In this document: piece after piece, positions 1 through 64,000 of the stretch
How positions within the stretch are numbered: position 1 is the first letter of the stretch
How the letters are laid out: each line of letters begins with the position of its first letter
DNA from: an uncultured Winogradskyella sp.
GTDB taxonomy: Bacteria; Bacteroidota; Bacteroidia; Flavobacteriales; Flavobacteriaceae
Direction: 5' to 3'
NCBI RefSeq assembly: GCF_947498345.1
Contig: NZ_CANMJY010000005.1
Coordinates: forward strand, 225,168 to 289,167
Length of the DNA: 64,000 bases
Notes under the pieces: model-generated
Databases searched by the model: none
Seen by the model: the letters and a program-made list of their open reading frames with translations, nothing else
Told to the model about the DNA's origin: nothing
Made by a program: the position numbers and the translations under genes

Positions 1-1574
1 CGAGGTTTTTTGTGGTCTTAGTTAACAACATTAGTTTTTGCCCAACACTATCATGTAATTCCCGCGCTAATCGTGAACGCTCATTTTCTTGTTCGTTAAT
101 TAAATCTTGTGAGAATCGTTCTTGAAGTTCTTGTTTTACTTTAGCAAATTTTCTAGAACGTATTAAATATATAATTGTAAATAGTGCTAGCAAACTTAAT
201 CCACCAAACAATAGCCATTGCTGTTTAGCTCTATTTTTTTGATCCAAAACTACGATTTCATTTTGCTGGGATGAAATTTTAAAATCACGTTTTTCTGTTT
301 CGTATAAGGTCTGATAATACGATAAAGCTCTAGCTTTTTGCACACTATTTATAGAATCGTCAATTTTTTTATGCATAGAAGTATATTTATACGCATTCTC
401 AAAATCATTTAATCCTTTATATATATGGGTTAGCTTATCATAAGTTTGGTATACACCTTCTGTATTATTAGAGTTTAGATGAAGTTCTAAAGCCTTTTGC
501 GCATTAACTAAGGCTTGTTTATAATTTTTAGTTGCCATAAAATAATCTGCTAAAGACGACCAATACGCATATTCAAAAGGATTGGTCTTCATTAGAAAAT
601 TCACTTTGTACTTTATTGTAAAATTGTTGCGCTTTAACTAGGCTATCATTTTCTGAATATGCACTTAACAAAGAATATGTTATTATAGAGGATAATCTAG
701 TTCGTGGAGTAGACTCATCAGTTTTATTGTACCTGTAACTTTCATTTAGATACTTAATCCTCAAAGCCTGATTATCATTTTTATCGGCATCAATAGCAGC
801 ATTAAATAAATTCGGAACTATAGACCTATATTTTTTTTGCATTTTACTTATGCGAATAACCTCAGCACGCTCTTCTTTAGCCTCTTCATAAAATCCCATT
901 TTACTATATACTACAGCTAACGTGTTTCTTGCACTAAGTATACCCGAAGTATCTTTTAGAACCGTAAACATTTTCGTCGTTTCAGAGAGTAATTGTGAAC
1001 CTGTCGCATAGTCACCTGTATCCACATAGGCAGAAGCCTTATATGTTCTTGCTTGGGCATATAACACACTATCATTATCCTTTAAAGCAAAATCTTCAGC
1101 CTTATTGTATATAGGAATAGATTCTTTTATAGCGCCAGAAAAAAAATAAGCATCACCTGCATTGGTATATAGTCTTGCTAAAAGATCATAATCATTTGTT
1201 TGAATGTTTCTGCTTTCAAAATCTTTCAAGACTTTTATGCCTTCTTTAGGTCTATTAACTCTGTTTGCATAATAAAAAATTAATGAATTTGTGCGTACAA
1301 GTGCCAAATCAATAGAATCTAGCTCATAGGCTAAATCAATTGTATTTTTAGTAATAGAATCAAATTTTAAATGGGTTCTGTTATAACTAATGAATCGACT
1401 TAAACTGTCCAATAACCTCAGTTTATGACCTCCATTAGACTTAACAATATCGTCTTTAAGGTTTTGAATTTTTATATCAAAAGAATCTTCTTGCGCATAA
1501 CTTAAAGTAGTAAAAAATAAAACTAGAAAAACAAAGTATTTAAATACATTTTGGGTAAGTCTTATAGTTATCAT
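1..1574 (-). pseudogene. TPR-repeat sensor histidine kinase (HisKA_3/NarX-like) split by a +1 frameshift between 576 and 637; C-terminus runs off the window
   Basis: ORF 573..1574 (signal peptide + TPR) stops at TGA 573-575. The +1 frame continues open to base 1 (NPFEYAYWSSLADYF...KQQWLLFGGLSLLALF...ERSRLARELHDSVGQKLMLL), nearly identical to the kinase region of 1739..3538. Could be a pseudogene, a sequencing error or recoding. Confidence 0.8.
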
Positions 1575-1629
1575 ATATAATACATTAAATGCAGATTTTA
1601 ATAATAAACTACTCTAGTTGATTACGAAT

Positions 1630-1637
1630 CAAATGTA
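1630..1637 (-). promoter_or_regulatory. Bacteroidota -7 promoter element (TACATTTG)
   Basis: Matches TAnnTTTG ~55 bp upstream of the ATG at 1574; equivalent element upstream of the paralogue. Confidence 0.55.
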
Positions 1638-1738
1638 CAATAAAAGCATACTAGCATTAAATAAGAGCTGCCTCGTATTTTATACGTACTGGCTCTTATT
1701 TTTATAGTAACTAAATATCGAAAAAAATTTTATTACTG

Positions 1739-3532
1739 CTAAATTGGAATAGTTAATGTCATTTTTGTGCCTTTACTAATTTCACTATCTAAGTTCATTT
1801 TGGCTCCAATAATTTTAGCACGTTCAAACAAGGTCTTTAAGCCTAAGCCTATATTCTTGAGTTTTGTTTCAAATTCAAAACCTTTACCATTATCGCTGAT
1901 AACTACTGTTAAGTTGTTGAAAGTCTTATTAACCTTCATTTTAACTCCTTTGGCTTCTGAATGTCTTACAATATTACTCAACGTTTCTTGGATGATTCTA
2001 TATAGATGCAATTCAAACTCTTTAGGTAATACATGATCTATATTCTCTATATCTTCGGTAAAAAATAAATCTGTATTGACATTAATATCATAAACCAATG
2101 CATTAATGGCCTCTGTTAATCCTAAACGTTCAAGATTGGAAGGGTGTAAACCCCTAGAAATACTTCGTATTTCTTCCAATGTTGAGCTCGCAATACTTTC
2201 AGCGTCACTATTACCAATACTTTTTGTGGTTTTAGATAATAACATTAATTTTTGACCCACACTATCATGTAATTCTCGTGATATACGAGAACGCTCTTTT
2301 TCCTGCTCATTGATAAGATCTTGTGAAAATTGTTCTTGTAACTCTTGCTTTGATATTGCAAATTTTTTAGAACGAATTAAATAGATAATTAAAAACAGTG
2401 TAAAAAATCCTATTCCTCCAAATAACAGCCATTGATTTTTTATTTTGTTTTGTGCAGATAGAGTTTCTATTTTAGCTTGAGACAATTTTTTTTCTTGCAC
2501 AAACAATAAACTATCTTTTAATTTTTCTTTTTTGTATTTAAATTCTGCATCTAATTCAGCAAAATCTCTAATATTCTTAATGTTTAAGTTTTTTATTTGC
2601 TGTCTTTTATACAATCTGTAATATGAAAACGCGTCTTCGTGTTGATTTAAATCTGTATAAGCATTACTTACACTTAAATAACGATTTGCAAGTCTGTTAT
2701 TAAAGCCAAAAGCCTTTGTTAATTCTAAAGATTTTAAATAGTAATCTAGTGCTTTTTTTGGCTGTCCCAATTTTCTATAAGCATATCCAAGTTCTTTATT
2801 ACTTAATTCTGCGAACACTTTATCATTAATTTCTGCTGCAACTTTAAGCGCTTTTAAAGAATATTGAATTGAAGTTTTAAAATCTTTGATTCTAATGTAG
2901 TACCTCGATAATAAGGTTAATGAATAGGCCTTTTCTTTAAAATTATGTGTTGAGTCCGAGAATTTGTATGCTTTTTGAGCATATACTTTAGCTTTTTCAA
3001 AATCTTTATATACCATATAATAATTAGAATACGAATTCATTACATAAGGAATATCATCATGATTATACTGTTTAGCAGCATCCATTGCTTTGTTAAAAAA
3101 ACTTAAGGTCTTGGTGCTATCCTTTTTTTTAACATATAAACTCCCGAAATAACAGTAGGTCAAAGACAGTGATTGTGTTTCATTTATCCTTTCTTTTATA
3201 GTAAGACTTTCTTGAAGAAGTTTAAGACTATTTGCATAATCTGAGTTTCTTCTATAATTGTAAGCTAGTCTATCAAGGATATTTGCTTTTAGCAATAAGA
3301 AATGATGATTATTTTTATTTTTAGTTAAAACACTATCATTAATAATTGTTAGAGCTCCTTCTAAGTTTTTATAGGAATTTGAAGGATCAACTCTTAAATT
3401 TTGAATACCTTCATTGTATAATTTTTCGATAGCTATACTATCATTCTGAGCTTTTAATCCGGTAACAAAAACTAACGAAGTAATAAAAGCGACACATTTA
3501 AATACATTTAGGTGATGCGTTATAATAATCAT
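1739..3532 (-). CDS. TPR-repeat sensor histidine kinase (HisKA_3 + HATPase_c)
   Basis: Signal peptide, TPR helices, TM helix, H-box RISRELHDSVGQ, N-box IIQETLSNIVRH, G1 SDNGKGF, G2 GLGL. ATG 3532 preferred over TTG 3538 by homology to the neighbour. Confidence 0.92.
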   Translation of the reverse strand: MIIITHHLNVFKCVAFITSLVFVTGLKAQNDSIAIEKLYNEGIQNLRVDPSNSYKNLEGALTIINDSVLTKNKNNHHFLLLKANILDRLAYNYRRNSDYANSLKLLQESLTIKERINETQSLSLTYCYFGSLYVKKKDSTKTLSFFNKAMDAAKQYNHDDIPYVMNSYSNYYMVYKDFEKAKVYAQKAYKFSDSTHNFKEKAYSLTLLSRYYIRIKDFKTSIQYSLKALKVAAEINDKVFAELSNKELGYAYRKLGQPKKALDYYLKSLELTKAFGFNNRLANRYLSVSNAYTDLNQHEDAFSYYRLYKRQQIKNLNIKNIRDFAELDAEFKYKKEKLKDSLLFVQEKKLSQAKIETLSAQNKIKNQWLLFGGIGFFTLFLIIYLIRSKKFAISKQELQEQFSQDLINEQEKERSRISRELHDSVGQKLMLLSKTTKSIGNSDAESIASSTLEEIRSISRGLHPSNLERLGLTEAINALVYDINVNTDLFFTEDIENIDHVLPKEFELHLYRIIQETLSNIVRHSEAKGVKMKVNKTFNNLTVVISDNGKGFEFETKLKNIGLGLKTLFERAKIIGAKMNLDSEISKGTKMTLTIPI

Positions 3533-3587
3533 ATACAATAAATCGAATATAGATTTTAATAATCAACTACTCTCGTTGATTACAAAT

Positions 3588-3595
3588 CAAATTTA
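3588..3595 (-). promoter_or_regulatory. Bacteroidota -7 promoter element (TAAATTTG)
   Basis: TAnnTTTG match within the leader duplicated at 1593-1700. Confidence 0.55.
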
Positions 3596-3780
3596 CGATA
3601 AAAACATATTATACTAAATAAGAGGCAGTATTCATTTTATACGTGCTGGTCCTTATAAATTATTAACCCACGATTTTGAGGAAATCTTTTTAAAGTATTA
3701 AGCTAAGGACGTATAAAGTGCTTACACTATTTACTAGTCTTTCAATAATAATAACTCCATTACAGGCAATAATTTTAAAC

Positions 3781-3800
3781 TACTTTCTGATACATAAAGT
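3781..3800. repeat. Candidate distal attachment site (att)
   Basis: tactttctgatacataaagt vs tactttcctatacagaaatt (15859-15878, mnmE 3' end): 16/20 identical, same orientation. Confidence 0.65.
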
Positions 3801-3882
3801 ACTTCCCTCCTATTCATAGACGTTTCAAGAAAAATGGTACAGATACGGGACAATTATATTGAAAACAAGAAATAATAGAATA

Positions 3883-6800
3883 TTAGAAAATTTGTGATCG
3901 CTTAATCTCATTAAATGAATATATTGGTAATTTAGTTTTTTCTAAAAATTTAATTGGTAATTGATAAGATGCTATCACAATTGACTTTACCTTATAATCA
4001 TCAACATTTTTATTAAACCTCTTTGAAAGTTGTTTAATATTATCAACTAACCAATCATTTCTTGCAACATGTTTAGGTAACTGCTTATCAGCATAATTTT
4101 TCACATCTCTTTGAAAATCATACATTATTTTAGCTTGTTTGGTATTTTTACACTCAATTGAGTATACCAATTTGTTCTTATCATCAAAAGCCAAAATATC
4201 AATGTCACCATAATTTTTATTAGCTATTAAAACACCTTTTATATCAATTTTAACTTCAAAATCAATAACTCTCAATTTTGGGTTTTGAATTAGCCAATCT
4301 CTTACTTCATTTGTGAAGTTTTTACCTTTTATATTAAGACGTTTAGCAATTAAATTTTTTATTTTATGATGCTTATCCTCCACTCTAAGGCTTGCATTTG
4401 AAAATTGATATAATAAATTATCTGATGCTCGAATTAAAAACCTTGCACTCCATAGATACCAAACTTTATCGTCATTATCAATGAGTCTAATTAATGGTTT
4501 CCTTAGATAAGAGAGTTTTCTATTATATCGCCAAGGAAAAATTTCAGGTATTATGTAGCCTTCTGGTGGCTTATCCATTTTCCCTCTACTGTTGAGAGTA
4601 AGCAAATTTAAATATGAATTAATTTTTTCATTATTGAATTTTGTTTCCTTTATTATTAATTCAATGAATTCCTTTTCTTCCATCTTATAATATGAACTCT
4701 CTTGAATTAAACAATATTCCGCCAAAAACAATGAAATTGTGTTTATTTCTAAAAATGTAATTCCCAAATCATAAATAAAGGCCTCATCTATTTTCTTTAA
4801 ATAATCTTCTTCATTTTTTTCATTTGATTCATTCTTTTCATGTTTATTGAAATTAGATTCAAAATTCTCTTTGTAGTCAACCAATTCATCTTCTTTATTT
4901 GATATATTATAGTTAAGCAGAACATCATCGAAAAAGCCTTTACTTATTCCAATTCTTCCAGATTCCAATAATCCCATTTTTGGACTATCTATATCAAACC
5001 TTATTATATCTTGTACATATCCAAAATATATCATTTCATTCATTAATGCTAGTAAATAATCTACGTCGTCATTATTTGGAAGCTTATCATTAAAATACGG
5101 TTCTGCACTCGCAAATTCTATAAGGCATCTCATCGATAAAGAAACATTTACATACTCCGATTCTGTTTCATGAAATTCATTAAAAACATCTACATATTTT
5201 GAAAAACATTCTAACCTTGCAGGTATATATAATTTTCGGTATTCATTCGCTTGTATAATTGCTTCATGATGATGCATTAAAAAGCTTAATAGTTCGAGTG
5301 TATTGTATTCAATTAATTTATTTCTTAACTCTTGAATAATAGCATTAACACAATCAACAAGTAATTTAATTTTATCCTTTTTATCAATTATTTCAACAGG
5401 AATTTCCTTGTCATAATTGAGCCAATCAACAACACTTTCTAAAACATAAGAGTTATCATATTTTTGTATGAATCGTATTTTTGGAAGGTGTCTTTGGTCC
5501 ATCTTTAAATTATAACTTGAATCAACAGTTAAAATCATTTTTGCAGAACCTAATGGTATGTGTTTATCAATTATAAGCTGTATAACTTCCTCACTTAACT
5601 CATCATACCCAATTGCATTAAATAATTTGCTCATACTTTCTATAACTACAGACATAAGTTGTCTTTCGCCATGATTATCTTTTCTATATAGAGCAGCAAA
5701 AAATTCAAAAGGAACTTGAATTTTAATTTTTCCTTCGGCTGCTATAATTTCATATTCAAGATTGAATACTTCTAAATCTAAATTATGTAAAACTTGAGGA
5801 TTGAAATCATATAGTTTGTCATCAAGTGAAATAATAAATTCAATTGGAAAAGGAACAGAGTGATTGAAATGTTTGTTAAGTGATGGATAAAGTTCATTTA
5901 ACCAATGGGCAATTGCATCGATAAAATGAGTAGTCATTGTATCTCTTTTTTTTGGACATGTTATCCAAATTGGGTAATCAAATAATTCTATTGCAGACTT
6001 ATAAATCCCAATATAATATTCTTGTGATAAATAAATTGGAGCATGTTTAGCCGTTTTGTAAACAGGCAAATAACCTATCCCTCTTTTAGGTTTAAAAAAC
6101 ATAACACCATGTTCATCATTTTTAGTATTAATATCAGTTATAACTTTACCTTGTGTTCCAAAATCAAAAAACAAACCATTATAAGCTTCATCACTATGCA
6201 AAAATGAATCATTATTCTTTGTATAATATGAATAATACGTTAAAATAGAATACATAGGAGCAATTCTAACTCCTTTGTTTATCGCTCTATCAAAAGCCTT
6301 ACAATATTTCCAAAGAGAAAGCTTATTTAAATCCCAATTGCTATTTAATCTCTTTAAATCAATAATGTTTATCATTAAAAAGTTATCTGAGCCTTCAATA
6401 TCTTTTAAGGCAAAGAATTTATCATCGGTAGTTGAATAAGAGGAAATTAATAATAATGTTAAGAATTGGTAATTTTCATTATTAACTTTATTACGTACAA
6501 AAGAAATTACTGTACTCGCTCTTTCTTCATAATCGCTATCTTCACTTGAGTTCAATATTACATTAACATATGCCAATTTATTTTCATCAAATTGCCATAT
6601 TGATTCACCATTTCTTAATTCTATTTTGTCCTTAATTTGGGTATCTAAATCGGTCATAGACCAATTCATTTTTCTTAATTCCTTGAAAGAATCATTCTCT
6701 ATGTTTAAATCATAGATTTTCAGCAATTCTTCTAAATGACCATTGACTTCTAATTCATTAACAATGAAATTGTTAAGCGAAAACATTTGTGCACTTGGAA

Positions 6801-7509
6801 ATATTAAATAATATATATCATTGCATATGATAAATGGTTTTAAAAGAATCGGATTTTTATCAATATTGATTAAATCAATTTCATCTTTTTCTATATCAAA
6901 AACGAAATTACTTATTACATCTCTTTTAATATTAAATTCATCATAGATAGCTTGAATTTCTTCTTTACTGAAACAAATTAAATCTTTATAATTTTTAAAA
7001 AAATATTCATCAGGAAAGAACAATTCTTTTTCATTATTATCTAAGGAAATGTACCTTTTTAATCCAATTTCTGTAGCAATATTTGTATGAATTGAAAGAA
7101 AGAAAATAATGGATTCATATATGTTTTTTTTGAATTCACTACTTAGATTATTTTCTGCATGTAGTATACTGTATGTAAGTCCTTGAACAATTTCTGAGCT
7201 ATTTATAACTATTCCTGGAAAAACTATATTATTACCATTTGAAAAAAGAAAATTTTCTGTGAATGATGTTTCAACTGGATCTTCCCTATGATCACTTGGA
7301 AACATTTCTTGTACTGCATTAACAACTCCATCATAATTAAGCTCTTCATCTACATTATTCATGTTCTTAGACAACAGACTAACTATGATCTCAATTCTTA
7401 GATTCTTACCATGATTTTCTGGAAATAATTGTAAAATTGAAAATAATTTTAATAATTCTGATGTACTTTTCTTAGATATATAATTTATAAAATCCTCGTA
7501 TTCTTCCAT
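3883..7509 (-). CDS. Large hypothetical protein (1208 aa) with C-terminal PD-(D/E)XK nuclease-like domain; candidate defence effector
   Basis: C-terminal GDIDILAFD...YSIECKNTK fits D-x(n)-E-x-K; located in island cargo. Confidence 0.6.
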   Translation of the reverse strand: MEEYEDFINYISKKSTSELLKLFSILQLFPENHGKNLRIEIIVSLLSKNMNNVDEELNYDGVVNAVQEMFPSDHREDPVETSFTENFLFSNGNNIVFPGIVINSSEIVQGLTYSILHAENNLSSEFKKNIYESIIFFLSIHTNIATEIGLKRYISLDNNEKELFFPDEYFFKNYKDLICFSKEEIQAIYDEFNIKRDVISNFVFDIEKDEIDLINIDKNPILLKPFIICNDIYYLIFPSAQMFSLNNFIVNELEVNGHLEELLKIYDLNIENDSFKELRKMNWSMTDLDTQIKDKIELRNGESIWQFDENKLAYVNVILNSSEDSDYEERASTVISFVRNKVNNENYQFLTLLLISSYSTTDDKFFALKDIEGSDNFLMINIIDLKRLNSNWDLNKLSLWKYCKAFDRAINKGVRIAPMYSILTYYSYYTKNNDSFLHSDEAYNGLFFDFGTQGKVITDINTKNDEHGVMFFKPKRGIGYLPVYKTAKHAPIYLSQEYYIGIYKSAIELFDYPIWITCPKKRDTMTTHFIDAIAHWLNELYPSLNKHFNHSVPFPIEFIISLDDKLYDFNPQVLHNLDLEVFNLEYEIIAAEGKIKIQVPFEFFAALYRKDNHGERQLMSVVIESMSKLFNAIGYDELSEEVIQLIIDKHIPLGSAKMILTVDSSYNLKMDQRHLPKIRFIQKYDNSYVLESVVDWLNYDKEIPVEIIDKKDKIKLLVDCVNAIIQELRNKLIEYNTLELLSFLMHHHEAIIQANEYRKLYIPARLECFSKYVDVFNEFHETESEYVNVSLSMRCLIEFASAEPYFNDKLPNNDDVDYLLALMNEMIYFGYVQDIIRFDIDSPKMGLLESGRIGISKGFFDDVLLNYNISNKEDELVDYKENFESNFNKHEKNESNEKNEEDYLKKIDEAFIYDLGITFLEINTISLFLAEYCLIQESSYYKMEEKEFIELIIKETKFNNEKINSYLNLLTLNSRGKMDKPPEGYIIPEIFPWRYNRKLSYLRKPLIRLIDNDDKVWYLWSARFLIRASDNLLYQFSNASLRVEDKHHKIKNLIAKRLNIKGKNFTNEVRDWLIQNPKLRVIDFEVKIDIKGVLIANKNYGDIDILAFDDKNKLVYSIECKNTKQAKIMYDFQRDVKNYADKQLPKHVARNDWLVDNIKQLSKRFNKNVDDYKVKSIVIASYQLPIKFLEKTKLPIYSFNEIKRSQIF

Positions 7510-7576
7510 TTAGGCCCTACTTTCTAATTCTTTTTTTACTCCTCTCCTATTTTATCATTTGTATATTCTTCCATAA

Positions 7577-8842
7577 TTAGTTCAAATCTAATTCGTCATC
7601 AGCTCCTGGTAATTCTAATGCCTTTACTGATTGAATAGCATTTCCAGCTATTCCTTTAACCGAACCATACATGTCAATTGTATTGGTCACTACCTTTTCA
7701 ATTTGTTTCTCTCTTTGTTTCCAAATTCTTTGCATTGAGCGTTTTTCACTTTCTAAATCTGATTTCATTTGAGTAAACCCTTCAACAATTGCTTCTATTT
7801 GCATTCTAAATGTGCTACTAGTAAGATAATCATATAGTAAATCCATTTTATCTCCTTTATTTTCTTGAGTTATGACAGCATTATTAACTTGTAAAATACC
7901 TTCTCTTAAAACAGCACAAAGACCTTTAAATTCTTCATAATTACAAATCCAAATACCATCTTTTAATCCCATTCTATCCATATCAGTTGGCATAACTTCT
8001 GTTACCAACACTCCAATATTTGCTTCTCTTTTTCTTATATCTGCTTTAAATTTTTCAATCCAACTTGGTTGAAAATCTTTGGTACGTTTACTTTCATAAT
8101 ATATAGTGCCGCAATTTTGTTCAGTTCTTGTATGAACAATTTGAATACAATCTCCTCCTCTAGCTCCTTTTTTTATTTCTTCAATTGTATCTAATGGGAA
8201 TTTTGATTCTAGCCACTCCTCTATTGCTAATTCTTGAACTTCTCCTTGTAATTGCATAGAGCCTTGCTCTTGCTTACGTTTCATTTCTTCAGTAAGCTTT
8301 TTCTGGTCTTCTAACTGCTTTTGCATTTCTTTAAAACGCAATTCGTTTTTCTCTTCTTCAGATTTCTTAATCTTTTCTTTTTCTCCAATTAGAATTTCAT
8401 TCAGTTTTTTCTGTGCTTCAGCTTCGGCTGCTTCTTTTAATTCACTTTTTTCACGCTTCAACTTTTCAATCTCTGCTTTAGAACGATTCAATTCTTTTAC
8501 TTGTTCAGACTTTTCATTCAATTCTTTTTGTAAAGCATCAAATTGTTCTGACTGCTCTTCTTTTAATTTCAGTTTTAGTTTTAATTCTATTTCTTTCTTT
8601 TCTTCTTTTAACTGATTTTCTAATCGTTCTTGAAAAAGTTCATTTTCTTGTTTTTTCTTTTTCTCAAACTCAAGTTTTTCTTCATTTAGCTTTTTTTGTT
8701 CTGCTTCATATTTCTTTTTTTCTTCAGCAATTTGAGATTGATATTTTTGTTTTATTTCTTCTTCAAGTTGGTGTGCTAAAATATCTTGTACATCTATTGA
8801 CGTGCCGCAGTTTGGACATTTTATTTGAGTTTCGTTTTTCAT
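7577..8842 (-). CDS. DUF2130 family protein (Zn-ribbon, coiled coil, restriction-endonuclease-like C-terminus)
   Basis: IKCPNCG, long E/K coiled coil, QGSMQLQGEVQEL, GGDCIQIV...IYYESKRTKDF, MYGSVKGIAG. Confidence 0.85.
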   Translation of the reverse strand: MKNETQIKCPNCGTSIDVQDILAHQLEEEIKQKYQSQIAEEKKKYEAEQKKLNEEKLEFEKKKKQENELFQERLENQLKEEKKEIELKLKLKLKEEQSEQFDALQKELNEKSEQVKELNRSKAEIEKLKREKSELKEAAEAEAQKKLNEILIGEKEKIKKSEEEKNELRFKEMQKQLEDQKKLTEEMKRKQEQGSMQLQGEVQELAIEEWLESKFPLDTIEEIKKGARGGDCIQIVHTRTEQNCGTIYYESKRTKDFQPSWIEKFKADIRKREANIGVLVTEVMPTDMDRMGLKDGIWICNYEEFKGLCAVLREGILQVNNAVITQENKGDKMDLLYDYLTSSTFRMQIEAIVEGFTQMKSDLESEKRSMQRIWKQREKQIEKVVTNTIDMYGSVKGIAGNAIQSVKALELPGADDELDLN

Positions 8843-11019
8843 ACTACTTCAGTTTTTAATCTTCTCATCATATTATAATGACTTTCATGTCCCATTTTAT
8901 TAAAAATGTCTTTAAACACTTTTAGATACTTTTCTATACTTTCTGGTTCCACAAACACAACCAAATCATCATTAATAAAATGCGAGCCATCATTTATCCA
9001 TGAAACCAAAGATTTACAAATTATTTGCTCTTCTCCTTCAAATTTACTTATAGCGTCCTCATAATCTAATCCACCAAGAATGTTGAAATAATATTCTAGA
9101 ATTCTTCGTAGTGTATTGAAAATTGTTGCTGTATTAATGTTTTCTAAATCATCTAATTCTCTCCATAATAATTCATATGTTGTTTGAATTGGGTTTTCTG
9201 GATGTTTAATTATTTTGGTTTGATTGTCTAACTTTCGAACTATCCAAAAAGACACCTTGTTTGAATGACTATGTCTACTTCCTAAAAATGTTACTTCCTT
9301 ATAGAAATATACATTATGTGTTAGAATAAAAATCTGCTTAACTCCATGTTTGCCTTTCTTTACATCTTCAACTACTTCTTTAATTAAGTTGCTTACAACA
9401 AACAATATATTACTATCAAGACTTGAAATTGGGTCATCAATTACAACTACTTTATTTGTTGCAATTCCTGTTTCAGATTTGCTTCCTTTTAAAAGATGAT
9501 AGAAATATAAAAAAGTAATAAATGTATACTCTCCTTCACTTAACGATTCGTTGACCTCAGTTCCGTCTTCCCTTACAATTTTATAAAACCCTTTAGTTTC
9601 TGATTCGTCAAGCTCAAAATTTGTAAAACCAAAAAGAGTTAGAATTTTATTTATTTCATTGACTGTTGGAAGAACACTTGTAATTTCAGACTCTTTTAAA
9701 TTCACTTGCTTCTGTAGTTCGAACCTTTTGTCAATTTTTTCTTTTTTTGACTTATTCATTCCATCTTTAGCCTTTTCTACATCATCTTTAGTCTTTGAGT
9801 AAGTTTTTAAATCTAACTTCAATTCATTTAATACAAATTGCCATATTTCGGATTTTAAATCATCTTTTTCTTTGGTAATATTTTTTACAGTCTTATTATT
9901 TGTTTCAATTTCCTCTCTAAACTTTTTAATAATGTTTGAAACATTTTTTAAAACGGGTTCTAAAGATTTTAATTCTATTTCAATACTTGGTGTTTTTTGT
10001 TTTGATTGAAGTATAATAACATTTGACTTAAACTGTTCTTCTAAAAGCTCTATTTTATTTTTTAAATCATCAAATTCAAGAATAGTTATATCTTCTGTTA
10101 ATATGGATTTGGCGTTGGTTATTAGTTCATTAACATACCTTTTATATTCTTGTATAAAATCATTTAGTTCTAGCTTATTATTCTCGTAAGTTTCATCAAA
10201 AAATGATTCGATTTCGTTTTTTAAAGTTTCACTAACTTCTTGTTGACAAAAAGGGCATTGATTTTTCGTGACTTTTAAGTAATCCACTCCATCTTTAATC
10301 CAATCACTATTATCAAGTTTTTTAATTAACTTCCCAATTTCGACATCTTCTTTTCCAATAATTTTTGTTGAAAGAATTCTGGAATTTTCTTTAATAGGTA
10401 GTTCAGAATATTCAAACTGATTGATTTGATTAAATGACTTCAAATTATCATTAAAAACTTTTTTGCATTTATCTTTAATATCATCTCCATTTAATAAAAC
10501 AGAAGTATTGCTAATTTCATTAATACACTTATTGAAAAAGGCTTCTCCACTTCCCATAAACCCTTGGTATGCAGGTTTGAAAAACTCTTCATATTTAAGC
10601 TTAATTTGCCATGCTTTGTTAATGGTTTCTCTTTTCTTTTTATCAAAAATTGACTCTTGCTTTTCAATAGCTTCTTTTAATCCATCAATACTTTTAGTTA
10701 AATTATCTATTTCAATATTAGATTCTTTAATAAAAGTTTGTGCATCTGTCTCATCCTTTCCTAAAGTAAAAATCCCTTCAATTGCATTACTTTGGTTAAA
10801 GCTTGAGTTAACGAAATTCTTATTGTAAACCAAAGTTTCAATTGTGCTTGATTCCCAATCTAATGAACAATCTGCATAAGAACTACAATCATCTATTACA
10901 TTGCCTAATGAGGTTTTACCTGTTCCATTACTTCCATAAAAATAGTTTACTTCAGATGGTTCAATTTGAACCATGTCCTTGTAAGAAGCAGTTTTATGTA
11001 TTTTAAGTTTATTAATCAT
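8839..11019 (-). CDS. AAA_13 family ABC-type ATPase, RloC-like (zinc hook + C-terminal HEPN-like region)
   Basis: Walker A GSNGTGKT, coiled coil with CPFC zinc hook, signature LSEGE, Walker B VIDDPISSLD, H-loop LTHN, C-terminal NTLRRILEYYF...WINDGSH. Confidence 0.82.
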   Translation of the reverse strand: MINKLKIHKTASYKDMVQIEPSEVNYFYGSNGTGKTSLGNVIDDCSSYADCSLDWESSTIETLVYNKNFVNSSFNQSNAIEGIFTLGKDETDAQTFIKESNIEIDNLTKSIDGLKEAIEKQESIFDKKKRETINKAWQIKLKYEEFFKPAYQGFMGSGEAFFNKCINEISNTSVLLNGDDIKDKCKKVFNDNLKSFNQINQFEYSELPIKENSRILSTKIIGKEDVEIGKLIKKLDNSDWIKDGVDYLKVTKNQCPFCQQEVSETLKNEIESFFDETYENNKLELNDFIQEYKRYVNELITNAKSILTEDITILEFDDLKNKIELLEEQFKSNVIILQSKQKTPSIEIELKSLEPVLKNVSNIIKKFREEIETNNKTVKNITKEKDDLKSEIWQFVLNELKLDLKTYSKTKDDVEKAKDGMNKSKKEKIDKRFELQKQVNLKESEITSVLPTVNEINKILTLFGFTNFELDESETKGFYKIVREDGTEVNESLSEGEYTFITFLYFYHLLKGSKSETGIATNKVVVIDDPISSLDSNILFVVSNLIKEVVEDVKKGKHGVKQIFILTHNVYFYKEVTFLGSRHSHSNKVSFWIVRKLDNQTKIIKHPENPIQTTYELLWRELDDLENINTATIFNTLRRILEYYFNILGGLDYEDAISKFEGEEQIICKSLVSWINDGSHFINDDLVVFVEPESIEKYLKVFKDIFNKMGHESHYNMMRRLKTEVV

Positions 11020-11640
11020 ATTTGGTTATTATGAATAACAATAGACTATGTCGTATTAATTGACAATGCTATTATTTAATTAAAAAATGTTAATTAAGGG
11101 AGAGTTTAAATCTACAAAATATTGAAGGAATTATCGTGAAGGAAAACCGTAAATATTTGAATATTAGTCAATTTAAAGTCATTCCACACACATTACGCTT
11201 CCCTCCTACGTCGTCGCATAAAAAGTGTTCCATTAACATAGTAGAAGCAACTTTTGAGAAGAATTTTTTTTAAAAACCCGTAGTAACAACTTTCGCTTTT
11301 AACCAAAGCTCAAGTTACATAACGCGGTACATTATAGGACAAATATCATATTTCGATTATATTTTGTATTTACGTTCAATAAGCAATTTATAAATCTTTT
11401 GAAAGCATTGTTTTCACTGTACTTATGTGAAATTTGAATTGATGATTCATATTTTAAATTTACGCCCACAGTTTATACATTTGAATACTTCAAAATCAAT
11501 AAATCTAACCAGATTAATATAAATTAATTTGCTTTAAATTAAATACACTTTATATCTATCTGTATTAATTTATTTAAAACTAAATCCTAAAGTTATATAT
11601 TTGTTTTAACATATAGAATATAGCGTTAGCTATTTAATCT

Positions 11641-11771
11641 TGTTCGAAAAAACTGGTAATTTTTGAATGTGTACAAGATAAATGGACTGATGCTCACGTA
11701 ATGGCGTGGGCTGTGTTTATTTGTGCACGGGTATACCAGTACCTTTCGAACAGTAAGCTACAGTTCCACGC
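11641..11771 (+). other. Long structured intergenic element (nested hairpin with a mutually exclusive alternative stem)
   Basis: 11641-11658 pairs with 11734-11752; 11669-11682 with 11716-11728; 11692-11698 with 11705-11711. Alternative stem 11704-11714 with 11760-11771. Confidence 0.6.
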
Positions 11772-11825
11772 TTATTGTTTTAACTAACTTCATTTTGGAA
11801 CTGGATGATTATAATATTAAATATT

Positions 11826-12425
11826 ATGAGAAACCAAATTATCAAATTGATATTCTTATCAATTTTAACTACAACCTACTTTGGTTGTTCTTCTGATTCA
11901 GACTCAGATGATTGTGAAACTATTACTTGTCTAAATGGCGGTACTTTTGTGGATTGTGAATGTGAATGTCCGCAAGGATACACAGACAACAATTGCTCCA
12001 CTCAAGTAACACCTAACAAAGTAATCATTACCAAGGCTATTGTAAAAGTATTTCCTAATACTGACAACGGTGGTTTTTGGGATGCTGCTATTCCTAATGC
12101 AGAAGATGCATTACCTGATATCTATACCACTTTTCAGGATTCTAATTTAAATATAATTTATGATAGTCCTACATTTTATGAAAATGCAATTTCTGGAGAG
12201 GGCACTTTCTTTGAGTTTACATTAACACCTTCTCTTGAACTTACCGTTTTTGACAATCCATTTTTAGTAAATATCTGGGATTATGATACTACTAGTGAAG
12301 ATGACTTTATGACAAGTTTTGGCTTCTTTGCGTATACATCAAGCAACAACTTTCCTGATGTAATTACTGTGGTCAGTCAATCAGATGAAATATTGGTTGA
12401 TCTAGAAGTAACTTATGAATGGTGA
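11826..12425 (+). CDS. Lipoprotein with EGF-like Cys domain and C2-like domain
   Basis: Lipobox TYFGC followed by SSDSDSDD; CETITCLNGGTFVDCECECPQGYTDNNC (EGF-like); PDIY...VNIWDYDTTSEDDFM (C2-like). ATG 11826 preferred over 11805. Confidence 0.7.
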   Translation: MRNQIIKLIFLSILTTTYFGCSSDSDSDDCETITCLNGGTFVDCECECPQGYTDNNCSTQVTPNKVIITKAIVKVFPNTDNGGFWDAAIPNAEDALPDIYTTFQDSNLNIIYDSPTFYENAISGEGTFFEFTLTPSLELTVFDNPFLVNIWDYDTTSEDDFMTSFGFFAYTSSNNFPDVITVVSQSDEILVDLEVTYEW

Positions 12426-12439
12426 TATATAGGTATAAA

Positions 12440-12481
12440 ACATCTAGATAAAATCTTGGTTTTGTCTAGATGTCTTTTTTT
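12440..12481 (+). terminator. Rho-independent terminator
   Basis: acatctagataaaa / ttttgtctagatgt stem followed by a T run, after the lipoprotein stop. Confidence 0.65.
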
Positions 12482-12687
12482 CTAGAGTTTTGTTCATTTG
12501 GAGGCTTATTATATATTCTTTTTAATAAAATAAATGATGACAAACCTATTCCAAAAGCAATTAATATAGTGAGTAGAATTTGATTCTTGTTTTTTAATGA
12601 TTGGCTATCTATTTGGGCTAATCTCAAGTCTTCTGGAAAGTCCTGCTTGATATCGAGTTGGTAACAATTAATAATTTCCTCATTCAT
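12466..12687 (-). CDS. Small hypothetical membrane protein
   Basis: 73-aa ORF with one hydrophobic helix; in the island backbone gene run. Confidence 0.5.
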   Translation of the reverse strand: MNEEIINCYQLDIKQDFPEDLRLAQIDSQSLKNKNQILLTILIAFGIGLSSFILLKRIYNKPPNEQNSRKKDI

Positions 12688-12689
12688 GG

Positions 12690-13046
12690 CTATTGAGTCA
12701 ATTTTATTATTTTAAATATATTCTTCTCAACTAATGAATAGGCATAATCATATACACATATCCATTTAACACCTTCTCTGCTTATAATATGTGTATTACA
12801 ACCAAAATGCAAACCAGCACCTTCCAAGAAATCGTGTGATTTAACAATCTCTTCATTAGGCCCCAAAATAGTTTTCAAAACCTTTCTGTTTTTGTCCAAA
12901 ATCTTTTCTATTCCTGATTTTGCCTTCCGCTTTTTATATGCTTTCAAATTATTATACTTTATTTGGTTGGCTCTGTTTGCGAAAACTTGATTGCTTCTCC
13001 TTTTTATAAATACCTCGCCAGTAAGTGGATCCATTCCCTTTTCCAT
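12690..13046 (-). CDS. Hypothetical protein (Bacteroidota basic protein)
   Basis: 118-aa ORF, co-directional and tightly spaced with the HTH gene. Confidence 0.6.
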   Translation of the reverse strand: MEKGMDPLTGEVFIKRRSNQVFANRANQIKYNNLKAYKKRKAKSGIEKILDKNRKVLKTILGPNEEIVKSHDFLEGAGLHFGCNTHIISREGVKWICVYDYAYSLVEKNIFKIIKLTQ

Positions 13047-13090
13047 AAAATTTAATTATTATTTTGATTTTGAAGATAAGTATTGGCTTC

Positions 13091-13402
13091 CTAATCAATG
13101 ACACTTGGCTTTCCATCTTTTAACCAATTGATAATATCTTTTCTAGAAAATGTTAATGGTCGCCTTTTAGAAATAACTGGTATTTCAAAGCGGCAAACTT
13201 TCGAATAGATAGTAGAATTTTTATAACCAGTTAACTCTTTTACTTCATTTATAAAAATGATGTCGCTATTAGAAATGCTAGTACCATTTTTATTCTGATA
13301 ACTATTAATTATTCTTTCTGCCTCTCTAGTGAAAGCTTCTTTACTAAGGTCTATATATTCTCCAACCGTTAGAGAATAAAGGGGTTTTGATAAATCACTC
13401 AT
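13091..13402 (-). CDS. Helix-turn-helix DNA-binding protein, excisionase/AlpA-like (HTH_17)
   Basis: INEVKELTGYKNSTIYSKVCRFEIP...LTFSRKDIINWL; typical position after the integrase in Bacteroidota islands. Confidence 0.8.
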   Translation of the reverse strand: MSDLSKPLYSLTVGEYIDLSKEAFTREAERIINSYQNKNGTSISNSDIIFINEVKELTGYKNSTIYSKVCRFEIPVISKRRPLTFSRKDIINWLKDGKPSVID

Positions 13403-13507
13403 TTTTATATTGTTTTTAATTAATAATGAGCATTGCGCAATGCATTTAATGAAATTTCAACCCCCAAATAATGAAGAAATACTGGTTAAGACAACAATGA
13501 TTCGTTA

Positions 13508-13606
13508 AGTGTCGAGTGAGTGTCGAGTGCAAATATTAGATAGTATAAAGCGGGTCTTTATTCTTAATCAACTTCTAATAAAATATTTTTCGCTAAGTGT
13601 CGAGTG
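13508..13606. repeat. Three copies of the 11-bp direct repeat AGTGTCGAGTG
   Basis: Exact copies at 13508-13518, 13519-13529 and 13596-13606. Confidence 0.9.
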
Positions 13607-14569
13607 CTAAATTTTTGCAAGTATAGATTCTAGCAATTTTTTTCGTGCTTCATCATCACCACTAGATTTACGAAGAACATCTTTGCCAAATTCCTGATTT
13701 TCTTTATTAAGGAAACACATATTTGCTACAATCCATTTATCATGTTTATGATATTCAATTTTATTTGAACTCTCAGACAAATAATCCATAAACCACTTTA
13801 AGTCTTTATTGGTTCCAGTCCATACAATTCTTTTATTTTTTGGAATGATATTCCCTTCAAAAATTCTTATGAAATCCGTAAACAAAGTGTCTTCATGAAT
13901 AAAGTTATTGACCTTTAAATGCCTTAATACATTACTCAAAACATGACTATTCTTTTGGAGATAGTCTGGGTTCGTGTTAAGTTCTCTTAACCTTAGAGAG
14001 CTATATTTACCTTTTAATTTTCGATTTAAGCTATTTTTATTTTTAATCCAGCCATCAATGGTTTCGGTAATTCTATCATTAAAAATTGTATCACTGAATT
14101 GCTTCAATTCTAATTTTATGAAATCAATGAACCTAACTAAATCTTTATTAAATGTTCTTTCCAGTTGGTACTCTAAAAAAATCTTTAATTCTATGAGTTT
14201 AGAATCATATTGCCGTAGTTTTAAAGCAAACCAAAGATCAAAGCCTGAAGTTTCTCGCTTGATGATAATATCCTGATCGAACTGGTAGCATGATTCTTTA
14301 TTGAAGAAATAATTTGTTTCAAATCTCCCTTTGAGAGTATTGGAATTTTTTTTATAGTCCTTTAAATTCCTTTCGTAATAGAGTCGAGAATCTTTATTAT
14401 CTAAATCAGCAATAAAGCTTACTTTTCCTTCCTTGATTATAAGTTCTTCGGCTTTATCAATGACTTTTTTGGCTAAATCATTTGAGGATTTATCACTTAT
14501 ATATTGATCATGCTCATATAGCCAAATATCACCAAGATTAATGTCATAATAACTATAATTGACATCCAT
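13607..14569 (-). CDS. Hypothetical protein, island backbone
   Basis: 320-aa ORF starting 2 bp after the integrase stop; no recognisable motif. Confidence 0.65.
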   Translation of the reverse strand: MDVNYSYYDINLGDIWLYEHDQYISDKSSNDLAKKVIDKAEELIIKEGKVSFIADLDNKDSRLYYERNLKDYKKNSNTLKGRFETNYFFNKESCYQFDQDIIIKRETSGFDLWFALKLRQYDSKLIELKIFLEYQLERTFNKDLVRFIDFIKLELKQFSDTIFNDRITETIDGWIKNKNSLNRKLKGKYSSLRLRELNTNPDYLQKNSHVLSNVLRHLKVNNFIHEDTLFTDFIRIFEGNIIPKNKRIVWTGTNKDLKWFMDYLSESSNKIEYHKHDKWIVANMCFLNKENQEFGKDVLRKSSGDDEARKKLLESILAKI

Positions 14570-14571
14570 AA

Positions 14572-15690
14572 TTATAAATTAATATCAGGTATAGCATTAG
14601 CTGCATCTACCTTCTTCTGATTAATAATTTGAGCATAAACTTGTGTAGTTTTTAACTCTTTATGTCCAAGTAACTTCGATACGGTATAAATATCAGTACC
14701 AAAGGTAAGTTGCAAAGTTGCATACGTGTGTCTTGCACAATGAAACGTAATGGTTTTACTAATCCCTGCTTTCATAACCCATTGCTGTAACTTCAAGTTG
14801 TTCCAAGCACTATATCTCAAGCCTTTAAATACGCGCTCCTCATCTCCTTCTCTATCTTCGAGTAGCTTAAAAGCTTGCTCAGGAATTGGATGTGTTTGAT
14901 AACCACTAGTTTTCTTCTGCTTAAATCGAATGTAATAACCCTGTTCCTCTGAAAACTGTACTTCTTTCCAAACCATTTTTTGTATATCCGACCATCTTAA
15001 GCCGGTTAAAGCACTAAATATAAATGCTTGTTTAAGAATTGGGATTTCACAATCTGTTTTGGATACCTTTTTCAATTCATCCATCGTTAAAAACTCTCTT
15101 TCAGATTCTCCTTGCTTAAATCCCTTGACATCTAAAGCTGGGTTATATTTGATAACACCTTCTTTAACTGCTTCTCTTAAGCATGCTTTCACCTTATTAA
15201 AGTAAGAATAACAAGAGTTTTGAGATAAAGACTGATTACTTTTTGTTTTCGCCGTATGCTTTAAATAATATTTAAAATTCTCCAACCACTTAATATCGAT
15301 ATCCTTAAAAAGAACGACATCACCATTGAATTTAATTAAATGCTTTAATACACTATCCCAGTTCCCATAATTTCCAGTAGATTGGTTATAGCGCTCTTCC
15401 GTTTTCTCGGAAAAATACGTGATGAAGTTTTTATTCAAATTTTCATTGGTCGAATTAGAAAACCCATGCTCTTCATGCTGGATCTCTAAAAACTTTTTTG
15501 AACGAATGCTCTCTGCTAACAATAAAGCCTTTTTGTTATGAGCCCTTTCTTTTGAAGTTTTTGGTGTTGAGTAAATATAAAGGTTCAGCGATTCCTTTTT
15601 ACGTTTTTGATTAGCCTTCGGCAGATAATAATCTAGAAATAAGCTTTCTTGACCATCTTTCTTTTTTCGTTTTCTAATTGATACATTCAT
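14572..15690 (-). CDS. Site-specific tyrosine integrase (arm-binding N-terminus, SAM-like domain, catalytic domain)
   Basis: N-terminal MNVSIRKRK...SLFLDYY; catalytic TGLRWSD, FHCARH, LLGH, TTQVY. Confidence 0.95.
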   Translation of the reverse strand: MNVSIRKRKKKDGQESLFLDYYLPKANQKRKKESLNLYIYSTPKTSKERAHNKKALLLAESIRSKKFLEIQHEEHGFSNSTNENLNKNFITYFSEKTEERYNQSTGNYGNWDSVLKHLIKFNGDVVLFKDIDIKWLENFKYYLKHTAKTKSNQSLSQNSCYSYFNKVKACLREAVKEGVIKYNPALDVKGFKQGESEREFLTMDELKKVSKTDCEIPILKQAFIFSALTGLRWSDIQKMVWKEVQFSEEQGYYIRFKQKKTSGYQTHPIPEQAFKLLEDREGDEERVFKGLRYSAWNNLKLQQWVMKAGISKTITFHCARHTYATLQLTFGTDIYTVSKLLGHKELKTTQVYAQIINQKKVDAANAIPDINL

Positions 15691-15699
15691 GTGACAAAA

Positions 15700-15719
15700 T
15701 TTTGTACCGTTTTGTACCG
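15700..15719. repeat. Tandem 10-bp repeat TTTTGTACCG x2, candidate integrase arm-type site
   Basis: Exact tandem at 15700-15709 and 15710-15719, between att and the integrase start. Confidence 0.6.
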
Positions 15720-15857
15720 CGATTTAAAAAAAGTACAAATACGAGACAAAAATAGCTAAAAAAAGACAAACAAGCAAAAACTGTATTTTCAAATATAAAT
15801 TTATATAATTGATTATCAGGTATTTATATTGATATAGTTTGATACAGTTTGCGTTAG

Positions 15858-17246
15858 TTACTTTCCTATACAGAAATTAGCAAAAATATTACCCAATAAA
15901 TCATCATTAGTGATCTCACCAGTAATCTCGCCAAAATGGTATAATGCTTGCCGAATGTCTATAGCCAATAAATCACCTGATAATCCAGTTTCCAAGCCAT
16001 GCCTAACTTTTTGGATTTCCTCAGAGGCTTTTAACAATGCATCATAATGACGAGAGTTGGTTACAATGGTTTCATTATTGCGAAGTGCACCTGTATTAAT
16101 AAGATTTAGAAGTGAATTGGTAAGTTGTTCTACACCAAAACCTGTCTTAGCAGATAGAAAAAGTACATCAACTATAATTTTATTGATATTGGCTAACTGT
16201 ATATCTTCAAGTGTATCTATCTTATTAGCGATGACTAATAAAGGTTTTTGTGGGTATTTATTTCTTATTTTTTCAATCTCAATTCTAACAGCTTCAAGGT
16301 TATCAATATTCTTTTGGGCATCAAACAAATAAATGGTAACCTGGGATTGTTCTATCTTTTCAAAAGTCTTCTTAATACCAATACTTTCCACAACATCTTT
16401 GGTATCTCTAATCCCAGCGGTATCAATAAAACGGAAACCTATACCTCCAATTGAGATTTCATCTTCAATAGTATCTCTTGTGGTTCCTGCAATTTCAGAG
16501 ACTATGGCTCTATCTTCATTTAATAAAGCGTTCAGCAGTGTTGATTTACCTACATTCGGCTCACCAACAATTGCAACTGGAATACCATTTTTAATCACAT
16601 TACCAACAGCAAATGAATCTATAAGGCGTTTCAATACAAAATTAATACGCTCAATTAACGCTTTAAATTGTGTCCTATCAGCAAATTCCACATCCTCCTC
16701 AGCAAAATCGAGTTCTAATTCAATCAAGGATGCAAAATTTAACAACTCTTCTCGTAGCTTCGCTATTTCGGAAGAGAAACCTCCACGCATCTGTTGCATT
16801 GCAATTTGGTGAGACGCTTCGTTATCACTGGATATTAAATCGGCAACGGCTTCAGCTTGACTTAAATCTAATTTTCCATTTAAAAATGCCCTTAAGGTAA
16901 ACTCACCAGCATTGGCCATTCTACAGCCGTTTCTCAAAAACAATTGAATAATTTCTTGTTGTATATAAGACGAGCCATGACAAGAGATTTCAACTACATT
17001 TTCACCAGTGTAAGAATTTGGATTTTTAAAAATCGATACTAAAACCTCATCTAATGTTTTCTCTTTATCAACAATATGACCTAAATGAATGGTATGTGTT
17101 TTCTGATCAGAAAGTGATTTATGATTTTTAACAGACCTAAACTGCTTATCTGCAATAGTAATAGCCGCTTTACCAGATAATCGTATAACAGCAATTGCTC
17201 CACTACCAGATGGAGTCGCTAAAGCTACTATAGTATCGTTCTGCAT
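15858..17246 (-). CDS. mnmE: tRNA modification GTPase MnmE/TrmE
   Basis: DTIVALATP, GEPNVGKS, GTTRD, DTAG, C-terminal IFANFCIGK. Confidence 0.98.
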   Translation of the reverse strand: MQNDTIVALATPSGSGAIAVIRLSGKAAITIADKQFRSVKNHKSLSDQKTHTIHLGHIVDKEKTLDEVLVSIFKNPNSYTGENVVEISCHGSSYIQQEIIQLFLRNGCRMANAGEFTLRAFLNGKLDLSQAEAVADLISSDNEASHQIAMQQMRGGFSSEIAKLREELLNFASLIELELDFAEEDVEFADRTQFKALIERINFVLKRLIDSFAVGNVIKNGIPVAIVGEPNVGKSTLLNALLNEDRAIVSEIAGTTRDTIEDEISIGGIGFRFIDTAGIRDTKDVVESIGIKKTFEKIEQSQVTIYLFDAQKNIDNLEAVRIEIEKIRNKYPQKPLLVIANKIDTLEDIQLANINKIIVDVLFLSAKTGFGVEQLTNSLLNLINTGALRNNETIVTNSRHYDALLKASEEIQKVRHGLETGLSGDLLAIDIRQALYHFGEITGEITNDDLLGNIFANFCIGK

Positions 17247-17263
17247 AATTTTATTCTTTAGTA

Positions 17264-17271
17264 CAAAAGTA
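17264..17271 (-). promoter_or_regulatory. -7 promoter element TACTTTTG for mnmE
   Basis: TAnnTTTG match 18 bp upstream of the start. Confidence 0.6.
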
Positions 17272-17357
17272 TCTTAAAATATGAGATTGTTAAAGGTAAT
17301 ATGCTCTATTTAAGATTTAATTCACAACCAATACACTATATTATTGCGCTTAGTTTT

Positions 17358-17365
17358 TATATTTG
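17358..17365 (+). promoter_or_regulatory. -7 promoter element TATATTTG
   Basis: TAnnTTTG match upstream of 17393. Confidence 0.6.
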
Positions 17366-17392
17366 TAAAGCAAAATTTGAAAAAAAACAAAC

Positions 17393-18547
17393 ATGAAAAA
17401 AATACTAACAGTACTGGTTATCGGCTTATTTCTAGCGAGTTGTAAGAAAGAAAACAAAACAAGTTATGTTATTGATGGTAATGCTGAAGGAGTTCATAAT
17501 GGTATTAGGATGCGTTTAGCGAAATTAGATGAAGCGGGAAAGCAGGTAATGGTAGATACTGCCATTGTAATGAATGGAAAATTTAAACTTGAAGGGAGTG
17601 TTGAAGAACCTGGCGTATATTTTCTTTTGGCAGACGGAAGTCCCGGAAATACTATTTTTATGTTAGAAAACAATGACATTACAATAAATTTCAATAAAGA
17701 AAAACCCACAGAATCTAAAGTGGTAGGTTCAGAATCAAACAAAGGCTATGAGGCTTTTCAGAAAGGAATGATGGATATTAAAAAAGAAGGTGATGCGATT
17801 ACAGCAGAATTTAGAAAACTTGGAGCTAATGCAACACAAGAAAAACGAGATTCCATAACTGATGCTATGACTAATCTTAGAGCAAGACAAAGTGCTTATC
17901 CTTTAAACTTTGTAAAAGAATATAATGACAAATATTTTAGCCTTAACCTCATCGAATTAGAATCTAGCAGACCAAATTTTAGTATTGTTGAGTATAAGAA
18001 GGCTTTTGAAAATTTTACGCCTCAGTTAAAAGCCTCTAAAAAAGGTCAGACAGTAAAGAAAAAACTAGATCAACTTTATAAAGAATATGAAAGAATCGCT
18101 TATCTCGAAATTGGTAATGTTGCTCCTGATTTTGAAGCTCCTTCACCAGATGGACAGATGATAAGCTTAGAAGATATAAAAGGTAAGGTGACGATTATAG
18201 ACTTTTGGGCAGCCTGGTGTGGTCCTTGCCGTAGAGAAAACCCAAATGTGGTAAGGATTTATAACGAATACCATGATAAAGGATTAGAGATTATTGGCGT
18301 ATCTCTTGATGGCCAAGGAAGACAACAAGACCCAAAGAAAGCCTGGATGGATGCAATTAAAAAAGATGGTCTTACCTGGTATCATGTTTCTAACTTAAAG
18401 TACTTTAACGATCCTGTAGCTAAACAATATAATATTCAGTCTATACCTGCTACATACATATTAGATGCGGACGGTAAAATTGTTGCAAAAAATTTAAGAG
18501 GAAAAGCTTTGGAAAATAAAATTAAAGAGCTTATCGAAAAATCTTAG
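17393..18547 (+). CDS. TlpA-family thiol-disulfide oxidoreductase lipoprotein (DUF4369-like N-terminus)
   Basis: Lipobox FLASC; IDFWAAWCGPCRRENP thioredoxin motif. Confidence 0.92.
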   Translation: MKKILTVLVIGLFLASCKKENKTSYVIDGNAEGVHNGIRMRLAKLDEAGKQVMVDTAIVMNGKFKLEGSVEEPGVYFLLADGSPGNTIFMLENNDITINFNKEKPTESKVVGSESNKGYEAFQKGMMDIKKEGDAITAEFRKLGANATQEKRDSITDAMTNLRARQSAYPLNFVKEYNDKYFSLNLIELESSRPNFSIVEYKKAFENFTPQLKASKKGQTVKKKLDQLYKEYERIAYLEIGNVAPDFEAPSPDGQMISLEDIKGKVTIIDFWAAWCGPCRRENPNVVRIYNEYHDKGLEIIGVSLDGQGRQQDPKKAWMDAIKKDGLTWYHVSNLKYFNDPVAKQYNIQSIPATYILDADGKIVAKNLRGKALENKIKELIEKS

Positions 18548-18572
18548 ATATATTATAATAAGTTATTACCCC

Positions 18573-18597
18573 AAAAGCTTGCATTTAGCAAGCTTTT
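18573..18597. terminator. Bidirectional Rho-independent terminator
   Basis: aaaagcttgc-attta-gcaagctttt between convergent genes. Confidence 0.75.
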
Positions 18598-19251
18598 TCA
18601 GTTTAATTTACCCGTTTTATACAACACAAAAAGAATAATAATTGGTAATGCCAATAACCCAATATGCCCCAAATCTGTTACAAATAAACTAGGCATCATA
18701 ATTAATGTTACAGCATAACCTCCAACTGCTCCTCCAAAATGCGCATCATGGCCAATATTGCCAATTCTGTTTTTCATTCCATATATAGAGTATAGTAAAT
18801 AACCAATACCAAAAATATAGCCTGGTATTGGAATTGGCACAAAGAACATATATAAACGCATATCTGGTTGTAAAAGTATTGCTGCATATAAGATTCCTGT
18901 TACCGCTCCACTAGCACCAACTGCGCTATACCAATATTCTTCTTTATGAAAATATAGAGACAAAAGGTTACCAAATACCAAACTGGCTACATAAATAATA
19001 ATGAAATTAAACTGTCCAAGCTCAAAAATTACGGCGTTAGCAAAAAAATACAATGTTAACATATTGAACAGTAAATGTGTTGTATCTACATGCAAAAATC
19101 CAGAGCTAAGCATGCGAACCTGTTCACCACGTCTTATACTACCAACATTAAACTTATATTTCTCAAAGAATAAACGATCATCAAAGCCTTTAATGGACAT
19201 TATAACGTTTGCTGCAATGATGCCAATGGTAACTGGGTCTAAATTGTACAT
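18598..19251 (-). CDS. Rhomboid family intramembrane serine protease
   Basis: FLH...HLLFNM, GASGAV, HDAHFGGA. Confidence 0.93.
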   Translation of the reverse strand: MYNLDPVTIGIIAANVIMSIKGFDDRLFFEKYKFNVGSIRRGEQVRMLSSGFLHVDTTHLLFNMLTLYFFANAVIFELGQFNFIIIYVASLVFGNLLSLYFHKEEYWYSAVGASGAVTGILYAAILLQPDMRLYMFFVPIPIPGYIFGIGYLLYSIYGMKNRIGNIGHDAHFGGAVGGYAVTLIMMPSLFVTDLGHIGLLALPIIILFVLYKTGKLN

Positions 19252-19270
19252 AAAGTCTAATCTTATAAGT

Positions 19271-19289
19271 CAAATATAACATATATTTG
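19271..19289. promoter_or_regulatory. Divergent pair of TATATTTG -7 elements
   Basis: caaatata 19271-19278 (minus strand, rhomboid) and tatatttg 19282-19289 (plus strand, acyltransferase). Confidence 0.6.
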
Positions 19290-19312
19290 CGCTTTAAAAC
19301 TAACATAGTTTT

Positions 19313-20203
19313 ATGCAACTTATTGCTTACATAATAGTATACCCAGTTTTATGGTTTATTTCCATTCTACCATTTAGACTACTTTATGGTATATCAGATT
19401 TATTATACCTATTTCTTTATCGAATTTTTGGTTATAGAAAATCCACGGTTAAAGAAAATCTACGTTTAGTATTTCCTAAAAAATCAGAAAAGGAAATAAA
19501 AAGTATTACAAGCAAATTTTATCACCATTTATGTGATATGATTGTTGAGTCGATAAAATCTTTAACTATATCAAAAGCCGAACTAAAAAAGCGGTATCAA
19601 TTTACTAACGTCGAATTGATACACGATTTAGAAAAAAAAGAGCGAAGCATTATTTTAATGTGTGCACATTACGGAAGTTGGGAATGGATTTTTATTCTTC
19701 AGACTTACTTAAAGCATAAAGGATATGCTGTATATAAACGTTTAGCAAATAAATACTTTGACCGTCTTGTAAAGCGTATTAGAGCAAGACATGACACATA
19801 CCTTATTACAACAAAACAAACATTAAATGTTTTAAGTGAAAGTAAAAAGAAAGGTGAGTTAACCATAAATGGTTTTGTATCTGATCAATCACCAAAAGCT
19901 CATAAAGCTTTTCATTGGAATGAATTTATGGGTATTAAAGTACCAATGTATACAGGCGCAGAGATGCTTGCAAAAAAGCTTGATATGGCCATAGTTTTCT
20001 TTAGTGTTAAACGCATAAAAAGAGGCTATTATCAAACCACTTTTAAAACCATTACTGAGCATCCTAAAGAGTATAAAGATTATGAGATTACAGACATCTT
20101 CTTTAAATTGGTAGAAGAGCAGATTATAGAAGCGCCTCAATACTATTTATGGACTCATAAACGTTGGAAACATAGAGATAAAGTTCCTGATAAGTTCCTT
20201 TAA
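19313..20203 (+). CDS. Lipid A late acyltransferase (LpxL/HtrB family)
   Basis: CAHYGSWE (HxxxxE), SDQSP, QYYLWTHKRWK. Confidence 0.9.
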   Translation: MQLIAYIIVYPVLWFISILPFRLLYGISDLLYLFLYRIFGYRKSTVKENLRLVFPKKSEKEIKSITSKFYHHLCDMIVESIKSLTISKAELKKRYQFTNVELIHDLEKKERSIILMCAHYGSWEWIFILQTYLKHKGYAVYKRLANKYFDRLVKRIRARHDTYLITTKQTLNVLSESKKKGELTINGFVSDQSPKAHKAFHWNEFMGIKVPMYTGAEMLAKKLDMAIVFFSVKRIKRGYYQTTFKTITEHPKEYKDYEITDIFFKLVEEQIIEAPQYYLWTHKRWKHRDKVPDKFL

Positions 20204-20248
20204 ATAAAAACTCTAACCCTTTATAATTAAATATTAGAAGATAAAGTT

Positions 20249-21757
20249 TTAACCCAAATCAAACCAATCATCTACATTGGTAGCATTATATGGTTTATCT
20301 ATTAATGATTTATGAATAAACTCATTATTACATCTCGAGTATTCATAATCTTTTGCCCATTCTTTATGGTTTTTGGCTAAAGCTATAATACTATCGCTAA
20401 CAAATTCTATCTCTTCATTTGTAGTAGTTGGATGAATAGACATACGTATCCAACCTGGTTTACGTGCTAATTCCCCGATAGAAATTTCATCGGTGAGCTC
20501 TTTAGATGTTTGTTGATCTACATGTAATAAAAAATGACCATATGTACCAGCGCAGCTACAACCACCACGCGTTTGTACACCAAACCTATCATTTAATAAT
20601 TTCACACCTAGATTGTAATGTAAATCATCAATATAGAATGAGATCACTCCTAGCCTATCTTTATGTTGACCCGCAAGAATATTAATATTAGAAATTGGTG
20701 TCAGTTTTTTGAAAATAACATCAATTAATTCATGCTCACGCTTTAACATATTTTCAACACCCATCTGCTCTTTTAATCTCACAGTAAGTGCTGTTTTTAT
20801 GGTTTGAAGAAACCCTGGTGTACCACCATCTTCGCGATCTTCAATATTATCAATATACTTATGTTCACCCCAAGGATTTGTCCAACTTACCGTTCCACCA
20901 CCCGGACAATCTGGCACCATATTGTTATAAAGCTCTTTATTGAAGACTAAGATACCTGATGTTCCTGGTCCACCTAAAAACTTATGTGGTGAAAAGAAGA
21001 TAGCATCTAACTGTGCGTTCTTATCTTCTGGATGCATATTAATATCTACATAAGGTGCTGAGCATGCAAAATCTACAAAACAAACTCCACCATGCTTGTG
21101 CATCAATTTTGCAATCTCATGATACGGTGTTTGAATACCAGTAACATTAGAACCACCAATAACAGAACAAATCTTTAAGGTACAATCTTTATACTGTTCT
21201 AAGAGCTTTTCTAAACTTTGTAAACAAAATAAACCTTCTTTATTAGGTGGCACCACTTCGACTCTAGCCATTGTCTCTAACCATGAGGTTTGATTTGAGT
21301 GATGTTCCATATGTGATACAAAAACCACTGGACGGATTTCATCTGGAATATCTGTATACTCCCGCAAATTTTCAGGAACTTTCAACCCTAGAATACGCTG
21401 AAACTTATTGACCACACCAGTCATTCCATTACCGCAAGCTATTAAAATATCATCCTCATTAGCGTTAACATGATCTTTGATAATATGTTTTGCCTTATGA
21501 TAGGCTTTAGTCATAGCAGTACCAGAAACCGTAGTTTCGGTATGCGTATTTGCTACAAAAGGACCAAATTCATTACATAGTTTTTCTTCTATAGGTCTAT
21601 ATAAACGACCCGAAGCAGTCCAATCTGTATAAATAATCTTTTGCTTTCCATATGGTGAATCAAACTCTTGATCAACACCAACAATATGCTTCCTGTACTG
21701 TTGAAAATACTGTTCGAGATTAGATTCTTTGACTATTAAAGTGTCTATATCATTCAT
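20249..21757 (-). CDS. PLP-dependent class V aminotransferase / cysteine desulfurase-like
   Basis: YTDWTASGR, MEHHSN, FSPHKFLGGPG, RGGCSCAG. Confidence 0.92.
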   Translation of the reverse strand: MNDIDTLIVKESNLEQYFQQYRKHIVGVDQEFDSPYGKQKIIYTDWTASGRLYRPIEEKLCNEFGPFVANTHTETTVSGTAMTKAYHKAKHIIKDHVNANEDDILIACGNGMTGVVNKFQRILGLKVPENLREYTDIPDEIRPVVFVSHMEHHSNQTSWLETMARVEVVPPNKEGLFCLQSLEKLLEQYKDCTLKICSVIGGSNVTGIQTPYHEIAKLMHKHGGVCFVDFACSAPYVDINMHPEDKNAQLDAIFFSPHKFLGGPGTSGILVFNKELYNNMVPDCPGGGTVSWTNPWGEHKYIDNIEDREDGGTPGFLQTIKTALTVRLKEQMGVENMLKREHELIDVIFKKLTPISNINILAGQHKDRLGVISFYIDDLHYNLGVKLLNDRFGVQTRGGCSCAGTYGHFLLHVDQQTSKELTDEISIGELARKPGWIRMSIHPTTTNEEIEFVSDSIIALAKNHKEWAKDYEYSRCNNEFIHKSLIDKPYNATNVDDWFDLG

Positions 21758-21776
21758 TATCTAATCACAAATGGTT

Positions 21777-22871
21777 TTAATTTTTAAAAATTTTCTTCGT
21801 TAAGATAGTATTATTTGAAAATATTTTCAAATAATACATTCCTGAACTTAAACCAGAAACATCTATACTATCTGAATTCGTTTTGATTATCATTTTACCT
21901 GAAACATCATAAAGCTCAAAATTGCGATCTTGGTGTTTTATATTTTTTATTGTAATTCTATCTGTGGTAGGATTAGGATAAATCTGAATTTCATCTACTA
22001 ATAGCTCATCTATACTAAGATTACTACAGTCTTCATTAAAACTAACACCAAAATCTACATCAGTCCAATTTACTTCGCTATAATTAGCGTCATCTACCTC
22101 AATGCAATTTAGTAAATTACTCTGTGCTTGAAAATTAGTAACATTGATATTGTTTCCGTTTTTAACATTCAAATACGTTAGACTATTAGAATTACATGCA
22201 AGATACACCAATTGATAATTGTTAGATAAATCTAAAGTGTTAATGTTGTTTTGATGACATAGTAAGGTTTTTAAATTTAAATTATTAGTTAAATCTAATG
22301 TAGCAATATCATTTCCTGAGCACCAAAGTATTTCTAACAAACTATTATTACTAATATCTATATTAGAGATATCATTATTATAGCACCACAAAAACTTTAA
22401 TTGAAGGTTAGAGGTTACATCTAAACTTAATAACTGATTATTTATAATACTTAATCGTTCAAGATTTGGAAGTTGGCTAATATCTATAGAGGTTAGAAAA
22501 TTATCATAAGTCCAAATCTGTTCTAACGATGTATTAGATCCTAAAGTAATACTTGTTAAATCGTTTTGATAACACCTTAAAATCCTCAATTGACTATTAT
22601 TGCTAACATCTATACTCTGAAGGTTATTGATTTGACAATCTAAATGATCTAGAGCAATAAAATCTTCAATACCTGTTAAATCCGAAATATTCTTTTCGCT
22701 TATATTTAGGTACGTTAATGTATTAATCATCACTGTAGGTACAAGGTCATCTAAGGGACCAGTATCTAGACCTAGGTCTATTAGTGCTTGTTCAAAATTA
22801 TCATCTGGGACAAACGTGTTTTGGGAAAAACAGAACCCATAGCATAACAGGCAAAATAAAATTACTTTCAT
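21777..22871 (-). CDS. Leucine-rich-repeat secreted protein with T9SS type A sorting domain
   Basis: VPDDNFEQALIDLG, repeated LxxLxCxxNxLxxLDxS, C-terminal IQIYPNPTT...LKIFSNNTILTKKIFKN. Confidence 0.9.
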   Translation of the reverse strand: MKVILFCLLCYGFCFSQNTFVPDDNFEQALIDLGLDTGPLDDLVPTVMINTLTYLNISEKNISDLTGIEDFIALDHLDCQINNLQSIDVSNNSQLRILRCYQNDLTSITLGSNTSLEQIWTYDNFLTSIDISQLPNLERLSIINNQLLSLDVTSNLQLKFLWCYNNDISNIDISNNSLLEILWCSGNDIATLDLTNNLNLKTLLCHQNNINTLDLSNNYQLVYLACNSNSLTYLNVKNGNNINVTNFQAQSNLLNCIEVDDANYSEVNWTDVDFGVSFNEDCSNLSIDELLVDEIQIYPNPTTDRITIKNIKHQDRNFELYDVSGKMIIKTNSDSIDVSGLSSGMYYLKIFSNNTILTKKIFKN

Positions 22872-22874
22872 ATT

Positions 22875-24263
22875 TTAGATATTAGCGACAGCCTTAATCT
22901 CTGATATAAATTGATCTGCTAAAGTATCTGCTGCAGCCTGTGATGGAGCTTCTGTATATATTCTAATAATTGGTTCTGTATTACTCTTACGAAGATGTAC
23001 CCAACTATCTGCAAAATCTATTTTAACGCCATCAATAGTGGTTAATTTTTCGTGACTATAATTAGATTCCATAGTACTTAGAATACCATCAACATCTAAT
23101 TGAGGGGTTAATTGAATTTTCTTCTTACTCATGTAATAATTAGGATAAGTTGCTCTTAACTCACTAACTGTCATTTTCTTTTCAGCTAATAAGCTCAAAA
23201 ATAAAGCCACACCAACTAAGGCATCACGTCCATAATGCAACTCAGGATATATAATACCTCCATTACCTTCTCCGCCAATAACTACATTATTTTTCTTCAT
23301 CAATTCAACTACATTTACTTCGCCTACGGCACTGGCTTCATACATACCACCATGTTTTTCTGTAACATCTCTTAGTGCTCGCGTAGAACTCATATTACTT
23401 ACGGTATTTCCTGGGTTTTTGCTCAGTACATAATCTGCACAAGCAACAAGCGTATACTCCTCTCCAAACATCTCGCCTTTTTCATCCATAAACGCCAAAC
23501 GATCTACATCAGGATCCACCACGATTCCAAAATCAGCCCTTTCTTTTACAACAGCTGCAGCTAAATCTCCTAAATGCTCTTTTAATGGCTCTGGATTATG
23601 CGGAAAATGACCCGTAGGTTCGCAATATAATTTCACAGGATGTACACCTAAACGCTCTAATAATAATGGAATTGCTATTCCGCCTGTAGAATTAACTCCA
23701 TCAACAACCACTTTAAAATTAGCAGCTTCGATAGCTCTTTTATTTACCAATGACAGATCTAAAACCTCATCGATATGCAAATCGATATAAGCTTCATTTT
23801 TAGTAATCTTACCTAAGTTATCAACCTCTGCAAAATTCATGGTGTTAGACTCCGCAATTTCTAATATCTTTTGACCTTCATCTCCATTCAAAAACTCACC
23901 CTTATGGTTTAATAATTTTAAAGCATTCCATTGTTTAGGATTATGGCTAGCCGTTAAAATAATACCTCCATCTGCATGTTCCATCGGTACCGCGACTTCT
24001 ACTGTAGGCGTTGTAGACAAACCTACATCAATCACATTAATACCAAGTCCTACAAGTGTATTCATTACCAAATTCTGAATCATTTCTCCAGAAATACGTG
24101 CATCTCTCCCAACAACAACACGATAATTTTCTTTTTGGCGTTGCTGCTTCAACCATGTACCATAAGCAGCCGCAAATTTTACCGCATCAATTGGAGTTAA
24201 ATTCTCTTCCACTGGTCCTCCAATAGTGCCTCTAATTCCTGAAATAGATTTTATTAACGTCAT
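22875..24263 (-). CDS. glmM: Phosphoglucosamine mutase / phosphohexomutase
   Basis: SISGIRG, TASHNP, DPDVDR, GGEGNGG, RKSNTEP. Confidence 0.85.
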   Translation of the reverse strand: MTLIKSISGIRGTIGGPVEENLTPIDAVKFAAAYGTWLKQQRQKENYRVVVGRDARISGEMIQNLVMNTLVGLGINVIDVGLSTTPTVEVAVPMEHADGGIILTASHNPKQWNALKLLNHKGEFLNGDEGQKILEIAESNTMNFAEVDNLGKITKNEAYIDLHIDEVLDLSLVNKRAIEAANFKVVVDGVNSTGGIAIPLLLERLGVHPVKLYCEPTGHFPHNPEPLKEHLGDLAAAVVKERADFGIVVDPDVDRLAFMDEKGEMFGEEYTLVACADYVLSKNPGNTVSNMSSTRALRDVTEKHGGMYEASAVGEVNVVELMKKNNVVIGGEGNGGIIYPELHYGRDALVGVALFLSLLAEKKMTVSELRATYPNYYMSKKKIQLTPQLDVDGILSTMESNYSHEKLTTIDGVKIDFADSWVHLRKSNTEPIIRIYTEAPSQAAADTLADQFISEIKAVANI

Positions 24264-24332
24264 GTAATTTTGTTTTCAGCAAATATAACATCTTAATAGG
24301 ATTTTGTGATTACGAATTTGTAAATTCGACGA

Positions 24333-24935
24333 ATGAACTTTCTAGCGCACATATATCTTTCTGGCGAAAACAAATTAATCACTATTGGTAATTTTGTTGG
24401 TGATGGAGTAAGAGGTAATAAATACAAAAATTACCCTCGCGAAATTCAAATTGGTATTCAATTACATCGCGAGATTGATACATTTACAGACGCGCACCCA
24501 ATCTTTAGACGGAGTACAAAACGACTTCACAAATTTTATGGGCATTATAGTGGTGTTATTGTAGACATTTTTTATGATCATTTTTTAGCAAAAAACTGGA
24601 CAACCTATTCAGATGTGCCCTTATCGGATTTTATCCAGGATTTCTATAGAAGTCTAAACCAAAATTTTGATAGTCTTCCACCTCGCTTTAAACGATTAAC
24701 GCCTATAATGATTGAGGGAAACTGGTTATTAAGTTATGCTACCCTCGATGGTATTCAATTGGTTTTAAACGGAATGAACCACAGAACAAAAGGCTTATCA
24801 AAAATGAACCAGGCCACAAAAGAGCTTAAAATGTATTACAATGCTTTTGAAAATGACTTTACAGAATTCTTTACCGAACTCATAGAATTTAGTACTAAGA
24901 AACGTGTAGAAATTGAAAAACAATTCAGTGTATGA
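24333..24935 (+). CDS. acpH: Acyl carrier protein phosphodiesterase (DUF479/AcpH family)
   Basis: MNFLAHIYLS, GNFVGD, LHREIDTFTDAHP, DIFYDHFLA. Confidence 0.85.
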   Translation: MNFLAHIYLSGENKLITIGNFVGDGVRGNKYKNYPREIQIGIQLHREIDTFTDAHPIFRRSTKRLHKFYGHYSGVIVDIFYDHFLAKNWTTYSDVPLSDFIQDFYRSLNQNFDSLPPRFKRLTPIMIEGNWLLSYATLDGIQLVLNGMNHRTKGLSKMNQATKELKMYYNAFENDFTEFFTELIEFSTKKRVEIEKQFSV

Positions 24936-26638
24936 GACAGATAATAATTGGTGTACTTTTTATTTTAGCGGGTTTTACCAGTTGTAAAAACGAATCAAAA
25001 ATTGAAACCTCAAAAACTAAAAACAAAGGGCTTATTACTAAAAAAGCTATGGTAGTAAGTGCCAGAGTGGAAGCCTCAGAGATTGGTACAGAAATTTTAA
25101 AAGCTGGAGGAAATGCTTTTGATGCCATGATGGCAACCGAGATGGCATTAGCGGTCTGTTATCCATATGCCGGCAATCTTGGTGGTGGTGGGTTTTTGGT
25201 TTATCGCTTAGCCGATGGTACAAAGGGAGCTCTCGATTATAGAGAAAAAGCACCTTTAGGATCAAGTAAAAATATGTATTTAGATAGTAATGGTGAAGTC
25301 ATTAAAGATCTAAGCACAGTTGGCATCATGTCTGTTGGAGTTCCTGGTACCATTGCAGGAATTTTTGAAGCCCAAAAACGCTTTGGTAAACTCGATATAG
25401 CTACCATCCTAAAACCCGTAATCAAATTAGCAAAACATGGTTATATCATAACAAATAAACAAGAGGAGCGCATAGCCAGTTACGACAGTATTTTTAGAGC
25501 TGTAAATGAAAAAGAGATCCTCTACAATAATAACCTCAAAGCTGGTGAGACAATTGTTAATTTAGCTTTAGCCGAAACTCTACAACGTATTGCTGATAAT
25601 GGACGTGATGAATTTTATATAGGTGAAACAGGCAAACAACTTGTTAAATACCTACAATCCAAAGGTAGTATAATAACCCTCGAAGATTTAGCAAAATACG
25701 AAGCCAAATGGCGTAGTCCTATTACATTTCAATATGATGATTTAAGTATTACATCAATGTCACCACCATCATCAGGAGGTATTTGTCTCAATCAGATTAT
25801 GACAATGATAGAACCATTTGATTTAAAGGATTATGGGCACAATACATTAAAGACCATACAAGTAGTAGTTGAAGCAGAAAAACGTGCTTATGCAGATCGC
25901 AGCTTTTATCTGGGTGACCCTGATTTTATTGATATCCCAATAGAAGCATTAACAAGTACAGTTTATCTGGAAGATAGAATGAATAACTTTTCTTTTAAAA
26001 ATCCAACTCCTGTAGATGCTATATCGCATGGCAAAATTACAGGTTATGAAAGTACTGAAACCACACACTACTCTATCGTAGATCAATACGGAAATGCTAT
26101 TGCTGTAACAACAACTTTAAATGGTGGTTATGGCTCAAAACTATATGTTGATGAACTTGGCTTTTTTCTCAATAATGAAATGGACGACTTTAGTAGTAAA
26201 CCTGGTGAGCCCAATTACTATGGACTTATTGGTGCAGAAGCTAACAGTATAGCACCAGAAAAGCGAATGCTTAGCTCTATGACACCAACGATTGTAGAAA
26301 AAAATGGTGATTTTTATATGTCCCTAGGAACACCTGGAGGTTCTACCATAATTACATCAGTTTTACAAACCATTTTAAATGTGTACGAATATGATATGAC
26401 TATGCAAGAAGCTGTTAATGCTCCACGATTTCATAATCAATGGTTACCAGATGAAATCCGCATGGAACCTAATAGCTTTAATGAAAAATTAATTCAACAA
26501 CTCGAAGCTTTAGGCTATATAATTAACCAAACCCGAACTCCTGTTATCGGCAAAGTTGACGGCATCTTAATGCTAGATGATGGCTCACTCGAAGGTGGAG
26601 CCGATAAACGCGGTGATGATACCGCAGTAGGCTTTTGA
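24932..26638 (+). CDS. ggt: Gamma-glutamyltransferase
   Basis: GGNAFDA, DYREKAP, ETTHYS nucleophile Thr, LNNEMDDF, RMLSSMTP, GTPGGS. Confidence 0.96.
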   Translation: MRQIIIGVLFILAGFTSCKNESKIETSKTKNKGLITKKAMVVSARVEASEIGTEILKAGGNAFDAMMATEMALAVCYPYAGNLGGGGFLVYRLADGTKGALDYREKAPLGSSKNMYLDSNGEVIKDLSTVGIMSVGVPGTIAGIFEAQKRFGKLDIATILKPVIKLAKHGYIITNKQEERIASYDSIFRAVNEKEILYNNNLKAGETIVNLALAETLQRIADNGRDEFYIGETGKQLVKYLQSKGSIITLEDLAKYEAKWRSPITFQYDDLSITSMSPPSSGGICLNQIMTMIEPFDLKDYGHNTLKTIQVVVEAEKRAYADRSFYLGDPDFIDIPIEALTSTVYLEDRMNNFSFKNPTPVDAISHGKITGYESTETTHYSIVDQYGNAIAVTTTLNGGYGSKLYVDELGFFLNNEMDDFSSKPGEPNYYGLIGAEANSIAPEKRMLSSMTPTIVEKNGDFYMSLGTPGGSTIITSVLQTILNVYEYDMTMQEAVNAPRFHNQWLPDEIRMEPNSFNEKLIQQLEALGYIINQTRTPVIGKVDGILMLDDGSLEGGADKRGDDTAVGF

Positions 26639-26664
26639 TTAATTTTTAATACAAATATCAACAG

Positions 26665-27573
26665 ATGAAAACATACGATATTGTTATACTCACAGATCAT
26701 AAACACGCTAATCCAGCCGTAATAGATGACTACACAAAAAATGTCATCACCGAAGATGCACTTGTAGCTAATACTCTTGGTCAATTAGGTTTAAACGTAG
26801 TTCGTTTGGCATGGAATAATCCTTATTTTGATTGGTCCTCTACCAAAGCTGTACTTTTTAGAACCACTTGGGATTATTTTGACAACTTTGGTAAATTTTC
26901 TACTTGGTTAAATAAAGTATCTAAAGTAACTACACTTATTAATTCTGAAGCTCTAATACGTTGGAATATTGACAAGCACTATCTATTGGATTTGCAGCAA
27001 AACAATGTTCATATAGCTGAGACGCTATTTATTGAACGTGGCTCACCTAAAAGCTTAAAAGATTTACATAACGATACAGGTTGGAAGGAAACAGTGTTAA
27101 AGCCTTGTGTATCTGGATCGGCAAGACATACCTATAAACTTAACTTAGAGACTATTGCTAAACACGAAACTATTTTTAAAGACCTAATTGCTGAAGAAAC
27201 CATGATGCTTCAACCCTTTCAGCATCGTATTATATCTGAAGGAGAAGTATCTATAATGGTTTTTAACGGCCAATTTACACATGCTATTCTCAAAAAGGCA
27301 AAGGCTGGAGACTTTAGAGTTCAGGATGATTTTGGAGGAAGCGTTCATGATTATTCACCTACAGAAGCAGAAATAGAATTTGCTGTAAATACCGTAAATG
27401 CTTGCGCAGAATTACCATTATATGCCAGAGTCGATATTTTTAACGATAATATGAGTAAGATTGCATTAGCTGAACTAGAATTAATTGAGCCAGAGTTATG
27501 GTTTAGAAAACATCCCAAAGCAGCACTAATACTAGCAGAAGCTATAAAAGAAAAAATAGAGCAGTTAAATTAA
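26665..27573 (+). CDS. RimK/glutathione-synthetase-like ATP-grasp ligase
   Basis: RTTWDY, NIDKHYL, VLKPCVSG, GDFRVQDDFGG, ELELIEP. Confidence 0.85.
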   Translation: MKTYDIVILTDHKHANPAVIDDYTKNVITEDALVANTLGQLGLNVVRLAWNNPYFDWSSTKAVLFRTTWDYFDNFGKFSTWLNKVSKVTTLINSEALIRWNIDKHYLLDLQQNNVHIAETLFIERGSPKSLKDLHNDTGWKETVLKPCVSGSARHTYKLNLETIAKHETIFKDLIAEETMMLQPFQHRIISEGEVSIMVFNGQFTHAILKKAKAGDFRVQDDFGGSVHDYSPTEAEIEFAVNTVNACAELPLYARVDIFNDNMSKIALAELELIEPELWFRKHPKAALILAEAIKEKIEQLN

Positions 27574-30471
27574 AGCTTCTTTTAAAATGGTAATTGGATG
27601 CTTGGCTATTTTACCAGTACCATCTTTAATTTGATGTCTACAACTTGTACCATTAGCAGCAATGATAGTATCCTCAGAAGCTTTTCTTACAGCAGGAAAT
27701 AAGGTCTGCTCACCTATTTGCATACTTATATCATAATGCGCCTTTTCGTAACCAAAACTTCCTGCCATACCACAGCAACCACTAGGAATAATAGACACTT
27801 TATAATTTTTTGGGAGATTTAACACATCAAAGCTCGATTTCTGATTTGCCAATGCTTTTTGGTGACAATGCCCATGGAATTTTATGGTTTTAGTGTCATT
27901 AGTAAACTGTTCTGAACCAATATTACCTAACTTTATTTCTTGCTGAATAAATTCTTCAATTAAATAGGTATGCTTTGCAATTGATTTTACAGCAACCTTA
28001 TCATCTGCCAATTTTAGGTATTCATCCTTAAAAGTTAATATAGCAGAAGGTTCTATTCCTACTAAACAAAAGTCTTCATTTATAACATCCTTAAAGTAGT
28101 CAATATTTTTATTAGCAATGACTTTTGCTTCTTCTAAAAACCCTTTTGACAAAAAACTTCTTCCGCTTTCTAAATGACTAATAAATAATACTTTATAATT
28201 TAAAGACTCAAGTAAAACTTCAGTATCAATTGCTATATTAGACTCAAGGTAATTTGTAAATTCATCTATAAACAAATACACTGTTTTTATAGGATTTGAT
28301 ACATCAGATTTTTTTTCAATAAAACTAGCTGGCTTAGTTATTTTTGGAAAGCTTCGCTTAGGATGTATACCTAAAATAATCTTCATAAAACCAGACAAAA
28401 ATTTAGTTTGAAATAAAGCATTATAAAAACCTGGAGCGCGAGAGGCTCTTTTATTGTACTTCGTAGAATTGGCAAAGAATTTATCTTTAAACTTAAAACC
28501 ATTAGCTTTTTGGTATTGGTACTGAAACTCTGCTTTTAGACTTGCCACATCTACACTACTTGGGCATTCACTAGCACAAGCTTTACAGCTTAGACATAAA
28601 TCAAAAACATCTTTAAGCTCCTGATGATCAAACCGGTTTACTTTTTCTGAATTGGTTAAAAACTCACGTAAAGCATTAGCTCTAGCTCTGGTTGTATCCT
28701 TTTCATTACGTGTTGCTCTATAGCTAGGGCACATCGTACCACCAAATTCTGGCAATTTTCTGCAATCACCAGAGCCATTACATTTTTCTGCTTCCCTAAG
28801 TATACCTTGTGAGTTTGAGAAGTCTAGAATTGTTTCTATATAAGGTTCTTCTCTATCAGTTTTATAACGCAAATTCTTATCCATTGGTAAAGCATCTACA
28901 ATTTTACCTGGATTAAATATGTTATTTATATCAAACGCTGATTTAATGTGTTTTAGAATTTGATAATTACTCTCACCAATCATTAAAGGAATAAACTCTG
29001 CTCTAACAATTCCATCACCATGTTCACCAGACATAGAACCTTGGTATTTCTTTACCAATTTTGCAACATCTATAGTGATACTTCTAAATAGCTCTACATC
29101 ATTAACATCCTTAAGATTAAGGATAGGTCTTAAATGCAATTCACCTGCACCTGCATGTGCGTAGTATACAGCGTTTTGATTATAAGATTGCATCAACTCC
29201 GTAAACTCTGCTATATAATTATCTAAATCACCTAAGGCTACAGCAGTATCCTCAATACAAGCTACAGCTTTTTTATCTCCAACCATATTACCTAATAACC
29301 CTAATCCGGCTTTACGTAATTCTATAGCTTTATTAATTTCATCGCCTTGTAATACAGGGTCTGCATAACTAATATTAAGTGTATTAACTGTATTTAAAAA
29401 GTTATCTACCTCTATCTTAAGTGCTTCTTGAGTATCAGCTTTTAACTCGCACATTAAAATTGCAACAGGGTTTCCTTCAATAAAAGTTCTGTTTTCTTGC
29501 TGTGTCTTATTATGTCTGGTAAGATTTAAGATGGTATCATCCATCATTTCGCAAGTATAGAGATTATGCTGCATCAAAGGTTGTAAAGCTTTCATACAGT
29601 TTTCAATACTCTCAAAATGCAACGCAACCATAGCATTTTTAGAAGGTGGCAACTCCTCTAATTGCAAAGTTATTTCTGTAGTAAATGCTAAGGTGCCTTC
29701 ACTTCCTGTAAGCAATCGACACATATTAAAACCTAGATTAGAATCAGAAAACACCTCAGAATTTAACAGTTCATCTATTGCATATCCTGTATTTCTGCGA
29801 TGAATCTCAGGCTTCGGAAAGTTAGCTCTTATTTGCTTTTGAACTGTTTCAGGTTTTAGTGCTTCAAAAATTGTTCGGTATATATTACCCTCAAGGGTAT
29901 CTGGTTTTAATTTCTTTTTAAATTCATCTTTAGTTAAGCTAGTAAACTCAACTTCACTTCCATCACTTAGAAGTGTTTTTAAACTAATTACTTTATCTCT
30001 CGTTACACCATACCGGATCGAGGTCGTTCCTGAAGAATTATTACCAACCATACCACCGATCATACAACGATTAGATGTTGATGTATTTGGCCCAAAAAAC
30101 AAACCAAAAGGTTTTAGATAATTGTTGAGTTCATCACGTACCACACCTGGTTGCACGGTAACGGTTTTTTTAACTTCATCAATACTTAAAACCTTAGTGA
30201 AATGTTTTGAAACATCGACCACTATTCCTTTTCCAACAACCTGCCCCGCCAGAGATGTGCCTGCTGTTCTGGGAATTAATGAGGTATCATTTTTATTAGC
30301 AAAATCAATTAATAACCTTATATCATTAATATGCTTAGGAAAAGCTACTGCCATAGGAATTATTCTATATACGGAAGCATCAGTAGCATAGAGCTTAAGC
30401 ATTAAGTCATCAAAATAAAACTCACCCTCAAGTTTAGATCTTAAAAGTTTTAATGCTGTGGTTTTACTCAT
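27565..30471 (-). CDS. FAD-linked, Fe-S-binding oxidoreductase (GlcD/GlcF fusion, D-lactate dehydrogenase-like)
   Basis: AGTSLAGQ, GEHGDG, CNGSGDC...MCPSY, CLSCKACASECP, HGHCHQ, CCGMAGSFG. Confidence 0.92.
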   Translation of the reverse strand: MSKTTALKLLRSKLEGEFYFDDLMLKLYATDASVYRIIPMAVAFPKHINDIRLLIDFANKNDTSLIPRTAGTSLAGQVVGKGIVVDVSKHFTKVLSIDEVKKTVTVQPGVVRDELNNYLKPFGLFFGPNTSTSNRCMIGGMVGNNSSGTTSIRYGVTRDKVISLKTLLSDGSEVEFTSLTKDEFKKKLKPDTLEGNIYRTIFEALKPETVQKQIRANFPKPEIHRRNTGYAIDELLNSEVFSDSNLGFNMCRLLTGSEGTLAFTTEITLQLEELPPSKNAMVALHFESIENCMKALQPLMQHNLYTCEMMDDTILNLTRHNKTQQENRTFIEGNPVAILMCELKADTQEALKIEVDNFLNTVNTLNISYADPVLQGDEINKAIELRKAGLGLLGNMVGDKKAVACIEDTAVALGDLDNYIAEFTELMQSYNQNAVYYAHAGAGELHLRPILNLKDVNDVELFRSITIDVAKLVKKYQGSMSGEHGDGIVRAEFIPLMIGESNYQILKHIKSAFDINNIFNPGKIVDALPMDKNLRYKTDREEPYIETILDFSNSQGILREAEKCNGSGDCRKLPEFGGTMCPSYRATRNEKDTTRARANALREFLTNSEKVNRFDHQELKDVFDLCLSCKACASECPSSVDVASLKAEFQYQYQKANGFKFKDKFFANSTKYNKRASRAPGFYNALFQTKFLSGFMKIILGIHPKRSFPKITKPASFIEKKSDVSNPIKTVYLFIDEFTNYLESNIAIDTEVLLESLNYKVLFISHLESGRSFLSKGFLEEAKVIANKNIDYFKDVINEDFCLVGIEPSAILTFKDEYLKLADDKVAVKSIAKHTYLIEEFIQQEIKLGNIGSEQFTNDTKTIKFHGHCHQKALANQKSSFDVLNLPKNYKVSIIPSGCCGMAGSFGYEKAHYDISMQIGEQTLFPAVRKASEDTIIAANGTSCRHQIKDGTGKIAKHPITILKEALI

Positions 30472-30577
30472 TTAAGTCAATAATTATGTTTATAAAACTA
30501 TAAAGAATTCTAATATAAAATTGGTTTTGGCGTTATTTTTGTAAAGATTAATGAAATCAATAAAAAACGATATAATT

Positions 30578-31054
30578 ATGAAAAAACTAATTTTAACAAC
30601 ATTTGCAGTTTTTGCAGGATTTGCTTTTATGAATGCACAAGAAATAGCTGATAATGCTATTGGCCTTAGACTTGGTGACAGTGACGGTTTTGGTGCCGAA
30701 ATTTCGTACCAACGTGCACTTGGAGACAACAATAGATTAGAAGTCGATTTGGGTTGGCGAAGTGGAAATAACTATGATGGTTTTAAATTAACTGGTATTT
30801 ACCAATGGGTTTGGGAACTAGACGGTAATTTTAACTGGTATGCTGGTGCTGGTGGAGGTTTTGGGTCTTATAGTTTTGATGACAATGATTTTGACGATGA
30901 AACCTTTTTCTTTGTTGCTGGAGATGTAGGTATTGAATACAATTTTGATATACCACTGATTTTGTCTTTAGATTTTAGACCTGAACTTGGTTTTGGTGAT
31001 TTTAGAGATGATCTGGATTTTGATATAGCTTTGGGTATTCGATATCAATTTTAA
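30578..31054 (+). CDS. Small outer-membrane beta-barrel protein
   Basis: Signal peptide, alternating aromatic strands, terminal YQF; ATG 30578 preferred. Confidence 0.8.
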   Translation: MKKLILTTFAVFAGFAFMNAQEIADNAIGLRLGDSDGFGAEISYQRALGDNNRLEVDLGWRSGNNYDGFKLTGIYQWVWELDGNFNWYAGAGGGFGSYSFDDNDFDDETFFFVAGDVGIEYNFDIPLILSLDFRPELGFGDFRDDLDFDIALGIRYQF

Positions 31055-31071
31055 AAAAATAAAAAATCCTT

Positions 31072-31101
31072 AAAAGCCACCTAAAACTAGGTGGCTTTTT
31101 T
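31072..31101 (+). terminator. Rho-independent terminator
   Basis: aaaagccaccta / taggtggctttt stem with T tail. Confidence 0.8.
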
Positions 31102-31160
31102 ATGGCTATAAGCTATAAATTTGTTTAATTTTGCACATCATAAATCGAAAATCCTATTCC

Positions 31161-32243
31161 ATGAAGAATACAGCATTATCCTCTACTCACGAAGCACTTG
31201 GTGCAAAAATGGTTCCTTTTGCTGGCTATAATATGCCTGTACAATACGAAGGTGTTAATATAGAACACGAAACCGTACGAAAAGCTGTTGGGGTTTTTGA
31301 TGTATCACATATGGGTGAATTTTTAATAGAAGGGCCTAATGCGCTTGCTTTAATTCAGAAAGTATCAAGCAACGATGCTTCTAAATTAGAAATAGGAAAA
31401 GCACAGTACAGTTGTTTACCAAATGATGATGGTGGTATTGTAGACGATTTAATCATATACAAAGTAAAAGATGAAACTTATTTATTAGTTGTTAATGCAA
31501 GTAACATAGAAAAAGATTGGAACTGGATATCTTCTAAGAACGATGTAGGAGCAGAAATGCGTGATTTAAGTGAAGACTATTCGCTATTAGCAATACAAGG
31601 CCCAAAAGCCGTTGAAGCTATGCAATCACTATCTAGCCATGATTTATCAACAATTAAGTTCTATAATTTTGTAGTTGGTGATTTTGCAGGTATAGAGCAT
31701 GTTATTATTTCGGCTACAGGTTATACTGGTAGTGGAGGTTTTGAAATCTATTGTAAAAACTCCGAAGTAAAACAAGTTTGGGATAAGGTATTAGAAGCTG
31801 GAGCAGATTTTGGAATTAAACCAATTGGATTGGCAGCAAGGGACACATTACGTTTAGAAATGGGATACTGTTTGTATGGTAATGATATTGATGATACCAC
31901 ATCACCAATTGAGGCTGGTTTGGGTTGGGTATGCAAGTTCAATAAAGCATTTACCAATAGTGAAGCTTTACAAGCAGAGAAGGAACACACACCAGAACGC
32001 AAATTAGTAGCCTTTAAATTAGACGACAGAGGAATTCCAAGACAGGGTTACGACATCGTAGATAATAGCGGAAAAACCATTGGAAATGTTACCTCTGGCA
32101 CTATGAGTCCTAGTTTAGGAATTGGTATTGGTCTGGGATATGTACCTAAAGTGTTTTCTAAAGTAGATAGTAAAATTAATATTCAAGTTAGAAAAAAAGC
32201 GATACCAGCAACCGTTGTAAAGTTACCTTTCTATAAAGGGTAA
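31161..32243 (+). CDS. gcvT: Glycine cleavage system aminomethyltransferase T
   Basis: [47 protein letters not shown] at 31126-31133 supports ATG 31161. Confidence 0.97.
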
Positions 32244-32266
32244 AATATAAAAGGGCAGATTGATTA

Positions 32267-33097
32267 ATGAAGAAGGAGCTACACAAACATCGTATACTTA
32301 TTATTGGAGCCAGCGGTTACATTGGCAATGCCATTTATAAAGAATTAGGACCCTATTTTAGAACTTACGGCACCTACCGCACACCTAAAAAAGAATTTGA
32401 AACTAACCAACAGTTTTTTCAATATAATGTAGAAGAAGATGATGTATATGAAATACTCCAAGTTTGCAAACCCTCCATCATTATCTCTGCGTTACGAGGA
32501 GATTTTAATGCACAAACTATAGCACATCAGCACATTGCAGAATATGCTTTAGAGTTTGGTTCAAAAATTATATTCCTATCCTCTGCTAATGCCTTTGATG
32601 CTTATAGCAAATACCCAAGCTATGAGCTAGACAAAACCCTAAGCCATAGCATCTATGGTCATTTTAAGATTAAGATAGAAAACATGCTTTTGCGTTTACC
32701 AAAAAAACAAGTTACTATTTTAAGATTACCAATGGTCTTTGGCGCAAACTGCCCAAGGATTCAGGAAATGAAACAATTGATTTTAGACCAGCAATCCGTT
32801 GAGATTTTCCCTAATCTCATCATGAATGTGACACTAGATAAAAAAGTAACGCAACAGGTACATTACATTATCAATCGCAATAAACACGGCATCTTCCACC
32901 TTGGAAGTACAGATTTGGTGCACCACGATGAATTTGTAAAAGACATTCTTACAATTATTACAACAAAAAAGGTAAAATTAAAACATGTGTTTACAACTAA
33001 TGACGATCGTTATTTAGCCGTATTACCAAAGTACAATAAACTACCTAAACATCTTCAAATCACAAGTCGTAAAGTTTTAGAAGAACTTGAGAAGTAA
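32267..33097 (+). CDS. RmlD-like sugar-nucleotide-binding SDR protein
   Basis: IIGASGYIG, FLSSANAFD, YGHFK, ILRLPMVFG. Confidence 0.8.
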   Translation: MKKELHKHRILIIGASGYIGNAIYKELGPYFRTYGTYRTPKKEFETNQQFFQYNVEEDDVYEILQVCKPSIIISALRGDFNAQTIAHQHIAEYALEFGSKIIFLSSANAFDAYSKYPSYELDKTLSHSIYGHFKIKIENMLLRLPKKQVTILRLPMVFGANCPRIQEMKQLILDQQSVEIFPNLIMNVTLDKKVTQQVHYIINRNKHGIFHLGSTDLVHHDEFVKDILTIITTKKVKLKHVFTTNDDRYLAVLPKYNKLPKHLQITSRKVLEELEK

Positions 33098-33210
33098 TTT
33101 CCCTTAATAGTTAAAGAGATGATGGCAATTGAGGTCAGTGCTTCAAAATAGACTTTTTACTTGCGCTCTTCTTAGGATTTCTTTAATTTTAAACGTATCA
33201 AAACTATTTT

Positions 33211-33498
33211 ATGAAACTAGACGAATCAACTATAGAGAAAAAATTACTTCATTTTCCTGAATGGGAGTATTACGATGGTGCCATACATGTAGAAATTGAG
33301 TTCGATAATTTTAAAGACTGCTTCAGTGCTATGAGTCGAATAGCATTTGAGTGTGAGGCACAAAACCATCACCCTAACTGGAGCAATGTTTATAATGTTT
33401 TAAAAATTTCATTATCTACACACGATGCTGGTGGTGTCACAAACAAAGATTTTAAATTAGCAGAAGCTATAGAAGCTATTGTTGAAGCTGATGAATAG
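33211..33498 (+). CDS. phhB: Pterin-4-alpha-carbinolamine dehydratase
   Basis: NHHPNWSNVY, LSTHDAGGVT. Confidence 0.9.
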   Translation: MKLDESTIEKKLLHFPEWEYYDGAIHVEIEFDNFKDCFSAMSRIAFECEAQNHHPNWSNVYNVLKISLSTHDAGGVTNKDFKLAEAIEAIVEADE

Positions 33499-33553
33499 AC
33501 TTTTATAAAAACACTTATTTAATTACATTTACCCAAATTAAATTACAATCACT

Positions 33554-34300
33554 ATGGGAAGAGCTTTTGAGTTTAGAAAAGCAAGAAAAATGAAACGCTG
33601 GTCAGCAATGAGTAAGGCCTTTACACGTATAGGTAAAGATATTGTAATGGCTGTAAAAGAAGGTGGCCCAGATCCAGATAGTAACTCACGTCTAAGAGCA
33701 GTAATACAGAATGCCAAATCTGTAAACATGCCAAAAGACAATATAGAACGTGCTATAAAGCGCGCCAGTGATAAAAATCAAGGCGATTATAAAGAAGTGA
33801 TCTTTGAAGGCTATGCACAGCATGGTATAGCCGTACTTATTGAGACTGCTACTGATAATAATACACGTACGGTTGCCAATGTGCGCTCATACTTTAACAA
33901 AACTGATGGAAGTTTAGGCACCTCTGGTTCTGTAGTTTTTATGTTTGACCATACGTGTAATTTTAAGATACAAGGAGGTGATTTAGATTTGGAAGAATTA
34001 GAGCTAGAACTCATTGATTTTGGTGTAGAAGAAATCTTTGAAGATACAGACGAAAACGAAGCTGGTGAAACGATTACAAGCGTAATGATATATGCGCCAT
34101 TTGAAAGTTTTGGAAGCATCCAAAAGTATTTAGAAGATAATACTATTGAAATTATATCCTCTGGTTTTGAACGTATTCCGCAAGTAACTAAGAAGTTGTC
34201 ACCAGAACAGATGGAAGATGTAGAAAAGCTTATAGAAAAACTAGAAGAAGATGATGATGTACAGAATGTGTATCACACTATGGAAGAAGTAACCGAATAG
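33554..34300 (+). CDS. YebC/PmpR family protein
   Basis: GGPDPDSNSRLR, NMPKDNIERAI, TDNNTRT, DDDVQNVYH. Confidence 0.96.
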   Translation: MGRAFEFRKARKMKRWSAMSKAFTRIGKDIVMAVKEGGPDPDSNSRLRAVIQNAKSVNMPKDNIERAIKRASDKNQGDYKEVIFEGYAQHGIAVLIETATDNNTRTVANVRSYFNKTDGSLGTSGSVVFMFDHTCNFKIQGGDLDLEELELELIDFGVEEIFEDTDENEAGETITSVMIYAPFESFGSIQKYLEDNTIEIISSGFERIPQVTKKLSPEQMEDVEKLIEKLEEDDDVQNVYHTMEEVTE

Positions 34301-34321
34301 CTATTATATAATCATTTATTT

Positions 34322-34347
34322 AAAGAGGGCTTCTACCCTCTTTTTTT
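34322..34347 (+). terminator. Rho-independent terminator
   Basis: aaagaggg / ccctcttt stem with T tail. Confidence 0.75.
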
Positions 34348-34362
34348 ATTAACAAACAGAAA

Positions 34363-34869
34363 ATGAAGTCTACAATAGTCTCTATATTATTAGTATTTAC
34401 AACAATAGGCTTTAGTCAAGATAAATTTGATTTTAATGAAAAAGGCCTGGCGCCAGAATATATAATAGCTGCGATTGATAGTATACCAAAAAATACCTTA
34501 TATAAAAAAACACTCAAGTGGATTAAAAGCACGTCTAATAATCTAGAAATCCAAAATAAAACTAACACTATACAATTTACAGGTATTAAAGACAATGCAG
34601 TGCATGAAGGCAAACGTTATTTTCATATCAAATACACCATAAAAATTAGCTTCGAGGAAGGATTATACAAGTTTAAACCTTTAAAAGTGCAACTAAAAGC
34701 CAATAGTAAATACGATATGGGCTGGAAAGCATTTGATCTTAAAAAAGGGGACATATTCTTTAAAAAAGGAAAAGTGATAAAAAAGTTTAAATCCTATGTC
34801 AGTGATATCCCTAAAATATTAAATGACTTAAACGCCAATCTTTATAACTATTTAATAACCGAAGATTAA
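34363..34869 (+). CDS. Secreted hypothetical protein (DUF4468-like)
   Basis: Signal peptide; LYKKTLKWI...IKYTIKISFEEGLYKF; stop overlaps the integrase stop (TTAA 34866-34869). Confidence 0.6.
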   Translation: MKSTIVSILLVFTTIGFSQDKFDFNEKGLAPEYIIAAIDSIPKNTLYKKTLKWIKSTSNNLEIQNKTNTIQFTGIKDNAVHEGKRYFHIKYTIKISFEEGLYKFKPLKVQLKANSKYDMGWKAFDLKKGDIFFKKGKVIKKFKSYVSDIPKILNDLNANLYNYLITED

Positions 34870-35699
34870 AGTAAGTCCAAAGGGCTTTTTATATTTTCTA
34901 TAAATGCAGAAGACACACGCGTATAAATTTGAGTGGTCTTTATGTCTTTATGACCAAGCAATTTTTGGATAATCCTAATATCTGTTCCATTTTCTAATAA
35001 ATGTGTTGCAAAGCTATGCCTCAGTGTATGAGCTGTTATATTTTTTTTCACACTGACTCTTTTGGTTGCCTGTTTAATGACTTTCTGCAAACTACTTTGT
35101 GTATATTTCCCACCTTTATGTCCTTCAAATAAATACATCTTAGGTTTATATGCTTTAAAGTATTTTCGTAATTGTAGTTTTAGTTTATTAGAAAGCATAA
35201 CAATTCTATCTTTTTTCCCTTTGGAGTTTCTTATGATTACAATATTTCTAGAGCCATCAATATCAGATATTTGTAGATTTAAAAGCTCAGAACTTCGCAG
35301 TCCTAAGCCATAAAGACAAGCCATCATAGCTCTATGCTTTATATTGTCCGTCCTATTTAACAATAATTTCATTTCGCTTAATGATAAAACTATAGGTAAG
35401 TTATCAGGCATTTTTTTTACTGAAATGGCCTTAAATCTTATCGTTCTATCATACATCTCTTGGTAGAAGAGATTGAGAGCACTTAAACATTGCCTTTGCG
35501 TACTAAAAGCCATGCTCTTTTTTGTAATTTGCAGATATGCATTATTTAGTAATTCTTTATCGCTTAAATCTGCCCATTTAGAGAATTGAAACAAGTTAGC
35601 AAAGGTTTTTAAATGCGATTGATAATTGTCTATTGTATTTTGGCTATAGCCTTTTATTTCTAATAATTTACAAAACTTGCTAATTTCTTTAGTTATCAT
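34866..35699 (-). CDS. Integron-integrase-like tyrosine recombinase (SAM-like N-terminus) lacking the IntI insertion
   Basis: YSQNTIDNY, GLRSSE, SKGKKDR, HTLRHSFATHLLENG, LLGH, TTQIY, C-terminal SPLD; ATG 35699 preferred over 35747. Confidence 0.9.
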   Translation of the reverse strand: MITKEISKFCKLLEIKGYSQNTIDNYQSHLKTFANLFQFSKWADLSDKELLNNAYLQITKKSMAFSTQRQCLSALNLFYQEMYDRTIRFKAISVKKMPDNLPIVLSLSEMKLLLNRTDNIKHRAMMACLYGLGLRSSELLNLQISDIDGSRNIVIIRNSKGKKDRIVMLSNKLKLQLRKYFKAYKPKMYLFEGHKGGKYTQSSLQKVIKQATKRVSVKKNITAHTLRHSFATHLLENGTDIRIIQKLLGHKDIKTTQIYTRVSSAFIENIKSPLDLL

Positions 35700-35825
35700 A
35701 TATATACTAATTAGACATAAATATAGTAATACTATTTTTATACTCAATTGGTAGTTAGAAAATTAAAAGCTATCATTTTAGTGCGCTATGGTCGTCTAAA
35801 AAGTAACTTTTTTATATTTTGGCTA

Positions 35826-35846
35826 TTATAAACTAGTTGGCTGTAA
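35826..35846 (+). other. attI-like primary recombination site (TATAAACTAG|TTGGCTGTAA)
   Basis: Upstream of the divergent recombinase; GTTGGCTGTA (35836-35845) is the exact reverse complement of the end of unit 1. Confidence 0.7.
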
Positions 35847-35948
35847 TTTAAAAGTCCGTTAACTAAACGAAAATTAGTGTTTACTCATTAGACCTTTTTT
35901 ACATAAACTAACTGAATTAAATTGGTATTGAATTTTAAACGGAGAGAT

Positions 35949-36479
35949 TTGAAAAAAATAATACTTCTGATTTTCTTACTCAATTGCGGAATTGGAATTT
36001 CGCAAACTGAATTTCCATTTTATGAACAGATTGCGTTTGACTTTTATCAATCAACACTAATCGATTCCTTTCCAACTAAAAAGAAAGTAAAAGTTTATCC
36101 ATACGCACTTGATTTTCAACCTGACTATTTTGTTTTCAATAACCCAAGCTGTTTGGGAATAAAATGGAGAAGTAATGAGCAATTTGAGCCTCTAAAAGAT
36201 TATGTCGAATCCCAAATGAACATTGATTCAGATAGATTTGAATTGGACTTTTCTAAACTTGATAAAAAGAAGTTTAAAGTAAAAAAAAGAGGAAAAGGAA
36301 GTTATCCAAGACTGCATATCACAGCACCAAATAAAGAGATTGATGGAACAGAACGAATTTTCGTGAATATTCACGAGACACACGAATATTTATGGATTAG
36401 CTATCATCTTGAATTTAATGAAAATGGAGAAATAATTAATTGGTGCAGGAATTATGCTGAAGTAATAAGAACATATTAA
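35949..36479 (+). CDS. Cassette 1: secreted hypothetical protein
   Basis: TTG start with signal peptide KKIILLIFLLNCGIGISQ; no recognisable family. Confidence 0.75.
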   Translation: MKKIILLIFLLNCGIGISQTEFPFYEQIAFDFYQSTLIDSFPTKKKVKVYPYALDFQPDYFVFNNPSCLGIKWRSNEQFEPLKDYVESQMNIDSDRFELDFSKLDKKKFKVKKRGKGSYPRLHITAPNKEIDGTERIFVNIHETHEYLWISYHLEFNENGEIINWCRNYAEVIRTY

Positions 36480-36486
36480 TAAAAAC

Positions 36487-36626
36487 TACAGCCAACAATG
36501 TGTATAATTCATTGCTAGTTAGAGCCTACTTACGAAAGTCCTCACGGACTTTCTATCTGTGATTTATTTGCTATTTTAGTGCTTAAACACGCAACGAAAT
36601 CATACACTAGACCGTTATCCAACATT
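36487..36626 (+). repeat. attC-like imperfect palindrome 1 (123 bp from AAC to GTT)
   Basis: AAC..GTT ends, gtgtat/atacac, ttc.ttgc/gcaa.gaa, central gaaagtcc-tcac-ggactttc (36534-36553). Confidence 0.85.
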
Positions 36627-36635
36627 CAGAAAACC

Positions 36636-36839
36636 TTGAGAAAACGAAAAATCATTGGAATTCATTTTTTGACTTTTATCATTTTGGTAACTATTCTGTT
36701 TTTCTCGGCGGAGCCTTTATTAAATAGATTCGCTTCTGGAATTCACAATGTTGGAATGTGGCTGAACTTAATAATTTATGGAACAATTGTGATATTGATT
36801 TTGACTATTATTTCGTGTCTGATTTTCCTAAAAAATTAA
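36636..36839 (+). CDS. Cassette 2 gene A: small two-TM membrane protein
   Basis: Hydrophobic ORF; the called start 36579 lies inside the palindrome, so TTG 36636 is preferred. Confidence 0.55.
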   Translation: MRKRKIIGIHFLTFIILVTILFFSAEPLLNRFASGIHNVGMWLNLIIYGTIVILILTIISCLIFLKN

Positions 36840-36843
36840 CTGA

Positions 36844-37191
36844 ATGAAAGAACGACCTATTTTGATTTCAGCAATAATCCTGACCCTCATAATTGAATTA
36901 ATTTTAATTATATTGGTTTATAACAAAATTGGAACTGAAAGACTTCCATCTCAAATTGGAAGACTGACTATTCAACTGATTTTAATATTTTGGGTTTTAA
37001 ACAGTAAATCCCATATTGGTTTATTTTTATTAGCTGCCTACCATATTGTTTCTGGAATATTTGGAATGAATTCCAGTGGCTCGGCTGAATTACTTGGACA
37101 ATTATTAATTGGATTTCACATTGTAATCGGATTAGTAATTTATTTTCACTATTGGATTGAGGACAGAATCGGAATCAAAAATGTTGGCTAA
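36844..37191 (+). CDS. Cassette 2 gene B: four-TM hypothetical membrane protein
   Basis: 115-aa hydrophobic ORF whose TAA stop overlaps the GCTAAC inverse-core site. Confidence 0.75.
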   Translation: MKERPILISAIILTLIIELILIILVYNKIGTERLPSQIGRLTIQLILIFWVLNSKSHIGLFLLAAYHIVSGIFGMNSSGSAELLGQLLIGFHIVIGLVIYFHYWIEDRIGIKNVG

Positions 37192-37321
37192 CAACGTGTA
37201 TAGCGCATTGCGGTTGAATTCCTAATCGGAATTCATTGCAATTCACTATCTTTCGGTTACGTCGGATAATCCTAACTGATTTTCCGCAACTAACCATACA
37301 CGAACACGTTAGCTACAACTT
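37180..37321 (+). repeat. attC-like imperfect palindrome 2 (121 bp from AAC to GTT)
   Basis: AAC..GTT ends, gtgtat/atacac, ttgcgg/ccgcaa, inner gaattcc/ggaattc; end motifs shared with palindrome 1. Confidence 0.85.
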
Positions 37322-37435
37322 AACCTCTCTGCAAACTACAATCAAAAATTTACAAATTTATGTTAAACTAAAAAAATAGTTATATAACTATTTTTTTAGT
37401 TTTTATATTAGTCTGAATATTAAATCTTCTACTTT

Positions 37436-38746
37436 ATGAAAAAAGTTATAATACTCATAATTGTAATAATTTTAAATTCTGCCTGTAATAAATTCAATGG
37501 CAATAGTGAATTAAATTTTGAATTTCCAAAAAGTAAAATGGGTGAATTTGCAAAGGACTGGTTCTCTTATATCAATTCCAGAAATGACAATTATTTATTG
37601 ACTTACGATAAGAACAAAGAGTGGGAAGATCATTTATCTATGATAAAAGATATTTCTAGTCGAGTAGATGGCATAACACCGTATCTTATTTCTTATGAAA
37701 CTGAAGATTTCATTTCTATTTATTCAAAAGAAAAAAAAGGGTCATGGATAAAGGTTAATTTAGGATTGAATAGTGTAAATGAAATTACTGCAGCTGGTCT
37801 TAAAAAAACATATAAACCCATAGATTATGATCTCCGAAAGAAGTTAACAATAAAAGAAGTTAAAGAGATTATCGCTGATGTTTCTGAAAATTTAAGAACT
37901 AACTATGTCATTGAAAAGTCAAGGAGTATACTTGCCAATGAAATAGATCAATTTATGGCCAATGGAAGATATAACTCTATCAATCAAGGAGATTTACTTG
38001 CAGATGTATTAACAAAAGACTTAATCAACATCAGTAATGATAAGCACTTACAAATAATTCCTCCTAGTAGAATTTTAGAAGTAGAAAGTAGATTTGGAAT
38101 TACTAAGGATGAATTAGATTTTAATTTACCATTGGGTGATGAAACGTTAAAACTATCTAATATTAGCGCAAAAGTTCTTGAAAACAATATTGGTTACATT
38201 AAATTGGAAAGATTCGTATCCAATCTAAAAACCATTAACGACACCAAAGATGCATTTTCAACTCTTCTTGACACCAAGGCTGTTATTATTGATATAAGGT
38301 ATTCTAGTGGTGGTGATGGCTTGGCAGTTGCCGACTTATTATCTTACTTCTTTAAAAAAAATGAGCTAATTGCAACTTTAGCTGAATTGGGTGAAATTTC
38401 TTATCCTGAAAATAATACTAAAATAGATAACCTAAAATCTAAATTTCTGAAAAAACCATTATATGTTTTAACCAGTTCAAAAACTATTTCAGCTGGTGAG
38501 GCTTTTGTATATTTACTCAAAGCTAAAAAAAGAGCTCTTATTATTGGCGAAAAAACAGCTGGAGCAGGATTTAGGGTTGATGCATTCAAATTATCTAATG
38601 GATTTTATTTCGTTAATTCCATTTATACGAGTTTTGATATTGAAAACGGTGAAGGATGGCAAGGCTCTGGGGTATTACCCGATATTAACCTAGATAAAGC
38701 TAAATCTTTGGACGAAGCTATATCAATAATCCTTAACAAAGAATAA
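37436..38746 (+). CDS. S41 family peptidase (lipoprotein)
   Basis: Lipobox LNSAC, NIGYIKL, IIDIRYSSGGD, TISAGE, IIGEKTAGAG, GSGVLPDI. Confidence 0.88.
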   Translation: MKKVIILIIVIILNSACNKFNGNSELNFEFPKSKMGEFAKDWFSYINSRNDNYLLTYDKNKEWEDHLSMIKDISSRVDGITPYLISYETEDFISIYSKEKKGSWIKVNLGLNSVNEITAAGLKKTYKPIDYDLRKKLTIKEVKEIIADVSENLRTNYVIEKSRSILANEIDQFMANGRYNSINQGDLLADVLTKDLINISNDKHLQIIPPSRILEVESRFGITKDELDFNLPLGDETLKLSNISAKVLENNIGYIKLERFVSNLKTINDTKDAFSTLLDTKAVIIDIRYSSGGDGLAVADLLSYFFKKNELIATLAELGEISYPENNTKIDNLKSKFLKKPLYVLTSSKTISAGEAFVYLLKAKKRALIIGEKTAGAGFRVDAFKLSNGFYFVNSIYTSFDIENGEGWQGSGVLPDINLDKAKSLDEAISIILNKE

Positions 38747-38817
38747 TATAACTACATCTAATTAAAATAAAACCTTGGCAAGGTATAACTTAAACTGAAA
38801 CAGTAATCAAACTACTT

Positions 38818-40278
38818 ATGACTACCAGAACCCTAATTTTAAAAAGTCTTATAATATTATTAAGCTTTTCAGCTTGTGGTCAAATATCCTCAAATCAAAA
38901 AGGAATATCTAATGATGTTAAAATTGAATCAAACTATTTAGTAAAGGATTTAGAAACCTTAAAGTTATGGATAGAAAAAGCACATGGTGATCCTTACCGA
39001 TTTACTTCTAAAGAGGCTTTAGATAGTCAATTCGTATTAGCAAAAAAGAAAGTTTTGGCAAACAAACAAATAACAGCAAACGCCTTTGCAGGAATAGTAA
39101 TGCCCATTATTGCAGAATTAAGGGACGGTCACGCTCAAGTATTTCTTCCAGATTTAGATAAGATAGAAGGAAACATAATATTTCCTTTAAAATTTATATT
39201 TATCAACAATAAGCCACATGTAATTTCTGTTTTTTTTAAAAATGATAAAGTGGAAATTGGATCAGAAATATTGGAAATAAACGGGCAAAATGTAACATCA
39301 TTTTTCAATGAGATTATTCCTTATTTACACAGAGATGGGAATATAGAAAATGTTAGATACAGACGACTTCAAAATCAAATCTATTTTACAAAAGTAATGA
39401 TTGCCCTTGGAAAAGCTAAAGCAACATACGTTTTAAAACTTAAAACCAGAGAAGGAAAAATCATAACAACCTCTATAAGTGGTTTAAGCCAATTAGAATA
39501 TAATAGTAAAAAATCAAAAGATAAAGCATCAACCACGGCTCTAACCTATAAAAGAATAGATACCATAGAATCAACCTCCATTATAGATATTAATTCGTTT
39601 AATCCTCATTATTATCAGAAAGGAAAGTTTTATCAAAAGATAGATAGCATTATGAATATTGTTCAAAAAGATGACATCTCTAATTTAATTATTGACTTAA
39701 GAAATAATAATGGTGGGGAAGACTCTTATGTGATGTACTTATTGAGATACATATTAAATGACGGGTTTGCAATGAGCAGTGAAGTAACTTTTTCTCAAAA
39801 TGATTATAAATTTTTGCCAGATGGTAAACATTGGGATATTGACCCTAAATGTTTTAAACCTAATGATAAAGGAAGTTATGACGCTACCGAATTCTTATGG
39901 GAAGAATATCCTACATTAGGTACATTTCTACCTTTCAAAACTCGCTTTGGAGGCAAACTAGTTGTATTGATCAATGCTTTTACATTTTCAGCTGCCTCTG
40001 ATTTTGCAGCTCAACTACAATTTCATAAAAGAGCAACTTTTGTCGGTGAGGAAACTGGCGGAAGTCGTATCGGAAATGTTAGTGGTTATGTTCCTACCTT
40101 AGATTTACCAAATTCGCAAGTGAAAATTAATTTACCACTGATGAGCATTAAAAATCCTTTTTTTAATTCTCACTTTTCTGACAGAGGTGTAATTCCAGAC
40201 TATATGCTAGAACTAGGTATAAATGACATTTTAAAACAAAATGATATCGTTCTTAAAAAAGCAATAAGCCTTTTTTAA
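38818..40278 (+). CDS. S41 family peptidase (lipoprotein)
   Basis: Lipobox SFSAC, DGHA, IIDLRNNNGG, TFSAASDF, VGEETGG, GVIPD. Confidence 0.88.
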   Translation: MTTRTLILKSLIILLSFSACGQISSNQKGISNDVKIESNYLVKDLETLKLWIEKAHGDPYRFTSKEALDSQFVLAKKKVLANKQITANAFAGIVMPIIAELRDGHAQVFLPDLDKIEGNIIFPLKFIFINNKPHVISVFFKNDKVEIGSEILEINGQNVTSFFNEIIPYLHRDGNIENVRYRRLQNQIYFTKVMIALGKAKATYVLKLKTREGKIITTSISGLSQLEYNSKKSKDKASTTALTYKRIDTIESTSIIDINSFNPHYYQKGKFYQKIDSIMNIVQKDDISNLIIDLRNNNGGEDSYVMYLLRYILNDGFAMSSEVTFSQNDYKFLPDGKHWDIDPKCFKPNDKGSYDATEFLWEEYPTLGTFLPFKTRFGGKLVVLINAFTFSAASDFAAQLQFHKRATFVGEETGGSRIGNVSGYVPTLDLPNSQVKINLPLMSIKNPFFNSHFSDRGVIPDYMLELGINDILKQNDIVLKKAISLF

Positions 40279-40284
40279 GAATTT

Positions 40285-40319
40285 AACTGGCTACAACAAC
40301 CTATATAAAAATAGCGGTT
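40285..40319 (+). repeat. Left half of an attC-like element (truncated)
   Basis: ggctacAACaacctatataaaaatagcgg parallels ggctAACaacgtgtatagcgcattgcgg of palindrome 2; starts 7 bp after a stop codon; no right half. Confidence 0.5.
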
Positions 40320-40348
40320 AAGTTGATTAATCAGAATAAAACGAATAA

Positions 40349-40927
40349 ATGACTGAAAGTACTTTAATAAACCATATAAAAACTTATGTAACCCTTTCTG
40401 AAGAAGAATTATCAGAGATCATGACTTTTTTCGACGGTCATTCTTACAGTAAAAAGGAAACACTACTTCTTGCCGGAAAACGATGTAATAAACTATTTTT
40501 TGTAGCAAAAGGATGCTTACAATTATACTTTATAGATCATCTAGGCAATAAAAAAACATCGCAATTCGCCATGGAAAATTGGTGGTTAACAGACTTCTTA
40601 GCTTTTCAAAATCAAAAGCAATCCGATTTCTATATTGAAACTGTCGAAAACTCAAAGGTTTTATCGATTTCTTTTTTAAAATATCAAGAACTGTTAAATA
40701 GATTTCCTAAGATGGAGAAATATTTCAGATGTATATACCAAAGAGCTTATGGTGCTGCATTACTGCGCCTAAAATATATAAACAGCCTTTCTAAAGAAGA
40801 AATGTTTTTTAGGTTTAAAGATAATTTCCCCGAATTTGTACAACGTGTACCACAATACCTTTTAGCAAGTTTTCTTGGTTTAACACCCGAATATTTGAGC
40901 GAGATAAAAAAGAAGCAACTTTCTTAA
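40349..40927 (+). CDS. Crp/Fnr family transcriptional regulator (cNMP-binding)
   Basis: LFFVAKGCL, FAMENWW, VPQYLLASFLGLTPEYLS. Confidence 0.9.
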   Translation: MTESTLINHIKTYVTLSEEELSEIMTFFDGHSYSKKETLLLAGKRCNKLFFVAKGCLQLYFIDHLGNKKTSQFAMENWWLTDFLAFQNQKQSDFYIETVENSKVLSISFLKYQELLNRFPKMEKYFRCIYQRAYGAALLRLKYINSLSKEEMFFRFKDNFPEFVQRVPQYLLASFLGLTPEYLSEIKKKQLS

Positions 40928-40991
40928 ACCAGTTTAATTTTTTTTAGAACTTCCTCCAATAATTTTGCTCTAAATCTATAAAGCAAAACTA

Positions 40992-41456
40992 ATGGAACGT
41001 ATTACCTATCAAGATATTCCTGGCGGAATGTTTGAGAACTTAAGAACAATAGAAACTACTATTGAAAACACAACACTCAGCAAAAGTCTAATTGAATTAA
41101 TTCGGTTAAGAACGGCTCAATTAAATGGTTGTGCCTATTGTGTAGATATGCATTACAAAGAATTAAAACATTTAGGGGAAATTGAGTTGCGATTATCATC
41201 CCTTTGCGTTTGGGAAGAAACGCATTATTTTTCAGAGGAAGAAGAAGCTGTATTGAGACTAACCGATACACTTACCAAACTTAACCACAAGCCTTTTAAA
41301 GATGAGATATTCAATAAACTATTAAAGCACTTTATTAAACAGGAAATTTGCTATATAACCCTTGCTATAGCTCAAAGCAATACATGGAATCGCTTAATGA
41401 AAGTATTTGGGTTTACTCCCGGAAATTACACCGTAAATCAATACAAGACCAATTAA
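40992..41456 (+). CDS. Carboxymuconolactone decarboxylase / AhpD-like protein
   Basis: ELIRLRTAQLNGCAYCVDMH, SNTWNRL. Confidence 0.9.
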   Translation: MERITYQDIPGGMFENLRTIETTIENTTLSKSLIELIRLRTAQLNGCAYCVDMHYKELKHLGEIELRLSSLCVWEETHYFSEEEEAVLRLTDTLTKLNHKPFKDEIFNKLLKHFIKQEICYITLAIAQSNTWNRLMKVFGFTPGNYTVNQYKTN

Positions 41457-41468
41457 AAAGACCAAAAA

Positions 41469-42218
41469 ATGAAAAAAATACTAACACAAATAATTGTACT
41501 AATTGTTTTAATAAGTTGTAATTCTAACAAGGATGAGCACACATCAAATAGTGATATAATCCCTCAATACGAAAAGAAAACGGATACGCTTACAAAACAC
41601 TTAAAACTATTTAAACCCGAGCTGCCTACTATCGGTCTTCTGATGTTTAATGGTGTTTTACAAGGAGAAGTAATAGCTACATCTGATGTTTTTGGGAAAC
41701 CTAATCAAAATATGGAGCAACTTTTTAACGTCATTGCAATAGCAGAAACAAAAAACCCAATTACTACAGAAGAGGGTATGCATTTTGTACCAGATTACAC
41801 ATTTGAAAACTGTCCAAAATTAACAGCCTTATTTGTTCCCAGTGGTTATGATATGTACGCTCAAGTACATAATAAAAAAATGATAGATTTTATAAAAAGG
41901 AAAAATGAGGAGACGAAATACATCGTAAGCAATTGTGCCGGAGCACAACTCATAGGAGCATCCGGAATCGCCGACGCACATAAGATAGTAACGTATATTG
42001 GTGGCGGAAATCAACTACAAAAAGATTACCCAAATCTAAAAGTACAGAATGACAGTCTGATAACTTTTGTTGAAGACGGAAAATTCAGTTCTTCAAACGG
42101 AAACTTAGCAAGTTATATTTCTGCCCTTAACTTATTAGAAAAAATGACAAGTACTGAGCACAAAGAATTTATAGAAAGCTATCTATACCTAGATCGGCTT
42201 CAAAATTGGAATAAATAA
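41469..42218 (+). CDS. DJ-1/PfpI family lipoprotein
   Basis: Lipobox LISC, VPDYTF, LFVPSG, SNCAGA. Confidence 0.85.
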   Translation: MKKILTQIIVLIVLISCNSNKDEHTSNSDIIPQYEKKTDTLTKHLKLFKPELPTIGLLMFNGVLQGEVIATSDVFGKPNQNMEQLFNVIAIAETKNPITTEEGMHFVPDYTFENCPKLTALFVPSGYDMYAQVHNKKMIDFIKRKNEETKYIVSNCAGAQLIGASGIADAHKIVTYIGGGNQLQKDYPNLKVQNDSLITFVEDGKFSSSNGNLASYISALNLLEKMTSTEHKEFIESYLYLDRLQNWNK

Positions 42219-42284
42219 ATACCACAAACAACACTTAATAGAACATAACAGTTTATGCTCAACTCAAACCGTTTTCATATAATT
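42219..42284 (+). repeat. Short degenerate attC-like element
   Basis: Begins at a stop codon with AACAAC, inner gaacataa/ttatgctc hairpin, ends aaaccGTT like palindromes 1 and 2. Confidence 0.45.
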
Positions 42285-42318
42285 GAAGTATATTGTAGTC
42301 TATAAAACAACAATAAAA

Positions 42319-42759
42319 ATGATACATAGATTACAATTTTCGATCAATATCAAGGCTGAAAAAAATGTGATATGGCGAGCATTATGGGGTGCAGATTATT
42401 ATCGTGATTGGGTTAGTGTATTTTTTGATGGTTCTTATGCCGTAACAGATAATTGGAAAGAAAAAAGCAAAGTTTTATTTCTGGCTCCAGACAAAAGTGG
42501 AATATATAGTATTATTGAAACACATATTCCGAATAAAATTATGAGTTTTAAACACATCGGAAATGTGGTAAAAGGACAAGAACAACCCATTGACGATGAT
42601 ACAAGAAAATGGTCTGGTGCTACAGAAACATATACAATTACCAAAGAAAAAAACAGTAATAAACTTACTGTTGAAATAGATATCCTTGATGAGCATCTTG
42701 ACTTTATGAAAAACACATTTCCTAAAGCATTAGAAAAGGTAAAAGCTAACTGCAATTAA
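42319..42759 (+). CDS. SRPBCC/AHSA1-like domain protein
   Basis: FSINIKA...VIW..LW...YRDW, WSGATETY, FPKALEKVK; ATG 42319 preferred. Confidence 0.75.
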   Translation: MIHRLQFSINIKAEKNVIWRALWGADYYRDWVSVFFDGSYAVTDNWKEKSKVLFLAPDKSGIYSIIETHIPNKIMSFKHIGNVVKGQEQPIDDDTRKWSGATETYTITKEKNSNKLTVEIDILDEHLDFMKNTFPKALEKVKANCN

Positions 42760-42766
42760 CATAGAA

Positions 42767-43066
42767 ATGGAAGGCAAAATTGAATATAAATTTTCAACAA
42801 AAATATGGAAGCATAACTCCTCGGGAGGTTGGCATTTTGTTTCCTTGCCAAAAACTATATCAAAAGAAATAAGGAAAAATCTAAAATGGCAGGAAGAAGG
42901 TTGGGGAAGAATGAAAGCTCATGCCCAAATTGATGCTCATAAATGGGAAACTGCTATTTGGTTTGACTCTAAAAAAGGGACTTACCTACTCCCTATCAAA
43001 GCTGAAATTAGGAAAAAATCAAATCTAAAAACGAATAATAAAATTAAAATGAATATTTGGGTTTAG
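42767..43066 (+). CDS. DUF1905 family protein
   Basis: GGWHFVSLP, GWGRMK, WETAIW, YLLPIKAEIRK. Confidence 0.8.
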   Translation: MEGKIEYKFSTKIWKHNSSGGWHFVSLPKTISKEIRKNLKWQEEGWGRMKAHAQIDAHKWETAIWFDSKKGTYLLPIKAEIRKKSNLKTNNKIKMNIWV

Positions 43067-43143
43067 ATGAAAAATAAACACACTAACCATGCTGATAATA
43101 CTTTTATAACAAATCTATTTATTGTTATTTCCTAATTAGCGTA

Positions 43144-43911
43144 ATGTTAAAACAAAATGCAATGATTAGAATACACGCTGCTTACCACAAATGCCTTACT
43201 ATGTTTTTCTTTAGAACGGCCAATAATGCTCTAAACACTTTAGCGCTTTCAAGAAAAAAACAATACGAACATTTTGAGAGTATACAAGGGCTGTTTTATA
43301 ATACAATGAACCAATACTATCTTTGCTCTATTAATAATTTTGCCCCTAATATTGACAAAATAAATGGGGATTTCCGTATAAGCAGGTTTGTTAGAGACCC
43401 TCGAGATCTTATTGTCTCTGGGTATTTTTATCATAAAAGAGGAGCAGAACCTTGGTTTCGATTTAAAGATCCTACTGAAGAATATTGGAGCGCAATCAAT
43501 GGTCATGTACCTTCAGGCATGCCTTCAGGTAAATCTTTTGCTGAATATTTAAGCACATTAAATGAGTCGGATGGTTTAATGAAGGAGATAGAGTTTAGAA
43601 AATATCATTTGGAAAGTATGAGACAATGGCCAAAAGATACTCGTATCAAAACTTTTAGATATGAAGATATAATTTCTGATCAGGTCGGTGCTTTTTCTGA
43701 AATACTAGATCATCTCCAAATCAAAGGTTTTAAAAGAAAAAAACTTCTGCTTTTTGCCAATAGATATGCGTTACAAAACAGAAAAAATGATAAGCATATA
43801 AGAAACCCTCAAGCTAGTCAATGGAGAAAATATTTTACTCCAAAAATGAATACGGATTTTGTTCAGGAATATGGAGATATCTTAGAAAGATATGGATACC
43901 CAAAAGAATAA
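43144..43911 (+). CDS. Sulfotransferase domain protein
   Basis: HKCLT (5'-PSB variant), RDPRDLIVSGY (3'-PB), RYEDI, HIRN. Confidence 0.8.
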   Translation: MLKQNAMIRIHAAYHKCLTMFFFRTANNALNTLALSRKKQYEHFESIQGLFYNTMNQYYLCSINNFAPNIDKINGDFRISRFVRDPRDLIVSGYFYHKRGAEPWFRFKDPTEEYWSAINGHVPSGMPSGKSFAEYLSTLNESDGLMKEIEFRKYHLESMRQWPKDTRIKTFRYEDIISDQVGAFSEILDHLQIKGFKRKKLLLFANRYALQNRKNDKHIRNPQASQWRKYFTPKMNTDFVQEYGDILERYGYPKE

Positions 43912-44098
43912 GACTCAAAACTTATTCATCAAGCGTACCCTATGATTTAGCTACTCAATTAAAACCTGTTATTAATAACGCATACTACTAATTAACAGGT
44001 TCTCACCTACTCGGAAATTTCCATATATTAAAAAGATGAAGCAACCATTAATAAAAATTTTACGTCTTTTTAAATAACATGAACATTCAATAAAAAGA

Positions 44099-45175
44099 AT
44101 GAAAAAACGAATAATAGGAATCGATGTAGCTAGAGCGTTAGCTGTAATCGGAATGATCATAGTAAACTTTAAAATGGTTTTTGGCCAAAATGGATCTGGT
44201 TGGATAAAATCAATTACAAGTGTTTTTGACGGAAAGGCAGCTGCAACTTTTGTTGTACTTGCGGGATTAGGGTTAGCGCTAATGACAAATTTAGCTATTA
44301 AAGACAATGATCAAACCAAACTAAAAAAGATTAAAGCTAAAATCACCAAAAGAGCCCTGTTCTTGTTTATAATAGGCATATCATACACGGCAATTTGGCC
44401 TGCAGATATTCTACATTTCTATGGTCTTTATATGGTAATCACAATACTACTATTAACAAGCAGTGAAAAAATCATTTTAACATCTGCTATTTCTATCATT
44501 ATTGCTTTTCCTATACTTATAATATTTTGGAATTATGAAACAGGTTGGAATTTTAACACATTAGAATATCTAGATTTTTGGACCATAAAAGGGTTTATGA
44601 GAAACCTCATTTTTAATGGTTTTCACCCAATAATTCCCTGGACTGCTTTTATGCTATTTGGTTATTGGTTTGGAAAGCAAAACCTGAACAATGATAAGTA
44701 TATAAGGAAAACATTTTCGGTGAGTATTCTAGTCTTTATTTTCATTCAAACTCTATCTAATTTATCTATTTCATTCTTATCTGAAGGAAACCAAAATACC
44801 GCAAAAATACTGACTGAAATTCTTGGAACAAATCCAATGCCTCCATTACCAGTCTATATGTTCAGTGGAATTTCTATTGCCTTTACCACAATCTCTGTTT
44901 GTATTATAATGGCAAAACGTTTTGAAAAAAATATCATTATTAAGGCCTTAACCGAAACCGGGCAATTGGCTTTAACTTTTTATGTAGCGCATGTTATTAT
45001 TGGCATGGGAATAATAGAAGTAATTAATTCTTCAAAAATAGGAAAGTTCTCTATTGAATTTTCAGTAGCCTATGCGTTAGGATTTAGCTTATTTTGTATT
45101 CTATTTGCCATAATTTGGAGAAACTATAAAAAACTTGGCCCGTTAGAATGGATTATACGAAAAGTTACAGATTAA
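44099..45175 (+). CDS. DUF418 family multi-pass membrane protein
   Basis: RIIGIDVARALA, GQLALTFYVAH, GPLEWIIR. Confidence 0.85.
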   Translation: MKKRIIGIDVARALAVIGMIIVNFKMVFGQNGSGWIKSITSVFDGKAAATFVVLAGLGLALMTNLAIKDNDQTKLKKIKAKITKRALFLFIIGISYTAIWPADILHFYGLYMVITILLLTSSEKIILTSAISIIIAFPILIIFWNYETGWNFNTLEYLDFWTIKGFMRNLIFNGFHPIIPWTAFMLFGYWFGKQNLNNDKYIRKTFSVSILVFIFIQTLSNLSISFLSEGNQNTAKILTEILGTNPMPPLPVYMFSGISIAFTTISVCIIMAKRFEKNIIIKALTETGQLALTFYVAHVIIGMGIIEVINSSKIGKFSIEFSVAYALGFSLFCILFAIIWRNYKKLGPLEWIIRKVTD

Positions 45176-45319
45176 GAAACCCATAGATAACTACTGTTTA
45201 ACCCTCAAACAGCTATTCATTTAATTAAAGTATATTGTAAGCTGAAAAGCAGTTATATACAACCAGTTACTGCTCATACATAATCATATAATTTTAAATA
45301 ATCCAAAGAAAAATATAAA

Positions 45320-46078
45320 ATGAGCAAACAACTAAAAAGCATGATTGAAAAGCATTGCGAAAATCCACCAGCTAAATATGATGACCTAAAAGTATTGTTT
45401 CTTAATTGTACTTTAAATCGAACACCTGTACTATCACACACTGAAGGGCTTATAAAAAAAGCACAAATGATTTTTGAATCTGTAGGTGCTTCTACAAAAA
45501 TAATTAGACCTGTTGATTATGATATTCCTGCAGGATTAGGTCTCGATATGTCTAAAACACCTGAATGGGACAAAGACGATTGGCCAATTATTCAAAAAGA
45601 AATAGATGAATGTGATATTTTAATTTTGTGTACATCTGTTTGGCTTGGAGAAAAATCCTCTGTGTGCAACCGTACACTAGAGAGAATGTATGGGTATACC
45701 CATAAGTTTAATAAAAAAGGCCAGTATAGAGATTACGACAAAGTTGGAGCTACTTTAATCACTGGAAATGAAGATGGTGTAAAACATTGTGCAATGAATA
45801 TTTTATTTTCATTATCTCACATAGGGTATACAGTTCCACCTCAAGCAGATGCAGGATGGATGGGTGAAGCTGGTCCTGGTCCTTCTTACATGGATGAAGG
45901 TTCTGGTGGTCCTGAAAATGATTTTACAAATCGAAATACTACTTTCCTAGTATGGAATTGTTTGCACTTGGCAAGATTATTAAAGGATAATGGAGGAATA
46001 CCTGCTTACGGAAATCAACCAGATGAATGGAAAGCTGGATGCCAAGCAGGATTTAATAGTCCTGAACACAAAAGATAA
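45320..46078 (+). CDS. Flavodoxin-like / NADPH-dependent FMN reductase family protein
   Basis: LFLNCTL...SHT, DILILCTSVWLG, TGNEDG, YTVPPQAD. Confidence 0.85.
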   Translation: MSKQLKSMIEKHCENPPAKYDDLKVLFLNCTLNRTPVLSHTEGLIKKAQMIFESVGASTKIIRPVDYDIPAGLGLDMSKTPEWDKDDWPIIQKEIDECDILILCTSVWLGEKSSVCNRTLERMYGYTHKFNKKGQYRDYDKVGATLITGNEDGVKHCAMNILFSLSHIGYTVPPQADAGWMGEAGPGPSYMDEGSGGPENDFTNRNTTFLVWNCLHLARLLKDNGGIPAYGNQPDEWKAGCQAGFNSPEHKR

Positions 46079-46081
46079 AAA

Positions 46082-46369
46082 CTAATCTTTATAGCTTATA
46101 CGATCTCTAATCCCTCCATTTTGACGATGGATAATTACATCTGCTTTATAACGCTTAGCCAAGGTTTTTGCCTTACGTATAGCAGTACTTTGCTTCCTAT
46201 GTTTTGAGGTAATGCGTTTATTGCCCTCGCGTCGTATAGCCCAACCGTTTTCATAAGGTACAACATGTTGATGCCAAGTACGTTTTTTATCACTTCTATA
46301 GCCCAAAGCATTTAGAATGGCTTCTATAAGTTTTAGGATAGCATCTAAGAGAGTATTTTGCTTAGGCAT
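46082..46369 (-). CDS. DUF2188 family protein
   Basis: HQHVVPYENGWAIRREG, VIIHRQNGGIRDRISY. Confidence 0.85.
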   Translation of the reverse strand: MPKQNTLLDAILKLIEAILNALGYRSDKKRTWHQHVVPYENGWAIRREGNKRITSKHRKQSTAIRKAKTLAKRYKADVIIHRQNGGIRDRISYKD

Positions 46370-46441
46370 TAAAATATTTATTTTTAGATTGTTACCTCCA
46401 TATAATTCTCAATGACGATTATAATAACCTAAGATAAAAAA

Positions 46442-46461
46442 GCCCTTGGGTTGGCAAGGGC
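46442..46461. terminator. Possible terminator hairpin
   Basis: gcccttg / caagggc stem just past the stop of 46468..47205, with a T run on the minus strand. Confidence 0.55.
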
Positions 46462-46467
46462 AATAAA

Positions 46468-47205
46468 TTATTTATCTTTTAAAATAAAACCACCCTTAAC
46501 TAGCCAGGAGAAACCAAAGGATTCTACAGCAAGAGTTTCCATCCAAAAGGTGAGATTATTATTTTCATAAATAGCTTTTGGAAAAATATCTATAAAATAA
46601 GAAAACATAATTAATAGCGCTATGAGCATCAATGAACCGCAAACAATATATACTAGATTACGTTTTTTCTTTTCTGGTGTTCTATTAGCTTTTAATTGAT
46701 CGGATTTAGTAAACAAAAAGAAGCACATATAATTGAGTATGCTTAAAAATACCGCTGCACTGATATAATGAAATTTAACTCTAAAACCACTTTCTTTAAT
46801 ATAGGTCATACTCTGTGTATCACATACATTACAACAACTTGTTGCTATGCTATCTGTTGGAAAAAGTAAAACAAGAAGCGCTGCAAAACCTGCTAAAAAT
46901 GATAAAAAGAAGTCTATAGGTTTATGACGTTTATAGATCATTAAAAAAATGGCCATAAGACTTACTACAATAATAAATACTGGATTAGACCTCGTAAAAA
47001 AATAATGACTAATAGATGGTAATTCTTCTAAACGACCTGTATTGAGGTACAAAAACAACCACAGTAAAATGGGTAAAAGCATCCCTAAAACACCTATCAA
47101 CTTCATCAAGGTTTCTATACTGGTAAGCCATGGTCTATTTACATCCTGTATGTCTACATTAAGCATTTTACATGCTTTTGCTGAAAAATTTTGCTGCTTT
47201 TGCAT
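46468..47205 (-). CDS. Multi-pass membrane protein (DUF998-like)
   Basis: SISHYF, HYISAAVF, ETLAVESFGFSWLVKG. Confidence 0.65.
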   Translation of the reverse strand: MQKQQNFSAKACKMLNVDIQDVNRPWLTSIETLMKLIGVLGMLLPILLWLFLYLNTGRLEELPSISHYFFTRSNPVFIIVVSLMAIFLMIYKRHKPIDFFLSFLAGFAALLVLLFPTDSIATSCCNVCDTQSMTYIKESGFRVKFHYISAAVFLSILNYMCFFLFTKSDQLKANRTPEKKKRNLVYIVCGSLMLIALLIMFSYFIDIFPKAIYENNNLTFWMETLAVESFGFSWLVKGGFILKDK

Positions 47206-47462
47206 AATAAAGTATTTAAACTAAGTTACTCATTTCCCTTTTAATTTTATAACCCTATCGTAACTGAAAAATTATTTTTTAGTTCCTCAAAATTCAGTAC
47301 AATACAATATTACATATCAAAATTAATGCAAATAAATGCTTGATTTTTTCATAATATAGGTTGGTTTTAATTAATAGTTAAAATTAATTGCTAACACTAC
47401 AGCTTACCATACCTAATACTGGGCATGTTTTTATTATTATAACTATAAAATATATAACGTTT

Positions 47463-47960
47463 TTAAGACCTATTGAAATACTGAGCGACAATTGGAATTA
47501 GCATTCCGAAAAATGTAGTTGCCATATTAGAGATACTTTCCATAGCATTTTCATTTAAAATAATCCAAAGTGCTATTGAACCGATACCAACAACAATATA
47601 TGCTAATGCGTAGAAAAATCCCATTTTTTCTTTACTTTCATTAGGCTTATTGTCAGAGATTGAATATGATCCTAAATTTTGCAATTTATATGCAAAAGTT
47701 TTAACCGAAGATTCTTCGACTTCATTACCCGAATCTGGAGGCTTAACTCCAAATCCTGAAGCTACAATACCTCCTACTAAACCTGTTAAACCACTTGTAA
47801 CATATGTTAAAGCAGAATTTAATTCTTCTCTGTAATTATCTGGTAATTTACCATCTACCAATATTTCAAAAGATAGATAAAATAAATACCCAGAACACGC
47901 TAAAAACCCTAGTAGAGCTAGAATTACAAGTAATTGAATAAGGATTTTTTGATTTTTCAT
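47463..47960 (-). CDS. Hypothetical membrane protein
   Basis: 165 aa with about four hydrophobic helices. Confidence 0.7.
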   Translation of the reverse strand: MKNQKILIQLLVILALLGFLACSGYLFYLSFEILVDGKLPDNYREELNSALTYVTSGLTGLVGGIVASGFGVKPPDSGNEVEESSVKTFAYKLQNLGSYSISDNKPNESKEKMGFFYALAYIVVGIGSIALWIILNENAMESISNMATTFFGMLIPIVAQYFNRS

Positions 47961-48005
47961 AATATGTATTTTATATTTTAGATGAATCTTTATTGAGAAA
48001 AATAA

Positions 48006-49061
48006 TTATACTATTATATTTTCAGTTAAGGTCAAAGACACAGGTCTATGATCACTCGTTCGGGTTTTCGAATTAGATCCTGCATTTGCACGTTCAAAAA
48101 TTTCATGTTCTACCATACCAGCTTTAGCATTTACTTTTAAAGGGAAACTACCATTGCACAAGGGTTGACTCATTAATATATGATCTATAAGTAATGGATT
48201 TCTACTCGCTGGGATATTTAATATAGGATCCCTAAAGCGCGAAGTCCATCTTAAATCCGCTGAAAAATCAAATAGTGCATGATTAAAATAGCGTTCTGCC
48301 AGCATTACATCACCTTGTAAGTTTTGTATTAGATCAAAGAATAAGTATTGTGTTTCAAAAAAGTCGTGACCTGGTCCATCATTACAATCACCAAGTATAA
48401 TAATACCAGGCGATTCTAATTGATTAAACTTTGCCTCTACATAATGTCTAATGTTTCTTGCTTCAGTAGCAAGTTTTACCCTTGCCTTTAATGCTGTTTC
48501 AAGATAACTACCCGTAAGATTTCCGTTGGCATCTTTTGTAATTCCTTTGAGGTTTATCTTAGATTTAAGGTGCACACCAATGCATTCAATTTCTTGACCA
48601 TTATCTAAAGTATAAATCAATACTTGAGGGTGCCGATAATGCTTATGATCATCAGGTAATACTTTCCCCCAATAATTAACTTTCCACCGATCTGTATTAA
48701 CAAATGCCTTCCATACATCTGCTTCTTGCAAACGACATTGAGATAAAACGTTGGGTTTTACCAAAAACCATAACCACTGTGTCCCGCCCATATGATTGCC
48801 ATAATCGCGATCGCGATCACCTATTTGATTATTATCTCCTTTAAGTAAAACCGGTACCCATTGGTTATTAAGTACACGGTCACAAAATTTAATGATCTCG
48901 GCCTCCCCTTTAGGGCCTTCTACAATAAGAAGAATATCCGCATCAATAGATTCAATAGTTTCTTGCACACGTTTTTTGCGATCATCAATTATTTGAGATG
49001 GGTTTTCTTTAATTAAATCTTTGGCATGTTTTATATTCCAGGTGGAAATTTTTAATGGCAT
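48006..49061 (-). CDS. Endonuclease/exonuclease/phosphatase (EEP) family protein
   Basis: STWNI, LIVE, VHLKS, GDCND, IDHIL, SDHRPV. Confidence 0.88.
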   Translation of the reverse strand: MPLKISTWNIKHAKDLIKENPSQIIDDRKKRVQETIESIDADILLIVEGPKGEAEIIKFCDRVLNNQWVPVLLKGDNNQIGDRDRDYGNHMGGTQWLWFLVKPNVLSQCRLQEADVWKAFVNTDRWKVNYWGKVLPDDHKHYRHPQVLIYTLDNGQEIECIGVHLKSKINLKGITKDANGNLTGSYLETALKARVKLATEARNIRHYVEAKFNQLESPGIIILGDCNDGPGHDFFETQYLFFDLIQNLQGDVMLAERYFNHALFDFSADLRWTSRFRDPILNIPASRNPLLIDHILMSQPLCNGSFPLKVNAKAGMVEHEIFERANAGSNSKTRTSDHRPVSLTLTENIIV

Positions 49062-49140
49062 AATACGTTGATTTATGTTAATAATTAATAGCAGGCACTA
49101 AAACATACCATATCCGTTGAGGATATATTTTACGTTTCGT

Positions 49141-49215
49141 GCAGTCAACAACGAATTATGTAATTCAGTGCTGTTAAGGAAGCAGCACTTAATGAATTAA
49201 ATATAAGTTATTTAA
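49141..49215 (+). repeat. Short attC-like palindrome (63 bp from AAC to GTT), likely distal end of the array
   Basis: cagtcAACaacg..taattcagtgc resembles cagccAACaatg..taattcattgc of palindrome 1; stems taattca/tgaatta and agtgctg/cagcact; GTT at 49207. Confidence 0.55.
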
Positions 49216-49432
49216 AATTCTTAGAATTAAGTTTTAAATTAGATAAAACGTTAATATTTTCTTTGTAATGAAGTTTTAAGATCATTACTAAATATATTTT
49301 TATCAAAATCGAAATCACTCAAAAAAATATCATAGCATTTAGTATGTATGGTTTCTTTTTTAAATTTATACTCCTGCTAATTGGTAATGACAAATGGTCT
49401 ATACCTTCACATCAATTTAACATCTAAAATTG

Positions 49433-49440
49433 TACCTTTG
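49433..49440 (+). promoter_or_regulatory. -7 promoter element TACCTTTG for uvrA
   Basis: TAnnTTTG match 16 bp before ATG 49456. Confidence 0.65.
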
Positions 49441-49455
49441 CACTTTTGCCAATTT

Positions 49456-52284
49456 ATGACAACATTAGACGATTCCATAGAGGTAAAAGGCGCACGTGTT
49501 CACAACCTCAAAAATATAGATGTAACCATTCCAAGAGAAAAGTTAGTAGTAATTACTGGGCTTTCCGGCAGTGGAAAATCATCGTTGGCTTTCGATACCA
49601 TATATGCCGAAGGACAACGCCGTTATATTGAAACATTTTCGGCTTATGCACGTCAGTTTTTAGGAAATCTCGAACGTCCAGATGTAGATAAAATTGATGG
49701 ACTTTCCCCTGTTATTGCCATTGAGCAAAAAACCACAAGCAAATCTCCGCGTTCTACTGTTGGTACTATTACAGAAATTTACGATTTCTTACGTTTATTA
49801 TTTGCCAGAGCAGCAGATGCCTATAGCTATGAGACTGGCGAAAAAATGGTGAGCTATAGTGATGAACAAATCAAAGACTTAATTTTAGAATCTTATAAGG
49901 GTAAACGCATTAGTATATTATCTCCTGTAGTGCGTTCTCGTAAAGGACACTACCGAGAGCTCTTTGAGCAAATTGCTAAACAAGGTTTTGTTAAAGTGCG
50001 TACAGATGGTGAGATGGTTGACCTAGAGAAAGGTATGAAGCTCGATCGTTATAAAACGCATGATATAGAGATTGTTATTGATCGACTAAAAATTTATGAC
50101 TCTAAAGATAACGAAAAACGTCTCATGGAGTCCATTAATACAGCTATGTATCATGGTGATGATGTCCTTATGGTCATTGATCAAGACACAAACGAACCGC
50201 GTTACTTTAGTCGCAACCTAATGTGTCCGTCTTCTGGTATTTCATATCCAAACCCTGAGCCTAATAACTTTTCGTTTAACTCACCCAAAGGTGCTTGCCA
50301 AAATTGTAACGGTATCGGTGAGCTGTACATAGTAAATGAAAAGAAATTGGTCCCAGACGAAAGTTTGTCTATTAAAAATGGAGCTTTGGCTCCTCATGGT
50401 CCAGAAAAGAAAAGTTGGATTTTTAACCAGTTTCATACTATAGCGCAGCGTTTTGAGTTTTCATTAAATGATGCATGGAAAAATATTCCTGAAGAAGCAA
50501 AACACGTTATTCTTTATGGTGGCAAAGACAGCTTTGAAGTAGAAAGCAAGTTATTAGGAGTAAAACGAAATTATAATATCGATTTTGAAGGAGTAGCTAA
50601 CTTTATTGAGAGCCAATACAAATCTAACTCTACCTCATTAGTACGTTGGGCAAAAGCTTATATGGATAAAGTAGAATGTCCTGTTTGTGAAGGATCTCGA
50701 TTACGAAAAGAATCTTTATACTTTAAAGTAGATGATAAAAACATCTCACAACTGGTAAAAATGGATATTGTTGAACTAGGTGAATGGCTAAACGAATTAA
50801 CAGGTAGACTTTCAAAAAAGCAACAGAAAATTTCAGCAGAAATTATAAAGGAAATTAAAGCACGTACACAATTTTTATTAGATGTAGGCTTAACATACCT
50901 ATCCTTAAATCGGAGTTCAAAATCACTTTCTGGTGGAGAAGCACAACGTATACGATTGGCAACACAAATTGGCTCACAACTGGTTGGTGTACTATATATT
51001 TTAGACGAACCTAGTATTGGTTTACATCAACGTGATAACGAAAAACTCATAAACTCATTGGCTTCACTTAGAGATGTTGGCAATTCAGTCATTGTAGTAG
51101 AGCACGACAAGGATATGATAGAACGTGCAGACCATGTTATAGATATTGGACCTTATGCAGGTAAACATGGTGGGGAAATCATCAGTGAAGGAACACCTAA
51201 GGAGCTATTATCGCATCACACACTTACAGCCAAATACCTTAATGGAGAAAAAGAAATTGAAATTCCTAAAAAACGTAGAAAAGGTAATAACAAAAAAATT
51301 GTACTTAAAGGCTGTACAGGTAACAATTTAAAAAATGTAGATGTAGAATTCCCCTTAGGAAAAATGATTGGCGTTACTGGTGTTTCTGGTAGTGGAAAGT
51401 CAACTTTAGTTAATGAGACCCTCTATCCTATTATGAACGCACATTATTTTAATGGTGTAAAAAAACCCATGCCTTATAAGAGCATTAAAGGCTTAGAGCA
51501 TATCGATAAAGTTATTGATATCAACCAATCACCTATCGGAAGAACTCCAAGAAGTAATCCAGCTACATATACCAAAACATTCGATGAAATACGAAAACTA
51601 TTTGCTCAGATTCCTGAAGCAATGATTCGTGGATACAAACCAGGACGCTTTAGTTTTAATGTCGCTGGTGGTCGTTGCGAAACCTGTCAAGGTGGTGGTT
51701 TACGTGTTATTGAAATGAATTTTTTACCAGATGTTTATGTAGAATGTGAAACTTGCCAGGGTAAGCGTTTTAATAGAGAAACCTTAGAAATTAGATATAA
51801 AGGAAAATCGATTAGTGATGTCTTAAACATGACTATCGAAGAAGCAGTAAGCTTCTTCGAGCATATCCCAAAAATTCACAGAAAACTAAAAACCATTAAA
51901 GATGTTGGTTTAGGCTACATTACACTTGGACAACAAAGCACAACATTATCTGGTGGTGAGGCACAACGTATAAAACTTGCATCAGAATTAAGCAAGCGAG
52001 ATACGGGTAATACCTTCTATATTTTAGACGAACCTACAACTGGTTTGCATTTTGAAGATATTAGGGTTTTAATGAAAGTCCTTAATAAATTAGTAGACAA
52101 AGGCAATACAGTTTTAATTATCGAACACAATCTCGATGTCATTAAAACCGTTGACTATATTATAGATATTGGCTATGAAGGAGGAAAAGGCGGAGGACAA
52201 ATAGTTGCTAAAGGTATACCAGAACAGGTTATAAAAGACAAAAAAAGCCATACAGCTAAGTTTTTGAGTAAGGAGTTGAATTAA
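49456..52284 (+). CDS. uvrA: Excinuclease ABC subunit A
   Basis: GARVHNLKN, two Walker A motifs ([16 protein letters not shown]), LSGGEAQR twice, Zn-finger CxxC pairs. Confidence 0.98.
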
Positions 52285-52368
52285 TACTATATTGTACTCT
52301 ACTTGCTAATGTGCTACGAAATGGATTATATTAGCGAGTTTGCAAATTAGATAAGAAAATATTGATAT

Positions 52369-53058
52369 ATGAGAAAAGAGAGTAACCATAAAGGCTGGAA
52401 CGAAATAAAAACTAACGATTCTTGGGCGATTTTTAAAATCATGGGAGAATTTGTTAATGGCTATGAAAAATTAAGTAAAATTGGTCCTTGTGTTTCTATA
52501 TTTGGATCAGCGCGTACCAAGCCTGCGGATAAATATTATAAACTTGCAGAAGAAGTAGCTCAGAAAATTGTAGAACATGGTTACGGTGTTATTACGGGTG
52601 GTGGCCCAGGTATTATGGAGGCAGGTAATAAAGGAGCACACATAGCAGGCGGAACTTCAGTAGGCTTAAATATAGAATTACCCTTTGAGCAACACGACAA
52701 TCCATACATAGACAATGATAAGAGCTTAGATTTTGATTATTTCTTTGTGCGTAAGGTTATGTTTGTAAAATACTCACAAGGCTTTGTAGTAATGCCAGGA
52801 GGTTTTGGTACCCTTGATGAATTATTTGAAGCCATGACATTAATACAAACCCATAAAATTGAAACCTTCCCAATTATTTTAGTTGGTAAACAATTTTGGG
52901 GTGGCTTGATGGATTGGGTAAAAACAACATTATTAGAGGCCAATAATAATATTAGCCCTAAGGATTTAGATTTAATTCATTTAGTAGACACTGCTGATGA
53001 AGTCATAGATATATTAAACGATTTCTATAAAGAATATGGGTTGAGTCCTAATTTTTAA
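52369..53058 (+). CDS. LOG family (TIGR00730-type) Rossmann-fold protein
   Basis: IFGSAR, TGGGPGIMEA, FFVRKVMF, PGGFGTLDE. Confidence 0.93.
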   Translation: MRKESNHKGWNEIKTNDSWAIFKIMGEFVNGYEKLSKIGPCVSIFGSARTKPADKYYKLAEEVAQKIVEHGYGVITGGGPGIMEAGNKGAHIAGGTSVGLNIELPFEQHDNPYIDNDKSLDFDYFFVRKVMFVKYSQGFVVMPGGFGTLDELFEAMTLIQTHKIETFPIILVGKQFWGGLMDWVKTTLLEANNNISPKDLDLIHLVDTADEVIDILNDFYKEYGLSPNF

Positions 53059-53081
53059 AAACTGCTTCTATATTCAATGCT

Positions 53082-54356
53082 ATGAAAAAGAAAGCACTTG
53101 GTTTTTTTATAATTGGATGGTTTATAAATATAAACGTTTCCGCACAAGAGACTTTTAAGGTGATGTTTTACAATCTCCTTAATTACCCTCTAGAGAATGC
53201 TGTGCCCAATCGTCAGGCTGATTTAGGATTTATTCTTTTTAACTATCAACCCGACTTGTTTTTGGTCTGCGAACTCAATAATATTAATGGTGCAAATAAT
53301 GTTCTTGATATTACCCGATTGGCTTTAAATTCTAATTTTGAAATGGCAACTTATGCCTCAAATACCTCTGATGATACTACAGGTAATCAAAATGACTTGC
53401 AGAACTTACTGTATTATGACAGTACAAAGTTTATTTTAGAAGAAGAAATTATTGTCCCTACAGATTTAAGAGATTTTAATATCTATAAACTTCTATTAAA
53501 TACTATAGACCAAGATATCAATCCAATAGAGCTTTATATTGTAGTTTGCCACCTTAAAGCATCAAGTGGAGAGGTCAATGCGCAACGGCGCTTTAATATG
53601 ATTTTAGAACTAGAAAATTACCTCGATACATTACCGCAAAACACCAACGTAATGCTAGGTGGAGATCTCAACGTCTACAGATCATCTGAATTAGCATTTC
53701 AAGAACTGATAAATAATACTAATAACATTACTTTTGTTGATCCGGCTAATAGAATTGGTAATTGGAATAACAACTCAAGCTTTGTAGATGTGTTTACCCA
53801 ATCTACAAGAACTCAAAATGGCCTGGGAGGTTCAACTGGTGGTTTTGACGACCGTTTTGATTTTATTTTAACCTCAGAAAACATGTTAAGTACAGCTAAC
53901 ATTACTTATGTACCAAACTCGTATCAAGTGTATGGTAATAATGGTTTAGCTTCTTGTTATAATCGGGCTATAAATTCTTCGGATTGCGCTATAGCTGGCT
54001 CTGAGTTTTCGTTTCAAATAAGAGATGCTCTACATAATTTTAGTGACCACCTTCCTGTAACGCTCTCTCTAGAAACTGATGCTACCTTATTAAGTATAAA
54101 TGAATTCGAAAGTGTTAAGTGTTACACTTTAGAAAAAACTTTAAATAATTCAAAATTAATTGTTTATATTAATTCATATAAACTAAAAAATGAATATATA
54201 AGCATTTATAATACTTTAGGAAAACAAATAAAAACACTACAAACTAACTCAGACCAAAAGCAACAATTTGATGTTTCTGGATTAGAAAATGGTGTCTACT
54301 TTTTAAGCTTTGAAAACAGCGATTTAAAACCCACAAAATTTGTAATTCAACATTGA
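53082..54356 (+). CDS. Secreted EEP-family nuclease/phosphatase with T9SS sorting domain
   Basis: Signal peptide, FYNLLNY, CHLKAS, GGDLN, DRFDFIL, SDHLPV, C-terminal YNTLGKQI...GVYFL. Confidence 0.85.
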   Translation: MKKKALGFFIIGWFININVSAQETFKVMFYNLLNYPLENAVPNRQADLGFILFNYQPDLFLVCELNNINGANNVLDITRLALNSNFEMATYASNTSDDTTGNQNDLQNLLYYDSTKFILEEEIIVPTDLRDFNIYKLLLNTIDQDINPIELYIVVCHLKASSGEVNAQRRFNMILELENYLDTLPQNTNVMLGGDLNVYRSSELAFQELINNTNNITFVDPANRIGNWNNNSSFVDVFTQSTRTQNGLGGSTGGFDDRFDFILTSENMLSTANITYVPNSYQVYGNNGLASCYNRAINSSDCAIAGSEFSFQIRDALHNFSDHLPVTLSLETDATLLSINEFESVKCYTLEKTLNNSKLIVYINSYKLKNEYISIYNTLGKQIKTLQTNSDQKQQFDVSGLENGVYFLSFENSDLKPTKFVIQH

Positions 54357-57190
54357 AAAAATTCGCAATTATACTATTAGTTTGTTTAAGTAATTGGTCA
54401 ATTATTATTGGACAAAACAAAATTGATATTGATGCTGTAGTAGATGTGGAAACCAAAACAATTTCTATATCACAAACTATTATATATAAAAACGAATCAA
54501 ACACTACTTTAAACGAAATTTATCTTAACGACTGGAACAATAGTTACTCTAGCAAATCTACTCCACTAGCCAAACGCTTCGAAGAAGAATTTAGCACCAA
54601 GTTTCATTTAGCAAAAAGCGAGCAACGTGGATTTACATTAGCAACTTCTATAACCGATAATGGAGATAGATTAGAATTTAGTTATTTAAAAGCACATCCA
54701 GACGTTATTAAAGTAACTTTAAATAACCCCTTAAAACCAGGTGAATCCTACTACCTTAGCTTAGATTACATCTTGGTTCTACCAGATACCACTTTTACAG
54801 ATTATGGCTACACCAAAAACAAGGATTTTGAGCTCAAATACTGGTATATCACTCCAACAGTCTACGATGGAAAATGGCATTATTACAGCAATAAGAATTT
54901 AGATGACTTGTATGTTCCAAAATCTGACATTACCATTCGTTTAACTCACCCAATAAATTATCAGGCTATGTCAGAACTAGACCTGGCTGGTGTAGAGACG
55001 GATCCTGTTTCTAATATTCAATCCACTATTTTCAAAGGTAATAATAGAACTGATACCTATTTATCATTACAAAGATTTCCTAATTTTAGTTTTATACAAA
55101 CTGATGATTTAATATTAATTTCTAATATCAACGAAAGAGGACTTCCTGGTGCAGATAGAGCTATTTTATCAGACAAAATAGCACGGTTTTTAACTGAAAA
55201 CTTAGGGGAGTACCCTCATAAACGCTTATTAGTATCAAGAATAGACTATAACAAAAACCCTTTATATGGTTTAAATCAATTACCCGATTTTTTAAGACCT
55301 TTTCCAGATCAGTTTCAATATGAATTAAAACTGCTTAAAACAGCCTTAAAAAAGTATTTAGATAACGTCCTGTTGCTTAATCCCAGAAAAGAACATTGGT
55401 TAAATGAAGGGCTTCAGATTTACTATTTAATGAAATACGTCGAGGAATATTATCCAGATACAAAACTGTTAGGTAAGTTAGCAGATATATGGGGAATCAG
55501 AACATTTCATGCTGCCGATCTAGATTTTAATTTTCAATATTTTCTGTACTCTATGGAAATTGCACGAAAAAATAGAGATCAACCTTTGTCAACTTCTAAA
55601 GACTCATTAATTAAATTCAACGCTAATATTGCCGGAAAATATAAAGCAGGATTAGGTCTTAATTATTTAGATGATTTTACCGAAGATATCGATTTATCAA
55701 AAACTATTAAATCCTTTATAGAAGCTCATAAGCTTAAACCTGTAAAGATTACAGACTTTGAAACTTTCCTTAAATCTAAAACCTCGAAAAATATTAATTG
55801 GTTTTTTGATGACTATATAAATAGTAGGAAGAAAATTGATTTTAAGATTAAGACTATAGAAACAACAGAAGATTCTCTAAAAATTACCATAAAGAATAAG
55901 CGCAACAATAGCATGCCAGTTTCTTTATTTAGACTCTCAAATGATTCCGTTACTGATAAACTATGGATAGAGAATATAAAAGACTATAAAACCATAAGTT
56001 TACCAAAAGACGATACTGATAAATTAGTATTAGACTATAATAACACGATACCAGAGTTTAACCAACGTGATAATTACAAAGCTGTTAATGGCTCTTTCTT
56101 AAATAACAAACCATTACAGTTTAGATTATTTAAAGATATTGAGGATCCAGATTATAATCAAATTTTCTTTATGCCCTTAGCGGAGTTCAATAATATATAT
56201 GATGGGCTTACGCTAGGTGCAAAAATTTACAATAAAACGATATTAAGAAAGCGATTGAACTATAGGTTTTCCCCTCAGTATGCTACCAAATCTAAAGCAC
56301 TTACAGGTGCTACATCTATTTTCTACACACATAATATTGAAAATAAAAACTTGTTTGATATTACATATGGCATTGCTGCAGGATACGAATCTTTTGCTGA
56401 GGATGCTTTCTTTACCAGAATAAGACCATCTTTATCATTTACCTTTAGAAATGACGATGATTTTAGAGCAGACCGATTAGATAATATCACTGCAAGGTAT
56501 GTAAGTATAAACAGAGATATTGGTGAAGATGCCATTATAGAAGTAGATGAACCAGATTATGGTGTTTTTAATTTAAGGTACACACATTCTAACCCTGGTA
56601 TTATAAATTTTTCCAGATTTATTACTGACTTTCAAATTGCTGACCAATTTAGCAAGCTATCGATAAATTACGAGTTCAGAAAACTAACAAAAAGCAACAG
56701 GAACATTAATCTTAGACTCTTTGCTGGTTTATTTCTAAACAATAATACTGATCCAAATTCAGACTTTTTTAGTTTTGCTTTAGACAGACCTACAGATTAT
56801 TTATTCGACCTCAACTATTTGGGGCGCTCAGAAGCCGCTGGATTATTTAGTCAACAAATTATTATAGCTGAAGGAGGATTTAAATCCATGCTAGATACAG
56901 CTTTTGCAAACCAGTGGATGACTACCGCTAATTTTAGCACCTCAATCTGGAGGTATGTTCAAGCTTATGGAGATGTAGGTTTGGTAAAAAATAAATTTGA
57001 CTCAGCGAAGTTTGTTTACGATTCTGGCATAAGACTTAACCTCGTCGAGGATTATTTCGAATTGTTTTTCCCTGTATATTCAAATTTAGGATGGGAAATT
57101 GCACAACCCAATTATGGAGAACGTATTCGCTTTATTATTACTGTAGATCCACAAATACTCCTTAGTCTGTTTACACGTAAATGGTATTAG
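54353..57190 (+). CDS. M1-aminopeptidase-fold protein with C-terminal beta-barrel-like region; HExxH apparently absent
   Basis: IYLNDW, WYITP, HWLNEGL; the expected HExxH position reads KTALKKY. Confidence 0.65.
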   Translation: MKKFAIILLVCLSNWSIIIGQNKIDIDAVVDVETKTISISQTIIYKNESNTTLNEIYLNDWNNSYSSKSTPLAKRFEEEFSTKFHLAKSEQRGFTLATSITDNGDRLEFSYLKAHPDVIKVTLNNPLKPGESYYLSLDYILVLPDTTFTDYGYTKNKDFELKYWYITPTVYDGKWHYYSNKNLDDLYVPKSDITIRLTHPINYQAMSELDLAGVETDPVSNIQSTIFKGNNRTDTYLSLQRFPNFSFIQTDDLILISNINERGLPGADRAILSDKIARFLTENLGEYPHKRLLVSRIDYNKNPLYGLNQLPDFLRPFPDQFQYELKLLKTALKKYLDNVLLLNPRKEHWLNEGLQIYYLMKYVEEYYPDTKLLGKLADIWGIRTFHAADLDFNFQYFLYSMEIARKNRDQPLSTSKDSLIKFNANIAGKYKAGLGLNYLDDFTEDIDLSKTIKSFIEAHKLKPVKITDFETFLKSKTSKNINWFFDDYINSRKKIDFKIKTIETTEDSLKITIKNKRNNSMPVSLFRLSNDSVTDKLWIENIKDYKTISLPKDDTDKLVLDYNNTIPEFNQRDNYKAVNGSFLNNKPLQFRLFKDIEDPDYNQIFFMPLAEFNNIYDGLTLGAKIYNKTILRKRLNYRFSPQYATKSKALTGATSIFYTHNIENKNLFDITYGIAAGYESFAEDAFFTRIRPSLSFTFRNDDDFRADRLDNITARYVSINRDIGEDAIIEVDEPDYGVFNLRYTHSNPGIINFSRFITDFQIADQFSKLSINYEFRKLTKSNRNINLRLFAGLFLNNNTDPNSDFFSFALDRPTDYLFDLNYLGRSEAAGLFSQQIIIAEGGFKSMLDTAFANQWMTTANFSTSIWRYVQAYGDVGLVKNKFDSAKFVYDSGIRLNLVEDYFELFFPVYSNLGWEIAQPNYGERIRFIITVDPQILLSLFTRKWY

Positions 57191-57343
57191 AAGATTCTTA
57201 TTAAAAAGTTAAAAATTTAGTTTTAATTAAATTTTTAATTGATTTTAAACTCATTTACTGCGAATAATTCAAAACTATAACACTTTCTACAGTTGCACAT
57301 TATACTAGGATTTAGTAATTTCGCAAGACACAATTCTTTCAAT

Positions 57344-59755
57344 ATGAAGCCAAATTCTAACTCTAAGACCGAAATTACATTCGAAGATTTTAAAGCCGAA
57401 GTCCTTAAAGACTACAAATTAGCTGTAACAAGTCGTGAGTGTAGTTTATTAGGGCGACGAGAAGTATTGACTGGTAAAGCAAAATTCGGGATTTTTGGTG
57501 ACGGAAAAGAAGTGCCACAAATTGCCTGGGCAAAAGCTTTTGAAAATGGTGATTTTAGATCGGGTTATTATAGAGATCAAACCTTTATGATGGCTATTGG
57601 AGAACTAACTATTGAGCAGTTCTTTGCAGGCTTATATGCCAATACCGATTTAAAGGAAGAACCAATGTCTGCGGGTCGTCAAATGGGAGGACATTTTGCT
57701 ACGCATAGCTTAGATGAAAATGGCAATTGGAAAAACCTAACCGAGCAAAAAAATTCTAGCGCTGATATCTCGCCTACTGCAGGGCAAATGCCACGATTAC
57801 TAGGTTTAGCACAAGCTTCAAAAATCTATAGAAATGTTGATGGTATCGACGCCACAAAATTTTCTAATAAGGGAAATGAAATTGCCTGGGGAACAATTGG
57901 TAATGCCAGCACAAGTGAGGGTTTATTTTTTGAAACCATAAACGCTGCTGGTGTTTTGCAAGTACCAATGGTTATTAGTATTTGGGATGATGAATATGGT
58001 ATTTCTGTACATGCCAGACACCAAACCACAAAAGAGAATATCTCAGAAATCCTTAAAGGTTTTCAACGCGAAGAAGACACAAACGGTTACGAAATTTTTA
58101 GAGTAAACGGATGGAATTATCCAGAGCTTATTGACACCTACCAGAGGGCGTCACAAATATCTCGTAAAGAACATGTCCCTGTGATGATTCATGTACAAGA
58201 GTTAACACAACCACAAGGCCACTCTACATCAGGTTCTCATGAACGTTATAAAAATGAAGAGCGCTTAGCCTGGGAAGCAGAATACGATTGTAATGTCCAA
58301 ATGCGCCAATGGATGATTACAAACAATATTGCAACAGACGAAGAACTTCTGGCTTTAGAAAAGGATATTAAAAAAGCGGTAAGAGATGGTAAAAAAGCAG
58401 CATGGTCTGCATTTATTAACCCTATTAAATCTGAAAAACAAAATATAGTTATCATACTAGAAAAGGTAGCTAAGTCTAGCTCTAATGGTGTTTTCATTAC
58501 CAAACTAAAGAATGATCTGGATGCTATAAACGAACCGTTACGAAAAGATTTATTATCTGCTGCACGTAAAGCTCTGCGATATGTAGTTTCTGAAGAAAAC
58601 TCAGAAAAAATTGAATTGCAAAACTGGATTAACACCTACATTGATACCATTCAACCTAAATATAGTTCGCACTTATACAGCGAGTCAAAGTATAAAGCAC
58701 AGTATCAAACTGAGGTCTTACCAAATTATAATGATAATGCTGAAGAAGTTGATGGTCGTGTCATATTAAGAGATAACTTTGAAGCCATTTTCCAAACCTA
58801 TCCCGAAGCACTTATCTTTGGTGAAGATGCTGGCCATATTGGTGATGTTAATCAAGGATTAGAAGGTTTACAAGAAAAATTTGGTGAGCTTAGAGTTTCT
58901 GATACAGGTATCAGAGAAGCTACAATTCTTGGGCAAGGTATTGGTATGGCTATGCGTGGTCTAAGACCTATAGCAGAGATTCAGTACTTAGATTACATCC
59001 TTTATGCGCTTCAGATTATGAGTGATGATCTGGCTACGGTACAATATAGAACTAAAGGCCGTCAAAAAGCGCCATTAATCGTAAGGACACGAGGCCATAG
59101 ACTCGAAGGTATTTGGCATTCTGGTTCACAAATGGGAGGTATTTTAAATTTAATTAGAGGTATTCATGTTTTAGTACCTAGAAACATGACTAAAGCTGCA
59201 GGATTTTACAATACATTATTAGAAAGTGACGAACCTGCATTAATCGTTGAATGCCTAAACGGTTATCGTCTCAAAGAAAAGATGCCAAGTAATATTGGTA
59301 CATTTAGAACTCCGATTGGTGTTGTTGAGACGATAAAAGAAGGTGACGACATTACTTTAGTATCCTATGGATCTACATTAAGATTAGTTGAACAAGCCGC
59401 CAAGGAGTTGCTAGAGGTTGGTATTAATGCTGAAATTATAGACGTACAGTCTTTATTACCGTTTGACTTAAATCATGATATTGTTAAAAGTATCTCTAAG
59501 ACAAATCGTGTTATGGTAATTGATGAAGATGTAAAAGGAGGAGCGTCTGCCTACATCTTAGACCAAATACTAAATGAGCAAAATGCATTTCAGTATTTAG
59601 ACAGTCAACCAAAAACATTAGCAGCCAAACCACATAGACCAGCATATGGATCAGATGGAGATTACTTCTCAAAACCTTCAATAGAAGATATTTTTGAAGC
59701 TGTTTACGATATTATGCACGAAATGAGCCCTATTGATTTTCCTAAATTGCGATAA
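57344..59755 (+). CDS. 2-oxoacid dehydrogenase E1, fused alpha/beta subunits (branched-chain type)
   Basis: GYYRDQ, GRQMGGH, GNASTSEG, FGEDAG, DTGIRE, EIQYLDY; ATG 57344 preferred. Confidence 0.93.
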   Translation: MKPNSNSKTEITFEDFKAEVLKDYKLAVTSRECSLLGRREVLTGKAKFGIFGDGKEVPQIAWAKAFENGDFRSGYYRDQTFMMAIGELTIEQFFAGLYANTDLKEEPMSAGRQMGGHFATHSLDENGNWKNLTEQKNSSADISPTAGQMPRLLGLAQASKIYRNVDGIDATKFSNKGNEIAWGTIGNASTSEGLFFETINAAGVLQVPMVISIWDDEYGISVHARHQTTKENISEILKGFQREEDTNGYEIFRVNGWNYPELIDTYQRASQISRKEHVPVMIHVQELTQPQGHSTSGSHERYKNEERLAWEAEYDCNVQMRQWMITNNIATDEELLALEKDIKKAVRDGKKAAWSAFINPIKSEKQNIVIILEKVAKSSSNGVFITKLKNDLDAINEPLRKDLLSAARKALRYVVSEENSEKIELQNWINTYIDTIQPKYSSHLYSESKYKAQYQTEVLPNYNDNAEEVDGRVILRDNFEAIFQTYPEALIFGEDAGHIGDVNQGLEGLQEKFGELRVSDTGIREATILGQGIGMAMRGLRPIAEIQYLDYILYALQIMSDDLATVQYRTKGRQKAPLIVRTRGHRLEGIWHSGSQMGGILNLIRGIHVLVPRNMTKAAGFYNTLLESDEPALIVECLNGYRLKEKMPSNIGTFRTPIGVVETIKEGDDITLVSYGSTLRLVEQAAKELLEVGINAEIIDVQSLLPFDLNHDIVKSISKTNRVMVIDEDVKGGASAYILDQILNEQNAFQYLDSQPKTLAAKPHRPAYGSDGDYFSKPSIEDIFEAVYDIMHEMSPIDFPKLR

Positions 59756-59788
59756 ATCCTATACATTTAGGTTTTAAACCTAAATTAC

Positions 59789-60967
59789 ATGTTCCCAGAT
59801 TTTAATAAATGGAGTTTACCATTATTAATTCTAGTACTACAAGTACTCATCTTTGTGATATTACTTCTTTTACGCTATTATAAAAAGCGTAATATTTCAG
59901 ATCTATTTTTAGGGCTTATTTTACTACTTACATGCTATGCGCAAATCTGCTATACAGTTGGGTTTATGGGATGGTATAACGAATTTAGAACAACTAAGAT
60001 TAATTACTTCCTAATTAATATTGCTTATGCTTTAGCCCCATTAATTTATCTGTATGTAAAATCAATCACTCAAAGCAATTTTAAGTTTAAAAATAAGTAT
60101 TGGTGGTTTTTTTCACCAGCCATTCTGTTTGTTATATATCGATTTAGTATTTATACCTATGATGCGCTTCAACCTAGTTTCCACGAAACTCAAAACGGAA
60201 TATTAAAAATCAAATTGGATGAAGCTTATGTTCAGAGTATTTCCGCTTTTATAGAAACACCTTTTATGCTATTATTTTTAGCATTCACATTTCAGCTATT
60301 TTATAATTATAGAAAAAAGATTCAGCAGTATTTCTCTAATACCTACAAGTTGGAATTGAATTGGATATTAACCTTCCTAATACTATTTAGCGTATTGTTT
60401 TTATACGGAACAATTCAAGATATCATTGGTAGCTTCTACACAGATTTAAACTATGAACAACGCTGGTGGTTAAACCTTCTTTCTGCACTCGTAACACTTT
60501 TTGTAGGTATTAAAGGTTATTACACAGACACTACTAAACTTAACCGGTTAGATTTTACCTTTTCGCCTAAAACTATTGGCATACCCGAAGATGCCAGTGA
60601 TTTTGAAGAAGACCAAAAATCAATTTCTGAAAGCGATATTTCAACAGTTAAAAATTTAATGGAAGTTGATAAGGTCTACCTTAATCCCGAGTTGAATTTA
60701 TCTGATTTAGCTAAAATGGCAAATATGTCTCGCGGGCAACTTTCTGAAATTGTAAATACAGCCTTTAAAAAGAACTTCAATGATTTCGTAAACGGTTATA
60801 GGGTTGAAGCGTTTAAAAACATGCTTAAAGAAGACAAGCATAAACAACTTTCTCTATTAGGAATTGCACAAGAGTGTGGCTTTAACAGCAAAGCGACTTT
60901 TAACCGTGTGTTTAAAAAATTAACTAACCTCTCCCCTACCGAATATTTAAAAACTCAACTTAATTAA
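59789..60967 (+). CDS. Membrane-anchored AraC family transcriptional regulator
   Basis: About six N-terminal TM helices; YLNPELNLSDLA, NFNDFVNGYRV, GFNSKATFNRVFKK. Confidence 0.93.
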   Translation: MFPDFNKWSLPLLILVLQVLIFVILLLLRYYKKRNISDLFLGLILLLTCYAQICYTVGFMGWYNEFRTTKINYFLINIAYALAPLIYLYVKSITQSNFKFKNKYWWFFSPAILFVIYRFSIYTYDALQPSFHETQNGILKIKLDEAYVQSISAFIETPFMLLFLAFTFQLFYNYRKKIQQYFSNTYKLELNWILTFLILFSVLFLYGTIQDIIGSFYTDLNYEQRWWLNLLSALVTLFVGIKGYYTDTTKLNRLDFTFSPKTIGIPEDASDFEEDQKSISESDISTVKNLMEVDKVYLNPELNLSDLAKMANMSRGQLSEIVNTAFKKNFNDFVNGYRVEAFKNMLKEDKHKQLSLLGIAQECGFNSKATFNRVFKKLTNLSPTEYLKTQLN

Positions 60968-61012
60968 GACGTCTCAAATCGTATTTAAGACGCTCTAGTA
61001 CGTTATAAGTCG
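60964..61012 (+). promoter_or_regulatory. Candidate AraC operator: TAAG(A/T)CG direct repeats at 21/20-bp spacing
   Basis: taagacg at 60965 and 60986, taagtcg at 61006. Confidence 0.45.
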
Positions 61013-61069
61013 TCAGCGGAATACTCTTATCCGAAATTTGTGTCATCAAACAATTAAAACCAATTTGTA

Positions 61070-61564
61070 ATGACACGATTAAAAACAATTTTAAAAGTTT
61101 TAGTAACACCAGTAATACAAAAAAGCTGGCTTACTGATGCCATATTTGCTATTCCAAGAGTACTTTGTGGCTTTTGGTTAACTACTATGTTCGGCGCTGA
61201 TAAATTCGGAATGCCATGGACAGCAGATAGTCAAAATCTAAACCTATTCGAAGTTTCTGCTTGGTTCCCAGAGGACGTAGCATCTTATGGTGGTATTTTT
61301 GCAGCCGCACCAATATTCTTTGCTTGGATGGGTGCTTTTAGCGAAGCTGTAGGTGGCTTATTCTTAATGCTAGGTCTTAAAACCAGAGTTGTTTCATTTC
61401 TAATTATGTGCACAATGCTAACTGCCATTTTTATGCAAAAATGGAATCAAGGGCTTTGGGGAATGTTACCAGCAATGGGTTTCTTATGGGTAGCAATTTA
61501 TAATCTATTCTTAGGTTCGGGGCGTTTTGGACTTGACTATTTAATCAGTAAAAAATTAAACTAA
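61070..61564 (+). CDS. DoxX family membrane protein
   Basis: AIPRVLCG, GADKFG, EAVGGLFLMLGL, GSGRFGLD. Confidence 0.9.
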   Translation: MTRLKTILKVLVTPVIQKSWLTDAIFAIPRVLCGFWLTTMFGADKFGMPWTADSQNLNLFEVSAWFPEDVASYGGIFAAAPIFFAWMGAFSEAVGGLFLMLGLKTRVVSFLIMCTMLTAIFMQKWNQGLWGMLPAMGFLWVAIYNLFLGSGRFGLDYLISKKLN

Positions 61565-61572
61565 TATATATC

Positions 61573-62058
61573 ATGAAAACTCTATTAACATCATTATGCC
61601 TTTGCATTTTTTCATTAATTGTAAATGCTCAAGACACTTTAAAATTATCGGATTTTGAAATTCTGAATAATACCAGTTGGGAAGGAAAACTTACCTATAA
61701 AGATTATCAATCTGGAGAGCTAAGAAGTGTTGAAGCCACAACACAAATCAAAATTGAAGGAGACAAGATTGTGTATAATTTACAATACACTTATGAGCCT
61801 CATAAAAACGATAAGTCATCCGTAAAAATCAAAAAAAACGGCACATATTATGGCAATGAAAAAGTAATCAGTAATACTATTGAAAATGGTACAAGAACTT
61901 TTGTTACTAGCTATGAAGGAAAGGATAATGGAAAAAAGGCAACCATGTACATTACTCGAAAATTTAATAATACAACTTACAAAGTTACAAAAGAAGTACA
62001 GTTCAAAAACTCTAACCAACGCTTTGTAAGAAACACCTATGAATTTACTAAACTCTAA
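61573..62058 (+). CDS. Secreted hypothetical protein
   Basis: Signal peptide, WEGKLTYKDY. Confidence 0.75.
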   Translation: MKTLLTSLCLCIFSLIVNAQDTLKLSDFEILNNTSWEGKLTYKDYQSGELRSVEATTQIKIEGDKIVYNLQYTYEPHKNDKSSVKIKKNGTYYGNEKVISNTIENGTRTFVTSYEGKDNGKKATMYITRKFNNTTYKVTKEVQFKNSNQRFVRNTYEFTKL

Positions 62059-62068
62059 TTACCATATT

Positions 62069-62455
62069 ATGAAAAACATTAAAACTATAATAATCATTTG
62101 CTTACTTACAATGAGCATAAGCTGTGTGCAAGAAACACATGTAAAAACAGTCACTTTCAAAGTTGATATGAACGCTATTGAAAATCCACAAAATGTCGGT
62201 ATAAGAGGTAGTTTTACTTCTAACCCATGGACTGAAACCGCACCTCTATCAGATGACAACAATGATGGAATTTATGAAGGAACCTTTTCTCAAAAAACTG
62301 CTATAAATCAGGTAGAATTCAAATTTGTTAACAATGGTTCAGAATACGAATTAAAAGATTCAGATAATAGAGTTATAGCCTTTGAGTATAAACCTGAAAC
62401 CATTATATACGAATCTATATTTAACAATGAAGAAGCTAAAATCACGAGAAAATAA
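62069..62455 (+). CDS. Lipoprotein with carbohydrate-binding-module-like Ig fold
   Basis: Lipobox SISC, VTFKVDM, VGIRGSF, LSDDNNDGIY, VEFKF. Confidence 0.6.
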   Translation: MKNIKTIIIICLLTMSISCVQETHVKTVTFKVDMNAIENPQNVGIRGSFTSNPWTETAPLSDDNNDGIYEGTFSQKTAINQVEFKFVNNGSEYELKDSDNRVIAFEYKPETIIYESIFNNEEAKITRK

Positions 62456-62460
62456 AAACT

Positions 62461-63354
62461 ATGAAAAAGATAACACTCTTACTATTATTTGTTGGACTAA
62501 CAGGAATAGCACAAATTAAGGGCAATAAAGATATTGATACTAAAGAATTTAATATTGATGGTCTTATAGAGGTGAAAATAAACTTCTATGCTAAAATAAC
62601 TATAGACCAAGCGTCTGAAGAAAAAATGAGCATTACTACAGATAGTAACCTTTTTGATTTAATAAATACTGAAGTTGTTGAAGGCGTATTACACCTTAAC
62701 CAAAAAGAATGGATTTCGCCATCCCAAGATGCCATAATTTATATTGGAGCTCCTAATATAAAACGTGTCGTATCCGGAACGCATGATATTACCAAAATAA
62801 TAAATATCAATAATGATCAACTCAGAGTGAATGCACCAATAGGCAAAATATTTATAGAAGGAAAAACCAAGGAACTTAGAATAGGCAGTGAATTATCAAC
62901 TGTAGACGCTTCAAAAATTGAAGCAGAAAACGTATATGTAAATCTTTGGAGTTGGGGAAACGTAACTGTGAATGCAAAGGATTTACTGTGGGCTGATGTA
63001 TCAAACGACGGAAAACTATATTATTTATCTAAACCTAATAAATTACAGATTAAAAAAGATAAAGGTGGGCAAATACGCTCTTTAGATGAAAAAGACAATA
63101 TTAAAAATTCTGATGCTGTTTTTATAAATTTCAAAATAAAAAACAACTCAAAAAACCGCAATCAATTCTATGTTGTTGGCCCAAAACCAGATGGCTCTAA
63201 ATTTAGTTATGGATTTCCTATGATGCCAAACGCTAAACGCAAAGAATATTGGTCAGTAGGTACTAAAATCTATAAAGTAAACGGTCTTGGTTTTAGAAAG
63301 TTACTAGTTACAATTAAGCAAGATGACAAAAACAAAGTAATAGACCTGTTTTGA
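62461..63354 (+). CDS. DUF2807 / head GIN domain protein
   Basis: IKGNKDIDT, ITTDSNL...VVEGVL, VDASKIEAENV. Confidence 0.75.
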   Translation: MKKITLLLLFVGLTGIAQIKGNKDIDTKEFNIDGLIEVKINFYAKITIDQASEEKMSITTDSNLFDLINTEVVEGVLHLNQKEWISPSQDAIIYIGAPNIKRVVSGTHDITKIININNDQLRVNAPIGKIFIEGKTKELRIGSELSTVDASKIEAENVYVNLWSWGNVTVNAKDLLWADVSNDGKLYYLSKPNKLQIKKDKGGQIRSLDEKDNIKNSDAVFINFKIKNNSKNRNQFYVVGPKPDGSKFSYGFPMMPNAKRKEYWSVGTKIYKVNGLGFRKLLVTIKQDDKNKVIDLF

Positions 63355-63375
63355 TTAATCGTTAATATATAGCAT

Positions 63376-63405
63376 AAAAGCCATCATTTTCATGATGGTT
63401 TTTTT
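63376..63405 (+). terminator. Rho-independent terminator
   Basis: ccatcat / atgatgg stem with T tail. Confidence 0.75.
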
Positions 63406-63434
63406 ATATTTAGATACAAATAAATCAATCATTT

Positions 63435-64000
63435 ATGCTTACTAAATCTGATAAGTCACAACTTAGAAGTATAATATTTAGACATTTAGATGGCATCGCA
63501 ACAGCCACTACTGCCTATACACTTCATAAAAATGAGATATTAAACTATCTCTTGGAAAAAGAATCTATATCATTAAAAGTTCTATCCGATACTTTTAATG
63601 CTAATGAAGGTTATCTTAATGTCGCCTTACGCGTTTTAAGCTCCCAAGGGTGGCTCGACCAACAATTAGACAATAAAACTAACGCTATTACATACAACAC
63701 AAACGCAAATTCTAAAACGGCTTTTCAATTGGTCCATCTTTACGAAGATGTTGTGAACCTTCTAAACTATTCCGATCGCTTTGCTGATGAAAAGATGATT
63801 AGTCTTGATGCTTTTATTGCTTTAGACCGCATCTTTAAAAAATTTGAAACTAACTATGGTTTAGACATTTCAAATGAAGACTCTATTCAGTATCAAATTT
63901 ATAAGCACATAGAAGGTGCTATTGCCGGACCAATTATTGTACTACTTGGTGTTAATGGATTGTTTCATAAATACTTTATGGAAGCTTCATTTACGGCTGA
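63435..64000 (+). CDS. Partial ORF (runs off the window), probable class I SAM-dependent methyltransferase, AprA-related N-terminus
   Basis: Not in the ORF track. Read by hand as MLTKSDKSQLRSIIFRHLDGIA...NANEGYLNVALRVLSSQGWL; family recalled from memory. Confidence 0.6.
   Translation, partial: MLTKSDKSQLRSIIFRHLDGIATATTAYTLHKNEILNYLLEKESISLKVLSDTFNANEGYLNVALRVLSSQGWLDQQLDNKTNAITYNTNANSKTAFQLVHLYEDVVNLLNYSDRFADEKMISLDAFIALDRIFKKFETNYGLDISNEDSIQYQIYKHIEGAIAGPIIVLLGVNGLFHKYFMEASFTA

Follow-up and report, generated by a model that had tools for sequence, protein, structure and literature searches.

The DNA analysed here is a window of 64,000 nucleotides from an uncultured Winogradskyella sp. Roughly in its middle lies a gene for a tyrosine recombinase, on the minus strand, followed by two short co-oriented units on the plus strand. 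Between the recombinase and the first of these units there is a gap of 137 bp that resembles the attI region of an integron. The attI-like region thus sits next to the recombinase, and the array of units is directed away from it. Each unit consists of one or two small genes and a palindromic element of about 130 bp, called an attC-like site below. The coordinates are listed in Table 1. The open frame of the recombinase runs on past the ATG given there, to a TTG at 35747.

Table 1. Features of the recombinase-adjacent array, in window coordinates.
Feature	Positions	Strand	Description
IntI-like / XerA-like tyrosine recombinase	34866-35699	-	277 aa from ATG at 35699
attI-like region	35700-35838	+	ends TATAAACTAG|TT; crossover between G35836 and T35837
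Cassette 1	35837-36614	+	778 bp; one lipoprotein-like gene (35949-36479) and attC-like site 1
attC-like site 1	36490-36620	+	right box GTT at 36614-36616; covariance model R1 96.1 bits, E 1.3e-18
Cassette 2 (main finding)	36615-37308	+	694 bp; start TTATCCAACATT against left box AATGTTGGCTAAC, 12/13
ORF A	36636-36839	+	67 aa, TTG start, two hydrophobic helices
ORF B	36844-37191	+	115 aa, four-helix membrane bundle
attC-like site 2	37180-37314	+	left box AATGTTGGCTAAC at 37180-37192; L stem from 37196; GTT at 37308-37310
Array end	37309-37321	+	TTAGCTACAACTT, right half of the last crossover site

Cassette 2 is where the analysis started. The first-pass annotation of this DNA had described it as a unit whose first bases match, at 12 of 13 positions, the reverse complement of a box close to its end. 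Re-reading the sequence gives the same coordinates and the same match. Positions 36614-36626 read GTTATCCAACATT, which is written as G|TTATCCAACATT, with the bar at the junction between cassettes 1 and 2 (G36614|T36615). The left box at 37180-37192, AATGTTGGCTAAC, has GTTAGCCAACATT as its reverse complement, and this agrees with the cassette start at 12/13 positions. A repeat search lists the same pair of ends independently, as inverted repeat I20 (13 nt, 92% complementary).

The sole mismatch between the two ends is a T versus a G at position 5, which gives no wobble pair on either strand. As the annotation had it, the TAA stop codon of the last gene, the 115-aa ORF B, is found within GCTAAC, at 37189-37191. 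The following G|TT falls at 37308|37309, which means that the unit runs from one G|TT to the next and has the claimed length of 694 bp. No further copies of cassette 2 were found in the genome; relatives turned up for its attC-like site alone.

A match of 12/13 has to be judged against the right background. At positions 1-3 and 10-13 the box conforms to the consensus of its family, GTT NNNNNN AAYATT. Because the box partly follows this consensus, odds computed for random sequence overstate the match, and the control used here is therefore an all-versus-all comparison within the genome. Each cassette start was compared with the left box of its own downstream site, with all left boxes (the background), and with the left box of the site just upstream.

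When compared with the left box of their own site, 13 of 30 starts agree at 12/13 and 21 of 30 at 11/13 or better, with a mean of 10.2/13. In the background of all starts against all left boxes of the same genome, 1.1% of the pairs are at 12/13 and 2.9% at 11/13 or better, and the mean is 6.5. The binomial P against this background is 2e-18 for 12/13 and 4e-26 for at least 11/13. The start of cassette 1, GTTGGCTGTAATT, also agrees with its own left box at 12/13. For cassette 2 alone, chance is disfavoured by about 100 to 1; for the complete rule the odds against it are overwhelming. The earlier judgement that chance is improbable is thereby upheld on the stricter background. Going by these comparisons, the rule is that of integrons, where a cassette's first bases belong to its own site.

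Cassette 1 adds a second kind of evidence. A copy of it that is identical at 778 of 778 positions lies 39 kb away (C5:300462-301239), internal in a second array. At either end the identity breaks inside the GTT that the two copies share, and the flanking sequences are unrelated. This second array opens with its own attI-like region of about 130 bp at C5:298.2 kb, which likewise ends in TATAAACTAG|TT. The identity of the two attI-like copies stops right after the GTT, a different first cassette follows there, and no recombinase gene lies beside it.

Excision and re-insertion at attI would produce just such a cassette, internal in one array and attI-proximal in the other. The 100% identity of the attI-proximal cassette 1 to its copy would imply that the event was very recent.

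One could also read the 130-bp elements as dispersed palindromic repeats (MITE, REP or terminator-like) that happen to lie behind genes, in which case the 'cassettes' are ordinary genes in between. The exact duplicate of 778 bp argues against this, as it consists of a gene plus a site and is bounded inside the shared GTT. So does the adjacency of these sites to one recombinase family in several genera. In a MITE or REP element the two ends of the element itself are complementary. Here the left box of a site agrees with its own right flank at an average of just 7.2/13, with 2 of 42 sites at 11/13 or better, versus the 10.2/13 found with the flank of the upstream site. The terminal-inverted-repeat (MITE) model was rejected on this account.

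It is true that the elements are abundant and occur in most genera of the family. They are also located immediately behind stop codons, and they fold well. A regular-expression scan, followed by an nhmmer profile, gives 57 family sites in this genome, in at least 12 clusters on ten contigs. A structured RNA or a terminator was also considered and rejected: there is no Rfam match at E <= 1, and the wobble asymmetry described below favours the strand opposite the mRNA. All in all, repeats behind ordinary genes are the least probable of the explanations weighed here, and a very improbable one.

Read on the top strand, a site consists of a left box ending in ...NNNNNNAAC, a 3-nt spacer, a 16-bp L stem that starts with GTGTAT, a variable centre, ATACAC, a 6-nt spacer and finally G|TT. 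Each of these sites of about 130 bp opens with ...AAC at or beside a stop codon, and closes with GTT. In an alignment of 23 sites, the AAC, GTGTAT, ATACAC and GTT motifs are invariant and the spacers measure 3 nt on the left and 6 nt on the right, with centres of several unrelated types. RNAalifold recovers the L stem, and 5 of its 13 predicted pairs keep pairing despite changes on both sides in at least one sequence.

The imperfect inverted repeats, conserved AAC and GTT and variable centre that mark an attC site are therefore present in the alignment, in the covariation and at both sites of the window. The same goes for the crossover at G|TT, with the 5' end of the cassette complementary to its own R''. 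Covariance model R1 scores attC-like site 2, a site of 131 bp, at 103 bits (E 4.2e-20). With filters off, R1 finds no third site in the window; the next best match has 15.4 bits (E 0.33). An array that extends to 49215 was considered and rejected, since unfiltered R1 gives two sites only, so by this model the S41 peptidase genes downstream are not cassettes.

The two strands of a site are not equivalent. In 22 of 23 sites, alignment columns 17/119 and 22/113 combine A with C on the top strand, and hence G with T on the bottom strand. Columns 18/118 and 21/115 have the same bias. The R box has a recurrent single mismatch at position 11 (A in the start, C in the left box), and this too is G·T on the bottom strand only.

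Folding energies computed with DNA parameters are lower for the bottom strand in 35 of 46 sites (Wilcoxon P = 7e-6). For the reconstructed circular form of site 2 the values are -32.0 kcal/mol (z -7.0) for the bottom strand and -26.1 (z -5.6) for the top strand; for that of site 1 they are -26.1 and -22.1 kcal/mol. No clear extrahelical bases were found in the L stem, and the asymmetry of the site consists of its 3-nt versus 6-nt spacer. The asymmetry of G·T versus A·C suggests that it is the bottom strand that folds, as it does in integrons. It would be hard to explain by a duplex site or by an element that acts in mRNA.

The recombinase scores 222.8 bits with NF040815 (the XerA / 'integron integrase' family), where the cut-off is 220. 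With TIGR02249 (integron integrase) it scores 204 bits, below the cut-off of 265, and in two stretches. The alignment with VchIntIA (2a3v) is also in two parts, residues 28-201 of the query with 12-185 and residues 216-291 with 243-318. Both halves align well, the C-terminal ...SPLD tail included. In between, residues 186-242 of VchIntIA, the 57-residue IntI-specific segment, are opposite 14 residues only. The IntI-specific additional domain (I2 helix, around patch III) is absent.

Judged from these alignments, the enzyme is IntI-like but without the feature that defines IntI. Its relatives are typically 272-281 aa long, and no Bacteroides proteins are among its best 120 homologues. According to tblastn the genome has one recombinase of this type, and separate Xer-like genes at about 30% identity.

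An enzyme like this might also work in another way. It could move the same cassettes while the sites are double-stranded core sites, as in Xer/dif and possibly in the rAID-1 arrays discussed at the end, with the palindrome as two binding arms. The best-scoring family of the recombinase is XerA-like, and the enzyme is without the IntI segment that reads the extrahelical bases of a folded attC. For rAID-1, the available text describes an XerD-family recombinase and repetitive intergenic sequences, with no single-strand mechanism reported in it (10.1101/471110). Yet at least four positions have conserved A·C mismatches that become G·T on just one of the strands, which is awkward for a duplex site, as is the better folding of the bottom strand. 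Also, a stem of at least 16 bp with compensatory changes is far larger than an Xer-type core site. Duplex sites are considered unlikely.

It is a separate matter if the array next to the recombinase still works. It could be a fossil, once active, of which this copy no longer moves cassettes. This is very unlikely given that the recombinase frame is intact, with no stop codon interrupting its alignment to XerA and VchIntIA, which takes in the conserved C-terminal catalytic motifs HTLRHSFATH, LLGH and IYT. The exact identity of the attI-proximal cassette 1 with its other copy, which would point to a very recent event, is also at odds with a fossil. On the other side of the balance, the array has two cassettes only, the R box of cassette 2 has its non-wobble mismatch, and decayed arrays or recombinase pseudogenes are found in many relatives.

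The preferred reading is that cassette 2 is a mobile gene cassette of an integron-like gene-capture system in the Winogradskyella chromosome, and we put the probability of this at roughly 0.78. The cycle would start with the bottom strand of an attC-like site folding into a hairpin, after which the recombinase would cut and exchange strands at G|TT. The excised cassette would be circular, with its first bases paired to its own left box, and would re-enter at attI or at another attC-like site. Circular cassette 2 is predicted to have the junction ...CATACACGAACACG|TTATCCAACATT..., and circular cassette 1 the junction ...CATACACTAGACCG|TTGGCTGTAATTT.... We infer that this recombinase is the responsible enzyme, that the sites fold as single strands, and that the circles exist.

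Cassette 2 carries two genes, both of them genuine open reading frames. ORF A has homologues in 16 clusters (61-84% identity); a longer GTG frame for it starts at 36579, outside the cassette. ORF B has homologues in 104 clusters (51-86% identity), from many Flavobacteriaceae genera and from Bernardetia litoralis. Its last codons (KNVG*) are encoded by the attC-like left box. Invariant residues include E18, R33, R40, H67, H92, Y100, H102 and E106, and because the 104 homologue clusters keep such invariant polar residues, ORF B is taken to be a real gene under selection. The AlphaFold model of ORF B (pLDDT 89.3, pTM 0.83) has four long helices, for which the PDB yields no significant fold match (best E = 1.7).

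With low confidence, ORF A and ORF B may be independent small inner-membrane proteins, and ORF B possibly a metal or haem binder by way of its invariant histidines. The first-pass annotation had thought of anti-phage cargo. This finds no support, as the three cargo proteins of the window have no matches in PADLOC, PHROGs, Pfam or NCBIfam, and no immunity gene was recognised among them.

ORF B is rare: it is present in 4 of 96 other genomes of the genus and in 5 of 400 genomes of the family. Yet where it does occur it is 75-84% identical across genera, and also in Bernardetia litoralis, which is a member of the Cytophagales and has a site of 95.6 bits behind the gene. That ORF B is patchy yet highly similar points to its horizontal spread as a cassette.

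The genes do not have to travel as a pair. At least nine different contents precede ORF B, and at least three different genes follow ORF A. Cassette 2 of the window has A + B. In Zobellia uliginosa and genome G113, an 80-aa ORF precedes A + B. Six other genomes have an unrelated membrane or soluble protein of about 70, 109, 132, 160, 175 or 195 aa in front of B, and in Aquimarina this place is taken by Y, a 186-aa protein. ORF A in turn lies upstream of Y in a JGI contig, and upstream of a 130-aa membrane protein in Flagellimonas taeanensis.

A fixed A+B operon was rejected, since both genes occur with other partners. What remains of the two-gene cassette of small membrane proteins that had been proposed is a discrete cassette, bounded by G|TT and coding for two small hydrophobic proteins, but with partners that vary. 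When ten ORF B cassettes are compared, the stretch from the start box to the ORF B start codon varies, and conservation starts at that codon.

What these ORF A and ORF B cassettes do share is their ends. They begin with G|TTACCCAACATT and have AACGTTGGGTAAC as their left box, or else differ from these sequences by one base; in the window the class has a variant form, TTATCCAACATT / AATGTTGGCTAAC. The last gene of a cassette of this class ends in ...KNVG*, whatever gene it is, because these codons belong to the box. The class G|TTACCCAACATT ... AACGTTGGGTAAC has 87 copies in 48 of 97 genomes of the genus (12 for a reversed control), mostly behind unrelated genes.

This means that looking for the gene pair with identical ends, which had been suggested as a check, is no test of the pair. 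Identical ends were rejected as proof of the same cassette, as the end class is common to many unrelated cassettes. There are also single-gene cassettes of this box class, with Y-like and 130-aa proteins, and these are adjacent in one genome.

The 2-helix module A and the 4-helix module B probably came together through the loss of the site that separated two cassettes of the same class. Neighbouring cassettes of one class would have a perfect long palindrome at the intervening site. Its loss would fuse the two, with matched ends kept.

Genes found apart from the boundary sequences had been named as a sign against the cassette reading. ORF B does occur once in this way, in Winogradskyella sp. 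PG-2, where an array has decayed at its end: the gene follows a truncated site there and has no site of its own. Two 54%-identical relatives of ORF B also have no significant site nearby.

The sites are not confined to this genome. Within the genus, R1 has matches in 24 of 24 sampled relatives at E <= 0.001, ranging from one in two of the genomes to at least 82 per genome. Within the Flavobacteriaceae it has matches in 241 of 300 sampled genera (about 80%) at E <= 1e-6. Of 16 other families sampled from the order, four have 1-3 matches. Homologues of the recombinase, at 36-60% identity, are found in 54 of 61 genomes of the genus and in 194 of 300 genera of the family.

Distances of no more than a few kb separate recombinase homologues from sites in Ichthyenterobacterium, Flagellimonas lutimaris, Psychroflexus maritimus and many Winogradskyella genomes. 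Ichthyenterobacterium magnum has four sites near its homologue, in a divergent layout like that of the window. In the Winogradskyella relatives the recombinase is either divergent from the array or co-oriented with it, the latter in many of them. Decayed arrays or recombinase pseudogenes are present in many relatives.

The co-occurrence is loose, since some genomes have sites without a recombinase homologue (E <= 1e-40), and some have the reverse. Arrays without the enzyme are present in many genomes, which is also the case for classical integrons. By these counts, the putative integron-like system is very common in marine Flavobacteriaceae.

A list of points that speak against an integron-like reading would contain the recombinase without I2/additional domain, the L stem without clear extrahelical bases, the loose co-occurrence, the presence of just two cassettes in the array, and the non-wobble mismatch of cassette 2.

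As a whole, the evidence supports an integron-like platform without the IntI domain. Of the first-pass annotation the cassette reading stands, and the fixed two-gene unit and the anti-phage role do not.

A wider reading can be formulated, which is judged to have somewhat better than an even chance. It holds that the Flavobacteriaceae and some other Bacteroidota (for example Bernardetia) would have a second pervasive lineage of integrons, with an IntI-like recombinase without I2. The platform in the window would then be intact and recently active, and consist of the recombinase, attI and a first cassette that was copied exactly from another array. If this is true, the extended R box would come in a few shared classes, and cassettes of one class could fuse or exchange genes, with two-gene cassettes like A+B as the outcome. 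Comparative genomics would then give direct access to the origin of cassettes, which has long been an open question.

The Flavobacteriaceae are a dominant group among the marine bacteria that degrade polysaccharides. Should the system be active, a large stock of accessory genes in marine bacteria would be readable as cassettes. It would also mean that the additional domain is not required for attC-type recombination. The cassette rules (the G|TT crossover, the complementarity of a start to its own site, the bottom-strand signature) are those of integrons, and here they go with a recombinase without the IntI domain. The shared R-box classes and the mix-and-match two-gene cassettes would then provide a handle on cassette origin and fusion.

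Integrons are the textbook gene-capture device of bacteria, and their integrase has a special domain that reads folded attC DNA. The array described here resembles sedentary chromosomal integrons and CALINs in many ways. A divergent tyrosine recombinase lies beside an attI-like site, and behind each of the short co-oriented genes comes an imperfect palindrome that has AAC ... GTT boxes. The crossover is at G|TT, the first bases of a cassette are complementary to its own left box, and there is a signature that suggests bottom-strand folding. The genome has many arrays elsewhere that lack an integrase, and the cargo is patchy and apparently spread horizontally.

There are also clear differences. 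The recombinase is without the IntI-specific additional domain, and in many relatives it has the same orientation as the array. The R box measures 13-17 bp instead of 7, the two spacers have 3 and 6 nt, and the sites are about 130 bp long. The L stem is a long, nearly continuous helix of 16 bp with G·T pairs and no evident extrahelical bases. Finally, there are few R-box classes, which are common to many unrelated cassettes.

Recombination at attC sites in classical integrons has been held to depend on the additional domain (Messier and Roy 2001, cited in PMC2426708). Integron surveys take this domain as a criterion for IntI, and Bacteroidota have been reported as almost integron-free (PMC9024848). 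In Bacteroidetes, IntegronFinder 2.0 gave only In0 elements and one complete integron, in Salinibacter (PMC9024848).

The likeness to XerA and to XerC/D-dif is in the enzyme, whose best curated family is NF040815 (222.8 bits; PDB 4a8e and 5hxy). Xer enzymes act on one short dif site per replicon. The genome studied here, in contrast, has dozens of structured 130-bp sites that bound gene cassettes.

The rAID-1 arrays (recombinase-associated acquired interbacterial defence) of gut Bacteroidales are one-directional and have repetitive intergenic sequences 'reminiscent of integrons', in the words of the available text of Ross et al. (10.1101/471110). As defined in that text, the recombinase is 5' of and co-directional with an array of at least two genes, and is more than 44% identical to BF9343_RS08045; the cargo consists of T6SS immunity genes (10.1101/471110). 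As far as this description goes, rAID-1 and the window have in common a Bacteroidota host, an XerD-family recombinase, one-directional arrays, and a structure that hints at active gene acquisition. Unlike in rAID-1 as described there, the recombinase of the window is divergent and not co-directional. Neither a rule for cassette boundaries nor a folded-site model nor a crossover at G|TT is described in the available text on rAID-1.

A search for a published description of such arrays in Flavobacteriaceae found none, and as subscription journals were mostly outside its reach, an earlier description is possible. The closest known systems are integrons and the rAID-1 arrays of Bacteroidales, of which rAID-1 is the nearest published relative within the phylum.

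The same ORF B cassette does not carry the same attC-like site in every host. Window positions 37193-37300, within the site, were compared with the sites at L099 (a locus on contig C8 of another genome, G071), L103, L104 and L105. The central region of the site differs among hosts; the left box is conserved. Judged from these sequences, site centres seem to be exchanged or homogenised on their own, apart from the gene.

The left, or R, box in its extended form falls into a few recurring classes across the genus, for example GTTGGCAAC, GTTGCCAG, GTTGTACAAC, GTTACCTGC and GTTACCCAAC, and every class is common to unrelated cassettes genus-wide. In the ACCCAA class, the box itself encodes the last codons (KNVG-stop) of many unrelated proteins.

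Separately, the left box is missing in three sites of the source genome, all outside the window (contigs C1:~212459, C4:~306745 and C11:~142644). In its place, a conserved sequence comes before each of them, either TCTAATTTAATTGAAATACAAACTTAGGA or a variant; it may mark the boundary of an array or the end of a different element.

Contig C5 also holds a second array outside the window. It opens with another copy of the attI-like region, which lacks a neighbouring recombinase gene, and then runs through at least six cassettes until the contig stops. Cassette 1 has its exact copy in third position here.

Features of the second array and of the downstream edge of the array in the window
Feature	Location	Remarks
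attI-like region, second copy	at the start of the second array, source genome (G000) C5:298190-304317 (locus L001 3690-9818)	~130 bp, ends TATAAACTAG|TT
AT-rich palindrome, perfect, 19+19 nt	window 37365-37402	just past last attC-like site
S41-family peptidase genes, two, paralogous	window 37436-40278	come after the array

From its sequence, the AT-rich palindrome looks like a terminator that closes the array. A similar sequence is also found at C3:288070-288114, on another contig of the source genome. R1, the covariance model of the attC-like site family, finds no sites in the S41 peptidase region, so a cassette array stretching to 49215 is unsupported by this model.

As for the cargo, the invariant residues H67, H92, H102, E18 and E106 of ORF B lie within or beside its helices. 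Among its weak fold resemblances, which are far from significant, is one to the haem-binding membrane anchor of complex II.

Most recombinase homologues in the genus and family lie in open frames of ~355-430 aa, versus 277 aa in the window, and in many cases the homologue points the same way as its array. Outside the Flavobacteriaceae, the next-best relatives are at 40-46% identity, and these include Ignavibacteria, Paludibacter and many DPANN archaea (Woesearchaeota, Nanoarchaeota).
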